From the IMG/VR virus record IMGVR_UViG_3300042350_003801: a DNA stretch of 64,000 nucleotides; one strand, 5' to 3'. This document shows positions 1-64,000 of this stretch, one piece after another. The first letter of the stretch is position 1. Each line of letters opens with the position of its first letter. Both the position numbers and the translations under genes were made by a program. The notes beneath the pieces were generated by a model, which saw only the letters and a list, made by a program, of their open reading frames with translations, searched no databases and was not told the origin of the DNA. The DNA is from a virus. Lineage: Duplodnaviria; Caudoviricetes.

Positions 1-395
1 TCCCCGATGAACCTAGTTGCAGTGACAATACCACCTGAAATTTGAGCGCCACTAATAGTTGAAGGACCGGTTACATTTAAGGATGTTACAGCTGCAATTC
101 CACCAATTACATTATATGCAACCCCAGAATTTAATGCATAAGATATTATTCCAACAATATTACTTGCGGTAATGCCAGTCAACCCTGAACCATCCCCCAC
201 GAACTTGGTCGCAGTAACAATACCCCCCGAAATTTGAGCGCCACTAATATTTGAGGGGCTGGTTACACTTAGGGAAGTTACAGATGTAATTCCCAAATTT
301 GTTCTACCGATTACATCTAAGACTAGATTAGATTCAGTATAACTGCTTATACCAATTTTTAAACTAAGTTCTCTTCCGCTAAGATAGTCTGACAT
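1..395 (-). CDS. 5' part of a tail-fibre-like virion structural protein (runs off the window start)
   Basis: Manual translation from ATG at 395 gives MSDYLSGRELSLKIGISSYTESNLVLDVIG... with two copies of the cyanomyovirus fibre repeat TSL(S/N)VT(S/G)PSxISGAQISGGIVTAT(K/R)FxG. The frame is open to position 1 and is missing from the ORF track because it is truncated. Confidence 0.8.
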   Translation of the reverse strand, partial: MSDYLSGRELSLKIGISSYTESNLVLDVIGRTNLGITSVTSLSVTSPSNISGAQISGGIVTATKFVGDGSGLTGITASNIVGIISYALNSGVAYNVIGGIAAVTSLNVTGPSTISGAQISGGIVTATRFIG

Positions 396-396
396 A

Positions 397-738
397 TTAG
401 TTGAGAGTATTTAGTATGCTAGCAATTAGTTTTAATTCTGTTCCACTACTACCATATGCTATCAATGAATCACCACTTTCAAGAACAAATTTACCATAAA
501 AAGGCTTAAAACTGTCTTTTGATGACACTGGACGTTGAATATGAATTGGAGTAGTTACCGGAACACCTGAAATTGTTCTTTCGTGTGAAATTGAAACATC
601 ATATGAAACTGATCCACTATTTACGATATTGCAAAAAAGGGCAACTCCAGTATAACCGATGGGGGCGGTATATACTTTTTCTGGAGTAGTGCCTAAAACT
701 TTTGTAATAGTTTTAAAGACATTAAGTGCTAGAGCCAT
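397..738 (-). CDS. small conserved cyanomyovirus virion-associated protein
   Basis: 113-aa ORF tightly packed with its neighbours in a structural cluster; beta-rich composition typical of this family. Confidence 0.7.
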   Translation of the reverse strand: MALALNVFKTITKVLGTTPEKVYTAPIGYTGVALFCNIVNSGSVSYDVSISHERTISGVPVTTPIHIQRPVSSKDSFKPFYGKFVLESGDSLIAYGSSGTELKLIASILNTLN

Positions 739-765
739 TCTATTATATTTCTTTCGTTAATATGT

Positions 766-1125
766 CTATTTATAAGATTTATACTCAGTAATCTCTGAGC
801 CGTAAAACACATTAATTTCCTTTTTTATTTTGGATCTCAAATCATTAGTCTTATAAACACTTCTCGCTAAATCTATAAATTCTTCCGAAAACTCATTTTC
901 TTTTTCTAATTCCCTCAAGGTATCTTCAATATTCCAAAGGATTAAATTAGTATGATAGAGAACTTGAATAAACTCATCGTTTAAGATATTAAACTCTTTT
1001 GCAATGCCAGAGAGTTTATCTAGTTCTTTACCCACTTCAATATTTTTAGAGTGCTCATACTTTAGCATCAAGATTGTAATCTTATCTAAAAGTTCACCAA
1101 CTGACACTGGAATTGTTATTAACAT
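766..1125 (-). CDS. DUF6165-like hypothetical protein
   Basis: N-terminal IPVSVGELLDKITIL and C-terminal LARSVYKTNDLRSKIKKEIN match my recollection of DUF6165. Confidence 0.7.
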   Translation of the reverse strand: MLITIPVSVGELLDKITILMLKYEHSKNIEVGKELDKLSGIAKEFNILNDEFIQVLYHTNLILWNIEDTLRELEKENEFSEEFIDLARSVYKTNDLRSKIKKEINVFYGSEITEYKSYK

Positions 1126-1127
1126 AA

Positions 1128-4100
1128 TTAGTCTCCGCCTAGTGCTAAAATAAAGGGAGTTAGAGTTGAGAAAAGACTCTTTGTATAAGATGAACCCGAA
1201 ACTGTACCAGTGTTTTGATTTACAATTACGCCGTCGCCAATTCTAAAGTTACCAGATTGGTCTGTACTCGTGTAAACAACAAGACCACCATTTTTAGATA
1301 CAGTTTCATTTTCTTGAATTGGTAGACCACCAAGCCAAGGAAGGGCGTTATCAATAAAATCTCCGGCACCTATGTATTGGAAAGAATGGCCAGAGGCAAG
1401 AATACGACTTTGTTTATAAAATGGAACTTCAGTTCCGATGCCAATAAATGCCGGAACATTTTCGTTGAAAAATACTCTATATTTATCGTTTCCAATTGGA
1501 TCTGCCTTTGCAACAGAATAATAAGTTGGCCGGGTTGATGCAATAAGTCTTGCAGTATTGAATCCTACGCTTGGACCTTCTATCGTAATTCTTGGGACTC
1601 TAGTATAACCACGACCAGAAGATACAATTTCAATAGTGGAAACTGAGCCATTTGAAATTTCTGCCACCGCTTGTGCTGCAACTCCCCAGGGTGAATCTGG
1701 GTCTTCAATTGTAATGTTTGGAGCAAAAGTATAACCAGTTCCCCCTGCTCCAACTGCAATGGTATCAATGTCATAAGTAAGGTCGCCAAAATAAACAACT
1801 TGACCATCAAAAGGCCTAATTGTGCTGCATTCTGTAATACCACCGGAGTTATAATAATGTTTCTGTGTTGCGATACCAACATTGATGCTGAATACCGTGC
1901 TAGCGAGAGAAACATTTGGAAGTGAATTTAGATTACCGTTATTTAAATTGACAGTTAAAATACCGGCAAGATTGTCAATAGTTGTAAGAACGTTTGCACA
2001 AGAATTTGGACTCGTATTAAATCCGGTTAACGGGTCTGGAGCAAGTGCATAATTCTTGTTATTCAATTGGTTATTGACTGCAAGTTTGATATAATCTCTT
2101 GCTGCCGTAAATGCTGTAATAGATTCAGATACTTCTCCAACAAGACCATTAGAAATAGGAGAACCATTTCTATTGAAATAAGATTTAGTGGACCTAATGA
2201 TTTCTCTATTGGTATAATTTAATAGGTCTGAAGCGATTGCGTCTACAATATATCCTATGTCTCTTGCACATTTTGAACCTCCTTCCGCGAACCCTCCTAT
2301 ATTTTCATTTGGAAGTGCATTGAGAACACCAGCACTTAGAACAGTTGTAACAATACCAACAAGATTGTTAATATTTGATTGCACATCAAAACAAGCTCCA
2401 AAGTCAGAATTTGGAACGGTGGAACCAATGACATTATAAATTGTAGTCCCAACCGATACAGTTGAATCTTTGTTGTTAAGGTTATTTGTAATCGCCTGGC
2501 GCATAAAACTGCCAGCTGCCATAAATGCCTGAATGGACTCAGCCTCTTCGCCAACTAGACCATTTATAATAGGTTGACCTGAATTATTAAAGTATTGTAA
2601 GGTAAACCCTCTTGCATACTTGTTACCTCCGGTAAATACGTCAGTAGAAATGGCATCCACAAAATAACCTAAATCTCTATAGCACTTTGAACCACCAGTC
2701 GTAAATGATCCAACATTAACGCTCGGTAGACTAACTAGATTCCCTGCTCCAATAACAGTTGTAATAATTCCAACAAGATTATCGACGTTTGATCTGACAT
2801 CCGCACATGCATTTGGATTGGTATTGGAAATACTTACACCAACCCCGGCATAAGTTAAAGGGCCAGTAGAAACAGTTAAGTCTTTGACCGATAGATTGTT
2901 AGTGATGGCAAGTTTTATGAGTTCTCTTGCCTCTTGAAAAGCAAAAATGGATTGAGTTTCCTCACCAACAAGACCATTAGAAATCGGAACACCCATACCA
3001 TTAAAATATTGCTTGACAAACTCTCTTGAATAATTGTTTCCACCTGTGAATACATCTGCTGAAACAGCATCTATAAAATACCCCAAATCTCTTTTACATT
3101 TGCTTACAGTTGTGCTGATGCCAGGGTATTGAATTAGAGCATTATTCCAGGCTGTGTTTACAATTTCTGTTTTATTTTGCTGAATTAATCTATATGCATC
3201 ATAATAACGAGAACGACCGTTAGTTTGAGAATCACCAGGGAAATAAAAATCTGGATTAAAAATAGCAATAGCTGCTAGCGACTTTTCTACAATTTCTCGC
3301 TTGTTCTGTTGAATGAGCCTATAAGCATCATAATACCGAGAACGAGAATTAGTTTGTGAATCAAATGGAAAATAAAAGTCGGGATGATTAATGGCAATAG
3401 CAGCGAGAGACTTATCTACAATCTCCTGCTTATTGAGCTTAATCATATTAGATGCATCAATAAAGCGTCCGGGTGCAACAGTTTTTACTTCAAAAGTATA
3501 ACCTTTACTCCCGCTAGGATAAGTTAGAATTCCAGCGGAAGTGGGACAAGTGAAACCCAAACCAGAAATTGTAACTGACATCCCCACATTAAACCTATGT
3601 GGAGCATTTGTGTAAATAGTTGCAATACCAGAAACATTATCATAAAGGGCATTGACAACATTAAATGACGGGGTAGACAAATCAATATCAAATCTATCAC
3701 TATCGGCACCGGCAGTTGCAGTAACGATGCCCAGAAACTTCATAGGGCTGACACTATCAGCAATCATACCATATGTGCCGAATGACGAGTTGGAGTTCGT
3801 AAGGTCGCAAGCACCACCGGAACCACAGTAAATTGCGATATTATCACAAATTGTAAAGATAGATACCAACTGGGCATAAGCACTATTAGTAATAGAAACT
3901 CCAATACCACCTTGATTATACTGGGTATATGAGTCAACAACCATACTCTTAAGTGGTCCAATTACAATGTCGCCATCAATTTGCATTCCGATACTTCCAG
4001 GAATGAAATTAGTGCAGTTTCTAACATAGGGAGACTGATTAATATACCGTTGCTCTTTTGGGTCAAATGAGAAGATTGCCTTTCCTGGCATAGTGCCATA

Positions 4101-4550
4101 AAAAGATACATTTTCAAACTGATTACCAGAGCCCCAATAGAACAAATCTTTATCGGGATTTAATGGCTGAATACTAACTTCTCTAAGGTTCGTTCCGGTA
4201 AAGCTTACTTGGTCTGGAACCGTGATGGGATTATCTTCAAAGTATGTTCCTGGTGAGATTTCGATAGTAGTTTCAGCCTTTGAGATGGAAACTGCTGCTT
4301 TGATTGTTGCTTTTGCATCACCTAATCGTAAACCGGTATTTGTATCCTTTCCGTCTTTTGTCACATAAACTGTATTTCTTACCGAAGAGCCTACTGATAC
4401 ACTTACAATATCAGTACCAATTCCCGGCCTTTCGCGTTTAATATAAAGTTCTGCATCATAGGTGTTTAGGGCAAGCTGTCCTAACTCTAGATTAGTAGGC
4501 TTTTTTCCTTGAACAGGCGAACGTTTAATGCGAATACGTGGATCGGCCAT
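1128..4550 (-). CDS. large virion structural / tail-associated protein with internal repeats
   Basis: 1140 aa. Fibre-type N-terminus (RIRIKRS...LELGQLALNTYD), VYVTKDGKDTNTG beta-helix entry motif, repeated KCxRDxGYxxDA and YDAYRLIQQNK units, and GTGYT-type baseplate/fibre repeats. Confidence 0.8.
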   Translation of the reverse strand: MADPRIRIKRSPVQGKKPTNLELGQLALNTYDAELYIKRERPGIGTDIVSVSVGSSVRNTVYVTKDGKDTNTGLRLGDAKATIKAAVSISKAETTIEISPGTYFEDNPITVPDQVSFTGTNLREVSIQPLNPDKDLFYWGSGNQFENVSFYGTMPGKAIFSFDPKEQRYINQSPYVRNCTNFIPGSIGMQIDGDIVIGPLKSMVVDSYTQYNQGGIGVSITNSAYAQLVSIFTICDNIAIYCGSGGACDLTNSNSSFGTYGMIADSVSPMKFLGIVTATAGADSDRFDIDLSTPSFNVVNALYDNVSGIATIYTNAPHRFNVGMSVTISGLGFTCPTSAGILTYPSGSKGYTFEVKTVAPGRFIDASNMIKLNKQEIVDKSLAAIAINHPDFYFPFDSQTNSRSRYYDAYRLIQQNKREIVEKSLAAIAIFNPDFYFPGDSQTNGRSRYYDAYRLIQQNKTEIVNTAWNNALIQYPGISTTVSKCKRDLGYFIDAVSADVFTGGNNYSREFVKQYFNGMGVPISNGLVGEETQSIFAFQEARELIKLAITNNLSVKDLTVSTGPLTYAGVGVSISNTNPNACADVRSNVDNLVGIITTVIGAGNLVSLPSVNVGSFTTGGSKCYRDLGYFVDAISTDVFTGGNKYARGFTLQYFNNSGQPIINGLVGEEAESIQAFMAAGSFMRQAITNNLNNKDSTVSVGTTIYNVIGSTVPNSDFGACFDVQSNINNLVGIVTTVLSAGVLNALPNENIGGFAEGGSKCARDIGYIVDAIASDLLNYTNREIIRSTKSYFNRNGSPISNGLVGEVSESITAFTAARDYIKLAVNNQLNNKNYALAPDPLTGFNTSPNSCANVLTTIDNLAGILTVNLNNGNLNSLPNVSLASTVFSINVGIATQKHYYNSGGITECSTIRPFDGQVVYFGDLTYDIDTIAVGAGGTGYTFAPNITIEDPDSPWGVAAQAVAEISNGSVSTIEIVSSGRGYTRVPRITIEGPSVGFNTARLIASTRPTYYSVAKADPIGNDKYRVFFNENVPAFIGIGTEVPFYKQSRILASGHSFQYIGAGDFIDNALPWLGGLPIQENETVSKNGGLVVYTSTDQSGNFRIGDGVIVNQNTGTVSGSSYTKSLFSTLTPFILALGGD

Positions 4551-4587
4551 TTATTCTGCTGGAATCATTATTTATTATTTATTGGCG

Positions 4588-4737
4588 TCAATATTCTTCC
4601 TCTGAAGAACATTGAAGTTCTTGAACTTGTTTTTGTAAATTTATAATCTGTGCTTCCAATGCAACATTTCTGTTAAATAAATCAAAAGTTTTTTGTTGAT
4701 ATACTTCAATAATTTGTTTCAATGCTTCTTCGTTCAT
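4588..4737 (-). CDS. 49-aa coiled-coil hypothetical protein
   Basis: Manual translation MNEEALKQIIEVYQQKTFDLFNRNVALEAQIINLQKQVQELQCSSEEEY*. Its ATG overlaps the upstream stop (TAATG coupling). Confidence 0.65.
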   Translation of the reverse strand: MNEEALKQIIEVYQQKTFDLFNRNVALEAQIINLQKQVQELQCSSEEEY

Positions 4738-5528
4738 TAATAAATGCCCTCATCTATACTAACATTTTGCAGTTGTAGCTCACCATTATTGCAGCCAATT
4801 ACAACTTGTGGGCCACTTGAACAAGAATTATTAATCCAAAGAGAATCAACTTCAATTGGAGCAAATTCTGAAATCGTCAATTGTGGGCTACTATATTGGT
4901 CTCCGGTATTTGTTGAAATGAAGTTATTAGAAAATTGGAATCTTTTTGTGGAATATTCCCAAATAAGGGCAGTTCTCTTTCTGGTGTTTGATTCATTATA
5001 GTTAAAAACTAGACCCAAATCCCAAGTTGTATCCGATACAACACCAACCCCGCCATTCAAAAGGCCAATGTCAAGAAGGCGGCCCTCTACAGATAGTGAA
5101 GGGACATTACTAATGAAAGAACCATTAACAACTAGATTATTATTGACTAGAACATTATTGGGAAATAATACATCAGATCCTCCGAAACCAACTACGGCTT
5201 GCCCAGTTGATGAAAGAATTTCATCGCCACCTATTTTAACTTTTCCAATGAAAGAAGTAATACCTGGGTTAGAAGTATTACCAATAGTGAGCGACGATGT
5301 TGCATATGAAATTATGCTTCTATATGGATTAAAACTTAAGCCTGAACTTGTAAAAACTGGGTTAGGTGAGGGGGTCGTTGAATTAACTCCAACGAAAGTC
5401 AAATAATAAAGAGCATCATTTTCTTTCTTTTGCGTGTAAATCCTAAAAGCAGAGTCGGCGATCGGGTCCTGAATCGTGCTTACTTTATGGATTCCCGGCC
5501 CTAGTCTTACCGAATATTGGTCGCTCAT
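4737..5528 (-). CDS. tail-fibre-like structural protein
   Basis: 263 aa with a segment typical of cyanomyovirus fibre proteins (VEGRLLDIG...WDLGLVFNY...ALIWEYSTKRFQF). Confidence 0.65.
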   Translation of the reverse strand: MSDQYSVRLGPGIHKVSTIQDPIADSAFRIYTQKKENDALYYLTFVGVNSTTPSPNPVFTSSGLSFNPYRSIISYATSSLTIGNTSNPGITSFIGKVKIGGDEILSSTGQAVVGFGGSDVLFPNNVLVNNNLVVNGSFISNVPSLSVEGRLLDIGLLNGGVGVVSDTTWDLGLVFNYNESNTRKRTALIWEYSTKRFQFSNNFISTNTGDQYSSPQLTISEFAPIEVDSLWINNSCSSGPQVVIGCNNGELQLQNVSIDEGIY

Positions 5529-5585
5529 CGTGCTGCGGTCTCCTCTACCATAATTGTACCTCTAACTGCCTTGATTGTCTCAAAC
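5525..5585 (-). pseudogene. relic 3' end of a gene duplicated from the N-terminal domain of the 1666-aa protein
   Basis: 5542-5585 is identical over 44 bp to 10453-10496. It translates FETIKAVRGTIMVEETAAR*, has no upstream ATG, and its TGA overlaps the ATG of the next gene. Confidence 0.7.
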
Positions 5586-5661
5586 GTTACCCCTAGGGCT
5601 GCTGTGGGGGCTCTGTGGAGTGCCCAGAATGTCTTCTTGTTGTGTACTCGTTAGTATGAAT

Positions 5662-5669
5662 TATTTATT
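5662..5669 (-). promoter_or_regulatory. T4-type late promoter (AATAAATA)
   Basis: TAAATA core in the intergenic region upstream of 4737..5528. Confidence 0.55.
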
Positions 5670-5767
5670 AATTGATCTTGTTTGAAATTGAAAATGTAGT
5701 CAATTTGTCGGTAACAATAGAGATTATATTTGATAAATAATAACAAGATTTTTAAAGAATGTAATTT

Positions 5768-8700
5768 CTACTCTACAAGTGGACTAAACCCAAACTTGCC
5801 GTCATCCTCGTAAAGCGTCAAGCCGCCGAAGTCTAAATCGTAATTAACCGACTTATCATCAAAGTAGAACTTAAAAAGGGCATTAGATGTGCTTGGGTCA
5901 ATTAGAGTCCGATCGTAGTCGGGGGCTTTAATCTGAAAGACGTATTTCCTCCAGAATGGGGTTAAGGTGAACTTGGTGAAGAAGCCTCCATCAACCCTAA
6001 AATTGTTACCAGACGTTCCGGCATAGAACTGGGTGAAGAGGGTAACAGGATTTCTATTGTTTGATCTAGCCCACAGGACAAGAAGCAGTGATTTTTTCCT
6101 TAGCCTGTCAAGTTCCTCTGGGTAGCCAACTCTTGCAGCCCAAGTTCTGATCTCGCAGGTTTGGAAAGTGTATGAAGTAACTCCCGTTTCTGCATCTTTC
6201 TTTATATTATAGTAGTAGTATGACGGGTTCTCTTGCCCTGAAGCATAAGACCCGTTCCCGGCTATAAGCTCCTTGACTAAATCATTTCTGCGTAGCCTAC
6301 TTATTCTAAGGGGCTTTTGTATGGATGCACTGGGACCCATCACGATTGAGTTTCCTCGATCCCCAAAAAAGTGTTCTAGCTGTGTGCTGGCGGGAGTAAA
6401 GAATAGTGTGTCTGGGGGCAGACTGCCATTGTTTACGGTGGCGTACGGTCGGGTAAATGGCTTTAGGGTCTTCAGTAATCCGTAGCGAGAGATTGACTTA
6501 TCTACCCTTATCATCTGCATATATCCCTGGAAGAAATCAGTCGCTCCTGTAAATCCGCCGCGTCCCATAATTGGCCGGTTGAAACCTGAGACGATGAATC
6601 TGCCACTGAACTGTGTTGTTAATGTAGCCTCAGGGGTCTCGTCAATATAAATTCTCACCACCCCCGAAAACCGGCTCATAGTAATCCTACTAAAGATATT
6701 GGTAGGAATAGTTCTAGTGCTAGTGAAGTCTATGGTTTGGCCGCCAGTGCTGCGATTTTTGGCTAACGCTAGCTTTCCGTTTGCATCCAATATAAGCGCA
6801 AAAGGCGCCGCCTCCGAAGTAGCCCCAAAGTCAATTAGAGTCTGAACAACATTATTTCTAAGCGGGTAAACCAATAAATCCAAATCAAAATCACCTGTGC
6901 CAAAGTAGAATGGTGCAGCAGGGTCATTGTTAGTTGATACTGATGGAGTAAGAAGAGATGTTGTGCCGTTAAAAGAAAAGCTACCTGTGCCAAACTTGAA
7001 AACAGAGGTGCTGATTGAGACATTTGTATTATTCAAGGTAAGGCTTCGTGAGCTTCTATCCGTGAACTCATGCCCATTTAGAACCAGCGAAGTGCTGGGG
7101 AAATATGTATCTATATTGTCTTCGGTGCCCTCGGCATCAAAATTAGCCTTAGTTGGATTTATTAGGAGGTTGGAGATTTTCGAGTCCCCTTGTCGTGAGA
7201 CCCCGAACTGGTTTTTTATTTGAACAGTGTTCCCGCTAAAATTGACCTCATTTGCGACAAAATCAAACTCGCTTTCAATTGAGTATACTGACGCCCTGGT
7301 GCATCCGTTTAATGCATTCCCGTTGACTGTCCAGTTCTTGCATCTTTCAATGGTTAAGCAGGTGTATGGCCTGATATATAGCCTCCTACCATCAGATTCG
7401 TAACGCCTGTAGGGGGTAGAACTGGAGCCGCCACTGTCGCACCCCCTTACAAAGGCAGCACCATTAACCACCCAATCCTTACAATCAATAGCATTAATAT
7501 GTGTGGAGACCTGTGGAGGACTGTCTGGCATATAGTATTTCCCACGCGGCGGGATTCTACGCCCGTTTCTAAAAAAGAAGCAGTTGGAGATTGCCCAGTT
7601 GTCGGATCGGTCAGCGTCTACATTGGTAAATCCGCATGTATCCCAATAGACACCGCTCCAGATGTTATCTGGACTAAACAATGCAGTAACCCCGTGCTCA
7701 TGGATATATTCAATTCTGCCGTTAATATAAGTACATGCAGCGGTCCCGCCCCGCATTTGTAAACCAATTCTAGTGTTATAGATGTAAAAGCTCTCCATTC
7801 GGGAGTCATACATATTGTCGGAGGAAATACCAGTATCGCAGGAGTTAATAAAAAAGTTCCTAAAGATATGAACATTGCTGGGGCCATCAACCAACACACC
7901 AGCCCCACCCTTGAAATTTCTCACCATAAAGTTGTCTAACTTGGCGCTCCATTCACATGCGATACCGTTGGCATATTTGCCCCCGACAGGGATTCCTGAG
8001 ATAAGGCCGCTGCTAGATATTGTCAGCCCAGAGGGAAGTGACTTTGCACTAAAAGTACATCCATCCACCGTTGCCTCTACCTGATAGGAGTAGGGATGGC
8101 CCGCGACGGCCGACGGAAGGTTCCAGATCAAAGAGGTTTTCAACTGGGGGCGGACGGTCCATGATGTCCCGTTAAACCCGATCATTGTTCCAAAGATTTT
8201 TCCAGTAGAGTCAGTGAATTTAACGAAAAATGAGAAGTTCCCCGAAGTAGTTGATGTTCCAGTGATAAAGCCCCGGATGCCGTCTGTTGAAAGCGTCAAT
8301 CCTGGGGCAGGTTGCGTTGCTGTTGGATAACCGGGTTGATTATTGCCGCCGCCCGCCGATCTGGCTACATCAATCTCCCATGTGAATGGCCCAACTCCAC
8401 CTACTGGATACAGCACGCCAGAATAAACCACGCCGAGCCTTGCTTCCGGGAGCGAGCCATACATCGAGGGGAAAGCGGTATTTTCAACCGTAAAGTCTAT
8501 GAAGATTTCGTCAATTAGAGTGTTCGCGTCAAAACTAACCGTATTGGTCGCACTTGTGATAGCAATTTTTAAGGTGTATTTTCCGAATGCGTTTGCGGGG
8601 GGAGTACCAGTGATTTCACCAGTGGTTTGGTTCATTGTGAGACCGCTGGGACCATCAATCAGCCACCAATAGTGGGCTATGCCGTCATTATTCAGAACAT

Positions 8701-10768
8701 TGAAACTGTACTTGTATGCCTGGTTAATAGTCGCCGGGGGAATATCAGACAGGGGCAATTCAATATATTTACCGGTAACCTCCAACACAAGGTCTTTCTG
8801 CACAGTGGCGCCACTGGCGTCTGCTACTTGAATCTTTACAAACTGCTTGCCAATTTGTGCTGTGCCAGCATCACAGGTTACCCACCCGGATTTAGAGACT
8901 GCAAACCCGGTAGGAATCGTGCCGGAAACTACATCCCACTGGTAGGGGTTGGCTGGTGTAATACTGGTGTAAGTGCTAGTTGCAACACCAATTCCTGTGG
9001 CATTGCCCCCCATGGCTTTCAACTGGAATCCGGGATACCATGCATCACCAAACTGGTGAGAGGGTATAACGGCAGTTTCCAGTGAAAGGATTTTTTTCTG
9101 CTTGGGGTCGTTTGGATCAATGACATGAAGCTCCCCGTTGAACGCATAAGAACCCCCGACCCCTGCAGGAGAGGTTGCAATTTTGATAATCGGATACCAG
9201 GATCCGTAGGTCATCTCGTAGCCGTCAACGGTGATTCCTTCCAGGGCCGAGGCATCTCCTCTCAGGACTACGGCGCAATTGTATGTCGTTGGCCGGAAAA
9301 GCTCGCAGTCACGATCGACGTAGATGCTAGGTCCGCTGGCTACATTATAATCACCAGCAAAACTAGAGTCTTGTTGTGGATATACAAGAGTATTTCTTTC
9401 ACCGTAAATGGTTATCCTTGCCCCCACATCAAGGTATCTCTTGATTTTGCAGTTGCCGCTAATTTGAACAACGTTAGTTTTTCCAACAAACCACTTGCCC
9501 ACTTGCTCTATGCTATTCATGGCGAAAACAACGTCCAGAGCCTTTTGGATGGACGGGTAGTCATCAGCAATTCTGTTGCTAACGCACCCGAACCAATCCG
9601 ACATTACATTGCCAGAGAAAACTCGTCGCCATACACCATTAGTGCCTGGCGAGGTTTCGCCTATCTTATTAAGGAAGTTGACTAGGTTTGCCCGAGTCCC
9701 GTCATATGGAACGGTTGGGGATATAAATAGGCCACCGTCATGTAGCGATTTGGGGAGATTTGGCTCCCACTGAAACCAACCACCGCCTGCTCCGGTCTCA
9801 AGTGGCGAAGGCAGTGTTAGATCAACCTCACTGTAATTGACATAGTATTGCTTAACAAGAGAAGCCCCCGTCTGGGGGGCAGTCTGAAGGTCAATAATTG
9901 AATTGTAGGCACCCGAACCACTGGAAATATCACCCCAGTATGGCTTATTGGTTCCAGTGTTGTATAGTAAGACTTGGTTATTGGTAATAGTGGCGGGTAA
10001 AAATGTTGTGACACCTGGAGCCAACTGGTAAGGTAGTGAACCAGTAGTTCCTACAGCAAGATTGGTGGCAGTAGTTGAAAATCCAACAGATGAAATTTGA
10101 GGGAGGTTTTTTAACTCAGAACCATCTCCCACGAACTTAGTTGCAGTAACAATACCTCCTGAAATTTGAGCGCCACTAATAGATGAGGGGCCGGTCACAT
10201 TTAAGGAGGTTATAGAGGCAATTCCGCCAATTACATTCGTTGAAATTCCCGATGTTACCGAATATGTTGCAGCATTTGAGTTTCCAGTTAAATTTCCAAC
10301 AAAACTCGTTGCCGTTATTATTCCTACTGTAATATTAGGAGTTCCAGTGAGACCCTGAGCAACCGTTGAGATGCCTGCCGTTTGAGCATAGTTGGTGATC
10401 GGGTCTTGAATCGTGCTTACTTTAGGGATTTCTATTTCTGGTGCAGAGGTCCCCTCTACCATAATTGTACCTCTAACTGCCTTGATTGTCTCAAACTCAT
10501 TTGTGAGAATAACATCAAAGTAGTTTCTTCCGGTTTTCAGGTTTTGAGTGTCATCTTTATCCATATGGAGTGAAATATAGCCGATTGCCCCTAAGGTGAC
10601 TGCGTTAAACGTTGCATAGGAAGGAGAACTGGGATATTTTCTTATTTTAGCAACAGGGGTATAACTTGATAAATCGAGGGGATTGCCATCAAATGCGTTA
10701 ATTAAAAAGGACACGGAAAAATCTGTTCCCTTATCAATTATGACACTAGTAATCTCTTGAACGGCCAT
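5768..10768 (-). CDS. giant modular tail fibre / receptor-binding protein (baseplate-anchor N-terminus, pectate-lyase-like beta-helix, Ig-like repeats, LamG/ConA-like and carbohydrate-binding-like domains)
   Basis: 1666 aa. WFGCVSNRIADDYPSIQKALD resembles the pectate_lyase_3 entry motif. About four putative Ig repeats (LPxAxxGxxYS...LPSGLTISSSGLISG). Cys/Asn-rich beta-helix. FKFGTGS...FGTGDFDLDLLVYP is a LamG-like motif. Confidence 0.8.
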   Translation of the reverse strand: MAVQEITSVIIDKGTDFSVSFLINAFDGNPLDLSSYTPVAKIRKYPSSPSYATFNAVTLGAIGYISLHMDKDDTQNLKTGRNYFDVILTNEFETIKAVRGTIMVEGTSAPEIEIPKVSTIQDPITNYAQTAGISTVAQGLTGTPNITVGIITATSFVGNLTGNSNAATYSVTSGISTNVIGGIASITSLNVTGPSSISGAQISGGIVTATKFVGDGSELKNLPQISSVGFSTTATNLAVGTTGSLPYQLAPGVTTFLPATITNNQVLLYNTGTNKPYWGDISSGSGAYNSIIDLQTAPQTGASLVKQYYVNYSEVDLTLPSPLETGAGGGWFQWEPNLPKSLHDGGLFISPTVPYDGTRANLVNFLNKIGETSPGTNGVWRRVFSGNVMSDWFGCVSNRIADDYPSIQKALDVVFAMNSIEQVGKWFVGKTNVVQISGNCKIKRYLDVGARITIYGERNTLVYPQQDSSFAGDYNVASGPSIYVDRDCELFRPTTYNCAVVLRGDASALEGITVDGYEMTYGSWYPIIKIATSPAGVGGSYAFNGELHVIDPNDPKQKKILSLETAVIPSHQFGDAWYPGFQLKAMGGNATGIGVATSTYTSITPANPYQWDVVSGTIPTGFAVSKSGWVTCDAGTAQIGKQFVKIQVADASGATVQKDLVLEVTGKYIELPLSDIPPATINQAYKYSFNVLNNDGIAHYWWLIDGPSGLTMNQTTGEITGTPPANAFGKYTLKIAITSATNTVSFDANTLIDEIFIDFTVENTAFPSMYGSLPEARLGVVYSGVLYPVGGVGPFTWEIDVARSAGGGNNQPGYPTATQPAPGLTLSTDGIRGFITGTSTTSGNFSFFVKFTDSTGKIFGTMIGFNGTSWTVRPQLKTSLIWNLPSAVAGHPYSYQVEATVDGCTFSAKSLPSGLTISSSGLISGIPVGGKYANGIACEWSAKLDNFMVRNFKGGAGVLVDGPSNVHIFRNFFINSCDTGISSDNMYDSRMESFYIYNTRIGLQMRGGTAACTYINGRIEYIHEHGVTALFSPDNIWSGVYWDTCGFTNVDADRSDNWAISNCFFFRNGRRIPPRGKYYMPDSPPQVSTHINAIDCKDWVVNGAAFVRGCDSGGSSSTPYRRYESDGRRLYIRPYTCLTIERCKNWTVNGNALNGCTRASVYSIESEFDFVANEVNFSGNTVQIKNQFGVSRQGDSKISNLLINPTKANFDAEGTEDNIDTYFPSTSLVLNGHEFTDRSSRSLTLNNTNVSISTSVFKFGTGSFSFNGTTSLLTPSVSTNNDPAAPFYFGTGDFDLDLLVYPLRNNVVQTLIDFGATSEAAPFALILDANGKLALAKNRSTGGQTIDFTSTRTIPTNIFSRITMSRFSGVVRIYIDETPEATLTTQFSGRFIVSGFNRPIMGRGGFTGATDFFQGYMQMIRVDKSISRYGLLKTLKPFTRPYATVNNGSLPPDTLFFTPASTQLEHFFGDRGNSIVMGPSASIQKPLRISRLRRNDLVKELIAGNGSYASGQENPSYYYYNIKKDAETGVTSYTFQTCEIRTWAARVGYPEELDRLRKKSLLLVLWARSNNRNPVTLFTQFYAGTSGNNFRVDGGFFTKFTLTPFWRKYVFQIKAPDYDRTLIDPSTSNALFKFYFDDKSVNYDLDFGGLTLYEDDGKFGFSPLVE

Positions 10769-11034
10769 TAGTTAGTAAATCCTACTTTATTTGCTTTAAT
10801 TGCTGACCCTGTGAATATAACATCTGTTGGATTTTTTTGTAAAAACTCTACAGAATTTGGAGGAATCGTAAACACTAGTGTAGGAGATGCACCAACAGAA
10901 GTTGAAATACTTACTGCAACTGACCCCACCGTATCATTACAGATTCGGACACAAGTTGCAGAGTTAAGACTGGTGGCAGCTCCAGTAGTAGTAGGGGTTG
11001 AAACCTGAGTTTCTATAAGTTTAGTGATTTGCAT
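10768..11034 (-). CDS. small conserved virion-associated protein
   Basis: 88-aa ORF (AATSLNSATCVRICN) with a TATAAATA late promoter directly upstream. Confidence 0.7.
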   Translation of the reverse strand: MQITKLIETQVSTPTTTGAATSLNSATCVRICNDTVGSVAVSISTSVGASPTLVFTIPPNSVEFLQKNPTDVIFTGSAIKANKVGFTN

Positions 11035-11057
11035 TATTATAAATCGGTCTTACTTAT

Positions 11058-11065
11058 TATTTATA
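11058..11065 (-). promoter_or_regulatory. T4-type late promoter TATAAATA
   Basis: Exact match to the T4 late consensus, 24 nt upstream of the ATG at 11034. Confidence 0.7.
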
Positions 11066-11068
11066 AAC

Positions 11069-11218
11069 TTAACGACTAATTTCCTACCAATCTATGGAAG
11101 CGTGAATTTTGGAGTCATTGGCATTAGCTGCAGCCGCCAGGGTTATTTCAAACGGTGTTTTAGTCAGACTATTTCTTTCTAATTGAAATTTGAAAAGAGC
11201 TTCCTTCAAAATGTCCAC
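11069..11218 (-). pseudogene. relic C-terminus of a conserved cyanomyovirus structural protein (…DWEEISR family) with an in-frame TAG
   Basis: Translates VDILKEALFKFQLERNSLTKTPFEITLAAAANANDSKIHASIDW*EISR*. No ATG start; one nonsense codon where homologues, as I recall them, have E. Confidence 0.6.
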
Positions 11219-11275
11219 GTTTGAATTATTCTGATTTTTCTTTACTTACGGCCCCAAAGAAATCTTTGAGTTCGT

Positions 11276-11437
11276 TCATTCATCCTCTGAACCATTAAAG
11301 AGTGAAGCGGAAACTTCTGGAACTAGAGCATCAATTTTTTCTAGTGCCTTAGCTGAAATAATGCCTTTAATAATGTCACTGATTTGTGCTGGTGACTCGT
11401 CTGCAGCAATTAAATCAAGTAGGTCTTGGTCTTCCAT
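11276..11437 (-). CDS. 53-aa conserved protein downstream of portal
   Basis: Manual translation MEDQDLLDLIAADESPAQISDIIKGIISAKALEKIDALVPEVSASLFNGSEDE*, in the position typical of cyanomyoviruses. Confidence 0.75.
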   Translation of the reverse strand: MEDQDLLDLIAADESPAQISDIIKGIISAKALEKIDALVPEVSASLFNGSEDE

Positions 11438-11462
11438 TTTGTTATAAATTAACTAAGTCTAT

Positions 11463-13190
11463 TTAGATTTCTCCACCCTTAGGCATTTTGGGTTCTTTGG
11501 GTTTAATATCGGGTTCTACGGGAACTTTGCCAGATTGACCGTTTATGTTATTTCCTGCGCCAGAGGCTACTGGAGAACCCTGTGGGGTGCCTGGAGTGCC
11601 TTCTAGGGGAGTGGCCGTCACATCTAAGGGTAAACCAGTTCGTGGGTCAACTGGTGCATTTGGGTCGGGAATAATACCGTCTTCAATCTCCTTTGCCATA
11701 ATTTCATCCTGCTCAATAATCTCCTCATCAGTCTGACGAAGAATCTTGCGGCGCAAATAATCTTGTGAGAAATATCTTCCAACATAAGGCTCTGCCATAG
11801 ATGCCATATTGAGCCTTTCGGTGAAGAGTTCAGATTCCTTAAGTTCGGCAAAGTGATTATCATATAGAAAATCAAACTGAATATGTTCAGCCATTTTCTT
11901 CCAGTCTTCTGGAGTTACAATATTCTTTAGTAGAAGTTGAGTTCTTAGGAGGTCAATAAAAAGTTGAGAGAAGCGTTTGCGGAGTCTTCCCACAAATTTT
12001 GTGAACTTAACTTCATCTCTGAGGATTTCAGTTGAACGGCCAAGGTTAAATCCGCTATCTCCGCCGATGCGAGTCTCTGGTACATTTAGTGCTTTGTATA
12101 GATTACGTTTGAAGTAATCTAAATCGGACAATTCGCCAAGTGCGGTGCCCGCCGGTAAAGTAGTAACCTCAGTTCCGCGACCACCTTCTCTACGTGGGAA
12201 CCAAAAGTCTTCCATAAGACTCATAAACTTACGAGAAGTATCTACTTCACCGGTAAGGCTATTGTAGTTCATCTTATTACGATACTTCATCATCTGCTCA
12301 CGAAGGAACTGCTCGGCCTTGGGTTTTGGCAGATTACCTACATCAATATAGAAGATTCTTTTTTCTGAACTTCTACTAAGACGATAAATGACTACACTAT
12401 CCTCAATCATTCTAAGTTGATTGAGAATTTTGATTGCTTTATTGAGATATGAAAGAGATGTTCCCTTATTTCTATCAACTAAGCCGGATGTGCAATATGC
12501 AATTGATTCTTTTGTAAATTTGATTCCCTTTTCCGCACCAGCGGTCATACCTGCTGCACCTACTGGATATGTTTGTTTGGGGCTATAAACGAAATATTCC
12601 TCGAGTTCTGGAAAAACTTGTTCATTTGGCCCTTGATCTCCATACATTTTTGGACCAAGAATATCTTTCTTTTGCTTTTTCGCTTGACGAACATAGCGAA
12701 TTTTCATTGCATCCACATACCGAATATCTTGAATTCCAGCGTGTGGGTCTTTAATGTCAATTAGTTTATGATAATAAAGCCGCCCATCAATATACCAGTT
12801 CCTAAAAATTTCGTGAGACTTTTTATCAAAATCGAGCATTTCAAGAATTGCTTTAAATTCCTGACGAATCGCATTTTTAATTCCATCACTTGCATTAAGA
12901 TTAGAAAGTTCAATCTCAATTGGAGAATCGTTTGTATCCGATACAATTGCCTCGTTTACAATATCTTCAATGGCGCTATCAACTTCGTGATGAAGCGCCA
13001 TTTCCCGATAACGTTTGATTAAATCAAACTCTGTTCTATAAACACCTTCAACATCAACATAAGAACCAAAAAAGCCGGTTGTCAAATAGTGATCGGAACC
13101 ATCATCATTATTAGGGGGGACCGGCGAAATTATATTTTTAGATAATTTTTTATCGTTATCTTCAATAGAAAATCCAAATAATCTAGCCAT
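11463..13190 (-). CDS. gp20: portal vertex protein
   Basis: T4 gp20 motifs: KRYREMALHHEVDSAIEDIVNE, WYIDGRLYY, RIFYIDVGNLPK, EDFWFPRREGGRGTEVTTL. Confidence 0.97.
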   Translation of the reverse strand: MARLFGFSIEDNDKKLSKNIISPVPPNNDDGSDHYLTTGFFGSYVDVEGVYRTEFDLIKRYREMALHHEVDSAIEDIVNEAIVSDTNDSPIEIELSNLNASDGIKNAIRQEFKAILEMLDFDKKSHEIFRNWYIDGRLYYHKLIDIKDPHAGIQDIRYVDAMKIRYVRQAKKQKKDILGPKMYGDQGPNEQVFPELEEYFVYSPKQTYPVGAAGMTAGAEKGIKFTKESIAYCTSGLVDRNKGTSLSYLNKAIKILNQLRMIEDSVVIYRLSRSSEKRIFYIDVGNLPKPKAEQFLREQMMKYRNKMNYNSLTGEVDTSRKFMSLMEDFWFPRREGGRGTEVTTLPAGTALGELSDLDYFKRNLYKALNVPETRIGGDSGFNLGRSTEILRDEVKFTKFVGRLRKRFSQLFIDLLRTQLLLKNIVTPEDWKKMAEHIQFDFLYDNHFAELKESELFTERLNMASMAEPYVGRYFSQDYLRRKILRQTDEEIIEQDEIMAKEIEDGIIPDPNAPVDPRTGLPLDVTATPLEGTPGTPQGSPVASGAGNNINGQSGKVPVEPDIKPKEPKMPKGGEI

Positions 13191-13223
13191 TAATAAAGTT
13201 TACCTTTGTTTGACTTATTTAGA

Positions 13224-13850
13224 TTAGAAAATTGGGGCGTTTACTTGGTCAGTAATACCGTTAGCGTTACCAGCAGTCCAATGTGTCATTTGGAACTCTA
13301 CAGTAAAGGTCTGAATTTGGTCGGTTGAATCCCAGTTGAGGTCAATAGAACTAACGTTGGTTGGCCAGATGTTGTGAATAATATAAGTGCGAATTGGATT
13401 TACTGTGGTGCCATTTGTTGCATTTGAAACTTGGGTAGATTCAATTCCGTTATCGTAACCTCGGCCAAGCTGGTGAACATATGCAAGGTTTGCCATAACA
13501 GATTCGGGCCGTGTTACGCCAGTACCCGTTTCCATACGGTTGATAGAATTTGACCAGGATTCAAAGGCTGCACGAATCTTAAAGTTTTCGTCATTAATAA
13601 CGGTAATGGACCAGGGATCATAAGTTCTATCGCCGGGAACTTTTAGAATACGACCTCTGAAACTTACGTCTACCGGGTTAATATTGGATGCTGGGATTGG
13701 GGCGCCTTTACACATAAATGTAAATGTATCGTTATCCCAGCCTGGAACAATATTAGGAAATGCGGGAATGCTAACCTCAAATAAATTAGAGCGAGCACCG
13801 CCTCCTGATAGTCTAGATTTAAAGCCGGTGATTGTTTTTAATGTTGCCAT
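13224..13850 (-). CDS. gp19: tail tube protein
   Basis: GGGARSNLFEV, FRGRILKVPGDRTYDPWSITVINDENF; lies between gp18 and gp20. Confidence 0.95.
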   Translation of the reverse strand: MATLKTITGFKSRLSGGGARSNLFEVSIPAFPNIVPGWDNDTFTFMCKGAPIPASNINPVDVSFRGRILKVPGDRTYDPWSITVINDENFKIRAAFESWSNSINRMETGTGVTRPESVMANLAYVHQLGRGYDNGIESTQVSNATNGTTVNPIRTYIIHNIWPTNVSSIDLNWDSTDQIQTFTVEFQMTHWTAGNANGITDQVNAPIF

Positions 13851-13889
13851 TTTAGTTTGAGAACTCCTTTTATATTAGTTAGTTATAAA

Positions 13890-16055
13890 TCAAGCGCGAC
13901 CTGTTACTTCTTCAAAACTTACACCCGTGCGAGTGGAAACGAAAGTAAGAGTTACGAAATTAATTGCCTTAACTGGCTTAAGGTAAATGTCGGCTCTAAA
14001 CTCATTGTTATCAATAACATCATCTGTGTTATTTGATTTATCGCAAATAACTCGAAAATCATATAGACCTCCTTTTGCTTGAATATCCCGAAGATATGGC
14101 TCAACGATATTGATAAAGTTGGAGCGAGTTTGTTCGGTGTTGTTCTCAAATAAAGTTGAATTTGCAGTTGAACTAATAGCTTGCTCTATAGTTAAGAACA
14201 GCTTACGAACGTTAATACGGTCAAAGGCAGAAGCATAACCCAGAGCAGTTTTGTCGCCCCATAGGGTTGGACCAAATCCTGGAATATTTACAATGGCATT
14301 AATGCGAGCTGGATATAGACGATCTCTTTGACTCTTATCTGGGCTATATGCAAGATTGATAGCACCGTTAAGAACACCTCTTTGTTGACCAGCGGGAGAG
14401 TTCCAAGGATATGCACCAATATTAGTACGAATCATCAGACCTGCAATATCTGGATTGCAAGGAATGTAGCGATAGCGATTATTAAACCGGTCAAACATAT
14501 ACTTATAACCGGTATCAAATACCGCGTATGAGCTACTAGAGAGACTAGTATAGAACTCGATAATGTTATTTGTCTGAGTTTCAGTATTTGTTAAACCAAC
14601 AACATCCGAACGATGAGGAGAAATGGTTGCGATACAATCTTTTCTTTGGTTTGCGATAGAAATAAGTTGATTTGCCTTTGCCTGTGAATCAATCTTATTA
14701 GTATAACCCGGACCCATAATCAGGTAGTCCATAGGATACTTATCTGCATCAACAAAAAACTGGTAAGACGTAATAATATTTGCAAGAGTTGGTAGCATTC
14801 CACCATTATCCCCGTAATCCTTACCACCTTTAAGTGAAAATACTGAATTGCCGATTGCACCAAATGTTACGCTTTGGGTGGGAAGATTCCATAGCCCTTG
14901 ACCAATTGTGAAGGGGGTGAAACCACTGCTAAAACCAGTTGAATAAACAACCTCGTTATTACTATTATCTGATGGATTGTCTCCGACGTAAATATAATTA
15001 GAATACTCAGCAATATAAGTTTTCCAGAAAATATTCTGAGGAACGTTTACAGTTGAGCGAGCATCAGTTGCTTTGGAGAGCCCGACAAACTTTTCAAGAA
15101 GATTTCCTTGAATACCTGTAATAGTTCCAGTATCATCAATTACAACAACGTGGATTGCATCAGTTTTGCTATTGCGCTCAAGTGAATATTGATTGGATAC
15201 CGGCTTTGGTGCAATTGATTTCCAATAAATGCTGCTATTGGTGAGAGGAATTACTTGCTCATTATACCAATCTTTTACAACTGAAGCAGTTGTAGCGGCA
15301 ACACCAACACCACTGCTATTGATAATAGAAATGCTATTGTTTGTTAAGAATGAACTGAGCTGTGAGCGTTCAGCATAAGTTACAGCGGTTTCAACACTAG
15401 TTGAATTTACAACTGAAGTAATCTTTACATCAATGGTGCTATTACCAACACCTGTGATAATTCCTTTTAGATAACCATTGAAAAGAGATGTGGCGCCAAC
15501 ACCGGCGGAAGGAATGTTAACCAGAGGAGTAGTAACACCCAAGCCGACAACACCAGCGGTTGCAGCGGCACCTACAGTAAGAATTTGGTCGGCTTTATCA
15601 TCAATGATTGCGACTTTTAGATTATTTGCCCACTCACCTGGAGTTTTGGCGGCGAAGATATAATTTTGAGTATCACTGGTATAATTAAGATTGTAATCAT
15701 CAAAGTTTTTAATTTTTAAATTGGCCTGGCCAACAGTTGATAGCCCAACTGCATCGTGCTTTGCATTGGCATTAACTAGATTGCTGCCATCACAGCGAAT
15801 AGTTTTAAGAACACCACCATACGTTAGAAAAGAGGATGCAGAGAGCCAATACTCATATTGAGCATCATTATTCTGTGGCTTACCAAAAACGGTAAGAAGT
15901 TCAGATTCGTTTCTAATATTTACAGCCTCTTCAACTGGTCCATTACTAAAAGGACCGGCAATTGCTCCAATATTGCCAACAACATTATCTACACGACCAA
16001 CCGTTTGGTCAACTTCTCTAATGATATATCCAGGAGATAATTGGGGTGTCGCCAT
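13890..16055 (-). CDS. gp18: tail sheath protein
   Basis: SPGYIIREVD, WNSPAGQQRG, GDKT, FDRINVRKLF and IYLKPVKAINFV motifs. Confidence 0.96.
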   Translation of the reverse strand: MATPQLSPGYIIREVDQTVGRVDNVVGNIGAIAGPFSNGPVEEAVNIRNESELLTVFGKPQNNDAQYEYWLSASSFLTYGGVLKTIRCDGSNLVNANAKHDAVGLSTVGQANLKIKNFDDYNLNYTSDTQNYIFAAKTPGEWANNLKVAIIDDKADQILTVGAAATAGVVGLGVTTPLVNIPSAGVGATSLFNGYLKGIITGVGNSTIDVKITSVVNSTSVETAVTYAERSQLSSFLTNNSISIINSSGVGVAATTASVVKDWYNEQVIPLTNSSIYWKSIAPKPVSNQYSLERNSKTDAIHVVVIDDTGTITGIQGNLLEKFVGLSKATDARSTVNVPQNIFWKTYIAEYSNYIYVGDNPSDNSNNEVVYSTGFSSGFTPFTIGQGLWNLPTQSVTFGAIGNSVFSLKGGKDYGDNGGMLPTLANIITSYQFFVDADKYPMDYLIMGPGYTNKIDSQAKANQLISIANQRKDCIATISPHRSDVVGLTNTETQTNNIIEFYTSLSSSSYAVFDTGYKYMFDRFNNRYRYIPCNPDIAGLMIRTNIGAYPWNSPAGQQRGVLNGAINLAYSPDKSQRDRLYPARINAIVNIPGFGPTLWGDKTALGYASAFDRINVRKLFLTIEQAISSTANSTLFENNTEQTRSNFINIVEPYLRDIQAKGGLYDFRVICDKSNNTDDVIDNNEFRADIYLKPVKAINFVTLTFVSTRTGVSFEEVTGRA

Positions 16056-16086
16056 TTTTATGCCTAATTTCAGTAAGTCTTAATAG

Positions 16087-16094
16087 TATTTATG
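16087..16094 (-). promoter_or_regulatory. late promoter CATAAATA for gp18
   Basis: TAAATA core 32 nt upstream of the gp18 ATG. Confidence 0.6.
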
Positions 16095-16116
16095 AAATTG
16101 AGCATTTAAACTATAA

Positions 16117-17799
16117 TCAATAATTGTAATTCCAGAAATAAGAATAGTCGTCATCTGTTGTATGCCAAAGATTACCCTCACTATCTCTCTCGGCCCCCAG
16201 ATATTTGTCATATAATTCTGCAATTTCATTAGGAAGGGAATCTGATGAAGAAACGAACCCAAATGGGGTAGAGTCATTTTCTTCTAGTTCTTTTTCGTGC
16301 TCCTCCCTAAATTTTTTGCGAATATCTGTCTCGGTCATTTCCTTGAAATATTCTTGAGTGCATATCCAGGCAAATAATACAAGGCACATTGTTAGGTCAT
16401 CATTCTTACCTTCTTCTGCACTAAAACTATTATAACGGGAAACAAATGTTGTAAGTTCCCCGATAATATCCCGGTCGTTAAAGATGAGTTTATCTTCTTC
16501 AATGAATGTTTTTAAATTTAAACAACCGGTTCTCTTTACTGGTTTTGACATCTTAATGCCATACTTAACACCTTTACCCGCTAGATTTTGACCTGCAACT
16601 TGACCACCCCTTCCCAAAGTTTTAGTTTGAATAATATTGGGATATCCAAGTTCTGTGTGAAGAATGTATGCAACCTGAGAATCATTATTGACTTCACATA
16701 GAATAAATGCATCATTATATGCCCTCCCAACAGGTTCAATAACATCTGGATATCTTATACTTGGAATGTCATTATTTTTATATTTTGCAACAATTTTATA
16801 GGGAATTTGTGTCGCATCAAATACAACAAATGCGGAATAATCTAATTCAACACCCTCAGCAACGTCTACAGTAATAACGTAAATTTTACCTGGTATTGGT
16901 TCTACATAAACATCTAAAAGGTCTTTGGACCTTATTGGGGTATCTGAAACTAGATTGGATAATTTTGCCCCACTAATGAGAGTATCCGAGGAACCTAAAA
17001 AGTCACATTCAAATTCGGCGTCCCAACGGGACTGTCCCATATTTGCGATAGTTTCGTGCTTAAACTTTTCATCTCTACCTGGAACATCTTGCCAATAAAC
17101 TCTAGTTGGAATATATTTATTTTTCTGTTTTATCGCATCATCCCATAATTTATAGAACTGATTCATTCCATTAGGGGTGCTGACAATTATAACTTTTGTC
17201 TCTTTACCCGATGTAATAGTTGGATAAACCGAACTCATAAAGTTATCCGCCACTTGTTGTGGCACGAAAGCAAATTCATCAAGAAAGATAATGTTATAAG
17301 TACCACCTCGGACGGATGATGCTGAAGTAGATGCGGCAATAATTTTAGAACCATTTTCGAGTTCCATTGAGCCCTTATTCCAAGAGCAAACACCTTGTTG
17401 CATCCATTTTGGAAGATTTTCGTAACCCGTTTGTAATCTATTGAGAATATCCCTGGCCGTGCTCGCCTTGTTTGCTAGAACCGCAATGTTTATGTTATCA
17501 TTAAAAATAGCATATTGTAGAAGAAATGCTACTACAGTCGTACTTTTTCCACTTTGGCGTGGAAGTAGACAAATATTAAATCGGTTAGCCAAGAAAGAAT
17601 TCAACATCCTTTCCTGGAAAGGATAAGTATCAAAAGGTTGCAAACCGTGATCAAGAGTCACAATTTGCATATAATTTTTAGCAAAATAAACTGGGTCTAA
17701 GGAGCACTTAGTTAGTTCAAATACTTGCTCTTGGGTTAAGTCTTGCCTGGTATACGCCTTTTTAAGAAGCGGGTTACCAAGATAGTGTTCTTCAGACAT
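16117..17799 (-). CDS. gp17: terminase large subunit
   Basis: Walker A PRQSGKST, Walker B IIFLDEFAF, STPNG coupling motif, and nuclease residues VDVAEG...NDDL. Confidence 0.97.
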   Translation of the reverse strand: MSEEHYLGNPLLKKAYTRQDLTQEQVFELTKCSLDPVYFAKNYMQIVTLDHGLQPFDTYPFQERMLNSFLANRFNICLLPRQSGKSTTVVAFLLQYAIFNDNINIAVLANKASTARDILNRLQTGYENLPKWMQQGVCSWNKGSMELENGSKIIAASTSASSVRGGTYNIIFLDEFAFVPQQVADNFMSSVYPTITSGKETKVIIVSTPNGMNQFYKLWDDAIKQKNKYIPTRVYWQDVPGRDEKFKHETIANMGQSRWDAEFECDFLGSSDTLISGAKLSNLVSDTPIRSKDLLDVYVEPIPGKIYVITVDVAEGVELDYSAFVVFDATQIPYKIVAKYKNNDIPSIRYPDVIEPVGRAYNDAFILCEVNNDSQVAYILHTELGYPNIIQTKTLGRGGQVAGQNLAGKGVKYGIKMSKPVKRTGCLNLKTFIEEDKLIFNDRDIIGELTTFVSRYNSFSAEEGKNDDLTMCLVLFAWICTQEYFKEMTETDIRKKFREEHEKELEENDSTPFGFVSSSDSLPNEIAELYDKYLGAERDSEGNLWHTTDDDYSYFWNYNY

Positions 17800-17822
17800 T
17801 ACAGATTAGACCGGGCTATTTA

Positions 17823-19196
17823 TTAACATTTCCACCGACGCCGAGCGGCTAATCCTCTTGGTTTGTTCCAACTTCTTGAACGACTGCAGAAATTTTTACG
17901 ACGCTTCCAGGCTTTACTTCCCTTTTCAACATCTCCGGTTACTGGCGCCTTAAGGTTAGAACCGGTTTCCTGATTGTATTTTTTTCTTCCTTTTGCGGTT
18001 AGCCCTCCACCCGCTTCCACGGAAAGTTTTTCACCTCTGCCTACAGAAAGGCTAGGGCCAGCCTCTTTGAGATGATCAACTTCTTCTCCGATTGTTTTAT
18101 TTTGAAGAAGATAGTTTTTTGACTTTGTATTGGGAAGCTGAATAATTGGCTGACCCACATTCTGGTTACCAACTTTATAACTTAAAACTCTTGCATCGGG
18201 ATACACCTTAACAATGGCATCAGTTACTTCCTTCCTATTTGGAATCCGAACTTGGGGGAAGAAGAGTTGGCTGGTCATCATCTTTCCTCTCCAGGAGAAG
18301 AGGATCTGCATTACTTGACCATTCTGAACCGGTAGAGTTGCCTCCGATACTGGAACGCAGTTGGGGACGTCTTTCCCACCTTTTTTCTTAGTTCCAACCA
18401 TCTCATAACCTTTCCAGCAGGGGTCTTTGCCTTTCATTTTTCTAGCCTCTTTAAGGCTAGCAGGAAGAACTAAATCAATAAACTCAAATTTTGGGTTACC
18501 GAAAAGGTCAGTAACAATAGTTGATTCAGTTTGAACTTTCTCTACTTTTTTCAGTTCTGTGTAATAATTCGGTTTTTCTGCAAGATGTTGAAGTGCAATA
18601 CCTTCTGCTTCTTCTTTATTGGTGGTATGCTCGCTTTCAACCTTAATGCCCATATTGAGTTGTTTTTGGATTCTCGCGGAAGATACGCCGTGCTTGCCTG
18701 CAATATCCTCAACACTCATTACTGGCTTTGAGCCTTTTACATATCCTTTTTCCTTTTCTTTTTTATTTTCTGGGCAAGAACAATCCTCTTCTTCGTTGAG
18801 AGCCTTTATAATTCTGTCTACGATTGTTGATTCTGTGCTAAATTTTGGTAACACTGGCGCTTTTACTTTATCGGTAATTTCTCTTGTTAATTTACTGGTT
18901 GGAATTTTTGACTTTGCTTTAGTTCCAGCAGCGGGTCTAGAGTGACTTTCGGGATTAATTTTAAAAGATGATTCTTCTAACTCTTTACCAGTATTAAGAT
19001 ATTGTGCAGCATCTGTAGTAAAATCTGCCGCTCTTGTGATTTTAGATTGAATCCAGGCTGGAAGTTGTTGCTGTTTATTTCTAATTTTCTTTCTTAAAAT
19101 TTCAATATTCTTCTCAATGGTGTCCAATTCAACTGTAGACATATAACCTTCGGTATCATTCTTCATACCCATTTTATTATTTTTACTTTTTGACAT
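17823..19196 (-). CDS. mosaic hypothetical (putative internal head) protein with DUF5661-like segment
   Basis: GIKVESEHTTNKEEAEGIALQHLAEKPNYYTEL (DUF5661-like), DPCWKGYEMVGTKKKGGKDVPNCVP, basic C-terminus, several L/IxE motifs. Confidence 0.7.
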   Translation of the reverse strand: MSKSKNNKMGMKNDTEGYMSTVELDTIEKNIEILRKKIRNKQQQLPAWIQSKITRAADFTTDAAQYLNTGKELEESSFKINPESHSRPAAGTKAKSKIPTSKLTREITDKVKAPVLPKFSTESTIVDRIIKALNEEEDCSCPENKKEKEKGYVKGSKPVMSVEDIAGKHGVSSARIQKQLNMGIKVESEHTTNKEEAEGIALQHLAEKPNYYTELKKVEKVQTESTIVTDLFGNPKFEFIDLVLPASLKEARKMKGKDPCWKGYEMVGTKKKGGKDVPNCVPVSEATLPVQNGQVMQILFSWRGKMMTSQLFFPQVRIPNRKEVTDAIVKVYPDARVLSYKVGNQNVGQPIIQLPNTKSKNYLLQNKTIGEEVDHLKEAGPSLSVGRGEKLSVEAGGGLTAKGRKKYNQETGSNLKAPVTGDVEKGSKAWKRRKNFCSRSRSWNKPRGLAARRRWKC

Positions 19197-19226
19197 TGAA
19201 TTAGCGTTAGAAGTTCATCTTATTAT

Positions 19227-19658
19227 TTATTCCTCAACTCCTTTTAGTTGTTGTTTAATAAGTTTTAATGCTTCTGCAGTTGTTCCAGTAAATACTACGT
19301 TATTGGTAACAGTTGATGGCCCTTTTTGGACTTTTTCTTCATTCATATCCTTCATTTTCTTCTGAAGGTCAATTAACTTGTCTGCTGCATCTGAAACGCT
19401 TTTGATAAGATGGCTTACAACCTCATATCCTCTAGGTGTATCAAGTTCTTGTGCAAGGTCTATGGCATTTGAAATAGCTTCTTGTCCCTTTTCAATAATC
19501 ATATAGTAACTGTCTCTGGAATATTTGTAATCCCCCTCAATATCCTTAGATACTTTTTGAATTTCTTTTGGTTCTTCAACAACCACAACATCCACATCAA
19601 CCGGCTCAGCCAGGTTGAAAGTTTCGTTTAGTTTGCTGAACTTTTTGGGTCTTCCCAC
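19227..19658 (-). CDS. gp16: terminase small subunit
   Basis: DYKYSRD...PRGYEV...DKLIDLQKKMK...TNNVVFTGTT; adjacent to gp15 and gp17. Confidence 0.88.
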   Translation of the reverse strand: MGRPKKFSKLNETFNLAEPVDVDVVVVEEPKEIQKVSKDIEGDYKYSRDSYYMIIEKGQEAISNAIDLAQELDTPRGYEVVSHLIKSVSDAADKLIDLQKKMKDMNEEKVQKGPSTVTNNVVFTGTTAEALKLIKQQLKGVEE

Positions 19659-19670
19659 AATATACTCTCC

Positions 19671-20675
19671 TTAATTTATATCAGAATCAAAACCAAAACT
19701 ATCACCATAAGGAATCAGTGAATTATCTGCTATAGTAATTCGTTTGACATTTGAACCGGAAACGTGAACCCCAATACCGGTACCATCTTGACCACGTTTG
19801 ACTTTTAATTTATTGTTGTCTTTGGAGTCAACTAACATTTCTTCACCATTAATATCTATGTATGAATTTACCACAATATTGGTTGCATTTACAACTTCAA
19901 TTTGTTTATCATTTACTGAAACTTCTTTTGTTAGTGTAGTTTCAACAATTCCGGTATAATTTTTAATGGCCCTTGGTGTGCTGCTTGAAACGACATCCCT
20001 TATGGGTGAATTAGAGGGTTCTCCTGGAACAAGACCGATAGAAACTTTTTTAATGATTTGTGAATCCAGTGAACCGGAAGAGATGGGTCCAAATATATAA
20101 GTTTTTACGGTAAACTTTAAAGTATAAATGAGTGCCCGCCTTTCTTTGAAATCCCCCTCAAAATTATCTGTCGTAGTAATATTATCAAGAACAATATCAA
20201 GGTCCTTTTTTTCGGTTATTGAATCTAAAAGTGTAGCACTAATTTTGAGATTTGGTTGAAAATATGGTATAATCTGCTCAATAATCTGGAACATATCATC
20301 ATTGTGTTTTGTCATAATGTTCAACTCAAAGTTGAGATTATAAGGTGCGGGCATACTTACCATCCTTAAGACATTGTTATTAATGTCCTTGGCACAGAAA
20401 GAAGTTGCCGTGGTTAATTTTCTTGTTGAATCATAAGATAACCCAATCATTTCAAAAGACATTCTCGGTAATGTAATTTGAACTGGCTTGTTGAGGTCGG
20501 GAACTTCTCTTAACCGAGCCAGAAATTTTTGGGTTGGAGCATATGCAATAGGAACTTTACCTTGAAAGAATACCTCCCCTTCATCGTTGACTTGCCTAAT
20601 CTTAATATTGTTAAAGAGGCTGCCGAAGACTACAATAGCTTTGCGGATGGATTCGTTGTAAAAATATTCAAACAT
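19671..20675 (-). CDS. gp15: tail completion / sheath stabiliser
   Basis: YFYNESIRKAIVVFGSLFNNI, VPIAYAPTQKFLARL, LPRMSFE. Confidence 0.93.
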   Translation of the reverse strand: MFEYFYNESIRKAIVVFGSLFNNIKIRQVNDEGEVFFQGKVPIAYAPTQKFLARLREVPDLNKPVQITLPRMSFEMIGLSYDSTRKLTTATSFCAKDINNNVLRMVSMPAPYNLNFELNIMTKHNDDMFQIIEQIIPYFQPNLKISATLLDSITEKKDLDIVLDNITTTDNFEGDFKERRALIYTLKFTVKTYIFGPISSGSLDSQIIKKVSIGLVPGEPSNSPIRDVVSSSTPRAIKNYTGIVETTLTKEVSVNDKQIEVVNATNIVVNSYIDINGEEMLVDSKDNNKLKVKRGQDGTGIGVHVSGSNVKRITIADNSLIPYGDSFGFDSDIN

Positions 20676-20710
20676 AAGAAATTGTTACCATTCCATAACT
20701 ATTTACCGTT

Positions 20711-22090
20711 TCAAAATATTCCAAATGGATTTTTCTCTGAAAAATCAATAATCTTATCAGATTCTTCTTGAATGTCTATATTACTAGCGTATTCATCGGT
20801 GATATTATCACCGTAACTTGAAATTTCTACTTTATATTGTGCCCCGCTTTCAGTACCTAATATAATTTCATCTTGCGAGAATGTTCCAGTTGGATTTGCA
20901 ACTTGAAGAAGTTTTGACGTTGCATCCCAGCTTCTTACTCTTGCGGTATAACTAGTTGCCGAACCTACAACAATTTCATTATACCGATAGGTTCCTATAC
21001 CAACAAAAATTGGACTTGAAATTACAACAGATGGAGGCTGAGTGTAGCCATAACCGGTATTTGACAATACAATCGTTTTAATGCTTCCATTTTCAATAAT
21101 TGCGCGACCTTCAGCCGGAAGAGAAGCAATACCTACAAATGACACTGTAACGATGCCAACATATCCACTTCCTCCATTGATCATATTAACATTCTGAATA
21201 ACTCCTTCCCCTATAGTTGCAATAGCACTTGCATCTTTCCCTCCGCCACCATTAAAGATAACCGATGGGGCTACCGTATAACCAAAACCCGAGTTGATTA
21301 TATTGACTGCCTGAACTCTTAATTTATCTGGATTGGGTCCACAAAGATCAACAATACCTCCAATCATATCTGCAGAACCAGTGGCAGTTTGTCCGATACT
21401 TGGAGCAGAGCTAAACTTTACATCCGGTGCTGAAGTATAATCATATCCTCTATTCAACATAGTTACGAAACGTACACCACCATTTACAATATTTGCAGTT
21501 GCTAATGCAGATGAACCCGCTCCGACCATAACATAAGTTTGAATAAATCCTTCATTAATAATAATATTATCAACGTTGTCAATACCAGTAGCAATAACTT
21601 CATTTTGATATCTAAATAACTCGCAATTCAACTTATAGATATAAGTTTTTCCTAGTTGATAGAATGGTTGTTCGTGTTCCACAAACTTTATTTCAAAAAT
21701 TCTATCTCCAAGTGGAAAATATATTAAATCTCCCTCTTTTGGGCGAGTTGATAGTTCTACATTTGGTAATCTTTTAATGAGAGCTGAAATATAAGTTTCA
21801 AACCTATCTTTAGATATAGTCAAAGTCATATCATTCATAGGTTGAATGCCAAACTTTGTCAATAGTGTTCCCGCGCCCTCATAACCTTCATAAGTTTCAA
21901 GATAAGCCTCTAATGGGAAGGCATTTGTAAATTCTGATTCAATAACTTCTCTGATGACTGTTTTCTTAGTCAAGTAGAATCTTGGCAGATAAAAAACATC
22001 AATGCCGTGTATCTGAATTGCTTCATTGATTAAATCTTGAAGCAATCCTTGTTCAACTTTTGTCTCGTTATGAAAGAAGGGGTTTAACAT
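20711..22090 (-). CDS. gp14: neck protein
   Basis: LNPFFHN...EAIQIHGIDVFYLPR, FEIKFVEHEQPFYQLGK, C-terminal IDFSEKNPFG. Confidence 0.92.
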   Translation of the reverse strand: MLNPFFHNETKVEQGLLQDLINEAIQIHGIDVFYLPRFYLTKKTVIREVIESEFTNAFPLEAYLETYEGYEGAGTLLTKFGIQPMNDMTLTISKDRFETYISALIKRLPNVELSTRPKEGDLIYFPLGDRIFEIKFVEHEQPFYQLGKTYIYKLNCELFRYQNEVIATGIDNVDNIIINEGFIQTYVMVGAGSSALATANIVNGGVRFVTMLNRGYDYTSAPDVKFSSAPSIGQTATGSADMIGGIVDLCGPNPDKLRVQAVNIINSGFGYTVAPSVIFNGGGGKDASAIATIGEGVIQNVNMINGGSGYVGIVTVSFVGIASLPAEGRAIIENGSIKTIVLSNTGYGYTQPPSVVISSPIFVGIGTYRYNEIVVGSATSYTARVRSWDATSKLLQVANPTGTFSQDEIILGTESGAQYKVEISSYGDNITDEYASNIDIQEESDKIIDFSEKNPFGIF

Positions 22091-22093
22091 TTT

Positions 22094-22900
22094 TTACCCA
22101 ATTAAATCAAATGCCGGCATTTCATAATCATAAGTCATCCTTTCCATAATAATGTCAATTTCTTTTTGGGCATCATCATAGATTTGGCGACCATTAAACT
22201 CGACTCCTCCTGGTAATTTCATTCCTTGATATTTTATCAAATTATTACCCCATTGCCGCTTAATAATGGCCGTGGCATACCGTTTGATGAAAGAATCATT
22301 CCAAACTTTTGAAGATTCTGTTGGATCCATTGCCCGGTAACAATCAAGAACAATATAATTTCCAACTTGAACATCTGACCAATTAATATCAAGATAAAGT
22401 TTATCGCCTCTTTTATTAAACCGAACCATTTTTTCTGGTGTTAAAATCCAGTCAATATCCTCAAGATACCGCTGAACCATTGTATAGGAGAGCAATTCCA
22501 TTGACCCCCAATAATATAAATCATTGAGGAATAGTTGATATTTAATATTGAAAAGACCGCTGGATAGAGTGCTACCCATTGAGAAGTTAAAAATCTTATT
22601 GATTCCAATAATGTGTGGTGGAACCTTAATATAGTTTGCTGTTTCTGTAAAATTATAACCATCTATTGAAGTGGATGCAAACCCAACTCCACCCTTCGCC
22701 CTATCAATATCTTCTTGTCTTATTTGATATTTAAGAAATGCTTGAATAGTTCCATCAAAATGCCGCTCATAAAATAGTTGCAGGGCATCATCAATTAAAT
22801 CGTCAAGTTGCTCTTCAGCAATTTCAATGTTGATTACTGGTGCTCCAAGTTTGCGGAGGCAATAATCAATTAGTTCTTGGCGGGATGATGGTTGTGCCAT
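22094..22900 (-). CDS. gp13: neck protein
   Basis: PSSRQELIDYCLRKLGAPVINIE, KRQWGNNLIKYQGMKLPGG. Confidence 0.93.
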   Translation of the reverse strand: MAQPSSRQELIDYCLRKLGAPVINIEIAEEQLDDLIDDALQLFYERHFDGTIQAFLKYQIRQEDIDRAKGGVGFASTSIDGYNFTETANYIKVPPHIIGINKIFNFSMGSTLSSGLFNIKYQLFLNDLYYWGSMELLSYTMVQRYLEDIDWILTPEKMVRFNKRGDKLYLDINWSDVQVGNYIVLDCYRAMDPTESSKVWNDSFIKRYATAIIKRQWGNNLIKYQGMKLPGGVEFNGRQIYDDAQKEIDIIMERMTYDYEMPAFDLIG

Positions 22901-23064
22901 TAGATTTTAGAAAGAACTTCTTGTTGTTTTAAGTAAAGTTTAATATAAGATTTGGACATATTTTTCAATGTCTCAATATCATTAATACTATCTATATCTC
23001 TAGAAAGTTTTTCATATTCAAAAAGTTTATTCACATCATTTAAAATAATTTTATCGGGTTGCAT
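22900..23064 (-). CDS. 54-aa helical protein, possibly NblA-like
   Basis: Manual translation MQPDKIILNDVNKLFEYEKLSRDIDSINDIETLKNMSKSYIKLYLKQQEVLSKI*; coupled to gp13 by TAATG. The NblA resemblance is an inference only. Confidence 0.7.
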   Translation of the reverse strand: MQPDKIILNDVNKLFEYEKLSRDIDSINDIETLKNMSKSYIKLYLKQQEVLSKI

Positions 23065-23278
23065 TAAGTAGCTCCAGTAGTAACGATTTAACTTGATTAA
23101 TTTCTTCTTTTATTGTATCTAAATTCCTCTCTAAATCTTCAACTTTATTTTGTTCTTTTTGCTTTGCTAACGCCATTGTTAAATATTCTTCATAACCGCT
23201 TTTATTCGTATTTAGTATTGCATTAGTATTCATATCCCTGATTAAATTTGGGTGACCTTCAATTTTAGATTGTTTCAA
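23051..23278 (-). CDS. conserved coiled-coil hypothetical protein
   Basis: KIEGHPNLIRDMNTNAILN...EINQVKSLLLELL, in the position typical of cyanomyoviruses upstream of gp13. Confidence 0.75.
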   Translation of the reverse strand: MKQSKIEGHPNLIRDMNTNAILNTNKSGYEEYLTMALAKQKEQNKVEDLERNLDTIKEEINQVKSLLLELLNATR

Positions 23279-25785
23279 ACTGCTGCTCCTGCAAGTGCAA
23301 TTACTCTTAGCTCTTTTACTCTTGGTGGATATGCCTGATTGGTGGAAGTTCCAACGAGTTTAATGCTATAATAGCGGAAAGAGGGAAGATTATCTACGCT
23401 GAATAAATATTCTTTAAATTTAACATTATCGCTTTCAAATCCTAGAGAATATTCTTTAATCAATTTGGAATCAGAATGGCCGCTATTTTGAGAGGGGTCT
23501 ATAACCTTATTAAATCTGTTTAGATTATTATAACCGGGAAATGGGTAATAAACGGGTTCGTCAATACTTGTATTTGATATTGAATAGAGACACTTTATTT
23601 CATTGAAAATATTAACGTGGGCGGATATGTAAATTTTAATGGAATTTGCAGGAAGTTCAAGTTGAATTGGAACATTAGCATAAACAAAGGCTGATGGGTC
23701 TGTTGTTAACTTTGCAACTCTATCATCAACAATGAAATCGGTGATTAAATTATCAACTCTATTGGTAGTAAAACTCATGGCAACTCTTTGTAGATCAATT
23801 ACAGGGGAAATATAAGAACTTGAAGTATTTAACTGCATATTAAGAGTAAAAGATTTTTTACCTGGAAGGGAAGCCAAGTTCTGTGTTTCGTTAACTTTTG
23901 CCGCGACAATTCTCGGGGAGTTCAAATAATTATTTGAATCTAGATTTATTTCGGTAAAGCCCAGATCATTATAAGATAGTTCATTTCCGCTAATACTCGT
24001 TCCAGAGACTGTTCTTATTTTTGAAGAAATGCTAGTGCCAGGTAAAACTGTAGAGTCTACAATTGGCCTTACAATTTCAAACTGAATATTCTGAGATGCC
24101 CTAATATTCTCGCCGCCAGAAGATTTAGTTTGTTTAAAATATAATCTACCAAGTGGCGAGCCTCCATTTCGACTAGTTTGCCCTTGAGGTAATGGTGCAA
24201 CATTGCCACCGTTTGTGAAATCAACTTTAACTTTATAATAATCTAGGCCAATTGAATTTGTCTCTGACGAATCGCTAAGAGTAAATGTTTTGTTTATTCT
24301 CCTTAAAGATACTCCATTTAACTCATACTTCATTACTGGAGTTAATGCTGTATATGAACTGGCTAAAGTTTGGTCGATTTGCCTGGTAATTCCAGTTAGT
24401 GTATTTCCTGAAATGCCACTATATGCAATAATTTCATTTCCTATCCGAACGTAACCGGGATTAGTTGATGCAACTCCAACATTCTCAAAGGTTGAAAAGT
24501 TGGTTGAATCCTGGATGCTAATACTTCCTGTGGAAGTATTAGAATATGCGGTGGTTAGTTTAGATGGGTTAATATCGCTTGAAATATTTGTCATTCTAAC
24601 TTTATTCACATTAGAGTGCATCCCGTGATTTCTGTGATTAACTTTAATATGTTCTCCATTTTCAACTACAACTAGACTACTTGGATATGCCTTTACCCCA
24701 TTTGAAAAGTAGATGTCGCTAGATATACCAGAATTATTAATATAGGTTAATGTTTTAGCAGAGATAGCCTCCTCAAAATCGCCTTGAACGTTATCAACAA
24801 TAAGTTCATTAATGCCTGCAATATTTTGAACTGAAAGTTGCATATTTAGTCCCAAATTTGAGGCTCCTATTTGAGTTGGAACTAGGACATCACCAATAAG
24901 ATAGCCGTTACCACCATTCGTAATAGTAGCACCAACCGATGCGACTGAACCATTTGTTATGGTAATATTTGCAGTTGCATTTCTACCGCTACCTGTTTTT
25001 GACGATAATGTAATATTGTTATAAGTTACTGAACCCGAAGATGGTGTATATCCTATACCTGCATTTACAATATTGAGGGTGCCCGCAGCAGAACCAGCAT
25101 AACCCACATAATTTCCGTTCCCCCGTGCATTTAATTGTGCAATATTATTACCGATTGTTAAATTTGGAGATAAAATAGTGGCACCCAATCCGATTCTAAT
25201 TTTTCTGGCGTTTATTTCTAGGGGATTGTTGATTAAATTTGCAACCTGATTATTACCATTCGCCAATTCTGGATTGTAAAAATTAATATTCCCCTGAGAT
25301 TCCTTAAAGTTTGCACGATATAGGGTGAACTTTAAGTCATCACTTTGTATGGAAGTCCAAGTTGAACCATTTTGAGATTTAAATAACGATCCCGAAAGAG
25401 GTTGTTTAGTCACAAAAACCCCGCTAGTTGAACTAGAGGCTAAATCCATTTCAGTTAATCTTGAAATGTGGACAAGATATTGGTCTGAATTGGAAAGGAT
25501 GCAAACACAATGGAAGGTATCACCCTTTAGGAAAACTGGAGAATCAAATGTTACCCTTGTTGCTAAAGATCCATTATTTGAAGTAGAAATATTTTTGGGA
25601 TTTAAAACTACTTCGGAGTGGGGATAAACAGAATCGGTTGGCACTCCATATTCCATTGGACGGAGTTGGACTGTTACTGGAAGTTCTGGGTCTTTACTAT
25701 AAAAGAATAAATCGAGGGAAGTTACGAAATACCCACTAAGAGGCTTAACGTAAAATGACTGGGCAATAGGGTCTACTAGCTTCAC
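23275..25785 (-). CDS. C-terminal part of split DUF4815-type virion structural protein (GTG start)
   Basis: Begins VDPIAQSFYV, which in homologues is an internal motif following the Pro-rich linker; ends PPRVKELRVIALA. Confidence 0.8.
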   Translation of the reverse strand: MKLVDPIAQSFYVKPLSGYFVTSLDLFFYSKDPELPVTVQLRPMEYGVPTDSVYPHSEVVLNPKNISTSNNGSLATRVTFDSPVFLKGDTFHCVCILSNSDQYLVHISRLTEMDLASSSTSGVFVTKQPLSGSLFKSQNGSTWTSIQSDDLKFTLYRANFKESQGNINFYNPELANGNNQVANLINNPLEINARKIRIGLGATILSPNLTIGNNIAQLNARGNGNYVGYAGSAAGTLNIVNAGIGYTPSSGSVTYNNITLSSKTGSGRNATANITITNGSVASVGATITNGGNGYLIGDVLVPTQIGASNLGLNMQLSVQNIAGINELIVDNVQGDFEEAISAKTLTYINNSGISSDIYFSNGVKAYPSSLVVVENGEHIKVNHRNHGMHSNVNKVRMTNISSDINPSKLTTAYSNTSTGSISIQDSTNFSTFENVGVASTNPGYVRIGNEIIAYSGISGNTLTGITRQIDQTLASSYTALTPVMKYELNGVSLRRINKTFTLSDSSETNSIGLDYYKVKVDFTNGGNVAPLPQGQTSRNGGSPLGRLYFKQTKSSGGENIRASQNIQFEIVRPIVDSTVLPGTSISSKIRTVSGTSISGNELSYNDLGFTEINLDSNNYLNSPRIVAAKVNETQNLASLPGKKSFTLNMQLNTSSSYISPVIDLQRVAMSFTTNRVDNLITDFIVDDRVAKLTTDPSAFVYANVPIQLELPANSIKIYISAHVNIFNEIKCLYSISNTSIDEPVYYPFPGYNNLNRFNKVIDPSQNSGHSDSKLIKEYSLGFESDNVKFKEYLFSVDNLPSFRYYSIKLVGTSTNQAYPPRVKELRVIALAGAAV

Positions 25786-25807
25786 TTATCTTTTTAATCC
25801 AATGTTC

Positions 25808-25971
25808 TATTTAGTATTGAAAATCACTAAACCATAGTGTTTTCTGGACGCTTTGCAGCAATTACTAAATGGCGTAAATAACCTTCTAGTCTCAATTCCG
25901 CTCAACATCCGTAATCTGTGGAGTATGCCGATACCCGAAAAGAATTAACTAACTGAGCGCAATTATTTATG
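25808..25971 (-). promoter_or_regulatory. two late-promoter motifs inside the DUF4815 split (CATAAATA 25964-25971; ACTAAATA 25808-25815)
   Basis: TAAATA cores on the coding strand upstream of the GTG at 25785. Confidence 0.5.
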
Positions 25972-26030
25972 TTATTTTTATCGCAATTTTGAAAAGTTTC
26001 GTTTTTATCTTAAGGATCAACAGGTTCAGA

Positions 26031-29000
26031 TCATTTACCAGCCAGTCGTCTGGCCGCAGCATTCATTCCTTGTAGTTCAGAAAGACTATCTAATCTTCTA
26101 ATTCCTGCCGCATTTAATAGTTGACCGACATTGAATGAAGTGCCATTTTTGGCATTAATGCTATCAACTAGCCGCTGTCCTTCAGCTGAAGCAGAAATAT
26201 TGTTTCTACCGCCACGAATTACAATGTCCCCATCCTGCCAGGGGCGAGAATCTTGGGTTTGTACTGGCTCGGGTGCCGGGCCAATCGCTTCAGGAACAGA
26301 TGGAGTCACTTCAGGCGGGGATGGTTCAGGTGCGGGTGGCGGAGGCGATTGCGGGGGCTCAATCCTAACAATATTCTGCTCAATAGAATTAAGTCTACCA
26401 GAAGAGTAATACTTTTCTTCTGCGAAAGATGTTGCCACACCCTCAATCAATGAATTTGTAGAACTGTTAGTCAATCTGAATACCCTAGTTCCACTTTCAA
26501 ACGATGGATTTTGTTTAACATTTCGGTCCGGAATGAACAATGAACCAATAACATCGCCGGAACTATCTGCTATTTGTTTAATATCTGAACTAATAATAGC
26601 TTCTGCCCCAGTAGTCTGACCTTTAAGGACCATACCACTTTCAATATACCCACTGAAACCACCTTGAACCATATTTGATAAACTGTAAGTATCAACATTA
26701 ATGATTGTAGAAGTTGATGAATAATCTTCAGGGATCACACTATTTGGGTAATATGGATTATTAGAATATGTTACAGTTGGAGAATTATATGGGCCATATT
26801 TGTGGTTACTTTTTGCCACTCTGAATACTATTCTGACCCCAGATGAATAATTTATTCCTATTACAGTTTCGCCAACTTGGAATGTGCCACTGGTCATCAA
26901 AATTTGAACAAGTTTGGGCACAATAAACTTATCCATTGCTCTTCCGTCAAAATAAGAATATAACCTAGAAAGAGGCTTCAATCTCTTGGCAGTAAATTCA
27001 ATATTTCTAGAACGAAGATAAGGAATGACTTCACTCCTAAGAAGAGTATTTCCTTGCTCCCAAATATTAGAAACTGCATTCCATAAAACTGGGTTAAAAC
27101 CAATTTGTTGGTCATAACTAACTGCCGCAAGTTGAGCAGCGGAAGGTGAATAGTTTGCTGCCGAAACAGTTTTAGTGGATACTGTTACTTGGTCTGCCCA
27201 TACATCCGAGGACGGGTAAATTACAATAGTGCCGCTGAAGGTATTATTTCTATAAGACGCAACATTATCAACTCTAGTTGAATAAGGTTGACTAAACTCA
27301 ACAACTTCATCATAATCTATAGTTAGAAGATGACCCGTCTTTTTAACATTAGTGCTAATCAAATCCGCAGCATACTTCAAGTCAATACGGCTATCTGCAA
27401 CTGTTCCAATACCGACAATAGAGTTTGTTGCAATAACAAGATCTAGTGCAGTCGTATATGAGCAGGGGCGGAGTTCATTGGTATCTAAATCTATACTATT
27501 CTTAACAATAGTGGTTTTCAGTTGTGAAATAGTATTAGAGAAATTGTCAACAAAGAAACCAGATTTAAAGCGATTTAATCCAGAACTATCGGGAATGAAA
27601 AGATTGGAAGTATGATTTTCTAGTAAAGTTAGTGAAGTATAATATTCAAGATTTGAAATTCTATCCTCAAGTTTTTTAATATCCTCCATTCTATATCTCT
27701 TATGAGATACTAGTTGAATATCTGCATCTTCGGGGTTGCATAGATAAGCGGGAAGATAAATTGTAGAAATTTCTAAGGAACCTTCAATCTGATTTGGGGG
27801 ATTTGGTAACTCTGCTGGTGCTCCAGAAGCAAGTTGAAGTTCACCGGCCTTAGATAAGAAGATTTTATCAATTCTTGGTAGATAGAATGAATAATCCAGA
27901 TTAATAGATTCGTCGGAGGCTAAAATATTCTTAACATTTGATGAATTATTTGAAAAATCTCTACCTAAAAATTCAAAAGGTGATCTAGAATTAACGCTTA
28001 CTGTATAGGGGGATACTCTGGGGCGAACATCAATAATATCCGAAACAGAAATACCATCAACTTTTGGTAAATCGCAATAATCAAAGTTTGAATACGAATT
28101 AACGGTTACAATATCACCAACATCAGAAGTGAGATAATCTGCCGATTCAAATACAATAGTTATTTCTCTTGTTGGTTCTTTTGAATTTGATTTTCTCATC
28201 AATTTTGAATAATCATAAATTGATGATTTTTGCCCAGGTTCAAATGTAAAGTTTGAAGTTATATTTGAATCGCCGAAATCTATGGAAACTACATTTGCGG
28301 TAACACCGGTATCTTGAAATATAATCGTTTCATTTACTATAAAACTAGAAGAATTTAAATAAACAAAATTAATGCTCAAGTCATTTACACTTTGAACATA
28401 AATTGCAACGGCCTTAGATATTGAACCAATTATCGTTTCCCCGACGAGCAAATCCCCAGTTTTGTTTGTTAGACCACTGATAGAGGATAAAGTTACTTTT
28501 GGTAAAGATGGCGGATTTATAGTAGATGACTCAAATACTCCATAAATTTTTGTAACATCTGGCTCAAGAAGGCAAATCTCTGCATCTTGAACTCTAGAAC
28601 CATATGGATAGTTTCCATAAATTAAGCCGTCATTTAATGTAGTATTTCCAATACCAGAAGCACTATACTTTGACTTATCAATTGTAATCGTCTTGATTCT
28701 ATTTTTATATTTAACTTTTTCCTTTACATTAATTTTTCTGAGAGTTGCAATAAGTTTTGCTTTAGAATTACTACCAAGACCACTTATTGTAATAGAAGAT
28801 GAACCACTCCCATATGCAAACCTATCAGAAGTTAATGTTTCAGTTGTTCCATCTTCACGAATAAGAACGTATCTTTCTTCGTCAAATGGTAGGAACGTTT
28901 CATTGGTGTCCGATAAAATGGGGCCAACTGCATTTGCTGAAATATTAACATCAAACTGCTTTCTTATAATAAGATTGGAGCCTAATACATTAACATTATT

Positions 29001-31061
29001 TACCTTTTCTTTTGGTAATTCTGTATAAAGAGTATTATCTTGCGATTTTGTTAGTTGTGAAGAAAGTAAAACAAAATCCGATGGGTTAATTGCAGTTGAT
29101 GGCAGTCTACCCTCACAAATACCGGTAACGGTTGTTACACCAGTAATCGTTAATGTTTTAGAGCCAACGGTTGTAACTCTAGCATAATTGGTTGTAGAAA
29201 TTCCCGGAGTAGTGAAAGCGACAAGATTTCCAACTTTAACACTACCAATAAATGTATTGGTTGATCTAGTTACTGTCGACAGACCAGTCGACGGGTCAAA
29301 TGCAGTGATATTTACTTGGTTAATTTGAGTTGACGGATACTGTTTAACATCTGCAGTAAAAGTATAAGCAGCACCTACAACTCCATATACTGCCTTTACG
29401 TCATTTAAAGAGTATGATGTAACAGCAGTTGAAACTCTTGTATTTTCAATGCCGTTGAAAATTAACCGCTCTCCTGCTGCAAATGTTCCACGAATATCAT
29501 ATGCCGTAACAATGCCACTATTTCTTGAATCGTAACGTAGAAATCCTGTTGCTCCGCTAGATTTGCCAACAATTTGACAAGGTACATTATACTGAATGTC
29601 GTTATCTAAACTTTGATTTAATGTCAATTCGGTGTAGGATTGCACATCAAAAAGTGAAATATCCCATTCATTTAGATTGGAATTAGATGTAGTATATGAA
29701 CCAGATTCTAAGGCAAAGTCATAAACTCTGGCCAAACCAATCTCTTTTCCTGGGGGTGTTAGTTGAGAACTGCTAACTCTTGAATCTCTAAGGCTCAAAG
29801 TGTAATTTGTTCCAATTCCGATTGTGGGTGTTCCGTAAACTCGGTTTAAAGTAAGAGTTGAACCAGTATAATAAACAAGTTCTTGATTTTCAAGAAGTTT
29901 GGTTGTTCTTGGTTTTTTAAAATCAATAAATCTGGGGCTTACTGTCTTTGCTTCATAACCTTGAACGTAAGCCTTGAGTGGAGATACTTGATAAATACCC
30001 AAACTATCGCTTGGGGTATTACCATCATAAGTTACCTCTGATGCATCATAAACCCCGTTATTGCCAAGGAGATTATTTAAAGATTCACTAATTGATATAA
30101 CCGGAGAATTGACGTAATAGTTTCCAGATTCATCAAATGTTCTTCTTGCAAACTCCTGCTCTAAAACATTATAATTTACTACATCTTGAGTTGTTACTAA
30201 AACCCCTTTTCTAATTTCTAAAAGTTGAACAAAGTTACTGGGCTTCTCTTCTTCAGTAGAATATTTGGTTAGAATTAACTGAATAGAAAATCTATCTGCG
30301 CCCGGAGCAGCATAATTTGGGAAACCGCTGGCATTATCAACAAGTTCAATCTTATCATCAGAAGTAATAATAGTTTCGGAAACAAAAAATCCGACTTTAT
30401 ATGACGACGTGTTCGAGTACTGTTCTAAGAGTAAAATTTGCTTGTAAACGTTTACAAATGTGCCCCTAATAAAATAAACACCATCAGAAATGGTTACGGA
30501 AGATGCAATGGAATTACAATTGCTTGCAACAGTTGCGGCAATAGTTTCCCCGGCGGTAAAAACAACGATTTCCCCCGTGGAGAGGGTTTCAGTTGAAGAT
30601 GCCTCCAAAACGAGTTCTTCCCCATCTGAAAATAGTTCTCTTGTTCCAGTTGAAGTATCTGCGCCAATATATTTGATATAAAGAGAAGCATTTCCTCTTT
30701 CGGATTCAGTTTGGGTTTGAAAAAGAATTACAGTTGCTCTAATGCCACTGCTTTTACCTCTTATTGTCTTACCAACTAATAGTGGAATATATGTAGATAC
30801 ACTGATTCCATTATATGAGTTTTGTAGTTCTATTACTTGGAGGTCATTATCATAATCAATATTACCGGGAATTACTACTGACCCTTCTTTGAAAATATGA
30901 TTGCCAAATTGTTCTACCTGATTTTGCAGGATTGATTGCAGGTTATTTAACTCTCTTGCCTGAACTGGATTTGTAGGTTTAAATAATACCCGATAGTAAT
31001 TGTCAACGGTATTGAAATCGTCGTTATACGGAGTGATATTGAGATTTATTTCCTGCGGCAT
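26031..31061 (-). CDS. N-terminal part of DUF4815-type virion structural protein
   Basis: MPQEINLNITPYNDDF...VLFKP..PVQARELNNLQSILQNQVE, APGADR, GFFVDNFS; ends after a Pro-rich linker. Confidence 0.85.
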   Translation of the reverse strand: MPQEINLNITPYNDDFNTVDNYYRVLFKPTNPVQARELNNLQSILQNQVEQFGNHIFKEGSVVIPGNIDYDNDLQVIELQNSYNGISVSTYIPLLVGKTIRGKSSGIRATVILFQTQTESERGNASLYIKYIGADTSTGTRELFSDGEELVLEASSTETLSTGEIVVFTAGETIAATVASNCNSIASSVTISDGVYFIRGTFVNVYKQILLLEQYSNTSSYKVGFFVSETIITSDDKIELVDNASGFPNYAAPGADRFSIQLILTKYSTEEEKPSNFVQLLEIRKGVLVTTQDVVNYNVLEQEFARRTFDESGNYYVNSPVISISESLNNLLGNNGVYDASEVTYDGNTPSDSLGIYQVSPLKAYVQGYEAKTVSPRFIDFKKPRTTKLLENQELVYYTGSTLTLNRVYGTPTIGIGTNYTLSLRDSRVSSSQLTPPGKEIGLARVYDFALESGSYTTSNSNLNEWDISLFDVQSYTELTLNQSLDNDIQYNVPCQIVGKSSGATGFLRYDSRNSGIVTAYDIRGTFAAGERLIFNGIENTRVSTAVTSYSLNDVKAVYGVVGAAYTFTADVKQYPSTQINQVNITAFDPSTGLSTVTRSTNTFIGSVKVGNLVAFTTPGISTTNYARVTTVGSKTLTITGVTTVTGICEGRLPSTAINPSDFVLLSSQLTKSQDNTLYTELPKEKVNNVNVLGSNLIIRKQFDVNISANAVGPILSDTNETFLPFDEERYVLIREDGTTETLTSDRFAYGSGSSSITISGLGSNSKAKLIATLRKINVKEKVKYKNRIKTITIDKSKYSASGIGNTTLNDGLIYGNYPYGSRVQDAEICLLEPDVTKIYGVFESSTINPPSLPKVTLSSISGLTNKTGDLLVGETIIGSISKAVAIYVQSVNDLSINFVYLNSSSFIVNETIIFQDTGVTANVVSIDFGDSNITSNFTFEPGQKSSIYDYSKLMRKSNSKEPTREITIVFESADYLTSDVGDIVTVNSYSNFDYCDLPKVDGISVSDIIDVRPRVSPYTVSVNSRSPFEFLGRDFSNNSSNVKNILASDESINLDYSFYLPRIDKIFLSKAGELQLASGAPAELPNPPNQIEGSLEISTIYLPAYLCNPEDADIQLVSHKRYRMEDIKKLEDRISNLEYYTSLTLLENHTSNLFIPDSSGLNRFKSGFFVDNFSNTISQLKTTIVKNSIDLDTNELRPCSYTTALDLVIATNSIVGIGTVADSRIDLKYAADLISTNVKKTGHLLTIDYDEVVEFSQPYSTRVDNVASYRNNTFSGTIVIYPSSDVWADQVTVSTKTVSAANYSPSAAQLAAVSYDQQIGFNPVLWNAVSNIWEQGNTLLRSEVIPYLRSRNIEFTAKRLKPLSRLYSYFDGRAMDKFIVPKLVQILMTSGTFQVGETVIGINYSSGVRIVFRVAKSNHKYGPYNSPTVTYSNNPYYPNSVIPEDYSSTSTIINVDTYSLSNMVQGGFSGYIESGMVLKGQTTGAEAIISSDIKQIADSSGDVIGSLFIPDRNVKQNPSFESGTRVFRLTNSSTNSLIEGVATSFAEEKYYSSGRLNSIEQNIVRIEPPQSPPPPAPEPSPPEVTPSVPEAIGPAPEPVQTQDSRPWQDGDIVIRGGRNNISASAEGQRLVDSINAKNGTSFNVGQLLNAAGIRRLDSLSELQGMNAAARRLAGK

Positions 31062-31067
31062 TGGTGG

Positions 31068-32615
31068 TTAGAACTGCAAAATTACCTTGATGTCTTCTTT
31101 TTGATTGGTAGACCTAGTGAAAGATGGTCTGTTATCAATGTGAATAATGTCCCCGGAATATTTCTTTACTTCTGGATTTGATATTCCATTTGTAAAATAT
31201 TGACCCAGATAACTATTATTTATCGGGTTATAATCCCCGTTAAAAGTATTATTAATTGGAATAGTATTGCTTCCACAAACTAGATTTAAAGAACCACCAG
31301 TTGCTGGAGATGAAGTAAAACGGCTCAAATTTAGTCCATAAGTTGGTGAACTATTTTGGGTTCCGTTAGTATTAAACCCAACAAGTGAACGGTCTTGCCA
31401 ATACTTGAGCACATTATTGGTATAATCAAATGATGCTACTCTACCAACTGCAGTAACACCAGTTCCTATTGTTTGGGTAAATCTAGAATCTGTTGGAAAA
31501 GACGCAGCGGTTAGATTAGTTCCCGTTACCTTAATAGCATAAAGAGCACTGGCTCTATCCACACTCAATCTAGCTGAAGAGCCATAAGTTTCGGGATTCT
31601 TTACAATACCAACTCTTGCGGTTTGATTGCCAACGATAAAATCTGGATTTAAGGTATCATTCTCAAATCTAGAATAAAGAATAGCCTTTGTTGCACCCAG
31701 TTCTCTATAAATGTCATAACCATGCCCACCAAAAGGTGGAATTATTACATTGAAAATTGGTGTAGTAGAACCTGTGGGAACTCCACCTGCAACTAAATCA
31801 ACCGTTCCATATGTATAACCTGAACCTCCTTTAGTTACAGTAATAGAATCAACTTTTGTATCATTATTAATAACAATTGTCGCTTCTGCACCACTTCCAT
31901 CACCTCTAATTGGAACTTTAGTGTAAGTAGTATTGGGGGAACCTATTGAGACGCCTCTATTTGTAATGGTGATGATTTTTAATTGACCACTATTTAACGC
32001 ATTATTGCGAATAGAAGTATATTCTGAATTGGTTTCCCAGTCTGAAGGAACTGGGATATAATTTGTTGAGTCAAATTTGATAATATCACTTGGTTTGATA
32101 GTATAGAGATATTTCCAAATATAACCATCGCCACTCTCGCCAGCCTTCCTTGGCTCTAAATCGGTAAAAGTTGGCTCATTTAAAGATGGACGACCGCTCG
32201 GATTTTCGGGATCTGCACCGTTGAAAAGACAAATATAAACTTTGTAGTCTTGGTTTACGATAAAATAATTTGAAGAGTAAAGACTTGTTGCTCCCGAAGG
32301 TTTTGATGTATTGCTTCTAGTAATATCGTGGCGGTACATATCGTAGGTTGTACCGGAAGCCCAGGTTGTTTTCTTAACAATTTGTTTAGCATTAGAGATA
32401 GTCACCTTTTTCAGGGCAATCATCGTGTCCCAATAGTCATTTTCTTGATCAAAGCTGTCTTTAGGTGCTGGCGGTGAAGTATCCCAATCTGTTTGATAGT
32501 CCGTGGCATTGGGCAACCCGATAAAAGTGTAGTATGTATCCGTGCCAGCCGTAACAGTTTCAACAAACTTTTTGGCTTGAAAAATTCTAAGTTGGTCTGT
32601 AATTATCGCTGACAT
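31068..32615 (-). CDS. gp8: baseplate wedge subunit
   Basis: MSAIITDQLRI, VYICLFNG, GDGYIWKYLYTI, SGDIIHIDNR...QKEDIKVILQF. Confidence 0.9.
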   Translation of the reverse strand: MSAIITDQLRIFQAKKFVETVTAGTDTYYTFIGLPNATDYQTDWDTSPPAPKDSFDQENDYWDTMIALKKVTISNAKQIVKKTTWASGTTYDMYRHDITRSNTSKPSGATSLYSSNYFIVNQDYKVYICLFNGADPENPSGRPSLNEPTFTDLEPRKAGESGDGYIWKYLYTIKPSDIIKFDSTNYIPVPSDWETNSEYTSIRNNALNSGQLKIITITNRGVSIGSPNTTYTKVPIRGDGSGAEATIVINNDTKVDSITVTKGGSGYTYGTVDLVAGGVPTGSTTPIFNVIIPPFGGHGYDIYRELGATKAILYSRFENDTLNPDFIVGNQTARVGIVKNPETYGSSARLSVDRASALYAIKVTGTNLTAASFPTDSRFTQTIGTGVTAVGRVASFDYTNNVLKYWQDRSLVGFNTNGTQNSSPTYGLNLSRFTSSPATGGSLNLVCGSNTIPINNTFNGDYNPINNSYLGQYFTNGISNPEVKKYSGDIIHIDNRPSFTRSTNQKEDIKVILQF

Positions 32616-32633
32616 ATTAAACTTTTTAGTTAT

Positions 32634-35600
32634 TTAGGTGTAATTTTTATATTTGAGCGGATTTACCCTTTTCACTATAGGGGATGTACTTATTCCAGTT
32701 GTCCCATTATTATAAACTGTAAACTCATTTGAGGATGCTCTTTGGGGAACTGTGATTTTACCCCAACTATAAGTTCCGTAAATGCCAGTGAAACCGATAC
32801 CGGTAATGCCATTGTTAGTAATGCTTACAGTAACTTTAGAAACTGAAGTTATACCTATGCCGGTCACAAATGTTTGAGCAATTGAAACATCTGCAACTCT
32901 ATAAACATTATCTATGAAACTACTTCCAATTGAAATAATAGAGCTGGATTCATCTAAAGATGTGATTCCATTTCCAATGAAAGAATTATTCAGAACAAAA
33001 TAATAACCAGTCTGAATACCACTAATTGTAATAGCAGAACCGACAATACTGCTGTTTCTCAGTGCGGATTCTTGTGGTATGTAAAGATTGAATACCAAGC
33101 CAGTAGATGCAACTCCAACAGAAGTTGTAGCTATACCAGTAATTATCCCAAAATCCCCTTCAATTGTGCTCGCGGTTATGTTCTCAAAAGCACTAGAAGG
33201 ATTGCTAACCATTACTTGTGGCGGAAGTGATGCAGTATATCCTGCTCCCGGTGCAGTTACTGTTATCGCACTAATTGAACCGGATGTTATAGTTGCCGTT
33301 GCATACGCTCTGGAGGTAGTTGTTAAACCGATTGGAGTTGAAAAAGAAACCTCGGGGGAACTTGTATAACCTTTACCACCGTCTAGAATAGTAACAGACT
33401 GAATTGTGCCAGCAATAGAAACATTGGCGGTAGATATGGCAGGACGAATTTCGTCTTGTGTAATAATCTTAAATTTGTTTCTATAATCCGCTACGGAGTT
33501 CTCGCGCTGATCATCAAAGAATGTTCTAAGATTCTCAACAAAAATTACAGTAGAGGTAATACCAATTGTTTTAATGATATTAGTTGAAGGTTCAATAATT
33601 GGTTCATAAATTTCTCTATTTTTTGGAACTTCTTTTTGGTCAATGAATATGTCCTCGGTTTGTCTGCACCATTTTACCGGGCGGGTGTATGTTTCATCAC
33701 TTGAAACCCCTGGACCATTATAAGAAATAGTATTAACAGAATCTGAAGAATTGACGCTGGATACAACTCTTTCATTTTCTGAATACCCAAAATCGTCATT
33801 CAATTTAATAATATCCCCTGGTTTTATTGTATCTAAAACATCAACATCTATTACATCAACGGACCCCGTGCCCCGATAAAAAAGAACAACACAAGAATAG
33901 CCTTCTTTTGGTGCCTCAGTAAATGTGATGAAACTACTACCGGTAAATTTATAGCCTTCTCCTGGAATTTGAAGAATACCATTTACGAAGATTAAGAGTG
34001 TGGATTCAATATCAATTGGTGAACCGTAACGAGCCCTAATACTCTTAAGTTCATTATCAATTTTGACTGGGAATGATTTTCTTATTCCATTGAATAGATT
34101 TTCAATTGAATCAATAATTTGAAGTTCCCCGAATGTCCAACCGGCAAACTTATTATTGTAAATTTCATCAACAGATAATTTAAAAGTGCTATATGACGGC
34201 GAAGTAATAGTGGGAATACCAACTGTGCCGCCTAAACTTACAGTTAAAACGTCGCCTTTTTTATAACCAAATCCCCGATTTGTTACCTCAAGGTTAATAA
34301 CACTTGAACCTAAACCAACACTAACCTTAACTTTGCCTCCAGTTCCAACACCAGAAGATGGTGACATATATTGAAGAGGTAAATCTACATATGGAAGAGG
34401 GTCGTCAAATTTAACAATAGGCGGATTTGTTGAAGTATAACCAGTACCAGGATTCGTTATGGCAACAGAAACAACTTGACCATTTAAAATTGAGGCAATA
34501 CCAATATATTGAACTGTTGATATACCAGTAGTAGAAACATAAAGCCCGACATTTACAGACTGGAGACCCGACCTGTAGCCGGAACCATTATTTCCGATAC
34601 TAATTGATCCGATGGTTCCGGCAGTAGAAACAACTGCTGTTCCCCCCGCCGCTACAAGTGGTTGAAGGCCAAACCCCTGTGAATACCCCACGGCAACAAT
34701 AACTCCGCCAACAGGTAGCCCAGAGCCATTTACGTCATACGTCTGCGTTGCCGGGGCCCCTAGGAACCTAATAGAGGTGATTCCAAGTGTCTCCTCTAGA
34801 GCGTAACTTCCATAAGTTCTATATGAACCGGTAAAATCTGATGGTGATTGGAAAACTTCATTAATAAGTATTGCCCCGTTATTCTGAGAAAACCCGGCAA
34901 CATTTTGGAAATTAGATTTTATAGTAAAGGAAGAAGTTATTCCATTAAAGTTACTTGAGATATCATCAAATAAAAAGTTTGTTGAATAGGCATCAACATT
35001 GGAATTTTTTGCTCCACTTCGCATAAATACCCGACCATTGAAATTCAAAGTTGATGTAATCCCAACAAAGTCAACATCTTCGCCGGAACCAGTTGTAGTG
35101 CCGATTGGAGATGGACCTTTTGGTGGGTCAACAAAATGAATAGTGCTATCAATAATATTGTAATCACCTTGAACTTTATATACTATTGAATTTACAGAAT
35201 GAGTAGCAATTCCTGTGCCAGCCCACCCACGCTGAACGGAAACATCATTTGTTGTAGCAATGCCAACTGTTACTACTTTTATGATTTCACTGTCAATCTT
35301 TGCAAAATCACCACTGCTGAAGTTTGCAATACTTGAGAATGAAATAACTGTAGAGCCTATACCAACATAAGAAGAGGTTTTAGTGGAAGAGGCAGTTGAA
35401 ACAACCGGTGATTGTATAATGCCTCCTAATGAAATAAGTGCCCTAGTGTTCTGGGAAGTTGCAGTCAAAGTATGAGTCAGACCTGCTCCAACATTTGTCA
35501 AAACCAGAGGAACTGGAATATCTTTAAGAGCAGATTCTGCAGATGTTGAAAGACCAATGGTTGATTCGCTGTATTTTATTACATATACTGTTGAGGGGAG

Positions 35601-38600
35601 TTTATCTGTTGAACCAATTCCACTAATTGATGTAGTTTTGATACCAATTGGTAAAACATCATAAGAGTATGTAAGTTTTTCACCGTTTGTAAAAAAGTGA
35701 TTTTCTAACTGCAAGAAATTTGATGTTATATTTACTACAGTTGAACTGCTGCCAACAAAATTTCTATTGAAAATTGGATTGGTATTATATTTTAAGTCAA
35801 ATTGTCTAGTAATACCATCAAAACTTGGGCTAATATTATCAATAGTTAAAACCCTATTGCCAACTGTTTCCGCATAATCTTGAAGTATTTTATTACCAAA
35901 ATAAACTTGGTTTGAACCCAGGTTTGAATCTATTAGATAATTGTTTTCGGTAACAAGGTCATAATCTTCATTGCAATTTAAATCAACTTCGGAGTCGTTA
36001 AAAATTATGATACTAGTTAATGACTCGGTTTCGGAAGAACCGATTCCGATTAGGTCTTCAGATTCAACCACAAGGTCACTAAATTTCTTGAAGCCCGCAA
36101 TGTGATTTAGACCGCTAACCGCATTATCCCAAGTTTGATAATCAACTTTTGATTTTAACGAATATGCAAAAGAGTTATAATAATTATTGTCTTGAATCCT
36201 TTGAAACTCGTTATCGAGGAAACCCTTCTCAGTAATCCAACCCTTTTTAACTATGGAAGAAGACTTAATATTGTAGCGAGATTCAAAATCATATATCGCT
36301 GAAATCCTACCCCGAGAACGAGAATCTGAACCAACGATCATTAATCCCGATGTAAATTGATCTGTTGTGGATAATGTCAAGAGTTCATTATCACTATTCC
36401 AAAACTGCACAATTCCTTCTAGACCATCTGCCAATACAACTTCACCTATTAAAAATAAATTCTTAGAAAGTTCTGTGGTAAATTGCGGGAAGAACTTTTC
36501 CGGCACTACCGAACCAGAAGAAACTGTAGTATTGTAAACTCCAGGATATTCGGTGAAACTTAATTTGTTGGCAAGATTATATGTTATGGAGCCATTAGAG
36601 CCGCCGATATTTGGGTTAATGTTGGTAACAGTAAATCTGGAGTAATCATAAGAAGATGAATTATACCCCTTGGCCGAAGCATCGGTTACAATTGATACAC
36701 TTTCAACTAAAACTTTATCCCCAACGGCAAAGGGAAAATCTTCAATATTACTATAACTTGAAGTGAGGACTAGGGTGACATCTTTAGTCGTATCGTTGAA
36801 AGAAATTGAGTTAATACCAATTGCATTTGAGTTATTTGTTGGTATAATAATAGGCTGAACGTTATTAATACCTTTGCTGTTTTTAATAATTTGAACTTCA
36901 GAATCGCCAAGCTGATATCTTAAATCAACATCTGGAACTCGCTTTAAAGTTAGACCATCTAATAAGACTAAAGTTGGAGCAAAAATATAATTTTTTCCTG
37001 GTGAAATAATAGAAATTGTTTTTAATGAGGTCTGAGGAACAACTCTAAGAACTACTGGGGGTTGAGTTGATGGTGTAAGGGTTAAATCTGCCGGGTAATC
37101 AAATCCAATGTTATTATTATTAACTCTTTTTATTGCACCAATAGACCTACTAATTACCTCAAAAATTGCGTTCTTTCCTTGGTCGGTTATAACTGAACTA
37201 ATTCCCGGTAAGAATTTATAGTTGCTCCCACCTGAAGTAACTCGTATAGTGTTAATGGGACCGGTTGCGGTTTTAGATGTCGTAGTGTATGTTACGTTAT
37301 TGGTATAGCCGCCAACTTCTGGGATTGCACTGATAACATATGTAAATGCGGTTGAACCAACGCCGCTAATTGAATGCGTTCCAGAATACCCGCTATCAAC
37401 ATAATTGAGAGTATTATATTTTGTATTATTTTCTGTGTCAATAATAACTTGCTTATTTTTTATAGGAGTTAACTTATAATATAACTGATTTGGAAGAGTT
37501 TCATCATAGTTTAAAGTTACTAAAGCATTTAAATCTACACCGATAAGTCCAGATTTAATTACATTGAAATTGGTCCCATTAAAAGTAGTTTCAAATTTAT
37601 TGATAAACTGCTTATCACTGTAAAAATCAAAATCAAAAGCTGGAACTGATTGAAACCCTTCGGTTTCAGCCAAACTCTGGTCCGAAAGGTCAAAAACTGT
37701 GGAATTATTTTTTACAACAATTATGCTAGGATTCACTTCAGAAATTGTGCCATATGAAGCATTGGAAAGCGAAATAATATTTGGCACACTTAGAGTTGCA
37801 TCATAATACGAAGCAGATAAACTTATTGTATTAGAATTTAATACAACGACATAATAAATTGTATTATTACTTAATCCTGTAGTTGAAATTAATGAAGTGT
37901 GAAGAACCTTTTGTCCAGTAAAATAGTTATGACTAGGAATTTGGATTGTTTCATTTAATACATTAACATCAGCTCCAACAAAATCCCTCGGATTTGCGAG
38001 CAACCTTTGAGTGGGTTGATTATATACAATTTTGATGGTTTTTGTTGAATTTGGCGTGGCTGAAACGGTAACTAAATCACCAACACTAAGTTCTGAATTA
38101 GTGGCCGAGAAAATTGATACCAAATTCTTGTCTACTTGGCCAATAGATGAATTATATGAAGTTACAATACTATGTTTTTTACCTGTTCCATTAACATTAA
38201 AGTAAAGAATCTTTGCGGCACTCGTGGTATTATAGCCAACAAAGTTTCCAGTAGAACCAACCCCAACCTTTTCTGTGGATAACCCAACAAAATCATTTGA
38301 ATATTTAACGGCATAAACTGTAGTATTATCGCTCAATAAAGATGTGGTGATACCATTCGTTGATATGGTAATTTCAGTGCCACCATTTATTTTGTAGGTT
38401 AACTTTTCGCCAGTTTTTAGATTGTGTTCTGGAATGTAGATTGATTTTGTTGGAACGAAAACACTAGTGGGACCAACACCTGGACTAGAAAATGTTATCG
38501 TGCTCCCTGGGCCGATACCAATAGATTCGGATGGGTTAAAATAAAGTTCCCTATTGCGATAAGAATTGTTGAAGTCTTGAATCTCTGCATTAACAGAGAA

Positions 38601-41600
38601 TTTTCTTGGGACTTCCCTTATTGTTGCGCCAACAGTGTGATAAGTTCCGGCAGTGCCCCCATAGGCTCGCTCAACAAAAAGTCTTGATGATTGTTTATCA
38701 ATGTTTAGGACTTTTACCTTTTCGCTGTCAATTTGTAAAATATCATTTTCTCTGATATATGGAAAATCTAAGTTTCCGTATAGATTGATATAAGTTACAA
38801 TTCCAGTAATACCAGAGACATTAATATCCGTGTTTAATGTATACTTTTGACTTGAGACTGATGCCCTAAAAGATTTCTGTAAATTGAATTTATTGTAATT
38901 TAAATTTTTGACGGAGATGATATCCCCATTTTCAATGCTGTGGGGTAGACTACTAAACCCGATTACACCGTATGTTGAATTCGGGATAAACTCTACATTG
39001 AAAACTGTTGTTGAACCCACACTGATGCCATTAACTTCCTTTCCTTTAATGGAAGAAACTTCTGCTGATGCATTGATACCGCCTGAAGTTTTGCTATCAA
39101 AAATTAACTTATCTCTAACTTTATAACCGTTTCCTCCTGCTGGGATCAAAACATCTTCAACTGACCCAGTTAGGGTGCTGGTTACCGTAGAGGTTTGGTT
39201 ATATGTGCTAAATGGAGATAGAAGATATTTATAAAAACTACTTTCAGACTTTAACTTAAACGGACTTGTATTTCTTAGCCACCCGGTTTTATTTAAATCT
39301 AATGCATCTTGTTTTGAATAATAATCAAAGTTAAAGGAAATGGGTTTAGATTTATAGGATTCGCCGATAAGATAAGGAAACACTGGTTTAAAATAATTTT
39401 TAAACTGGCCAGTGCTTTCAACTCCTTGGTCTGAAATTGTGGCAAAATATGCATAAGTTCCATTGGGAAAATCTGGAGTGATGCAATACCTGCCATTATG
39501 TTCATCCAGGTCGCCAGAATTATTAAATTCATAGTCCTCAACAAAAATACCAGCAGGATAAAGTGATGCACTTGGGCGACCTCCCTTAAGTTCTAACCCA
39601 TAACTACTCTGTAGTATTTTTACTGCTCCAGATGTTTTGTATTCATAACCATAAGGACCGTAAATTGGATTCCCATCATAAGCCCATCCGATAATCGGAG
39701 AGTGTGAATCTGAAGTGGTTTCTCTATTAAAAGAATCTAGAATTAAGTCTGGACGATAGGTTAAATTATTTGATACATATTTGCTGCTTTGCAACATTTG
39801 CCGCAATTTTCTAGGAGCATACCCGTGAACATACTCCAAACCTAAATCTGAGCGAGTTCCCCTTGTTATGATACCATCATCAACTGTAATTTGATTAGTC
39901 TGTATTAAACGTTCAATCCAGTTAATATTCCAAGATTTTGTATTGGTTCTCAACTCTGCACTTGAACCCGCCGCAACTACGGTTAGTGTTATATTTTTTT
40001 GCTCATAACCATATCCCGGATTAATAATATTAACACTTTCCAATTCACCGTTGGTAATAATTGGAGTTAATACTGCACCATTACCGGTTCCACTAATTGT
40101 AATATCTGGGGGAGAATTATATCCTGAACCTGGATTAATAATAAGAACTTCGGCAATTTTTCCATTTGATATAATTGCTTGTATTATAGCATCTTTTCCG
40201 CTATTAATAATGATGTTTGGCTGGCGATTATAATTAATAATATCCTCTTGTCCATAATTTTGGCCGCCATCTTCCACAAAAACATTATTAATCTTTCCCC
40301 TGAAAATTGGCTGTATATTTATTTCTAAAATGCTCTCGGATGTTAATGTAACCTTAATCGGCTCGTAATTAAAAATATGTTGTCCAGAGCCGGATGAAGT
40401 GAAATCAATATATTGATGAGTCTTCAAATAAAAGTCTTTACTTGTTGATACCCCAACTGTCGCAACTTGTGAAAGTTTGAAGTTATTTTCATCAATTTCA
40501 GTGACATAATAAGAAATATTAGTTTGTATGCCGACAATTGGTGTTTGAGTGTAAGACTCATAAACGACAAGTTCTCCAGTTTTAAAACTATGCCCATTGA
40601 AATTAATGGCATCTGATGCAATATTAATTGCAGAAGAGTCAACAGAAATTCTACGATTTGTATAACCTTCACCTGGCTCAGTTATCGTAAAAGAAGAAAT
40701 CTTTGATTTTGCTTCATATGATACCAACTTGTGAATACCGAATCCCGTTACGCTAAGACTTATTGCATTTAAATTTGAAACTGAATCTTCATAAGTTTTA
40801 TATAGTTTAACCTCATTTAGGCTTACTGCCGAAATGTAGTATTCCGAATCTGTTGTAATTCCTGTTACATAAGAATAACCATCTGGGACGAATAGCACCT
40901 TTTCGTAATTAGAAAAACTGTGATAAGTTGCAAATCCAATGATATTACTAGAAATATTTCCAGTATTGAATGATGCAGAGTGTTCAAAAAGACCAACTTC
41001 GGGTTTTGCCTTTGCTCCCACACCGTTGCCGCCGGTTATCGTTATTGACGGTTCTCCTTTAACAATTAAATTTGAATTAAGCAGTCTAATCTCTTTAAGT
41101 TCCCCAACAATTTCTGGGGTTACTCTTGCCCCATAACCTTGCTCATCTGTAATTTGAATTAAAGGTGGATTAATAATATCATAATTATCACCAGGAGACA
41201 CTACATCAACAGATTCTATTGGTCCATAAAAAACAGAATTTTGGGACTTATAATTTAAAATTTCAACACCATTTAAAAGAATACCAGTGTTGCCAATTGG
41301 TGTTGGCTCAATAATCTTTCTATCTAACGGCTGTGAAATCTTCCTAATTAACTTTTGATTAGTTAAAATTTTACCGGCAAAATCATTGTGTTCTAAAGTA
41401 TTATTAGTTACCGTGCCAGAAACAGATAAATAGATTCCGGCCCGGAGATTGGACCGACTGGTTGCCAATGAAAAAGAGTTATTGTCTACTTTTTTAATAT
41501 AATAAGTTCCCTTCGATATGCCCAGATTACTAGTAGAAGGATAGTCATATAAAACAACATCACCCGATAAAAAGCCGTGATTTGTATAATTTAAAATTTC

Positions 41601-43298
41601 TCCTGAAAATGTTCCAGACACTACAATCCCGCGAGAAGATACGTCTAATGGTTGTTGAAAATAAAATGGTAAAGACGGAGACGCGACAAAAATGTTTTCA
41701 TTTGTGTCTTCGTAAACGTTTTGGACGTTAGCGGAGTAAATTTCTACATTTTTAAAATTATTTGATGAAACTTGAGATATGTTCTTCTCAACATAATCAA
41801 TTGTTGAAAGAGTTAATGGGCCTTGTCCTTGAACTGTAAAATTTGTAACATTTACTTTTGAGTAAACATCTGTGGTTATTATTGCTCCATTGGTTAGAAT
41901 GATACTCAAAGAGTCGCCAACGGTGAAAATGTTATCATCAAAGGTTTCAATTTGATATTTTGAAGTTACCGCATCGATAAGGGTAATACTTCTAACTAAA
42001 TATGAAATTGGAATATTGAAAACCCAATTTTTTGAGCGAACTGAAGTGCTGAACTTTCCTAACGTTTTTGGTTTAATTAAATCGCCCACTGTTAGATTAT
42101 AAGCATTATCAATTTCCACAAAATCCGCAATAACACCAGTTACTCTAACTGCAACGATATTATCTTTATTAGAACCACTATAGCCATATGCAAAGGCATT
42201 AACTCTAACCGATTCCCCGGCTTTTAAATCAACCAGAATTTCGCTACAATCTAAAAATTGAGTTAAGGATTTTGATGTATATTGAATTAAAGAAGAATCA
42301 TCTAAAACTAGAAAGCCACTAGAGGGAAATCCCACAGTAGAGTCTACACTAATGGCACTGGAGCCTGCAATAACTTTTTTAGTTATTCTTGTCTTAGGGT
42401 GAATGGAAAATTCACCAAAAACGGAACCGGCAACGTCAATATCTTTATTGAAATCGTAATCTAGACTTATGATATAATAATCACTATTGTTACGAGATAT
42501 TTTCTCAACCTTACTGATTGAACCGCTTGCTTTCGGATATTGGTCGGTTTTATCTTGGAATAATGTTCTATTTTCTAGCAATAGGGGGTCGCCAAAAAGA
42601 GCCTCCACAACAAGGTCCTTTGATACCCTATATTCTGCTGCAGAAGGCGTAAATAGATAATCTCTTGGTTTAATTACCTCTACTTTTTCACCATAAAGAG
42701 CCCCGAAAAGAATTTCAAAAGATTTGTCTGTTCCTTTTACTGAGTAGAAGTCCTTTGATTTCTCAATGAATAATGTTTGGTTTACATCTGAATCAAATTC
42801 TCTTCCTTCAAACCCTGGAATATATTGCTTTTTAAGTTTATCTAGAAATTTATTAAGAAAAAGTATGCTAAGATTTTCTACAACTGCACCACTTAAATGG
42901 TCATCAGATTCACTTGTAGAAAATTCTAATTGTGAATTGGAAATTCCGCTAAATCCCCTGACACAATCAACAAAAGAAGTTTCAGTTTTTGTTGTGTATG
43001 TAATAATTTCAGAATCAATCTTTAATAGACCATAAGAATCGGGGAACCCATCTGTAGATTCAACAAAAATGTCGGTGTCCGAGAACGAAATGTCTGCGGA
43101 AAGGGTTGTATTTTCTACAAGACGGGTTAGATTCTCAAGTTTGGAGTGACTAGAAAGATTAGAAATCAGATCAAAAGAAGCTCCTGGATATTCCCCCGAA
43201 ATATAATACTGCTTGATAAACTCCACCAAAAGTGGAGACTCTTGCCGCATAAATTCGGGAAATTGGTTCTCAATGATAGAACTTATTTTGACTGACAT
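32634..43298 (-). CDS. gp7: baseplate wedge initiator-like giant structural protein
   Basis: 3554 aa between gp6 and gp8. IENQFPEF...LVEFIKQYY, YSVKGTDKSFEILF, HSPIIGWAYDGNPIYGPYG, IQDNNYYNSFAYSLKS. Confidence 0.8.
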   Translation of the reverse strand: MSVKISSIIENQFPEFMRQESPLLVEFIKQYYISGEYPGASFDLISNLSSHSKLENLTRLVENTTLSADISFSDTDIFVESTDGFPDSYGLLKIDSEIITYTTKTETSFVDCVRGFSGISNSQLEFSTSESDDHLSGAVVENLSILFLNKFLDKLKKQYIPGFEGREFDSDVNQTLFIEKSKDFYSVKGTDKSFEILFGALYGEKVEVIKPRDYLFTPSAAEYRVSKDLVVEALFGDPLLLENRTLFQDKTDQYPKASGSISKVEKISRNNSDYYIISLDYDFNKDIDVAGSVFGEFSIHPKTRITKKVIAGSSAISVDSTVGFPSSGFLVLDDSSLIQYTSKSLTQFLDCSEILVDLKAGESVRVNAFAYGYSGSNKDNIVAVRVTGVIADFVEIDNAYNLTVGDLIKPKTLGKFSTSVRSKNWVFNIPISYLVRSITLIDAVTSKYQIETFDDNIFTVGDSLSIILTNGAIITTDVYSKVNVTNFTVQGQGPLTLSTIDYVEKNISQVSSNNFKNVEIYSANVQNVYEDTNENIFVASPSLPFYFQQPLDVSSRGIVVSGTFSGEILNYTNHGFLSGDVVLYDYPSTSNLGISKGTYYIKKVDNNSFSLATSRSNLRAGIYLSVSGTVTNNTLEHNDFAGKILTNQKLIRKISQPLDRKIIEPTPIGNTGILLNGVEILNYKSQNSVFYGPIESVDVVSPGDNYDIINPPLIQITDEQGYGARVTPEIVGELKEIRLLNSNLIVKGEPSITITGGNGVGAKAKPEVGLFEHSASFNTGNISSNIIGFATYHSFSNYEKVLFVPDGYSYVTGITTDSEYYISAVSLNEVKLYKTYEDSVSNLNAISLSVTGFGIHKLVSYEAKSKISSFTITEPGEGYTNRRISVDSSAINIASDAINFNGHSFKTGELVVYESYTQTPIVGIQTNISYYVTEIDENNFKLSQVATVGVSTSKDFYLKTHQYIDFTSSGSGQHIFNYEPIKVTLTSESILEINIQPIFRGKINNVFVEDGGQNYGQEDIINYNRQPNIIINSGKDAIIQAIISNGKIAEVLIINPGSGYNSPPDITISGTGNGAVLTPIITNGELESVNIINPGYGYEQKNITLTVVAAGSSAELRTNTKSWNINWIERLIQTNQITVDDGIITRGTRSDLGLEYVHGYAPRKLRQMLQSSKYVSNNLTYRPDLILDSFNRETTSDSHSPIIGWAYDGNPIYGPYGYEYKTSGAVKILQSSYGLELKGGRPSASLYPAGIFVEDYEFNNSGDLDEHNGRYCITPDFPNGTYAYFATISDQGVESTGQFKNYFKPVFPYLIGESYKSKPISFNFDYYSKQDALDLNKTGWLRNTSPFKLKSESSFYKYLLSPFSTYNQTSTVTSTLTGSVEDVLIPAGGNGYKVRDKLIFDSKTSGGINASAEVSSIKGKEVNGISVGSTTVFNVEFIPNSTYGVIGFSSLPHSIENGDIISVKNLNYNKFNLQKSFRASVSSQKYTLNTDINVSGITGIVTYINLYGNLDFPYIRENDILQIDSEKVKVLNIDKQSSRLFVERAYGGTAGTYHTVGATIREVPRKFSVNAEIQDFNNSYRNRELYFNPSESIGIGPGSTITFSSPGVGPTSVFVPTKSIYIPEHNLKTGEKLTYKINGGTEITISTNGITTSLLSDNTTVYAVKYSNDFVGLSTEKVGVGSTGNFVGYNTTSAAKILYFNVNGTGKKHSIVTSYNSSIGQVDKNLVSIFSATNSELSVGDLVTVSATPNSTKTIKIVYNQPTQRLLANPRDFVGADVNVLNETIQIPSHNYFTGQKVLHTSLISTTGLSNNTIYYVVVLNSNTISLSASYYDATLSVPNIISLSNASYGTISEVNPSIIVVKNNSTVFDLSDQSLAETEGFQSVPAFDFDFYSDKQFINKFETTFNGTNFNVIKSGLIGVDLNALVTLNYDETLPNQLYYKLTPIKNKQVIIDTENNTKYNTLNYVDSGYSGTHSISGVGSTAFTYVISAIPEVGGYTNNVTYTTTSKTATGPINTIRVTSGGSNYKFLPGISSVITDQGKNAIFEVISRSIGAIKRVNNNNIGFDYPADLTLTPSTQPPVVLRVVPQTSLKTISIISPGKNYIFAPTLVLLDGLTLKRVPDVDLRYQLGDSEVQIIKNSKGINNVQPIIIPTNNSNAIGINSISFNDTTKDVTLVLTSSYSNIEDFPFAVGDKVLVESVSIVTDASAKGYNSSSYDYSRFTVTNINPNIGGSNGSITYNLANKLSFTEYPGVYNTTVSSGSVVPEKFFPQFTTELSKNLFLIGEVVLADGLEGIVQFWNSDNELLTLSTTDQFTSGLMIVGSDSRSRGRISAIYDFESRYNIKSSSIVKKGWITEKGFLDNEFQRIQDNNYYNSFAYSLKSKVDYQTWDNAVSGLNHIAGFKKFSDLVVESEDLIGIGSSETESLTSIIIFNDSEVDLNCNEDYDLVTENNYLIDSNLGSNQVYFGNKILQDYAETVGNRVLTIDNISPSFDGITRQFDLKYNTNPIFNRNFVGSSSTVVNITSNFLQLENHFFTNGEKLTYSYDVLPIGIKTTSISGIGSTDKLPSTVYVIKYSESTIGLSTSAESALKDIPVPLVLTNVGAGLTHTLTATSQNTRALISLGGIIQSPVVSTASSTKTSSYVGIGSTVISFSSIANFSSGDFAKIDSEIIKVVTVGIATTNDVSVQRGWAGTGIATHSVNSIVYKVQGDYNIIDSTIHFVDPPKGPSPIGTTTGSGEDVDFVGITSTLNFNGRVFMRSGAKNSNVDAYSTNFLFDDISSNFNGITSSFTIKSNFQNVAGFSQNNGAILINEVFQSPSDFTGSYRTYGSYALEETLGITSIRFLGAPATQTYDVNGSGLPVGGVIVAVGYSQGFGLQPLVAAGGTAVVSTAGTIGSISIGNNGSGYRSGLQSVNVGLYVSTTGISTVQYIGIASILNGQVVSVAITNPGTGYTSTNPPIVKFDDPLPYVDLPLQYMSPSSGVGTGGKVKVSVGLGSSVINLEVTNRGFGYKKGDVLTVSLGGTVGIPTITSPSYSTFKLSVDEIYNNKFAGWTFGELQIIDSIENLFNGIRKSFPVKIDNELKSIRARYGSPIDIESTLLIFVNGILQIPGEGYKFTGSSFITFTEAPKEGYSCVVLFYRGTGSVDVIDVDVLDTIKPGDIIKLNDDFGYSENERVVSSVNSSDSVNTISYNGPGVSSDETYTRPVKWCRQTEDIFIDQKEVPKNREIYEPIIEPSTNIIKTIGITSTVIFVENLRTFFDDQRENSVADYRNKFKIITQDEIRPAISTANVSIAGTIQSVTILDGGKGYTSSPEVSFSTPIGLTTTSRAYATATITSGSISAITVTAPGAGYTASLPPQVMVSNPSSAFENITASTIEGDFGIITGIATTSVGVASTGLVFNLYIPQESALRNSSIVGSAITISGIQTGYYFVLNNSFIGNGITSLDESSSIISIGSSFIDNVYRVADVSIAQTFVTGIGITSVSKVTVSITNNGITGIGFTGIYGTYSWGKITVPQRASSNEFTVYNNGTTGISTSPIVKRVNPLKYKNYT

Positions 43299-43300
43299 AT

Positions 43301-45211
43301 TTAACGTGTTATATTTTTATTAGAATAACTTGATGATGTAATGTATGTAGTGCCCGAAATATCACCTCCAGAAGAAATATCATCTGGAACCATATTAATG
43401 ACGGATTTGCCAATATCCATTTGTAAATACAAATCTTGTAAACCAATAACATCATTAGATGATGGAGATGTTGAGATTTCAACGAAATTTTGACTATCTT
43501 TAACTATAGTCGTTGATAGAATATTGATTGAACTTATTTTTATTTCACCTTTTGAATAATCAATGGTTCCAACATTACTGCGAACTATGATTGGCGCTGC
43601 GGTAAGGGTAAATAGAACTAATGTTCCGGTATAATTATCGGTTGGAATATCTGTTAGATAAACTGTATCAGCTATGCCACTTACTTTAAATCCGGAAGAC
43701 TTAATATTATACCCTTTTGAATCTTTAATGTGAAATGCATTGCCAAAGCAAATCTCATAATTTGCAAAGGTGTTTATAAGAGCTTTCAAATCACGACGAA
43801 TCTGAATATTTGTTATGTTTGATGTTATAGCTGCCTGGCTATCATCAATGAGCTTCTGAAATTTACTATACTTAAACCTGGCCCCATAGCGATTCAATTC
43901 GTGAGAATCCGCATAAGCCTGAATATTATCTGAAACAGTGCTCTTAACTTGCTCAACTGAAGATGTAAGATTTGGATTATAGTAAACGTTTGTAACATAT
44001 TCAATGAACAGATATTTTAGGTCAATAATTTCAGGCACGATTCCAGATACTGCATAACGCCGCAGTTTCTTTTTTAGATTATCTTTGATGCTATTTGGGA
44101 CAAAGTTACCGTAGAATGGTTTAATAGTAATGAATACTTTTCCATATTGTGGCGGAGTTAATGTCTCTCCCCCATATGCTGAAACACTCTCTGCTTCTGG
44201 ATATATTCTAGGAATAACGGCCTCATAATCTTCAGGGGTTACACATCTACCTTGAGCAGAATAATTCTTTGGTGCCAGTGCTTTGATTGAACTGATACTT
44301 TCTATTTCCTTACCACCACCGGAAGAGATGTTGGTAGTTAGTAGAGAAATTCCAGAAGTGATTGCATTATTGTTATTATCTACAATTCTACCAATAAATG
44401 AAAAGGATGTAACACCGTTTGCCTCTTTTTGGTTTGTTACAACATAGGATGCCTCAATAAAATTTTGATCTTGTAGTGCTACACCGAAGATTCCATCACC
44501 AAAAATTAATTCATACCTTTGGTCTTCAACTTCTTGGACAAAGAAAATCTTAGAGGTAGATGTAACGTTGAATAAATTATCAGCAAAGGTGAACTTATTA
44601 CTCTTAGACGAAATTCTATTATCTCTTACTGTAACTGTTATAGTTGATGTATCAATATTCGGGTTATCTAAAATGTATTTCTGCGGTGGTGCTGGATTTA
44701 TTCCTGCAACTGTAAAGTTGTCAACAACAAATGTGCCTTCAACAATCTCTATGCTCTCAAAATATGCAATATTGTTGACAACTGGAACTGTAATATCACT
44801 AGAGATTGAAAATGTATAAGATTCGTTGCCAAATGCTGAAGACGAGCAAACGAGTCCCTTCTTTAGTGTTAGTGAAACGGGGCGATAAGAATAGGAAGAG
44901 GTATCAACAAAAAATGAAATATTTGCCCGTGCTGCGGTTGCACTTCTTGGAAGATACCCAATTTCTCTTGCTGCCGATACAACGTTTTCCCTTAGTGTTG
45001 CACTATCAAGAAAGACCTCGTTAGAAAGCATATTGCCAATGAAGGCATTAGTATAGGTATTATAGGCAAGAACATCAAGAATAACTGAAAGGTTTGAACC
45101 ATCAAAGTCATAATCGGTAAAATTAGAATTTGCCCGTAGATAATCCTGCAGTGAGGCTCTTATCTGGTCGTAATCTAGAGTGGTGAAATTAACAATTGGT
45201 GATGTTGCCAT
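43301..45211 (-). CDS. gp6: baseplate wedge subunit
   Basis: LDYDQIRASL...NFTDYDFDGSNLSVILDVLAYNTY, QGRCVTPEDY, PPQYGKVFI. Confidence 0.93.
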   Translation of the reverse strand: MATSPIVNFTTLDYDQIRASLQDYLRANSNFTDYDFDGSNLSVILDVLAYNTYTNAFIGNMLSNEVFLDSATLRENVVSAAREIGYLPRSATAARANISFFVDTSSYSYRPVSLTLKKGLVCSSSAFGNESYTFSISSDITVPVVNNIAYFESIEIVEGTFVVDNFTVAGINPAPPQKYILDNPNIDTSTITVTVRDNRISSKSNKFTFADNLFNVTSTSKIFFVQEVEDQRYELIFGDGIFGVALQDQNFIEASYVVTNQKEANGVTSFSFIGRIVDNNNNAITSGISLLTTNISSGGGKEIESISSIKALAPKNYSAQGRCVTPEDYEAVIPRIYPEAESVSAYGGETLTPPQYGKVFITIKPFYGNFVPNSIKDNLKKKLRRYAVSGIVPEIIDLKYLFIEYVTNVYYNPNLTSSVEQVKSTVSDNIQAYADSHELNRYGARFKYSKFQKLIDDSQAAITSNITNIQIRRDLKALINTFANYEICFGNAFHIKDSKGYNIKSSGFKVSGIADTVYLTDIPTDNYTGTLVLFTLTAAPIIVRSNVGTIDYSKGEIKISSINILSTTIVKDSQNFVEISTSPSSNDVIGLQDLYLQMDIGKSVINMVPDDISSGGDISGTTYITSSSYSNKNITR

Positions 45212-45612
45212 TAACGTGAGGGCTGAAGGGCAAAAGATAACTGTTGTGGTAGGGCCTCAATGCCAATTATATTATAACGAATGACCACATCATATGTGTT
45301 TTCATCATAATTTGGATTAACTTCAACCGCGATTAGAGATATTCTTGGTTCGTAGTTATTAAGAGTATTTTCAATCTCGCTCTGTATTGACGATGCCGTT
45401 GAGTCTGTAATATTTTCAAAAAGACTTCTTGAGACACTGCAACCAAGATTGCTCTGGAAAAACCGTTCACCCTGCAGAGTCAGGACCAAATTGCGAACTG
45501 AGCGAGAAATAGCAGTTTCATTTTTGATCGCAATAATATCATAGGATAAGGGGTTGACCTTAAACGATGAAGAAATATCCTTAAATGATTGACTGATCCG
45601 CTCTACCGGCAT
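45211..45612 (-). CDS. gp25: baseplate wedge subunit (lysozyme-like fold)
   Basis: FKDISSSF, KNETAISRSVRNLV, GERFF, YEPRI. Confidence 0.92.
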   Translation of the reverse strand: MPVERISQSFKDISSSFKVNPLSYDIIAIKNETAISRSVRNLVLTLQGERFFQSNLGCSVSRSLFENITDSTASSIQSEIENTLNNYEPRISLIAVEVNPNYDENTYDVVIRYNIIGIEALPQQLSFALQPSR

Positions 45613-45613
45613 T

Positions 45614-45621
45614 TATTTATA
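45614..45621 (-). promoter_or_regulatory. late promoter TATAAATA for the baseplate operon
   Basis: Exact T4 late consensus immediately upstream of gp25. Confidence 0.65.
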
Positions 45622-45640
45622 GAAATCTATATTCTATTTA

Positions 45641-45763
45641 TCAGCCCAAAATGACCTTATCTTTCTCTTTTTTTTCTTTACGTTCAAAGATTTCAGTCTC
45701 TTCTTCTAGTGAAGATTCAATGAATTCTTCACTTTCTACTTCTCTGATTAGTTTTTGTTCCAT
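45641..45763 (-). CDS. 40-aa acidic/basic hypothetical peptide
   Basis: Manual translation MEQKLIREVESEEFIESSLEEETEIFERKEKKEKDKVILG*; AATAAATA late motif at 45786-45793. Confidence 0.5.
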   Translation of the reverse strand: MEQKLIREVESEEFIESSLEEETEIFERKEKKEKDKVILG

Positions 45764-45831
45764 TGTGATTTAGAATGAGTGCCACTATTTATTGAAATTA
45801 TAAATAGTTTCACCATAGTTAGAAAACAGTA

Positions 45832-46161
45832 ATGGACCGGCAGGAAATGATGGGGCTTTATGAGTCTTATGTGGGCCTTTATGAGAAGAGTGAGTCTTGC
45901 GATGAATACGAAGATGTAGAAAAAGAAGAAAAAGAAGAAAAAGGTGAAAAGGAGGAAAAAAAATCCGAACCTAATGGTAAAAAGGATAAAACCAAAGACA
46001 AAAAGGAAATGAAGGAGTCTAGTGATCTTTACGACCTAGTTCTCGAGTATCTTCTTGATGAAGGTCTTTGTGAGTCAGTTGAAAATGCTGAGATTATGAT
46101 GGCTCATATGAGCGAGGGTTGGGTTAATGCAATTGCTGAGGCCGATAATTCTTCTAAATAA
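45832..46161 (+). CDS. putative internal head protein
   Basis: TATAAATA late promoter at 45799-45806; cyanophage motif LYDLVLEYLLDEG...AEIMMAHMSEGWV; followed by a terminator. Confidence 0.7.
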   Translation: MDRQEMMGLYESYVGLYEKSESCDEYEDVEKEEKEEKGEKEEKKSEPNGKKDKTKDKKEMKESSDLYDLVLEYLLDEGLCESVENAEIMMAHMSEGWVNAIAEADNSSK

Positions 46162-46168
46162 AATAAAC

Positions 46169-46198
46169 AAAAAACCCTCCTAACCAGGAGGGTTTTTT
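46169..46198. terminator. bidirectional intrinsic terminator
   Basis: aaaaaaccctcct-aacc-aggagggtttttt perfect hairpin between convergent genes. Confidence 0.85.
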
Positions 46199-46210
46199 AA
46201 TGTTAAAATG

Positions 46211-46687
46211 CTATTCTCCAACTATTTCCTTATAATACTCATCAGACCAATAAGAATAATAATCAGTCTTCTTTAGGGCCTCTCTAAATTTCATCAACTT
46301 TTCCTTTGGTTGAGCCAAAATCAAGCTATAAAGGCCGTTATTCGTCTGAACGCCACCAATAAACGTGTCATAATTGGCACAATCTTCAAAAAAGAGCCAA
46401 TTTTCAAACTTTTTATTGTAAAAATCAACCCATTCATTGATTTTTACCAAATCTGTCTCATCAATAATGTAGATAATCACATCATAGCCGTCTTCTACGT
46501 CAATTTTATCGGCAGAACACTCAATAATTCGGTATTTTCCACTTCTTGCATACGGACATACAGAAAAGCCTCCCAGTTCTGGCCGAACTTGGGAGACTCT
46601 CTCTATCCATTTTTCAATTTCCCTGACCGCGATACTTTTTTCGGGCTCCATTTCGGCTTGTCTTCGAATATTTGGTGTTTTTGCCAT
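46211..46687 (-). CDS. conserved cyanophage hypothetical protein (true start possibly the second Met)
   Basis: LGGFSVCPYAR, NNGLYSLILAQ, DYYSYW motifs. Confidence 0.7.
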   Translation of the reverse strand: MAKTPNIRRQAEMEPEKSIAVREIEKWIERVSQVRPELGGFSVCPYARSGKYRIIECSADKIDVEDGYDVIIYIIDETDLVKINEWVDFYNKKFENWLFFEDCANYDTFIGGVQTNNGLYSLILAQPKEKLMKFREALKKTDYYSYWSDEYYKEIVGE

Positions 46688-46751
46688 CGCCTTGTCGTGA
46701 ATTTTTAGGTGTTGATTGAATGTCGCTAACGTTTTTTGATTTTACTGTCAT
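46614..46751 (-). CDS. 45-aa basic conserved cyanophage protein
   Basis: Manual translation MTVKSKNVSDIQSTPKNSRQGDGKNTKYSKTSRNGARKKYRGQGN*; AGGAG RBS upstream. Confidence 0.7.
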   Translation of the reverse strand: MTVKSKNVSDIQSTPKNSRQGDGKNTKYSKTSRNGARKKYRGQGN

Positions 46752-46761
46752 TTTTTACTCC

Positions 46762-46902
46762 TTAGATATACTCGAAATCAATTTTGTCCTCGTCAATTTC
46801 GCCTTTATAGGCTTGTTCTGCAAGTTCAAGAAGAATGGACGCGGCTTCTTCTTCTGTAATCTGTTGATGAATGGTGCGCCCATCATAAAGAATATTGACC
46901 AT
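46762..46902 (-). CDS. 46-aa acidic hypothetical protein
   Basis: Manual translation MVNILYDGRTIHQQITEEEAASILLELAEQAYKGEIDEDKIDFEYI*; packed directly after 46905..47744. Confidence 0.65.
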   Translation of the reverse strand: MVNILYDGRTIHQQITEEEAASILLELAEQAYKGEIDEDKIDFEYI

Positions 46903-46904
46903 AA

Positions 46905-47744
46905 TCAAATAGGGAAGGTTTTTTCGTGACCAATGCGAATACGGGGGTCAACCCAGATTTTAAAACCCTTTTCCTTGGCTTTCAGGCAGAACCCAACGTC
47001 TTCACCACAGAAATCAACGATTGCACCATCTTCAAATGACTGAAGAAGCGGCGGCCACCAGGGGTAATCCATTCCCTCAAACACACCTTTTTGAACCATC
47101 AGCCAACCACCACCAACATAATCACAGTTGAATGGCTTTTTGCGATTTGTCATCGTCTCAACTTTCTCCATATTCATTACACCACCGTTCTTGCGGAACT
47201 CTTCGGCTTCTAGCCAGAATGCACAGGCAGTATGAACACGGTCTTCGGTTGAATACCAGCCCGATGCAATTGCATTAGTCTTGGTTTCATCCACTAGTTG
47301 CTTATAGCCAACAAGTTCACCGGCTTCATTCTTAACTTCCTCGTAAGATACTGCCTCATCTGGTAAGGCAAGATCGCACAGTTGCCAAAATTGTTCAGGA
47401 GTAAAGAACATATCACTATCAATCCACATTTGATAATCATATTCAATCTGTCCTTGCCAGGGCTTCTGTTTGGGGCCAGCAAGAACATTTGCCCCGAGAA
47501 CTTTACAGCGGGCAAAGTTCACCATACTGCTATAATCCTGCATAATATGAAACTGCATATTGTTACTTGCAATTTCAAAACAGAGCTGAACGAAGCTCTT
47601 TAAGAAGTTATAAGAGCAACCCCGACCCGGAAGACAGAGAACAATTGTTTTGCCCTGCATTTTCTGTTTAATTTTTGCATAATCCCAATTTGGTTGAGAT
47701 TCTTGTTGAGGTTCTTTTGCCTTAATCTGAAACCCTTTTGCCAT
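46905..47744 (-). CDS. GT-A fold glycosyltransferase-like protein
   Basis: MWIDSDMFF (DxD), CDYVGGGWLMV, GEDVGFC...GFKIWVDPRIRIGHEK, typical of GT2-like proteins. Confidence 0.7.
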   Translation of the reverse strand: MAKGFQIKAKEPQQESQPNWDYAKIKQKMQGKTIVLCLPGRGCSYNFLKSFVQLCFEIASNNMQFHIMQDYSSMVNFARCKVLGANVLAGPKQKPWQGQIEYDYQMWIDSDMFFTPEQFWQLCDLALPDEAVSYEEVKNEAGELVGYKQLVDETKTNAIASGWYSTEDRVHTACAFWLEAEEFRKNGGVMNMEKVETMTNRKKPFNCDYVGGGWLMVQKGVFEGMDYPWWPPLLQSFEDGAIVDFCGEDVGFCLKAKEKGFKIWVDPRIRIGHEKTFPI

Positions 47745-47825
47745 AATAATCGTTCTAATTGTTTAAACGCGCACTATATAGGCATCTGAAAATCAATAAA
47801 TAATATGAACGGATGCTCGTAAAAG

Positions 47826-48335
47826 ATGGATAGCGATAAGTTAAAAGCTGCAATTGAGCGAGGTGCAGAGAGTCTTAAAAGACCAGCTAAAAATGGACAA
47901 ACTCATAGCAGACAAACGGTTGATGCTCATACCGAAAGAAAGAAGAAAGTAGCAGAACTGGCTAAAGAATATTATGAAGTAGTAGCTGATTATCTCTTTA
48001 CTGAAGGATATGCTGTTTCATTTGAGTCTGCTCTTATCGTTGCAGATGTTATTAGCGACGAGTGGTTTAGTGATATTTTAGAGGCAACGGCTGCAACTAG
48101 GGCAACTGTAAGAGGCCGTGGCAGAGTTCCCGGTGCTTCACAGAGAGTGGTTTCAAGAGAAGACCGAAAAGCCGAAGCCAAAGCAAGAGCAGATGAAAGA
48201 CGAGCCCAGTTAGAGGCAGAGAGAAAATATGCCGAAGAAAGACGAAATAATCCTGCAATTCTTAAAAAAGAAGCACAAAAAAGAACTCTTTCAACAAGAA
48301 TGGAAAGAGCTGCTCAAAGGATGGGACTACATTGA
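47826..48335 (+). CDS. putative internal head protein
   Basis: AATAAATA late motif at 47795-47802; YLFTEGYAVSFESALIVADVISDEWFSDILE motif shared with 45832..46161. Confidence 0.7.
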   Translation: MDSDKLKAAIERGAESLKRPAKNGQTHSRQTVDAHTERKKKVAELAKEYYEVVADYLFTEGYAVSFESALIVADVISDEWFSDILEATAATRATVRGRGRVPGASQRVVSREDRKAEAKARADERRAQLEAERKYAEERRNNPAILKKEAQKRTLSTRMERAAQRMGLH

Positions 48336-48898
48336 AAACGTTCCAGCAGTTTTTAGATGAAGCCTGGGTTCCTCCGATGAAAAAACTTAAATCTGGGCAA
48401 ACTCCATTGGCAAAGGCTAGAACAAAATCAAAAACAAATCCAAAAATAACCCCAGAAAAGATTGAAGCAGTGAGAACCTCTCCAAAAAGAGAAACTGGAG
48501 ATACTTCTGAGCATCCTGATTTTTCAACAAGACACGAACCGGGCGGCTCTATTGTCTTAACACATAAACATCATCCGACAAAACTCACTCTTACCCCATC
48601 AGGGAAAAACCAATATACAGTTGTGACTGATGTAACTGGAAAAGCGGAAAATCGTCCAGCGGCTTTTAGGTCAATGATGCAATTGAAAAAAGAAGGCATC
48701 CCTCGTGCTGTTCCTAAAACTGGGGGTATGCCAACAATTCATTCACAGCCAGTTGGCCCCAAAAGGGGTGCAATTAATCAAAGACTTGGGTTTTCTGGTG
48801 TATCTTCAACTGGCAATCAATATGGTAAGCCAAGGCGGCTATCACCAAAACAAAAACAAAACCGGGCTCATTCATTCTTACCCGGAGATGCTAAATGA
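48332..48898 (+). CDS. capsid-targeted internal protein (CTS leader MKTFQQFLDE; TTG start)
   Basis: Leader resembles the T4 IP capsid-targeting sequence MKTYQEFIAE; basic body; 4-nt overlaps with its neighbours. Confidence 0.65.
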   Translation: MKTFQQFLDEAWVPPMKKLKSGQTPLAKARTKSKTNPKITPEKIEAVRTSPKRETGDTSEHPDFSTRHEPGGSIVLTHKHHPTKLTLTPSGKNQYTVVTDVTGKAENRPAAFRSMMQLKKEGIPRAVPKTGGMPTIHSQPVGPKRGAINQRLGFSGVSSTGNQYGKPRRLSPKQKQNRAHSFLPGDAK

Positions 48899-49449
48899 AA
48901 ACTTTTGAGCAGTTTATAGAAGAAGCCCGAAGAATACGAGTTCTTAATACATCACATTATACTAGTAATGACAGTAAGGCAAATATCTTACAATCTGGAT
49001 TTAAAGATTCGCCTTCAACTGGCGCTTATCATCCCGATAGTAATAAGAGAACGGTTTACACCACGCCATCTTCAAGAGTTGGGAGAGATTATGGGCACGC
49101 ACGAGTTAATCTAAAACTAGTTAATCCCAAGGTAACAACTACAAATTCTCCAAAACAATATAAGGACAAGGTTAAAGAATTGGTGATGAAACACGATGGT
49201 TATGACTTACAGAAAAAAGCCAAAGAAATAAGCCCGTTTCACCAATCAAGACGAGCCATCGAATCTGGAGCAAAAGTTGTAAGAGCACCAGATGCCCACG
49301 GAGTTGGTCGTTCTGTGGATAGGGCAAGAGGCTCTTATGTTATGGTGGATAAAGATGTTGCAAACAAGAGCATTTCAAGAGCACCTTCTGCAACAATGCG
49401 AAGTGTATCAAAACCAAAAAGAACTAAAACACAACCGAAGAAAAAATGA
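48895..49449 (+). CDS. capsid-targeted internal protein with ADP-ribosyltransferase-like motif
   Basis: Leader MKTFEQFIEE; HYTS...ILQSGF...GAY...VYTT...DYG resembles the H-G-T / G-x-Y core of HYE-class ARTs. Confidence 0.55.
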   Translation: MKTFEQFIEEARRIRVLNTSHYTSNDSKANILQSGFKDSPSTGAYHPDSNKRTVYTTPSSRVGRDYGHARVNLKLVNPKVTTTNSPKQYKDKVKELVMKHDGYDLQKKAKEISPFHQSRRAIESGAKVVRAPDAHGVGRSVDRARGSYVMVDKDVANKSISRAPSATMRSVSKPKRTKTQPKKK

Positions 49450-49628
49450 AAACTTTTGAGCAGTTTATAAACGAGGCAAACGCAGCAAAACCCGATGCCC
49501 TGAGAACTATTGAAAGAAAATGGGAAAACCGACCTGACCATAAAGGTGTAAATGTTTATGCAACTAAAAAAGATAGCCATATAAAACTTCACGATTTATT
49601 TGTTCCACCACATTTGAGGGGTTTTTAA
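49446..49628 (+). pseudogene. capsid-targeted GNAT-like gene truncated by IS607
   Basis: Leader MKTFEQFINE; ends LHDLFVPPHLRG at the start of a GNAT motif A (RGxGxG); its stop codon lies inside the IS left end. Confidence 0.6.
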
Positions 49629-49686
49629 ACAATAGTAGATTTGCTACTAAATACTAATGTCAAATAACAAATACTACTAAATAAAT

Positions 49687-50280
49687 ATGTATGTAACATT
49701 AAAGGAGGCTCGTAAACAACTGGGGTTACACCCAAATACTCTTAGAAAATATGCCGACGAAGGTATTATTGATACAATTAAAACTCCTTCTGGACAGAGA
49801 AGATTCAACATTGAGTCTTTCATACAACAAAAACAAAATAGTTTGCAAACAATTCTTTACTGCAGAGTTTCTAGTGCTAGACAAAAAGACGACCTCAACA
49901 ATCAGAAAAATTATCTCATCTCCAAGTACCCAGGAGCAGAGGTCATCTCTGATGTTGGCTCTGGACTCAATTTTAAACGAAAAGGTTTGCGTACCATTCT
50001 GGAACGATTATCGCGGGGAGATTCAATCAAACTTGTGGTTGCCGAGCGTGACCGACTTTGTAGATTCGGATTTGAACTCGTTGAGTATCTCATCGTTAAA
50101 AACGGTGGAGAACTCGTGGTTCTCAACCAAATTGCAAGTAGCCCCGAAAGTGAACTCGTATCCGACATCCTTTCAATCATCCACGTCTTCTCTTGTAGAA
50201 TTCACGGGATGCGAAAGTATAAAAATCAAATCAAAGAAGATAAGGATTTACCCAACCCAAACCCAAAAATTAATTCTTAA
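49687..50280 (+). CDS. tnpA: IS607 transposase (MerR-like HTH + serine recombinase)
   Basis: LGLHPNTLRKYADEG...TPSGQRRF; YCRVSSARQKDDL (catalytic Ser); DVGSGLNFKRKGL; RDRLCRFG; ELVSDILSIIHVFSCRIHGMR. Confidence 0.96.
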   Translation: MYVTLKEARKQLGLHPNTLRKYADEGIIDTIKTPSGQRRFNIESFIQQKQNSLQTILYCRVSSARQKDDLNNQKNYLISKYPGAEVISDVGSGLNFKRKGLRTILERLSRGDSIKLVVAERDRLCRFGFELVEYLIVKNGGELVVLNQIASSPESELVSDILSIIHVFSCRIHGMRKYKNQIKEDKDLPNPNPKINS

Positions 50281-51361
50281 AAATTGGTTCGGTGCTTCTA
50301 GATTTGCTTTTAATGAAACTGTCAACTTTTTAAATGAAAGTGGGCAAAACGCAAATTGGAAAACAATAAAAACTCCTTTACTAAAATCACTTCCAGAATG
50401 GTCAACTAATGTTCCTTATCAAATAAAATCTGTTGCGATTAGAGACTGCTGCAAAGCGTTCTCTATGTGTAAGAGAAAAAATAAAGGAATAACAAAAGAC
50501 AAATGGCACAAAGTTAGTTATAGGAGTAGGAAGGATAGTAAGCAAACGATTTACATTCCAAAATCTGCGATAAAGGAAAAAGGAGTTTATTATACTATTT
50601 TAGGTGAATTGAAAATAAGTGAGGGATTACCTCAAAAAATTATGGATTCCAGATTGACGTTAGACAATGGCAATTATTATCTTATTATTCCTTATGAGCA
50701 AGAAACAACTCTTAGCGAGAATCAAACTAGAGTTGTTGCTTTGGACCCGGGAATCCGAACTTTCCAAACTTTTTATAATCCAGAATTTTCTGGACTTTTA
50801 GGAAATGGAGACATCGGAAGAATTACGAGACTTTGCCAACATCTGGATAACTTAATATCAAAAAAATCAAAATCGGCTTCAAAGCAAAAACAAAGGATTG
50901 GAAAAGCGATTAAAAGAATGAGGAACAAGATTAAAAATCTCGTTGATGAAATGCATCATAAAGTTTCCAAATTTCTAGTTGAACATTTTGACATTATATT
51001 TTTACCATCATTTGACGTTAGCCAAATGGTTAAAAGAGGTAAGAGAAAACTAAATTCAAAAACCGCACGTTCTTTATTAACTTGGTCACATTATAGATTT
51101 AAATGTTTTTTGAAGAATAAATGTGAAGAGTTTAATAAATTACTGTTAATTGTAAATGAAGCCTACACATCAAAAACTTTGTCTTGGACCGGAAGAATCA
51201 ACTATTCTTTAGTGGGTTCTAAGATTATACAAGATGATAGCCATTGTGTCAATAGAGACATAAATGGTGCCCGGAATATCTGGGTAAAAAGCGTCTCAAG
51301 AATTCTTGAGACTTTGGGAGATAGCCCCTCAGGTACTAATACCTGTGCATTGTTAACTTAG
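49952..51361 (+). CDS. tnpB: TnpB RNA-guided nuclease, pro-Fanzor-like (start uncertain; the frame is open from 49751)
   Basis: KIRIYPT...WFGASRFAFN; RuvC-I ALDPG; canonical RuvC-II Glu absent (IFLPSFDV); alternative Glu in VNEAYTSKT; RuvC-III NRDINGARNI. Confidence 0.92.
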   Translation: MLALDSILNEKVCVPFWNDYRGEIQSNLWLPSVTDFVDSDLNSLSISSLKTVENSWFSTKLQVAPKVNSYPTSFQSSTSSLVEFTGCESIKIKSKKIRIYPTQTQKLILKNWFGASRFAFNETVNFLNESGQNANWKTIKTPLLKSLPEWSTNVPYQIKSVAIRDCCKAFSMCKRKNKGITKDKWHKVSYRSRKDSKQTIYIPKSAIKEKGVYYTILGELKISEGLPQKIMDSRLTLDNGNYYLIIPYEQETTLSENQTRVVALDPGIRTFQTFYNPEFSGLLGNGDIGRITRLCQHLDNLISKKSKSASKQKQRIGKAIKRMRNKIKNLVDEMHHKVSKFLVEHFDIIFLPSFDVSQMVKRGKRKLNSKTARSLLTWSHYRFKCFLKNKCEEFNKLLLIVNEAYTSKTLSWTGRINYSLVGSKIIQDDSHCVNRDINGARNIWVKSVSRILETLGDSPSGTNTCALLT

Positions 51362-51400
51362 GTTAGCAAAATTCTATCGGCAATGAGTGCTGACTGGTTT
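51300..51400 (+). ncRNA. predicted 3' part of the TnpB omegaRNA (scaffold to 51380, guide from the flank)
   Basis: Hairpins caggta-ctaa-tacctg (51330-51345) and tgttaac-ttag-gttagca (51351-51368) at the transposon right end. By established TnpB biology the guide is the flanking sequence. The 5' boundary is unknown. Confidence 0.5.
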
Positions 51401-51477
51401 GACAAGATTATCTTAGAGAAATAATATTCTCACTTGTGATAAAACTATGAATCTAATGCCACTAGTCTAATTTATTT

Positions 51478-52071
51478 TTATGGTGCGATTTGATAAGCGC
51501 CAGAAAGGTCAAAGTGCGCATCTTTATTACCACTACTTGCCCAAAAACCACTGTTTGGCGTATTATATTTCCAATCTAAATCTGTAGTTGTTGAAAAATA
51601 ATATAGTTTCATCAGTGACAAACCTTCTGCAACATCAACAATTGCTGCAATATGAAACCTACTTGGGGAACCAGTTCCAGATGTCATATGTAAACTGCCA
51701 CCACGAATAGAAGTGGTGGCAGCAGCAGGAAATGGAAGAGTAAATTGATATTGACCGGTTCCGTATGTTGTCGTCGCGGAAAACTGAACATTTAATCTAA
51801 AGTGACAAATCAATCCCTGTAGAACATAAGAAGCTGTTACAGAACCACCACCAATTGCAAATGTTCCAGAAGCATCGGTAAATTGTGGATTGAAAGTTTG
51901 GTTCACCGAGACAATACCAAAAGGAATACCTCCAGGTGTTATTCCATCCGAAAGACGAATTGGGGTTGTTCCATTAATATCATAAAAAATTTCTCCCCTT
52001 TTACCAATGTATTCAGATGCCGTGGTAGCACCCATTTTATCTGCATAAAGTTTGAAAGTAGTATTAGACAT
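51478..52071 (-). CDS. small fibre-like structural protein (Mtd_N/hyaluronidase-like N-terminus)
   Basis: YIGKRGEIFYD...IRLSDGITPGG motif; CTAAATA late motif near 52101. Confidence 0.6.
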   Translation of the reverse strand: MSNTTFKLYADKMGATTASEYIGKRGEIFYDINGTTPIRLSDGITPGGIPFGIVSVNQTFNPQFTDASGTFAIGGGSVTASYVLQGLICHFRLNVQFSATTTYGTGQYQFTLPFPAAATTSIRGGSLHMTSGTGSPSRFHIAAIVDVAEGLSLMKLYYFSTTTDLDWKYNTPNSGFWASSGNKDAHFDLSGAYQIAP

Positions 52072-52131
52072 CGGATTTTTACTTATCCTTTCTTTTTATA
52101 TTTAGCATTCCTTTGAGTTTTTTGTTGTGGT

Positions 52132-53070
52132 TTAATATGTCTGTTCTTTCATTTCATATTCTTGATTCCAGACATCAATCCCAATATTAGCAATCATCTC
52201 TTCTTTCCACTTATTATTTCTTCCTGGAATCTTATCCCATTTGATTAGAGTTCTTACAAACTTATTCTTACCGTCTTCGGAGTCTTTCCAGATTTTGCTG
52301 AAACAATCATCCCGTTGTTTAATTGAAGATGCAATGATGACTTTAGTAGATTTACTTGCAGTAAACATAGAGAAAATCTTAATGAAGAAGTCTTGTGCAT
52401 CCTTATCCGAAACAAATGCAAACTCATCAAGATATACAAGGTCAAAACTCCGACTTTTGAAAGTGTTGTAAGATGTATTACTGGCAATAACCCTAGAACC
52501 ATTCTCCAATTCTAATGTGGACTTATTATTAATGATAACTTTATGTTGCATCCATTCTGGAAGATTTTCATAAGCAGTCTGTAATCTTTCTAGACTATTA
52601 CGAGCATCTGGGGCATTGAAAGAAAATATTCCATCGGTTACATTATCATTAAAGATGATGTGATGTAGAAGGTAAAAAAGACCGGTTGAAGTTTTACCTG
52701 CACATCTTGAACTTTTACAGATGTTGAATCGGTTGTTGTGATACTTATTAATCAGGTCTTCTTGATAAGGATAGAGTTTGAAGTCTGTGAGTCCCTTATC
52801 AATTGTGACAGTTTTTACATAGTTATTGATGAAGTATACTGGGTCTTTCTCACATTTTTGCAACTCTTCAAGGTGTTTAATGGTTTGCTTGTGTTCATCC
52901 GTGGACCAATAATGATTATCCCATCCACACATTATTGCATTTGCAAACCAGGAGCGCATTAGGTCTTCGTCTCCTCCATGTAGTTCTACAAATTCTTTTG
53001 CCCATCGTTGGGCGTTCATATCATTATTCGGGGGCTTCATTTTGATTTGTTCAGGTGTGAGTTGTTTCAT
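52132..53070 (-). CDS. terminase large subunit paralogue, ATPase domain only
   Basis: KCEKDPVYFINNYV, YPYQEDL, Walker A SRCAGKTS, LELENGS, Walker B VYLDEFAFV. Ends at WNQEYE before the nuclease domain. Confidence 0.85.
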   Translation of the reverse strand: MKQLTPEQIKMKPPNNDMNAQRWAKEFVELHGGDEDLMRSWFANAIMCGWDNHYWSTDEHKQTIKHLEELQKCEKDPVYFINNYVKTVTIDKGLTDFKLYPYQEDLINKYHNNRFNICKSSRCAGKTSTGLFYLLHHIIFNDNVTDGIFSFNAPDARNSLERLQTAYENLPEWMQHKVIINNKSTLELENGSRVIASNTSYNTFKSRSFDLVYLDEFAFVSDKDAQDFFIKIFSMFTASKSTKVIIASSIKQRDDCFSKIWKDSEDGKNKFVRTLIKWDKIPGRNNKWKEEMIANIGIDVWNQEYEMKEQTY

Positions 53071-53096
53071 AGTGTTTCAATTTATTGGTGTAATAT

Positions 53097-53642
53097 TTAG
53101 GATTCTTCTTCTTTTAGAATATTCTTGGCGAATTCAATTACATCATCTTCCCACATATCAGAATCTTCTAATACGCCATTCGCCCATTTTGCATCTGGTA
53201 TAAAGACGGGCGCGAAGATTCCATTACTTAAATCTTTTCCTCCGCCATAAGAATTCCTTGCTTTATACATATTATATTTTTTAACTACCCAAGTGCCTTC
53301 AAGGATATCATAACAAGTTTCTCCAAATTTAGCATTTTCTAGAACATAGTCTCTTTTGCATTTCTTACACCACCCGTTAGTTGGATTTATGACACTATTC
53401 GTAATAAACTCGCACCAGGGTTTGTCTTTAAAATTCAATTCACAGGAATCTGGTTTTGTTCTTTGTTTTATTGGCTTGTTAATTCTATTTTTAAGCCATT
53501 CAAAATGTTCAATATAACTATCAAAAGAGACTTCATCAAGATTTATAATGCAATGCTTATAACGATAACTGCCAATAAATCCTGGATGCTTGAGAGTAAT
53601 TTCTTCTATTCTTTTTGCTTGTTCAGGTGTTAGTAGTTTCAT
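53097..53642 (-). CDS. hypothetical protein
   Basis: 181-aa ORF; N-terminus MKLLTPEQ is shared with the neighbouring gene. Confidence 0.7.
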   Translation of the reverse strand: MKLLTPEQAKRIEEITLKHPGFIGSYRYKHCIINLDEVSFDSYIEHFEWLKNRINKPIKQRTKPDSCELNFKDKPWCEFITNSVINPTNGWCKKCKRDYVLENAKFGETCYDILEGTWVVKKYNMYKARNSYGGGKDLSNGIFAPVFIPDAKWANGVLEDSDMWEDDVIEFAKNILKEEES

Positions 53643-53658
53643 AATGTTCGGTTCTTAT

Positions 53659-54051
53659 TTAAGATAATTTTGAAATATCTTCATCTTTCAGAACTTCTTC
53701 TTGAAGTTTTAGAACTGGTTGCAAAATGAATTTTCTGAACTTATTTACGATATTCTCACGAAGATAACGTTCCATTAGAACCGAATCCCACTTTGGCGGA
53801 CAAGATAAAATCTTTCCATAATGATGCGCGAATAGTTCTTTCCAAAATGAACGATGGTCTTGTAATGCCTCCTTATTTACGGTAATCTTAAATTCTACTA
53901 CTGGAATTAGATTGTCATTAACATAGGTTTTTTCTTCAAATTGAAAGGCATTTTCGTCTTCGAAAATACTGTATTCTGGAATATGAATACCGTGAGTTTT
54001 TAGAGTCTCTTTAAGGTGTTTGTCAATTGTAAAGTTTGAAAATAATGTCAT
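53659..54051 (-). CDS. hypothetical protein
   Basis: 130-aa ORF co-oriented and packed with its neighbours. Confidence 0.65.
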   Translation of the reverse strand: MTLFSNFTIDKHLKETLKTHGIHIPEYSIFEDENAFQFEEKTYVNDNLIPVVEFKITVNKEALQDHRSFWKELFAHHYGKILSCPPKWDSVLMERYLRENIVNKFRKFILQPVLKLQEEVLKDEDISKLS

Positions 54052-54082
54052 AATGTTGGGGTTTTGGGGGTATTATGTATGG

Positions 54083-54151
54083 TTATGAAAACAATGATAG
54101 TATGAATAGGAAGACTCCGAAGAGTTCAAAGAATAGGAGGATTTGGAGCAT
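54083..54151 (-). CDS. 22-aa hydrophobic single-TM micropeptide downstream of psbA
   Basis: Manual translation MLQILLFFELFGVFLFILSLFS*; ATG 4 nt after the endonuclease stop. Confidence 0.5.
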   Translation of the reverse strand: MLQILLFFELFGVFLFILSLFS

Positions 54152-54155
54152 TTTG

Positions 54156-54956
54156 TTAATTGGGAGAATTTAAAACTTTTTTCTTTCTTCCACCAACTCC
54201 AGGGCGCTTTTTGCCTTTATTGGGTGGAACTTTACCTTTCATTGGGTTTCTATCTCCTTGCTTTGAGAAATGCCTACAGCAAGTTTGCCCCATTTTTAAT
54301 CCGGTAACTAGAACTTCTCTTTCTCCACCACAATCACAATACACTTTAACTTTAGACCATTTTGTTATTCTGGTTGGAATGTAAACTACAATCAATCCTC
54401 TTCTTTGACATTCTTGTGTAATGTGGTCTCTCCAATACTTATCGCCATAAGATGTAGTTCTATTTTCTCGCAGAATAACCTTTGCTTGTTTCAATAAAAC
54501 CATAACTGAACCTTTTGACAATCCAATTTTATTTGCAATTTTAGTGATTGAAAGTTTTTCATTTTCATACAAATTTCTTGCATATTCTCTATACTGTTCA
54601 TTAATGCTTATTCCTCTGTTCCACCCACCTTCAAAATAGTCATTATTTGTTTTGTTAATGCAAAGCGGATTGTTTTTTAAAACGTAAGTTTGGAGAACAT
54701 TAGTCTCATAATCAACAGCACCTTTATCTGATCCAAAAAATGCTATAGGATACAAAGTCCTTTTTAAAAGATTCCAATCATTATCGGAGGAACTTCCCAA
54801 ATAACCATCGTTTAAATTATGAGTTGAATGCTTTCCAAAATAAAAGTAGTTCGGTTTTTCTTCTGAAACTACAACATAAACATAATGAAACTCTCTAGTG
54901 GATTTACTTCTAACACTTTCCACTAGAAGTTTTGAATACAACAATTCCTTGTGCAT
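54156..54956 (-). CDS. free-standing GIY-YIG (Seg-like) homing endonuclease
   Basis: YVY-x-YFGKH...GYLGSS catalytic module, HTH-like segment and NUMOD3-like NPMKGKVPPNKGKK. ATG at 54956 is preferred over GTG at 54983 because a late promoter lies at 54984-54991. Confidence 0.8.
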   Translation of the reverse strand: MHKELLYSKLLVESVRSKSTREFHYVYVVVSEEKPNYFYFGKHSTHNLNDGYLGSSSDNDWNLLKRTLYPIAFFGSDKGAVDYETNVLQTYVLKNNPLCINKTNNDYFEGGWNRGISINEQYREYARNLYENEKLSITKIANKIGLSKGSVMVLLKQAKVILRENRTTSYGDKYWRDHITQECQRRGLIVVYIPTRITKWSKVKVYCDCGGEREVLVTGLKMGQTCCRHFSKQGDRNPMKGKVPPNKGKKRPGVGGRKKKVLNSPN

Positions 54957-54996
54957 AGGTCTTATAGGTTTTAACGGCAACACTATTTATCGTAGT

Positions 54997-55023
54997 AAAA
55001 AGGAGAGAACCGAAGTCCTCCCC
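54997..55023 (-). terminator. psbA intrinsic terminator
   Basis: ggggaggac-TTCG-gttctctcc-TTTTT on the minus strand (cUUCGg tetraloop). Confidence 0.8.
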
Positions 55024-55062
55024 AATTTTGCCGTTATTGGTCTATAAGACCAACTCTATTTA

Positions 55063-57079
<2,017 letters not shown>

Positions 57080-57220
57080 ATTTGAAAAAGGGTAGAAAAT
57101 GTTCGTAGGGACGAACGTGATTAATATTTCTTCTCGCCCTTAGAGAAGATATGAGAGACGTATTTGACGTGCAAAGTCTCGGTAAGCACGGGCAGCAATG
57201 TGAGGATTTCCTGACTTGCT
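57080..57220 (-). promoter_or_regulatory. long structured psbA 5' leader (PhotoRC-II-like motif candidate)
   Basis: About 140 nt untranslated with complementary GAGAC...GTCTC and GTTCGT/ACGAAC segments. The family assignment is from recollection of cyanophage psbA leaders. Confidence 0.45.
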
Positions 57221-57224
57221 GATG

Positions 57225-57258
57225 TATTTATAGTAACACTATGTTACGTTTTTGTCAA
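57225..57258 (-). promoter_or_regulatory. psbA composite promoter: sigma70 (-35 TTGACA, 17 nt, -10 TACTAT) overlapping late TATAAATA
   Basis: -35 at 57253-57258, -10 at 57230-57235, late motif at 57225-57232; palindrome GTAACA-tag-TGTTAC in the spacer. Confidence 0.8.
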
Positions 57259-57917
57259 TGAGTATTTGTGCTGGTTGAGGGATCGTCCAGGTTATCAAAC
57301 ATAAGAAAGAAAACTGGTTGCCGGCCCCGTTCTTCCAGAATGTGTCGTCCTATTAATTCACATGATGCTGCTAATACGGCAGAGGTGACTTGTAGGGTTA
57401 AAGCAGACCAACAACCATTAGCTGGATTATAGCCGTAAGATGATTGTAATAGTGCATCATACTGGTCCTTAACATTATTAATTGGGGAGGGTTTTACAGA
57501 TGAAGCCGGATACTCACTAAAGACAATATCTGCTACCTCTTTTGCAATATTCTCAGCTTCTTGTCTGGCGTCCCAAGAAACACTTTCAGCGGCTTTTCTA
57601 GAATTTAGCCAGGTTAAAAGTTTGGCTGCACTCAAGTTATTTGTTCCAATAGCCTCATCTAAGGCTGCATCTGCGGCAGCCAAGCTATGACTAAGCTCGG
57701 GAAAATTATTGAACCGTATTTTTACTTCATTCCATTGTTTTTCCGTAAGAGTATCAATATATTTCCAAAAGTCAATAACGGCTTGATAGTTTGGTCCAAG
57801 GTAATATTGGGGATACCACAATATTTTGGGGTCGTTTATTTTTTCGCTAAATTTACTGTGCGTTTTTGAGAATGGAAAATGTTGTAGTAAATGAGATGGT
57901 AGTTTAAAGTCTGTCAT
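57255..57917 (-). CDS. hypothetical protein
   Basis: 220 aa; AAGGAG RBS; LGPNYQAVIDFW motif of a cyanophage paralogous family. Confidence 0.75.
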   Translation of the reverse strand: MTDFKLPSHLLQHFPFSKTHSKFSEKINDPKILWYPQYYLGPNYQAVIDFWKYIDTLTEKQWNEVKIRFNNFPELSHSLAAADAALDEAIGTNNLSAAKLLTWLNSRKAAESVSWDARQEAENIAKEVADIVFSEYPASSVKPSPINNVKDQYDALLQSSYGYNPANGCWSALTLQVTSAVLAASCELIGRHILEERGRQPVFFLMFDNLDDPSTSTNTH

Positions 57918-57959
57918 AATTCTCCTTGTGTTAAATGTTTATTTGGTGTCACTTGTCCA

Positions 57960-58205
57960 TTACCTCTTATAATACTCAATTGTTTTCTTATTAATCTCAA
58001 TCCTCTGGTCTACTTCAAAAGTATCATTCAATGTATATTCTTCAATATCAATCTTTGGGCCTTTAATTCCGGTAGATTTTTCTACAAGAGCGAAAGATTC
58101 TTCCAACAACATCATATTCACTTTCGCTAGATGATAATCATCAAACAACCCACATTGATGAGGTTCTTCGTGGGAGTAATAGTAATAAAGTGAGTAGATT
58201 GTCAT
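57960..58205 (-). CDS. hypothetical protein
   Basis: 81-aa ORF with a 4-nt overlap to the upstream gene. Confidence 0.65.
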   Translation of the reverse strand: MTIYSLYYYYSHEEPHQCGLFDDYHLAKVNMMLLEESFALVEKSTGIKGPKIDIEEYTLNDTFEVDQRIEINKKTIEYYKR

Positions 58206-58759
58206 TTGTTTTCAGTAACAGTAAACCTTTGAGTAAGGAAGTCACCAATGATGTGCATAAAGTTACTCCATCTAAAGTATCTTTCCTTAGTGGTATAAAA
58301 GAGTTCAATATCTTCTGCACAAAGAAACTGTGAGTTATTCTTTAAAATGCTTTCTACAATATTAATATCAAAGTCCCACTGCTCGGCAATCTGTTGAGCA
58401 GTCAACCAGCCATATCTAGATTCCTTGATTGCAAAAACAATTGTAGAAGTTGTTTCTTCTAATGTATTAAAATGTTCAGCAACAAGAGCTTCAACATCCA
58501 CTGACTTGATGGCCGCTCTTACTTGGTCTAGAGAAAGGGTTGGTTCACCTGAATTTCGATGGTCTTCCAGGGCAGTTGTGCCGGTTTTAACATCTTCTGC
58601 ATACTCTAAACCGATCATAAACCGACGAGCAATAATTTGTTCAAAGGCTTCTCCCAAACTGTGCGCCACGCCATCATAATGGTCATTACCTTCGGGACCA
58701 TCATATAATGACCACTCATAATGGTCATTTTCTACTCTATGCCATATTTCAATGTTCAT
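58202..58759 (-). CDS. hypothetical protein
   Basis: 185 aa; cyanophage-type N-terminus YEWSLYDGPEGNDHYDG. Confidence 0.7.
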   Translation of the reverse strand: MNIEIWHRVENDHYEWSLYDGPEGNDHYDGVAHSLGEAFEQIIARRFMIGLEYAEDVKTGTTALEDHRNSGEPTLSLDQVRAAIKSVDVEALVAEHFNTLEETTSTIVFAIKESRYGWLTAQQIAEQWDFDINIVESILKNNSQFLCAEDIELFYTTKERYFRWSNFMHIIGDFLTQRFTVTENK

Positions 58760-58937
58760 TCCGTTCTCCTTTTGCTCTATCTTCAGAATAAACTTTGGTT
58801 GCTATCTTGGCAAGTTCAAGATAAGTTTTAAACATTTTTTCTTGATTTTCTGCTCCCCATTTACAAACAACTCTATAAGAAACTTTTTCCGTTATAAGCC
58901 TAGTGTAAATGTTTGCTAAAAGTTCTTCGTCGTTCAT
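58749..58937 (-). CDS. hypothetical protein
   Basis: 62-aa ORF in a tightly packed minus-strand run. Confidence 0.6.
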   Translation of the reverse strand: MNDEELLANIYTRLITEKVSYRVVCKWGAENQEKMFKTYLELAKIATKVYSEDRAKGERNEH

Positions 58938-59504
58938 TTAAACCCCTCCAGATTCTTGAAATGTATTAAACCTAATTTTTCCATTGCTAAAAACTGTAAT
59001 TGGAATATCCTCTTCACCTACGATTAATGTTTGGTCCCATTTCTCGCTATAGGAGTTTCCCCACCAATCTGTACGAGGTAAATATGCCCGGTATCCTTCC
59101 ACAGTCCTTTCAATTTTTACTATAACAGTTCCGAGTTTATTTCCATGAACCGGATAATTTCCATTGATATACCACTGAGATTTTTTATCTCTAAAAACTA
59201 TTTTTAATGCCCAGGATACAGCAAAGCCATATTCACCAATTTCCATTTCATTGATAGGCTTTTCTTTTTTCACTGCAGAAATCTTATAATTATTCCCCTC
59301 AAGTATTTTAACTCTTTCTTCCAGAGACTCAATTCTATATGTCAATGAAAGGTCCTCGTCTTCCGGTTCACATAATCCGAGAGCGTTTATAATTTCATCC
59401 ATATATTTTTCAATGGAAGTTAATCTTTTTCTTGTCCCATCAACAAAATCTTTAACCCACCAACGTTTTTCAATCATAATCGTGCTCTGCTTTTTGTTCG
59501 CCAC
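58938..59504 (-). CDS. hypothetical protein
   Basis: 188-aa ORF abutting the next gene. Confidence 0.65.
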   Translation of the reverse strand: MANKKQSTIMIEKRWWVKDFVDGTRKRLTSIEKYMDEIINALGLCEPEDEDLSLTYRIESLEERVKILEGNNYKISAVKKEKPINEMEIGEYGFAVSWALKIVFRDKKSQWYINGNYPVHGNKLGTVIVKIERTVEGYRAYLPRTDWWGNSYSEKWDQTLIVGEEDIPITVFSNGKIRFNTFQESGGV

Positions 59505-59713
59505 CTATTATGGATCATTTTTGGTGAAATGGCCGTTTGAGTGGACAGTTTTTATATTGGCCCTTTTTGGCGGAATTTTTTGGGCGGGAAATTTTTTTGA
59601 GAGCAGGGGGTGTCTTAAGCCATATGGGACCCAATGGTTTTTATTATAAAACGCACTTGGGGGGGGTATGGGTATCTTATCGCTAGGCCACACCGGGGCA
59701 CCGCCGGGACGGT

Positions 59714-59756
59714 AGTATATCTGTCCCATAAGAACCACTGATGGGACAGATATACT
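59714..59756. repeat. perfect 16-bp inverted repeat with 11-nt loop
   Basis: agtatatctgtcccat (59714-59729) / atgggacagatatact (59741-59756). Confidence 0.9.
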
Positions 59757-59823
59757 GCTCACAAACCCCAGCAAGACTGGCCCCAATAAGATATACAAAT
59801 CAGGGCCAACTGCTAATCATACT

Positions 59824-60105
59824 TTACACCCCCAACTCTCCAAGGCGGAGAGCTATCCTATGCCGGGCAATCCTGGCCCCATTCAATGTAAACATAAACC
59901 GACGACTACCCTTTACGTTTACAACAATACGGCAGCCGATCACTACATCAGAAGGAGGATTGCCAAGCCCAGTGTAACCCTGGCAGTGGTATTCTGCCTC
60001 GGCGATCATACCATCGCCGTGCAATCCGCCGCTATTGAGAGAATCAATGGCGAACTGTTCGGTATCATTGACCTTTGCCAATAGCTCGTTCATTGTAGAC
60101 AACAT
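59824..60105 (-). CDS. early-type hypothetical protein
   Basis: 93-aa ORF co-oriented with the early cluster. Confidence 0.6.
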   Translation of the reverse strand: MLSTMNELLAKVNDTEQFAIDSLNSGGLHGDGMIAEAEYHCQGYTGLGNPPSDVVIGCRIVVNVKGSRRFMFTLNGARIARHRIALRLGELGV

Positions 60106-60151
60106 GGCTGAGATTGCGATGGGATTGTGTTAATGAAAGGCTAGAGATTTA

Positions 60152-60442
60152 TTACATCCTCTCATTACAAACGATGCGGGAAGTATATTGCCGGCCGTCA
60201 CGGTAAAATACTAAAAGGTCGGAATGTAGCTCCTGAAGAGTTTCATCTAAGGTTTCATATTCTTCTCTTTCAATATAACCAGACTGTAACATCCCGGCGG
60301 CACCCGAATCACCGAATACTAGGAACTTTGATGTTGCAACTACCTCGAAGTAATCATCCTCGTTCTCAAGAATGCCGACATAATCGGCGCCGGAGATGTC
60401 AACCGCAGACCATTGTGTGTTGGCCATTGTTTGCACCGGCAA
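60152..60442 (-). CDS. early-type hypothetical protein
   Basis: 96-aa acidic ORF; GCTG-TATGAT -10-like element upstream. Confidence 0.65.
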   Translation of the reverse strand: MPVQTMANTQWSAVDISGADYVGILENEDDYFEVVATSKFLVFGDSGAAGMLQSGYIEREEYETLDETLQELHSDLLVFYRDGRQYTSRIVCNERM

Positions 60443-60531
60443 CCTGCCGGGGCTGAACTACCCTCTAATCATACAGCATCCACAACCGGAACGGTCGGAA
60501 TAACCGATAAGCATTGCTAATGGTTGAGGAC

Positions 60532-60560
60532 TTGACAGGCTGGGCTGGTTCTGTTATTGT
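60532..60560 (+). promoter_or_regulatory. sigma70-type promoter TTGACA-17-TGnTATTGT (no downstream ORF)
   Basis: -35 at 60532-60537, -10 at 60555-60560. Confidence 0.75.
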
Positions 60561-60566
60561 AGCTTC

Positions 60567-60680
60567 ATACAAGGAAACCAGCGCAAGAAGCGCATCATAT
60601 AAGCGGACACAATAAACCTGCTCGTTAATAATAGCATCTAAAATATAAAGAAAGGCCCGCGATTGCGAGCCATTTGTTAT
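60567..60680 (+). ncRNA. candidate sRNA, copy A
   Basis: Promoter, GCGC-AAGAA-GCGC stem, CACAATAAACCTGC motif and terminal hairpin ggcccgc-gatt-gcgagcc; no ATG. Confidence 0.55.
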
Positions 60681-60697
60681 TCTTATCGGTCAACTCT

Positions 60698-62224
60698 TTA
60701 AGATAACTTAGCCGGTACATTGACCATGGTTAGGTGTTGCTTAGCACGGGTGACTTGCACATAGCAGAGATGATCTTCTTGTGCAAGTTCCCATTCTTTC
60801 TTTGCAAACTTGCTAGGAGAATAGAGATCCATCCCTAGACAGAATACGCGATCCCATTCTCTACCCTTTGCCTTATGGATTGTGCTGAGAGTTAATACTT
60901 TCTGCTGGCCAGCTTCAGTATCACCAAACAGGCTACGAATCTTGCCGACAAGTACACTAACATCATCTTCATCGTCGCATTGTGTCATAAACACCTCTAA
61001 AGTTTTAGCCTTATCGTCTACATTCTGTGCCTTTGTATTATCTTCCTTGGAGATAAACTTCTCAATCTCATTCGCGGCCCATTGCTCCACTTTAGATCTT
61101 AATTTTCCCACGGTTTTGATAGACTTCCATCGCGTAGTAAGTGCAATTAAACCCTCGCCAATCTTGCGTCCTTCAACTTTACAAGCTACCCCTCCTCTCA
61201 ATAGAGAATATGCAAGCGAAACTAGCGGTTTTGTATTACGACAAAGGATAGCATCTTGCCTCCCAGTAAGTTTAACAACCTCGGTCAATTCACAGGCATC
61301 CACTATACCATCGGGAGCAGATTCGTGTGCTTCAATATGATCCACCCACTGATTCGCAACCTGAACTATAGCCTTAGGGCAACGATAAGTCACAGTTAAG
61401 GGTAGAGTTTCCGCATTAAACTCTGACCGAATGTTATCTAATGCAGCAGAATCTGCACCAGTAAAACCATAAATTGCCTGGCAAGGATCGCCCACAGCGA
61501 ATAGCCTACCTGATGGATTTAGCATCATTTTAACTAATGCCCGGCGCGTTGCATTAGTGTCTTGAGCTTCATCCAACAAAATGTTATCATATTGCCAAAT
61601 CTTCATCTTATTAAGAATAGGCATATAGATCATATCTGAAAAGTCTACAATATGAGTAAGAGAATTGCTCACCTTTAGTAAATACTGGGCGGCATCAATT
61701 CCCTGTGACTCGGTTATACCATCTGGCAGAGAATCTAACAAGTTATGATGATCTAGCATTGTCATCCAATTATCTACATTATCTTCAACGATTGCAGCAA
61801 TTCCGCATTCTTTGGCCATACCTGCAGCCGTTGTAACGAATTGGCGCAAAGGTTCATGTTCACCATTAAACTCACGGCGGGCTAATTCTCTTAGTTTGTT
61901 ACCATCCACCTTGACGCGACTTACAGCCCTACGAATAGCACCGAATCCGAAAGAATGCAGAGTGCCAACCTTAACCCTATCACCCAGATTAAGGGGTGCA
62001 ATCTTATCAGCAATCTCTAGGCTAATTGCCTTGTTAAATGCACAGAATGCAACTGATCCCTTAGTTGCATTAACCATCTCAACTAATGTTGTAGTCTTGC
62101 CTGCTCCTGCTACCGCTTCCAGCACAAGATTAGCCCTGGAAGATGTAACAAACTGAACGGCGGCAGCTTGCTGTGTGGAGAGTTGACGGGCCATGGCAGG
62201 GAGAATCCCTAAGTGCTCCGACAT
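60698..62224 (-). CDS. UvrD/Rep-like SF1 DNA helicase (likely start MARQLS)
   Basis: AVAGAGKTTT, LLDEAQD, VGDPCQAIYGF, LTVTYRCP, STIHKAKGREW, YVQVTRAK. Confidence 0.92.
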   Translation of the reverse strand: MSEHLGILPAMARQLSTQQAAAVQFVTSSRANLVLEAVAGAGKTTTLVEMVNATKGSVAFCAFNKAISLEIADKIAPLNLGDRVKVGTLHSFGFGAIRRAVSRVKVDGNKLRELARREFNGEHEPLRQFVTTAAGMAKECGIAAIVEDNVDNWMTMLDHHNLLDSLPDGITESQGIDAAQYLLKVSNSLTHIVDFSDMIYMPILNKMKIWQYDNILLDEAQDTNATRRALVKMMLNPSGRLFAVGDPCQAIYGFTGADSAALDNIRSEFNAETLPLTVTYRCPKAIVQVANQWVDHIEAHESAPDGIVDACELTEVVKLTGRQDAILCRNTKPLVSLAYSLLRGGVACKVEGRKIGEGLIALTTRWKSIKTVGKLRSKVEQWAANEIEKFISKEDNTKAQNVDDKAKTLEVFMTQCDDEDDVSVLVGKIRSLFGDTEAGQQKVLTLSTIHKAKGREWDRVFCLGMDLYSPSKFAKKEWELAQEDHLCYVQVTRAKQHLTMVNVPAKLS

Positions 62225-62285
62225 CCTACCACACTTTCTGCCACGGATGGCCAGCCTGTCAGATAATCCTAACCGATATAATAAA

Positions 62286-62342
62286 GAGCAGGTTTATTGT
62301 GGCCGTTTATATGATGCGCTTCTTGCGCTGGTTTGCTTTGTT
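62286..62342 (-). repeat. inverted copy B of the cassette (47/49 identical to 60575-60623)
   Basis: Direct comparison; TAGAAT -10-like element at 62349-62354 upstream on the minus strand. Confidence 0.85.
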
Positions 62343-62447
62343 GTTCATATTCTACAGCCTTATGCGCCGGTTTCTGGTTGGTGTGTGCCAGTGGTTAAAG
62401 TGTCATCAGAGGCACCCAGAAGCCCTTAGAAGGTGCTACAATACAGT

Positions 62448-62557
62448 GAGACAAGCAAAGACAGCGGGCGAGCCGCATTTATATAAATTGGCACAATAAA
62501 CCAGCCTTGAGATAATAAGATATAAATAAAGGCCCGCAATCGCGAGCCCATTGGTTA
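62448..62557 (+). ncRNA. candidate sRNA, copy C
   Basis: TGcTACAAT extended -10 (62437-62442), GCGG-gcgag-CCGC stem, CACAATAAACCAGC motif and hairpin ggcccgc-aatc-gcgagcc; no ATG. Confidence 0.5.
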
Positions 62558-62989
62558 TCAGTAAACCGTTTCAATGTCGGCACATTGAAGGATACCAGAC
62601 GGTTCAAGTCTGATAGAATCGCCATAATCAGACTTGATGCACCGAATGTTACTCCAACCCAGTTCATATTTCACCGCCCGAATGATAGCAAGATCCGTTT
62701 TCTTGCCGAGAATAGGCACCTCAAACCTCCTATCGATAGTGTTCACTTCACCACCAAATAGGCCATAAACAGTAACCCCAACCGATGGCACTTGTTCATA
62801 GCTGATACTATCAACACAATAATTGGCATAATCTGTTACTGCCTCCACTATATCATCCTCCCTATCAACAATGAATACCTTATTGCTAAACCTTTTATTA
62901 TAGTCTGCGGTTTCTTCTTGAGTGAGTTCTTCATCTTCACAGTCGGTGCTAAAGTCAAACTCAACTTTGGTGATTCTGTAAGCTGGCAT
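62558..62989 (-). CDS. early-type hypothetical protein
   Basis: 143 aa; own TTGACA-17-TATTGT promoter at 63015-63043. Confidence 0.75.
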   Translation of the reverse strand: MPAYRITKVEFDFSTDCEDEELTQEETADYNKRFSNKVFIVDREDDIVEAVTDYANYCVDSISYEQVPSVGVTVYGLFGGEVNTIDRRFEVPILGKKTDLAIIRAVKYELGWSNIRCIKSDYGDSIRLEPSGILQCADIETVY

Positions 62990-63014
62990 TGGTCTGAATC
63001 TGAACGTCCCACTA

Positions 63015-63108
63015 ACAATAAACTGTTTTCGTCAGTATGTCAATGGTTGATTGATAAGCATTACTGATCATTCAAGGGCTTGACATACTGGGTTGATTCT
63101 GTTATTGT
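63015..63108. promoter_or_regulatory. divergent pair of TTGACA-17-TATTGT promoters
   Basis: Minus strand: -35 63038-63043, -10 63015-63020. Plus strand: -35 63080-63085, -10 63103-63108. An imperfect palindrome TGATAAGCATTACTGATCA lies between them. Confidence 0.8.
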
Positions 63109-63114
63109 ATGTTC

Positions 63115-63230
63115 ATACAAGGAAAACCAGCGGAAGAACCGCTACAAATAAGAAGCCACAATGATCCTGCCTTTCATTATTAGAATATAAACAATACAAA
63201 AAGACTTCCGAGTTGGAAGCCTTTATTATA
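63115..63230 (+). ncRNA. candidate sRNA, copy D
   Basis: AGCGG-AAGAA-CCGCT stem, CACAATGATCCTGC motif and terminal hairpin cttcc-gagtt-ggaag followed by TTTATT. Confidence 0.55.
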
Positions 63231-63235
63231 CCGAC

Positions 63236-63364
63236 TTATCGGGCATCGGTAATAACAACCGGCATCGGTTTCTGCGGCCGTTTGATCTCAGCGCCGGGGC
63301 GATAGACTGGCCGCAGTGTAGTAGACGGACGGACAGGGCGAGGAGCCAGAGTAGGAGCAGTCAT
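63236..63364 (-). CDS. 42-aa Pro/Arg-rich peptide
   Basis: Manual translation MTAPTLAPRPVRPSTTLRPVYRPGAEIKRPQKPMPVVITDAR*; TTGACG-18-TAAGAT promoter upstream and a terminator hairpin downstream. Confidence 0.55.
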   Translation of the reverse strand: MTAPTLAPRPVRPSTTLRPVYRPGAEIKRPQKPMPVVITDAR

Positions 63365-63555
63365 CGGAGGTTGAGCGGTTGACTCCATAATCTTACAGCA
63401 TGAACCGCCAGACCGTCAACCAATCGGGGGCCATTGGTCAGAGAATGCTCACACTAGGATGGTTTCATAGATTATCGGTGATTCTATCCCATCCTACCTG
63501 CCCACCAGAATACCACAAAAACCAAAAATATAATAAACCCGCAGACATTAAAAAG

Positions 63556-63578
63556 GCCAGGGATATTAACTCCCTGGC
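63556..63578 (-). terminator. terminator hairpin
   Basis: gccaggga-tattaac-tccctggc with a U-tract on the minus strand, after 63603..63947. Confidence 0.7.
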
Positions 63579-63602
63579 GCCGGTTATACTGGAGCCCCGT
63601 AA

Positions 63603-63947
63603 TCACTCCGGGAATTGTGAAGAATAAGAAGGAACTATGCTCACTTTCATGCAATGTTCAAACGGAATATCACCTTCCATAGGATTAAACACATACCATT
63701 TATGTTCCCTCTGGAATAACTGACAACCGCAATAACGCATCAGGATTCTATTCATTCGCTCTTTAGTTGAGCGGCTCCTTTTAATAGGATCGTATAGAGT
63801 TACTCTTCCTAATACAGGAGCATAAAGGGCAATGAGTTTGCCATGATGCATAAAATGGATCAGCTCAAAGATGGAACCTACATCCGTAGCCTTAATTTCA
63901 TCGTTATTTTTCTTGTAGTTGACATGATTCTCAGCATGGAATAGCAT
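63603..63947 (-). CDS. early-type hypothetical protein
   Basis: 114-aa ORF followed by a terminator. Confidence 0.65.
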   Translation of the reverse strand: MLFHAENHVNYKKNNDEIKATDVGSIFELIHFMHHGKLIALYAPVLGRVTLYDPIKRSRSTKERMNRILMRYCGCQLFQREHKWYVFNPMEGDIPFEHCMKVSIVPSYSSQFPE

Positions 63948-64000
63948 CGTCTTAATACAATCAGCCCCGCCGCGATCGTTTACAAAATCCTGGCGTTCTT

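Follow-up and report, generated by a model that had tools for sequence, protein, structure and literature searches.

The 64,000-nt stretch of viral DNA analyzed here (IMG/VR record IMGVR_UViG_3300042350_003801, hereafter the window) very probably carries, at positions 49620–51380, an intact and recently mobile IS607 insertion sequence residing in a freshwater T4-like cyanomyovirus, with a TnpB that would serve RNA-guided homing or retention of the element. We also lean towards an ancient, prokaryotic origin for the N-terminal domain hitherto ascribed to Fanzor2 of eukaryotic viruses alone: on this view the domain arose when tnpB was overprinted on tnpA. A psbA fragment, a T4-type terminase, and a neck protein mark the carrier as a T4-like cyanophage; its closest DNA matches are cyanomyovirus terminases, the source metagenomes are from lake water, and the G+C content of the element is close to that of the phage. 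These markers bear out the cyanophage carrier proposed in an initial annotation made from sequence alone. The IS607 identity and the intact serine recombinase, proposed there as well, are confirmed by the match of TnpA to NF033518 (IS607 family transposase; 5.6e-53, 179 bits, cut-off 110) and by its resolvase (PF00239, 3e-18) and helix-turn-helix (PF00376, 1.5e-7) domains. The element and its transposase are laid out as follows.

49620–51380, plus strand: complete IS607-family insertion sequence of 1761 bp, delimited by the bounds of its similarity to the copies L001–L007 and by unrelated flanks.
49616–49621, plus strand: target site and predicted TAM, a purine-rich GAGG flank followed by the crossover GG (R-R 5′ of GG).
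49687–50280, plus strand: tnpA, an IS607 serine recombinase of 197 aa, with a MerR-type helix-turn-helix, a resolvase domain, and the catalytic Ser in YCRVSSARQ.

The ends were defined by comparison with seven IMG/VR loci, of which L001 and L002 are 96% and L003–L007 78% identical to the element, and whose flanking sequences are unrelated to those in the window. Similarity sets in at 49620 (between 49617 and 49639 in individual loci) and ends at precisely 51380. Because GG stands at both ends, each boundary could lie at either of two positions 2 nt apart (left 49620/49622, right 51378/51380); the same GG ends are seen in 7/7 full copies and in a mini element, with divergence directly outside, and neither terminal inverted repeats nor a target duplication were seen at the IS607 element ends. 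Two purines (R-R) lie directly 5′ of the left-end GG at 7/7 independent insertion sites, and a GGG TAM is used by both ISXfa1 (PMC10711439) and ApmFz2 (PMC11832414). Full copies occupy six different contexts. Other viral contigs hold more full copies, one mini element reduced to left and right ends (LE+RE), and several solo right ends, which start at 51214–51294 and always end at 51380, and the right end of the family is adjoined by ten distinct flank sequences. Judged by these comparisons, the element shows mobility, the same sequence being found in different genomic contexts. An empty-site allele was not found in IMG/VR, JGI metagenome contigs, or lake-water contigs: relatives of a flanking 197-aa gene showed no synteny with the window, exact guide and left-flank patterns returned no match or chance matches only in IMG/VR, the guide and left-end patterns had no match in JGI metagenome contigs, and Logan contigs from four lake runs contained no joint bypassing the element.

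Solo right ends are 97–99% identical at orthologous sites on several phage contigs, perhaps a sign of guide modules working in trans. Together with the matching G+C content, this would suit a domesticated phage gene, in which TnpB and guide have been co-opted for the exclusion of competing phages or for regulation and transposition has ceased. We consider this unlikely, however, as tnpA is intact with its catalytic Ser, full copies lie at different sites on different contigs, and the catalytic triad of TnpB is intact, unlike that of domesticated nuclease-dead TnpB derivatives. A mobile element remains our preferred reading, and its second gene has the following features.

49952–51361, plus strand: tnpB, a pro-Fanzor-type putative RNA-guided nuclease of 469 aa (NF040570, AF2 model, Foldseek).
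49952–50280, plus strand: dual-coding stretch, in which the 3′-terminal portion of tnpA (frame 0) also encodes the N-terminal domain of tnpB (frame +1).
49994–50122, plus strand: motifs of the TnpB N-terminal domain, PFWN (49994), WLPS (50036), and NSWF (50111–50122), from alignment A2, phmmer, and VIA-align.
50744–50746, plus strand: RuvC-I catalytic Asp in DPG, aligned with ApmFz2 D324 (DPG in 155/161 relatives).
51005–51007, plus strand: Pro at the canonical RuvC-II Glu position, in IFLPSF, aligned with a Gly of ApmFz2 (Pro in 136/161 relatives).
51158–51160, plus strand: relocated catalytic Glu in NEAYTSK, aligned with ApmFz2 E467 (161/161 relatives).
51257–51259, plus strand: RuvC-III catalytic Asp in RDING, aligned with ApmFz2 D501 (invariant in alignment A2).

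No ATG, GTG, or TTG adjoins the core in the tnpB frame, which stays open back to 49703, deep within tnpA. The most likely start, from sequence context, is ATG 49952, inside tnpA: a Shine-Dalgarno-like AGAGG lies 9 nt upstream, and the Met falls ~10 residues before PFWN, as in solo relatives and in the sister copies L003–L007. Other in-frame starts are ATG 49751 (536 aa), TTG 50132, and GTG 50150. The dual-coding stretch is at least 329 nt and up to 530 nt long and takes in the first ~110 codons of tnpB. The gene model of the initial annotation, correct in its core motifs, was incomplete: it gave no start and missed the N-terminal domain overprinted on tnpA. TnpB matches NF040570 (E 1.2e-45), and the representative library contains 6821 relatives. 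The AF2 model of the protein (pLDDT 88.7, pTM 0.86) folds as WED-REC-RuvC, and its relocated D-E-D triad is complete. The Foldseek top match of the model is 9b0l, the ApmFz2 structure (E 1e-23), and ApmFz2 also leads the ranking of PDB sequences (E 4.8e-22 vs 0.35 for ISDra2 TnpB). By VIA-align the model scores Z ~26 to both 9b0l and ISDra2 TnpB 8exa, which are tied (26.2 vs 26.3), with more residues aligned to 9b0l (408 vs 319).

The N-terminal domain of TnpB is the counterpart of the Fanzor2 RuvC-R subdomain; in Fanzor2, RuvC-R and a thumb make up the N-terminal domain, which packs against RuvC and REC. The region was aligned by phmmer with ApmFz2 from residue 66, and VIA-align paired model residues 13–454 with 9b0l residues 53–518; among the VIA-align matches listed, alignments to canonical TnpB and most Cas12 chains begin at model residues 83–92. 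Confidence in the N-terminal region reaches a pLDDT of 91 and is low in the thumb part (54–65). The NSW motif matches Asn82/Ser83/Trp84 of ApmFz2, and the Trp of NSWF (W123) is invariant in the 46 sequences of alignment A2. Since Asn82 and Ser83 of RuvC-R contact the guide-RNA pseudoknot in ApmFz2 (PMC11832414), the overprinted part encodes residues that read this pseudoknot there.

Could the open tnpB frame be a by-product of tnpA conservation and codon usage, with a TnpB that starts at GTG 50150 or TTG 50132 and has no Fanzor2-like domain? Both codons share the tnpB frame and lie near its core. Motifs such as LWLPT lie over VVAERDRL, a conserved motif of tnpA, and would lead one to expect a degree of +1-frame similarity; in 37/87 loci, moreover, an open run as long as the observed one turned up in at least one of 200 synonymous shuffles. 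Such an origin is nevertheless very unlikely. Over the dual-coding stretch the +1 frame is open in every relative; in ~150 divergent loci it runs open for ~155 codons upstream of the core, and wherever a tnpA match lies next to tnpB, the tnpB frame is offset from tnpA by +1. Across 87 distinct tnpA genes this frame contains a mean of 1.4 stops, vs 5.3 once synonymous codons are shuffled and 13.4 for the +2 frame, and the open run of the window was reached by 0/200 synonymous-codon shuffles. Within the overlap, dS of tnpA drops ~3-fold, from 0.70–0.85 to 0.24–0.30. The domain, its own Met, and NSW persist in at least 16 loci where tnpA is truncated, stop-riddled, or undetectable, giant-virus copies included; the modelled domain (residues 13–88) superposes on residues 53–130 of the solved Fanzor2, 9b0l; and the Trp of NSWF is invariant although one particular synonymous tnpA codon is required for it. 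The giant-virus relatives L160 and L167 have the same tnpA overlap. Separately, a TnpA-TnpB fusion made by programmed frameshift was set aside, since solo relatives begin the domain with their own Met. Our literature search found no paper describing tnpB overprinted on tnpA.

Within the core, the motif positions given by the initial annotation (DPG at 50744, Glu at 51158, RDING at 51257, and no Glu in IFLPSF) all proved correct, and the pro-Fanzor-type active site that it proposed, DPG plus an alternative Glu, aligns with the catalytic triad of ApmFz2 (D324/E467/D501; PMC11832414), in which the E467A mutant is inactive (PMC10530073). The missing four-Cys zinc finger was also read correctly: the C4 motif (CxxC...CxxC, between RuvC-II and RuvC-III) is absent and TLSWTG...SHC stands in its place, and with a finger in 25/161 relatives and an SWTG-like replacement in 123/161 this is a clade trait. 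To our knowledge, a zinc finger is present in every biochemically characterized TnpB or Fanzor. The finger is common rather than defining for TnpB, because its loss has been noted in some branches (PMC10691335). In tnpB-only sequence, dN/dS is 0.04–0.10, indicating strong purifying selection. That the element is a decayed relic, passenger DNA with a TnpB inactive for want of the canonical RuvC-II Glu and the zinc finger, would accord with both absences, with the lack of a conventional start codon adjoining the core, and with the locus being present in 24 sequencing runs that are all DNA (24/24), yet it is most improbable given that both losses are clade-wide and not local damage, that E467, with which the alternative Glu is aligned, is essential by experiment, that selection is this strong, that frames are intact in seven copies, and that several insertion sites are recent.

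An active TnpB would need a guide RNA, for which the right end provides a candidate.

51266–51380, plus strand: putative guide RNA (omegaRNA/reRNA) scaffold, from fold z-score, dS, covariance model R1, and solo right ends.
51320–51324, plus strand: predicted pseudoknot arm 1, GAUAG in a hairpin loop, pairing with 51374–51378.
51374–51378, plus strand: predicted pseudoknot arm 2, CUAUC, directly before the terminal GG, pairing with 51320–51324.
51381–51400, plus strand: predicted guide segment, derived from the flank and beginning at the first flank base past the conserved right end, its length and use taken from the family.

Comparative analysis supports a structured guide RNA with a covarying pseudoknot at this end. 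The fold z-score is −4.6, dS beneath the scaffold is 0.26–0.33 vs 2.3–5.3 in the rest of tnpB, and solo right ends retain a minimal module of ~115 nt. Covariance model R1, built on 51240–51380, matches 64 loci besides the window, located at the 3′ end of tnpB and on the plus strand in 64/64. Its helices are paired in 91.5% of cells (64% shuffled, ~42% slid), with compensatory changes in 43/45 pairs in an alignment that was fitted to the model, a weakness of this count. The pseudoknot was left out of the model used for alignment, so its covariation test is free of that weakness; it is 95.2% paired in 66 sequences, vs 81% shuffled and 11–38% slid, and 4/5 pairs covary. In ISXfa1, a pseudoknot with the last scaffold nucleotides is required (PMC10711439). 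The closing stem of the minimum-free-energy fold (51236–51240/51374–51378) was rejected as the pseudoknot partner, being unconserved in L003 and L005 and missing from solo right ends, and an Rfam scan of 49000–52200 with E up to 1 matched no family. The initial annotation would have given up its reading had there been no omegaRNA and no RNA-guided cleavage; the sequences instead point to a conserved structured RNA at the right end. The guide that the annotation proposed at 51381–51400 fits both the exact right end and the architecture of IS607 reRNAs (PMC10711439).

By analogy with characterized relatives, TnpA would excise and insert the double-stranded element via a crossover at GG, while the 3′ end of the tnpB transcript, running through the right end into the flank, would be processed into a guide RNA composed of a ~115-nt scaffold ending in the pseudoknot and GG, followed by ~20 flank bases from 51381. 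Loaded with this RNA, TnpB would cut phage genomes with an empty site, recognized as purine-purine-GG followed by a guide match, and recombination with a genome bearing the insertion sequence would restore the element, amounting to RNA-guided homing or retention. Homing should be efficient in a recombination-prone T4-like phage under co-infection, during which solo right ends in related phages might serve as orphan guides for a TnpB supplied in trans. An RNA-programmable homing element would thereby be added to the protein-guided homing endonucleases and introns that crowd T4-like phages. The copies compared show that such elements travel between phages of lakes, with mini elements and solo guide modules as their traces.

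In its logic, a transposase coupled to a guide-RNA nuclease through which the donor site regains the element, the window element resembles ISXfa1, other canonical IS607 elements, and ISDra2 (IS200/IS605), whose TnpBs have the same WED/REC/RuvC core (VIA-align Z 25–26). Unlike the window protein, these TnpBs have the canonical Glu position, D-hydrophobic-G at RuvC-I, and a C4 zinc finger; they are without the N-terminal domain, their structural alignments starting at about model residue 90, and ISDra2 moves as single-stranded DNA with a Y1 transposase. The best solved relative by sequence and Foldseek is ApmFz2 (PDB 9b0l; PMC11832414, PMC10530073), with which the window protein shares the relocated triad, an N-terminal domain with WxPT and NSW, the IS607 context, and an expected G-rich TAM. 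It differs from ApmFz2 in its sequence (~24% identity), its prokaryotic-virus host, its lack of a zinc finger and of any need for an NLS-bearing leader, a longer WLPS-NSWF linker, a scaffold of ~115–140 nt vs 205 nt, and its position in the tree, where the two are not sisters. Fanzor2 proteins are encoded by eukaryotes or giant viruses, whereas the carrier here is a T4-like phage.

Also close are the pro-Fanzor/TnpB2 IS607 TnpBs of cyanobacteria (Yoon et al. 2023, PMC10711439), which likewise have DPG, a Glu relocated (six residues) into E-x-Y-T-S-K, an upstream same-strand IS607 serine recombinase, GG crossover ends, and a right-end RNA with a pseudoknot; the window element differs in being carried by a T4-like cyanophage. 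Its TnpB fails the pro-Fanzor regular expression, which places the Glu six residues before the first CxxC, because it has no CxxC motifs, and its Glu is correctly placed relative to YTSK. That study stated that pro-Fanzors are exclusive to cyanobacteria and mentions neither the N-terminal domain nor any overlap with tnpA. A census by Altae-Tran et al. 2023 (PMC10691335) reported clades with a rearranged RuvC-II, virus-enriched branches, and C4 loss in some large branches; we came across no account of dual coding with tnpA in it. If the overprinting holds, bacterial and phage IS607 elements had already combined the relocated active site with an N-terminal domain of Fanzor2 type, in a design that includes a long conserved dual-coding stretch, which sharpens the model of how Fanzor arose from TnpB. 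Many annotated short pro-Fanzor TnpBs would then lack an essential domain and assays on them would mislead, and for tool building, compact pro-Fanzors without a zinc finger would have to be cloned from the start within tnpA and not from the apparent start of the core.

A tree from a quick search, with two phage TnpBs as its only canonical outgroup, nests the clade of the window in a clade of 65 pro-Fanzor rows (SH-aLRT 98). Measured against these two phage TnpBs, which fall outside the pro-Fanzor clade, the protein is not placed among canonical TnpBs; a position among them would, by the initial annotation, have refuted its reading. Giant-virus Fanzor2s form a separate clade that is not sister to the phage clade of the window, and the suggestion that phages were the vector towards eukaryotes gains no specific support. 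The cyanobacteria-exclusive statement and the zinc-finger-based search pattern undercount pro-Fanzors: the closest cellular relatives are indeed from filamentous cyanobacteria (~50% identity), and further relatives occur in Chloroflexota, Poribacteria, Latescibacteria, and Synergistota and in >200 IMG/VR stretches.

Searching IMG/VR with the TnpB protein yielded eight loci, and BLAST comparison of the window with these loci delimited the IS607 element. Similarity opens at 49620 (range across loci 49617-49639) and halts exactly at 51380, with 96% identity in two copies (L001 and L002) and 77-79% in five others (L003-L007), while the flanks of the window have nothing in common with those of the other copies. 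Every copy starts with GG and ends with CGG, the same GG crossover that is a signature of the IS607 family (PMC10711439). Two genes lie on the same strand within 49687-51361 (ORF listing and sequence reading), the second matching the RNA-guided TnpB family NF040570 (E 1.2e-45) and Pfam TnpB domains.

Features of the element (window coordinates; ApmFz2, Acanthamoeba polyphaga mimivirus Fanzor2)
49687-50280, +, tnpA, IS607 serine recombinase (NF033518, 179 bits, cut-off 110; resolvase domain, MerR-type HTH)
49952-51361, +, tnpB, 469 aa, 329 nt dual coding with tnpA; start predicted
50744, +, RuvC-I catalytic Asp (DPG), aligned to ApmFz2 D324
51005, +, Pro at the canonical RuvC-II Glu position (IFLPSF), from sequence reading
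51158, +, relocated Glu (NEAYTSK), aligned to ApmFz2 E467
51257, +, RuvC-III Asp (RDING), aligned to ApmFz2 D501
about 51266-51380, +, predicted guide-RNA scaffold, minimal length from solo right ends
51320-51324 with 51374-51378, +, pseudoknot between a GAUAG hairpin loop and CUAUC

The initial annotation had described a TnpB paired with an IS607 serine recombinase, with a rearranged RuvC site and no four-Cys zinc finger, and this description was borne out. The three motif residues lie at the codons it had named, Pro replaces the canonical RuvC-II Glu, and the protein contains no CxxC...CxxC. The best match among all PDB sequences was ApmFz2 (9b0l, E 4.8e-22; ISDra2 TnpB, E 0.35), whose D324/E467/D501 triad is visible in the structure (PMC11832414), with D324 and E467 additionally backed by inactive mutants (PMC10530073). 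Among 161 relatives from genomes and viral contigs, DPG was found in 155, the relocated Glu in all 161 and Pro at the canonical position in 136. The C4 finger is kept in 25/161 and replaced by an SWTG-like sequence in 123/161, so its loss is a clade trait and not decay. tnpB is under strong purifying selection (dN/dS 0.04-0.10 in the tnpB-only part). Since the pro-Fanzor definition of Yoon et al. is a search pattern requiring the C4 finger (PMC10711439), it would miss the zinc-finger-less clade of the window. The census of Altae-Tran et al. (PMC10691335) already records clades with a rearranged RuvC-II, branches in which viruses are enriched and cases where the finger is lost.

Near its conserved core (KKIRIYP) the tnpB frame lacks a start codon, and it remains open as far upstream as 49703. 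Many of the cluster representatives reach 520-545 aa, with the match beginning at residue ~130-150; their N-terminal extensions share PYWN, LWLPT and NSWF motifs with the upstream frame of the window, the Trp of NSWF being invariant in 46 sequences. In ~150 bacterial, phage and giant-virus MAG loci, tnpB is preceded by a tnpA of the same orientation. Wherever an adjacent tnpA match exists, tnpB is read in the +1 frame with respect to it, and the tnpB frame is open for ~155 codons ahead of the core. Synonymous-codon shuffling of 87 distinct intact tnpA genes raised mean stops in this frame from 1.4 to 5.3 (13.4 in the +2 frame) and shortened the mean longest open run from 177 to 79 codons (43 in +2). 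For the window, 0/200 shuffles attained the observed run, but the test is not decisive alone because 37/87 loci were equalled by at least one shuffle. Decisive evidence for the predicted overprinting of a tnpB N-terminal domain on tnpA comes from derivatives with lost tnpA: in at least 16 loci, giant-virus ones included, tnpA is truncated, stop-ridden or undetectable, and the tnpB frame retains a Met, ~10 residues and then the PFWN...NSWF domain. Divergence within the window's own family tells the same story, with dS against L003-L005 of 0.70-0.85 in tnpA ahead of the overlap, 0.24-0.30 in tnpA within it and 2.3-5.3 in the tnpB-only part.

In L003-L007, a stop lies upstream in the tnpB frame and the first Met aligns with ATG 49952 of the window, which has AGAGG 9 nt upstream; tnpB was therefore annotated from this codon. 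ATG 49751 is a possible alternative start for the window copy (536 aa, 530-nt overlap). We found no mention of the tnpA/tnpB reading-frame overlap or of the pro-Fanzor N-terminal domain in the searchable literature, and a description may exist elsewhere. A perfect sigma-70 consensus (51224-51252, -; TTGACA, 17 nt, TATAAT, 12/12) points antisense into tnpB; it occurs in the 96% copies, is absent from the 78% copies, and may be an antisense regulator or chance.

AlphaFold2 modelling of the 469-aa form with 148 homologues gave a mean pLDDT of 88.7 and a pTM of 0.86, with a partly confident N-terminal segment (10-residue blocks at pLDDT 77, 91, 65, 48, 86 and 82). Foldseek placed 9b0l at the top of its ranking (E 1e-23). 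VIA-align placed model residues 13-454 on 9b0l residues 53-518 (408 residues, Z 26.2); among the chains listed, alignment with canonical TnpB and most Cas12 chains starts at model residues 83-92, and with a few CasX/Cas12e chains at 48-49. The invariant NSWF of the window (50111-50122) corresponds to the NSW motif of ApmFz2, in which Asn82 and Ser83 touch the guide-RNA pseudoknot (PMC11832414).

A quick maximum-likelihood tree (122 sequences) clusters the window TnpB with its phage relatives (SH-aLRT 100). This group is nested in a 65-row clade (SH-aLRT 98) whose members are cyanobacterial, Chloroflexota, Poribacteria and Latescibacteria elements, with the two canonical phage TnpBs used as outgroup falling outside. 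Giant-virus Fanzor2-like sequences form their own separate clade, and the tree did not single out the phage clade as a route toward eukaryotic viruses. The tnpA/tnpB arrangement is shared by close relatives (L011-L090) from Latescibacteria, Poribacteria, Caldilineaceae, Dehalococcoidia, Synergistales and other groups, many of these relatives being in sponge- or sediment-associated MAGs; this conflicts with the published claim that only cyanobacteria have pro-Fanzors (PMC10711439). Two isolated phages also carry relatives. The copy in Vibrio phage F100 (L009, 2890-4203) is solo, has DVG in place of DPG and starts just past the NSWF position; that in a Microcoleus phage (L172, 1940-3625), annotated as a single 561-aa hypothetical protein, is the long overprinted form.

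The final ~100 nt of the element, including 19 non-coding nt, are much more conserved than the upstream coding sequence (dS beneath the right-end RNA stretch 0.26-0.33; fold z-score of the region -4.6). Apart from the window, 64 loci matched a covariance model built on 51240-51380 over its full length at the 3' end of tnpB, always on the + strand. In its alignment 91.5% of cells were paired (64% shuffled, ~42% with partners slid) and 43/45 pairs had compensatory changes, figures inflated because the alignment was fitted to the model. The pseudoknot, proposed after the model was built, is an independent test of the predicted structure: 95.2% of its cells were paired vs 81% shuffled and 11-38% slid, with clear covariation at variable positions. 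It corresponds to the pseudoknot that ISXfa1 needs (PMC10711439). We take 51381-51400 as the putative guide, agreeing with the initial annotation.

Among the genes of the window are those for a T4-type large terminase and a T4 neck protein, along with a psbA fragment (55681-56049, -; PF00124, profile positions 140-240 only). The sole DNA matches of the window among isolated phages are Synechococcus/Prochlorococcus myovirus terminase genes (~67% identity), and the stretch was found in lake-water metagenomes; together, these identify the carrier as a freshwater T4-like cyanomyovirus. Among five other carrier contigs tested, three had a T4-type terminase and none had detectable psbA. Besides the full gp17 (16117-17799), the window holds a short second terminase-like gene with only the ATPase domain (52132-53070, -; PF03237, 6.5e-9), and two IS-carrying phage contigs (G003 and G004) each have a full terminase plus a 259-260-aa copy. 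Next to the IS lie three tandem genes that start MKTF(E/Q)QF. The third (49446-49628) stops after 60 aa, and the left end of the IS contributes its final two codons and stop; precise excision would shift the end of this gene by five codons (~63 aa), so the IS causes no obvious truncation.

The element would best be read as following the standard IS607/TnpB cycle. TnpA would mobilise it through the GG crossover, TnpB loaded with right-end RNA would cleave the empty site, and recombination would then restore the element; within a T4-like phage, the cycle would amount to RNA-guided homing upon co-infection. No empty-site allele was found in IMG/VR, JGI metagenome contigs or lake-water contigs, and the 24 sequencing runs that contain the locus are all DNA runs. 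Across the family, the right end is followed by 10 distinct flank sequences, and the two bases preceding GG are purines at 7/7 independent left junctions, which suggests RRGG as target or TAM, near to the GGG TAM of ISXfa1 and ApmFz2.

Further searches revealed a 184-nt mini element (left-end bases 1-40 joined to right-end bases 1614-1761) and several solo right ends, which measure 87-167 nt (the majority 114-117 nt) and all terminate exactly at the element right end. Most share 97-99% identity with that of the window, and one, L198 (96 nt), has 89%.

Solo right ends and mini element in IMG/VR contigs
L195:7079-7245 and 12956-13072
L194:6700-6847
L196:2193-2306
Further contigs: L190-L192, L198, L202

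These solo right ends may be orphan guide modules. Some remnants occupy orthologous positions in three contigs, and in lake run X6 the contig depth of the right-end segment was ~8-fold above the remainder of the element. In L184, the sequence flanking a 117-nt solo right end (208-240, the would-be guide) resembles a tRNA T-arm and acceptor 3' strand, reading GGAGTTCAATTCTCC then GGTCCGCCA; tRNA-like sequence also adjoins the solo right end of L008, and right-end remnants seem to be located in phage tRNA clusters. A second guide-RNA-model match in L129 (237-378), distant from the tnpB of that locus, may be a further solo right end in a distant relative.

What the first reader, a model, noticed from the sequence alone, without database searches (positions are those of the whole stretch)
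60532..63578. Multi-copy, promoter-driven, ORF-less structured cassette: a candidate phage sRNA family
Seen: four related units (A 60567-60680 +, B 62286-62342 -, C 62448-62557 +, D 63115-63230 +) plus a partial fifth (AATAAACCCGC + hairpin, 63532-63578). Each full unit has a -10 (A and D also a perfect TTGACA), a 5' ACAA.G.AAA..CAGCG leader, a 4-5 bp stem with a 5-nt purine-rich loop, and a CACAAT.A.CC.GC motif 13-15 nt later. A, C and D then continue into an A-rich spacer and a GC hairpin about 110 nt from the start; B instead leads into the helicase gene. The stem shows a compensatory change (GCGC/GCGC in A and B, GCGG/CCGC in C and D) while the loop and spacers drift, which suggests selection on RNA structure. 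A, C and D have no ATG after the predicted start and point against the minus-strand early genes. Inference: abundant early sRNAs, e.g. decoys for a host RNA-binding regulator or defence protein (by analogy to phage toxin-antitoxin mimics or RNA anti-CRISPRs). They could instead be mobile promoter/stem-loop cassettes like the PeSL elements of T4-type phages.
Basis: partly seen in the sequence, partly recalled or inferred. Interest (0 to 1): 0.85.

Follow-up and report, generated by a model that had tools for sequence, protein, structure and literature searches.

The report
Antisense promoter-hairpin cassettes between cyanophage genes
A lineage of large freshwater cyanophages, including the cultured phages B3/B23, places a conserved non-coding unit between the small genes of one genome region. 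The unit is a host-type promoter, a covarying mini-hairpin and a conserved box, it points against the genes, it probably makes a short RNA, and gene cassettes are gained or lost by recombination at it.

Summary
Units A (60551-60628 +), B (62281-62358 -), C (62433-62512 +) and D (63099-63177 +) form one family. The "fifth" unit is only a box-plus-terminator remnant.

A covariance model finds 3-11 copies each in eleven related genomes or contigs (ten IMG/VR, plus cultured Synechococcus phage B3). In each they cluster in one 5-10 kb stretch. There is one copy per intergenic gap, antisense to the genes, except for a conserved sense copy upstream of the helicase.

- **Promoter:** the unit strand keeps TGnTAnnnT. 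Some copies have TTGACA at 17 nt, others a perfect NtcA box 22-23 nt upstream.
- **Hairpin:** the 4-bp stem pairs in 99.6% of cells, with compensatory changes at three pairs. G.U occurs only on the unit strand.
- **Coding:** the units have no ORF.
- **GC hairpins:** these are the terminators of the upstream genes, with weaker U-tails in the unit direction.
- **Recombination:** one relative carries a chimeric unit exactly where a gene plus one unit is missing.

There is no Rfam family, and no RNA data could be found.

Best reading: autonomous antisense non-coding transcription units that punctuate an ORFan cassette array, related in role to T4 PeSLs but built differently. What the RNA does is unproven, and the decoy idea was not tested.

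The parts
60532..60560 (+). Unit A promoter: TTGACA, 17 nt, TGnTATTGT. The predicted start is near 60567.
60551..60628 (+). Unit A core: -10, A-rich leader, stem-loop 60581-60593 (GCGC/AAGAA/GCGC), box CACAATAAACCTGC at 60608-60621.
60644..60671 (.). Invariant TATAAA (60644-60649), then an A-tract, then hairpin 60654-60671. The hairpin is the minus-strand terminator of the helicase gene. On the plus strand it has a T-rich tail (6 of 9), so it may work in both directions.
60698..62194 (-). UvrD/Rep-type helicase gene. The ORF caller starts it at 62224, but that ATG overlaps the proximal -10, so the start is probably the ATG at 62194.
62223..62231 (-). Proximal helicase promoter, TGGTAGGAT (extended -10). 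It has the same position and form as in the relatives (TGCTACACT).
62281..62358 (-). Unit B, the sense-oriented copy: -10 TAGAAT at 62354-62349, stem-loop at 62328-62316, box at 62301-62291. No hairpin follows, and it reads into the helicase leader.
62433..62512 (+). Unit C core: TGCTACAAT (-10 at 62437-62442), stem-loop 62464-62476 (GCGG/GCGAG/CCGC), box at 62492-62505. It lies back to back with B. A degenerate NtcA-like GTC-N8-CAC at 62402-62415 sits 21 nt from the -10.
62521..62549 (.). TATAAA (62521-62526), then hairpin 62530-62549, which is the minus-strand terminator of the 143-aa gene.
62558..62989 (-). 143-aa ORFan (phrog_2460, unknown function). Paralogues and orthologues recur between units in the relatives (family f00).
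63015..63043 (-). Gene-strand promoter of the 143-aa gene (TTGACA, 17 nt, TATTGT). It is divergent from unit D's promoter, and both begin TTGACATACTG.
63080..63177 (+). Unit D: TTGACA at 63080-63085, TGnTATTGT ending at 63108, stem-loop 63130-63142 (GCGG/AAGAA/CCGC), box at 63157-63170.
63186..63224 (.). TATAAA (63186-63191), then hairpin 63200-63224. The hairpin is called as a terminator on both strands.
63532..63578 (.). Remnant only: ATAATAAACCCGC plus the minus-strand terminator 63556-63578 of the Kyano_Gp96-like gene. It is not a full unit.

Best explanation
Each unit is an autonomous, non-coding transcription unit read by the host RNA polymerase against the direction of the genes. It sits in the spacer between two independently transcribed small ORFan genes.

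In the gene direction, the spacer reads:
1. stop codon;
2. strong terminator hairpin;
3. TATAAA;
4. the unit core, antisense;
5. the unit's promoter;
6. the next gene's own promoter and short leader.

The unit's promoter is therefore the divergent partner of the downstream gene's promoter. Its transcript runs 105-130 nt into the upstream gene's terminator.

The RNA has a constant 5' part: an A-rich leader, a 4-bp GC hairpin with a purine-rich loop, and a CCUGC box. I infer this part is a handle for a common protein. Its 3' part is gene-specific and is complementary to the 3' end of the upstream mRNA.

Inferred role: cassette-by-cassette control. The unit may act by convergent transcription at the shared terminator, by 3'-overlap antisense action on the neighbouring mRNA, or by both. 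Its input comes from the promoter class, either sigma-70 -35 or NtcA.

Independently of any RNA function, the repeats are substrates for homologous recombination that adds and removes gene cassettes.

Shown here: family, placement, promoter architecture, stem covariation, absence of coding, and the recombinant junction. Inferred: that the RNA is made, its length, its protein partner and its regulatory effect.
For: - **Family size and clustering.** 81 copies in 12 genomes or contigs, confined to one cluster per genome. The complete 249.8-kb genome G006 has 8 copies, all at 81.4-87.3 kb.
- **Placement.** One copy per intergenic gap, antisense to the genes. This is confirmed against the depositors' annotation of phage B3. 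B3 has 352 of its 370 CDS on the other strand (PMC7171214).
- **-10 element.** The unit strand keeps TAnnnT in every subclass, often with TGn, whereas the opposite strand keeps nothing comparable.
- **Upstream elements.** TTGACA at 17 nt in some copies. In other copies a perfect GTA-N8-TAC lies 22-23 nt upstream of the -10, which is the canonical geometry of NtcA-activated promoters (geometry from PMC3898017). About 18 of the 33 such boxes in 90 kb sit exactly there.
- **Genes have their own promoters.** These are proximal, 25-35 nt before the ATG, so the core is not a gene leader.
- **Stem.** 99.6% of 271 cells are paired. GC/AU/GU counts are 37/23/8 at pair 1 and CG/GC counts are 35/31 at pair 4. 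No A.C cell occurs, so wobble pairs appear only on the unit strand.
- **Non-coding.** The median longest frame is 3 codons.
- **Terminators.** The hairpins sit 10-20 nt after the stop codons. Their tails have a median of 7 of 9 T in the gene direction and 4 of 9 in the unit direction.
- **Recombinant unit.** L055:3310 matches the 3' flank of L054:5531 and the 5' flank of L054:6238. The crossover lies inside the core, exactly where a 162-aa gene plus one unit is absent.
Against: - No transcript data of any kind exist. Only lake-water DNA runs hold the sequence.
- Only one 4-bp helix is conserved, which is little structure for an sRNA.
- U-tails after the hairpins in the unit direction are often poor. 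Many copies may therefore read through as long antisense RNAs rather than end at about 120 nt.
- Strong gene-direction terminators make an insulator role partly redundant.
- Where the unit and the downstream gene both carry NtcA boxes, the unit fires together with that gene. This fits a guard function poorly.
- The invariant TATAAA and the lineage-specific box remain unexplained.
- Conservation could be kept up by gene conversion among repeats rather than by selection on an RNA.
- The strand bias of the wobble pairs rests on about four independent events.
Confidence: 0.45

Rival explanations
1. The units are punctuation and recombination cassettes with no RNA-specific function. They would be the local equivalent of T4-type PeSLs. 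The repeated promoter-terminator block separates ORFan cassettes and supplies homology for shuffling. Its sequence is kept uniform by gene conversion, and the antisense promoter is a by-product or a selfish feature.
For: - A chimeric unit lies at a one-gene indel.
- Gene order between units is mosaic among the relatives.
- The flanking genes are ORFans.
- Box variants are shared by all copies of a genome, as concerted evolution would produce.
- The description and proven roles of PeSLs are in PMC2839356.
Against: - Homology alone does not explain why a 4-bp stem keeps pairing through GC, GU, AU and CG/GC exchanges inside single genomes.
- It does not explain the retention of TAnnnT with TGn, TTGACA or correctly spaced NtcA boxes on the antisense strand.
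- It does not explain conservation of the core across helicase divergence of 30-40%.
- The units occupy one cluster only, not all variable regions.
Confidence: 0.2
2. The units encode a trans-acting sRNA family. The RNAs would be abundant and would titrate a host or phage RNA-binding protein, or a defence factor, through the hairpin and the CCUGC box.
For: - Many copies share a constant handle.
- The hairpin is of the size that binds protein, with a purine-rich loop.
- The box changes in step across all copies of a genome, as expected for co-evolution with one partner.
- The units are non-coding.
Against: - No partner is known and no RNA data exist.
- The strict placement, one copy per spacer, antisense and abutting a terminator, is not required of a decoy.
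- No further box copies or complements occur elsewhere in the window above chance.
- There is no Rfam or CRISPR-repeat resemblance.
Confidence: 0.15
3. The units are promoters for long antisense RNAs. The hairpins would terminate poorly in the unit direction, so each unit would start an antisense transcript across the upstream gene or genes. That transcript could silence them by interference or duplex cleavage, or shield them from RNase E. The sense-oriented copy would instead boost the helicase.
For: - T-tails in the unit direction are weak in many copies (median 4 of 9, some 2-3 of 9).
- A conserved sense copy lies upstream of the helicase in three lineages.
- Long antisense RNAs that protect mRNAs from RNase E during cyanophage infection are documented for host genes (PMC3113571).
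Against: - Several copies have good bidirectional terminators (T 6-7 of 9, or A/T-extended stems).
- The idea does not explain the conserved leader, hairpin and box.
Confidence: 0.1
4. The units have other cis roles. One possibility is a nut-like site, with a boxB-type hairpin that loads an antiterminator. Another is a promoter plus an AT-rich unwinding stretch that forms R-loop primers for replication, as at T4 ori(uvsY) and ori(34). A third is a single-strand DNA hairpin recognised by a recombinase.
For: - A short GC stem with a 4-5 nt purine loop lies near the 5' end, followed by a terminator.
- An almost pure AT stretch of 30-40 bp lies downstream of the core.
- A helicase gene sits inside the cluster.
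Against: - No N-like, integrase or replication-initiator gene was identified.
- Loop sequences are not GNRA-like in most copies.
- Eight to eleven origins in 6-10 kb is implausible.
- There is no downstream operon on the unit strand to antiterminate into.
Confidence: 0.05

Closest known systems
PeSL cassettes (promoter-early stem-loops) of T4-type phages (Arbiol et al. 2010, PMC2839356; Comeau et al. 2014, PMC4122927)
   Same: Both are repeated intergenic cassettes that combine a host sigma-70-type promoter with a terminator stem-loop. Both flank ORFans in a variable early region, and both serve as crossover points for gain and loss of single genes.
   Different: - In PeSLs the promoter faces the downstream gene, and the cassette runs from a stop codon to the Shine-Dalgarno sequence and start of the next gene. 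Here the repeated promoter is antisense, and the genes have separate promoters.
- Here an extra ~60-nt conserved core follows the promoter, with a covarying mini-hairpin, a CCTGC box and TATAAA.
- Some copies here are NtcA-type.
- Copies occupy one cluster rather than many regions.
- Mini-circles were not shown here.
3'-overlapping antisense RNAs that share a bidirectional terminator with their target (B. subtilis type I pairs txpA/RatA and bsrG/SR4; own knowledge)
   Same: In both, a small non-coding RNA is transcribed convergently to a gene, the two share a terminator, and the RNA is complementary to the mRNA 3' end.
   Different: - The neighbours here are diverse proteins of 50-240 aa, not small hydrophobic toxins.
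- The overlap may be only the terminator.
- The RNA carries a constant 5' handle repeated at every gene.
- No effect on the mRNA has been shown.
Canonical NtcA-activated cyanobacterial promoters (GTA-N8-TAC centred near -41.5; PMC3898017)
   Same: A subset of units in the relatives has a perfect box 22-23 nt upstream of a TAnnnT -10. One spacer has a second box serving the divergent gene promoter.
   Different: The four window copies lack a canonical box. C has only GTC-N8-CAC. Binding was not tested. In these relatives the box drives a non-coding antisense unit of a phage.
Lambda-type nut sites (boxA/boxB)
   Same: Both have a short GC stem with a purine-rich 4-5 nt loop near the 5' end of a transcript that soon meets a terminator.
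   Different: The stem here is 4 bp, not 5. The loops are mostly not GNRA-like. No boxA was seen and no N-like protein was identified, and there is no operon downstream on that strand.

Membership tests
PeSL (T4-type promoter-early stem-loop cassette) | The repeated sigma-70-like promoter faces and drives the downstream ORF, followed by that ORF's Shine-Dalgarno sequence and start codon. | tested here: not met
   The repeated promoter is on the strand opposite to the genes in 40 of the 44 copies first aligned. The genes use separate proximal promoters. PeSL definition.
PeSL (T4-type promoter-early stem-loop cassette) | A stem-loop terminates transcription coming from upstream. | tested here: met
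   Hairpins followed by T-runs lie 10-20 nt after the stop codons on the gene strand. Termination activity was not assayed.
PeSL (T4-type promoter-early stem-loop cassette) | Many copies flank ORFans in hyperplastic regions and mediate indels by recombination between copies. | tested here: met
   The flanking genes are ORFans. Gene order is mosaic, and a chimeric unit lies at a one-gene indel. Copies occur in only one region per genome.
Any Rfam family, including RsmY and the CRISPR direct-repeat families | A score at or above the family's gathering threshold. | tested here: not met
   No hit in the units at gathering score. RsmY scores 25.9 bits against 57 on unit A only. Nothing appears at E up to 0.1 in the relatives L053 and L076.
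NtcA-activated promoter | GTA-N8-TAC lies about 22 nt upstream of a TAnnnT -10. | tested here: not met
   For the four window units there is no canonical box; C has GTC-N8-CAC at 21 nt. The feature is met in about 18 copies of the relatives, with six distinct box sequences.
Intrinsic (rho-independent) terminator acting in the unit direction | A GC-rich hairpin is followed directly by a U-rich tail on the unit strand. | tested here: inconclusive
   The median is 4 of 9 T, with a range of 1-7. A has 6 of 9, C has 4 of 9, and D is called on both strands.
Lambda nut/boxB antitermination site | A 5-bp stem with a GNRA-like pentaloop, boxA upstream, and a cognate arginine-rich protein. | tested here: not met
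   The stem is 4 bp. The loops are AAGG, AGGA, AGGG, GGGCG, AAAA and AAGAA. No boxA was seen. The nine window ORFs scanned against Pfam gave no match beyond the helicase and a Kyano_Gp96 domain, and a short Pro/Arg-rich ORF is of doubtful reality.
Type I toxin-antitoxin 3'-overlap antisense RNA | The target is a small hydrophobic toxin whose mRNA is destabilised by the antisense RNA. | not tested
   The neighbouring genes are heterogeneous ORFans of 50-240 aa. No toxicity or RNA data exist.

The most novel reading that the evidence does not exclude
A new class of phage regulatory RNA gene that travels with gene cassettes. Each ORFan cassette would carry a divergent, condition-tuned promoter (sigma-70 or NtcA) for a short antisense-oriented RNA. 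That RNA would join a constant protein-binding handle (mini-hairpin plus CCUGC box) to a gene-specific 3' tail complementary to the neighbouring mRNA. The phage would thus have a modular, per-gene post-transcriptional control layer that responds to nitrogen status in its early variable region.
Probability: 0.2. Interest if true: 0.8.

Novelty: new variant of a known kind. Interest (0 to 1): 0.6.

Why it matters
Variable early regions of large phages hold most of their unknown genes, and how those genes are regulated and exchanged is poorly understood. This region shows a conserved, non-coding, antisense-facing unit at almost every gene boundary. It has clear host-promoter logic, including nitrogen-responsive NtcA sites, a hairpin under pairing selection, and direct evidence that cassettes are exchanged at it. 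If the RNA is made and acts on its neighbours, it would be a new regulatory layer in cyanophages and a link between host nutrient status and expression of phage accessory genes. The family is present in the cultured phages B3/B23, so the question can be answered with standard transcript mapping and mutagenesis.

Tried and rejected
- **Loose pattern scan of IMG/VR**: 44 single matches, judged chance hits (one per contig; not checked with a model).
- **18-nt window-lineage pattern in metagenome contigs**: swamped by chance hits. None of 80 loci matched model R1. No close relative of the window's own lineage was recovered.
- **RNA evidence:** two run searches listed only lake-water DNA runs. Laying four DNA runs gave short low-depth contigs. 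One contig joins 63065 to 60580, but this cannot be told apart from a paralogous copy.
- **Peptide on the gene strand of the core:** rejected. The ATG seen in most relatives is missing in many copies, and the window copies differ in frame.
- **The core as a 5' leader of the downstream gene:** rejected, because gene promoters lie between the unit and the ATG.
- **A second helix, or pairing between the loop and the CCUGC box:** no covariation support.
- **TATAAA as a T4-type late promoter:** only copy C reads TATAAATA.
- **TATAAA as a gene-strand -10:** it has no TGn and no -35.
- **RsmY likeness:** not shared by the family.
- **Protein clues:** Pfam, PHROGs and Atlas gave no function for the neighbouring ORFs.


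Full report
**What is in the window**

Positions 58-64 kb carry minus-strand genes:
- a UvrD/Rep-type helicase (60698-62224 as called, Pfam E 5e-23);
- a Kyano_Gp96-like protein;
- several ORFans.

The window is a cyanophage. It has a PhotoRC-II element and four group I introns at 55.1-57.2 kb. Its only DNA-level relatives among deposited phages are Synechococcus phages B3 and B23, at 64% identity over part of the helicase gene. No whole genome is held for it. The stretch occurs in lake-water metagenomes.

**The observation**

Units A, B, C and D align over about 80 nt at 79% mean column identity. A and B are 92% complementary over 60 nt as an inverted repeat.

The GC hairpins that end A, C and D are the intrinsic terminators of the upstream minus-strand genes. 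Each lies 10-30 nt after a stop codon and has a T-run on the minus strand.

The "fifth" unit shares only a box-like ATAATAAACCCGC and a terminator. Neither model detects it.

**The family beyond the window**

The helicase protein recovered six IMG/VR loci at 60-68% identity. A covariance model built from the four window units found many copies in them.

After one round of model refinement and a motif scan, I counted 81 copies in 12 genomes or contigs. Six or seven of these are in cultured phage B3.

Copies are confined to one 5-10 kb stretch per genome. In the complete 249.8-kb genome G006, all eight lie at 81.4-87.3 kb.

Every copy is intergenic, with one per gap, and lies on the strand opposite to the genes. 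The depositors' annotation of B3 confirms this. In that genome 352 of 370 CDS share one strand.

The single exception is a sense-oriented copy just upstream of the helicase. It is paired back to back with an antisense copy, and it is conserved in the window, G001 and G005.

**Which strand matters**

The unit strand keeps TAnnnT at the same place in all subclasses (TATACT, TAGACT, TAGGAT, TATTGT, TACAAT, TAGAAT, TATAAT). TGn often precedes it.

The upstream sequences fall into classes:
- TTGACA at 17 nt (window A and D, and several relatives);
- a perfect GTA-N8-TAC box 22-23 nt upstream of the -10, which is the geometry of NtcA-activated promoters (PMC3898017), with six distinct box sequences;
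- others.

About 18 of the 33 such boxes in 90 kb sit exactly at that spacing.

The genes have their own promoters of the same TGnTAnnnT type 25-35 nt before their ATG, followed by short leaders. The helicase is an example: TGGTAGGAT at 62223-62231, which makes the ATG at 62194 the likely start. The unit core is therefore not a gene leader.

In one spacer shared by seven relatives, a second NtcA box lies 22 nt from the gene's -10. There the two divergent promoters are of one class. In window spacer D, both divergent promoters begin TTGACATACTG.

**The hairpin**

Across 68 distinct sequences the 4-bp stem pairs in 99.6% of cells.
- Pair 1: GC 37, AU 23, GU 8.
- Pair 4: CG 35, GC 31, AU 1.
- No shuffle reaches the covariation score.

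Different stem versions coexist within one genome, so it is pairing that is conserved, not a protein half-site.

All wobble pairs are G.U on the unit strand and none is A.C. This favours an RNA, or a single strand, of the unit's polarity. It rests on about four independent events.

No other helix is supported. The loop is purine-rich and 4-5 nt long.

The units are non-coding. The median longest frame is 3 codons, and 72 of 81 copies have no ATG frame of 5 codons or more.

**Downstream of the core**

An invariant TATAAA follows the CCTGC box by 14-16 nt. An A-tract and the hairpin come next.

Tails are T-rich in the gene direction (median 7 of 9) and weaker in the unit direction (median 4 of 9, range 1-7). 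The predicted RNA would be about 119 nt if it stops there, but read-through is plausible for many copies.

**Recombination**

Gene order between units is mosaic among the relatives. In L055, one unit stands where L054 has unit, 162-aa gene, unit. It matches the left L054 copy from the terminator through the hairpin loop, and the right copy from the -35 outward. The two L054 copies are identical over about 55 nt between the hairpin loop and the -35, and the switch lies within that stretch. This is the signature of homologous exchange between direct repeats, as described for PeSLs (PMC2839356).

**Comparison and verdict**

The units work like PeSLs as punctuation and crossover points, but they fail the PeSL definition because the repeated promoter is antisense. 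They also carry an extra conserved core.

No Rfam family fits. The genome note on B3/B23 does not mention them. My literature searches found no description.

I could obtain no RNA data. Transcription, RNA length and function therefore remain inferred.

My best reading, at confidence 0.45, is a family of autonomous antisense non-coding transcription units that act in cis on neighbouring cassettes and double as recombination sites. The main rivals are a function-less punctuation cassette, a trans-acting decoy and long antisense RNAs.

Noticed in passing
window 55130-57203 (-): Rfam calls four group I introns in tandem (55130-56910) and a PhotoRC-II element at 57116-57203.
   Followed up: no
window 62192-62231 (-) and 60425-60473 (-): Gene starts look mis-called by plain ORF listing. 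The helicase ATG at 62224 overlaps its own -10 (TAGGAT at 62228-62223), so 62194 is the likelier start. The 96-aa ORF probably starts at the ATG at 60427, behind a TATGAT -10 at 60473-60468.
   Followed up: partly
window 60506-60521 and 63053-63068; relatives, e.g. upstream of L053:4667: A conserved GATAAGCAnnnCTnAT box lies between the two divergent promoters of a spacer, in the window and in the relatives. In some relatives it forms a GCTTAT-N7-ATAAGC palindrome. It is a candidate operator for an unknown regulator.
   Followed up: no
L054:7585-7655, L055:1971-2041, L056:5370-5450, L057:1417-1497 and orthologues: Two perfect NtcA boxes lie 57-67 nt apart in one spacer. Each sits 22 nt from a -10 on opposite strands, which makes a divergent pair of nitrogen-responsive promoters in an uncultured cyanophage lineage.
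   Followed up: partly
window 60644-60649, 62521-62526, 63186-63191; about 40 of 44 copies overall: TATAAA is invariant at a fixed distance after the CCTGC box. In the relatives a GTATAA motif recurs in many terminator loops. No explanation fits well.
   Followed up: partly
window 63065 joined to 60580 (run X8): One low-depth metagenome contig joins the region upstream of unit D to the core of unit A. It could be a circle, a duplication, another gene order, or a paralogous copy beyond the window.
   Followed up: no
L053:5198, L053:9116, L054:3241, L056:1915, L057:4516: A subclass of units has a 25-30 nt insertion in the leader that can form an extra AAGG/CCUU hairpin. In these copies the -10 lies further upstream (TGCTAGACT or TGCTAGGAT).
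   Followed up: no
window 63236-63388 (-): The 50-aa ORF between units is very Pro/Arg-rich and has no homologue in the libraries searched. It may not be a real gene.
   Followed up: no
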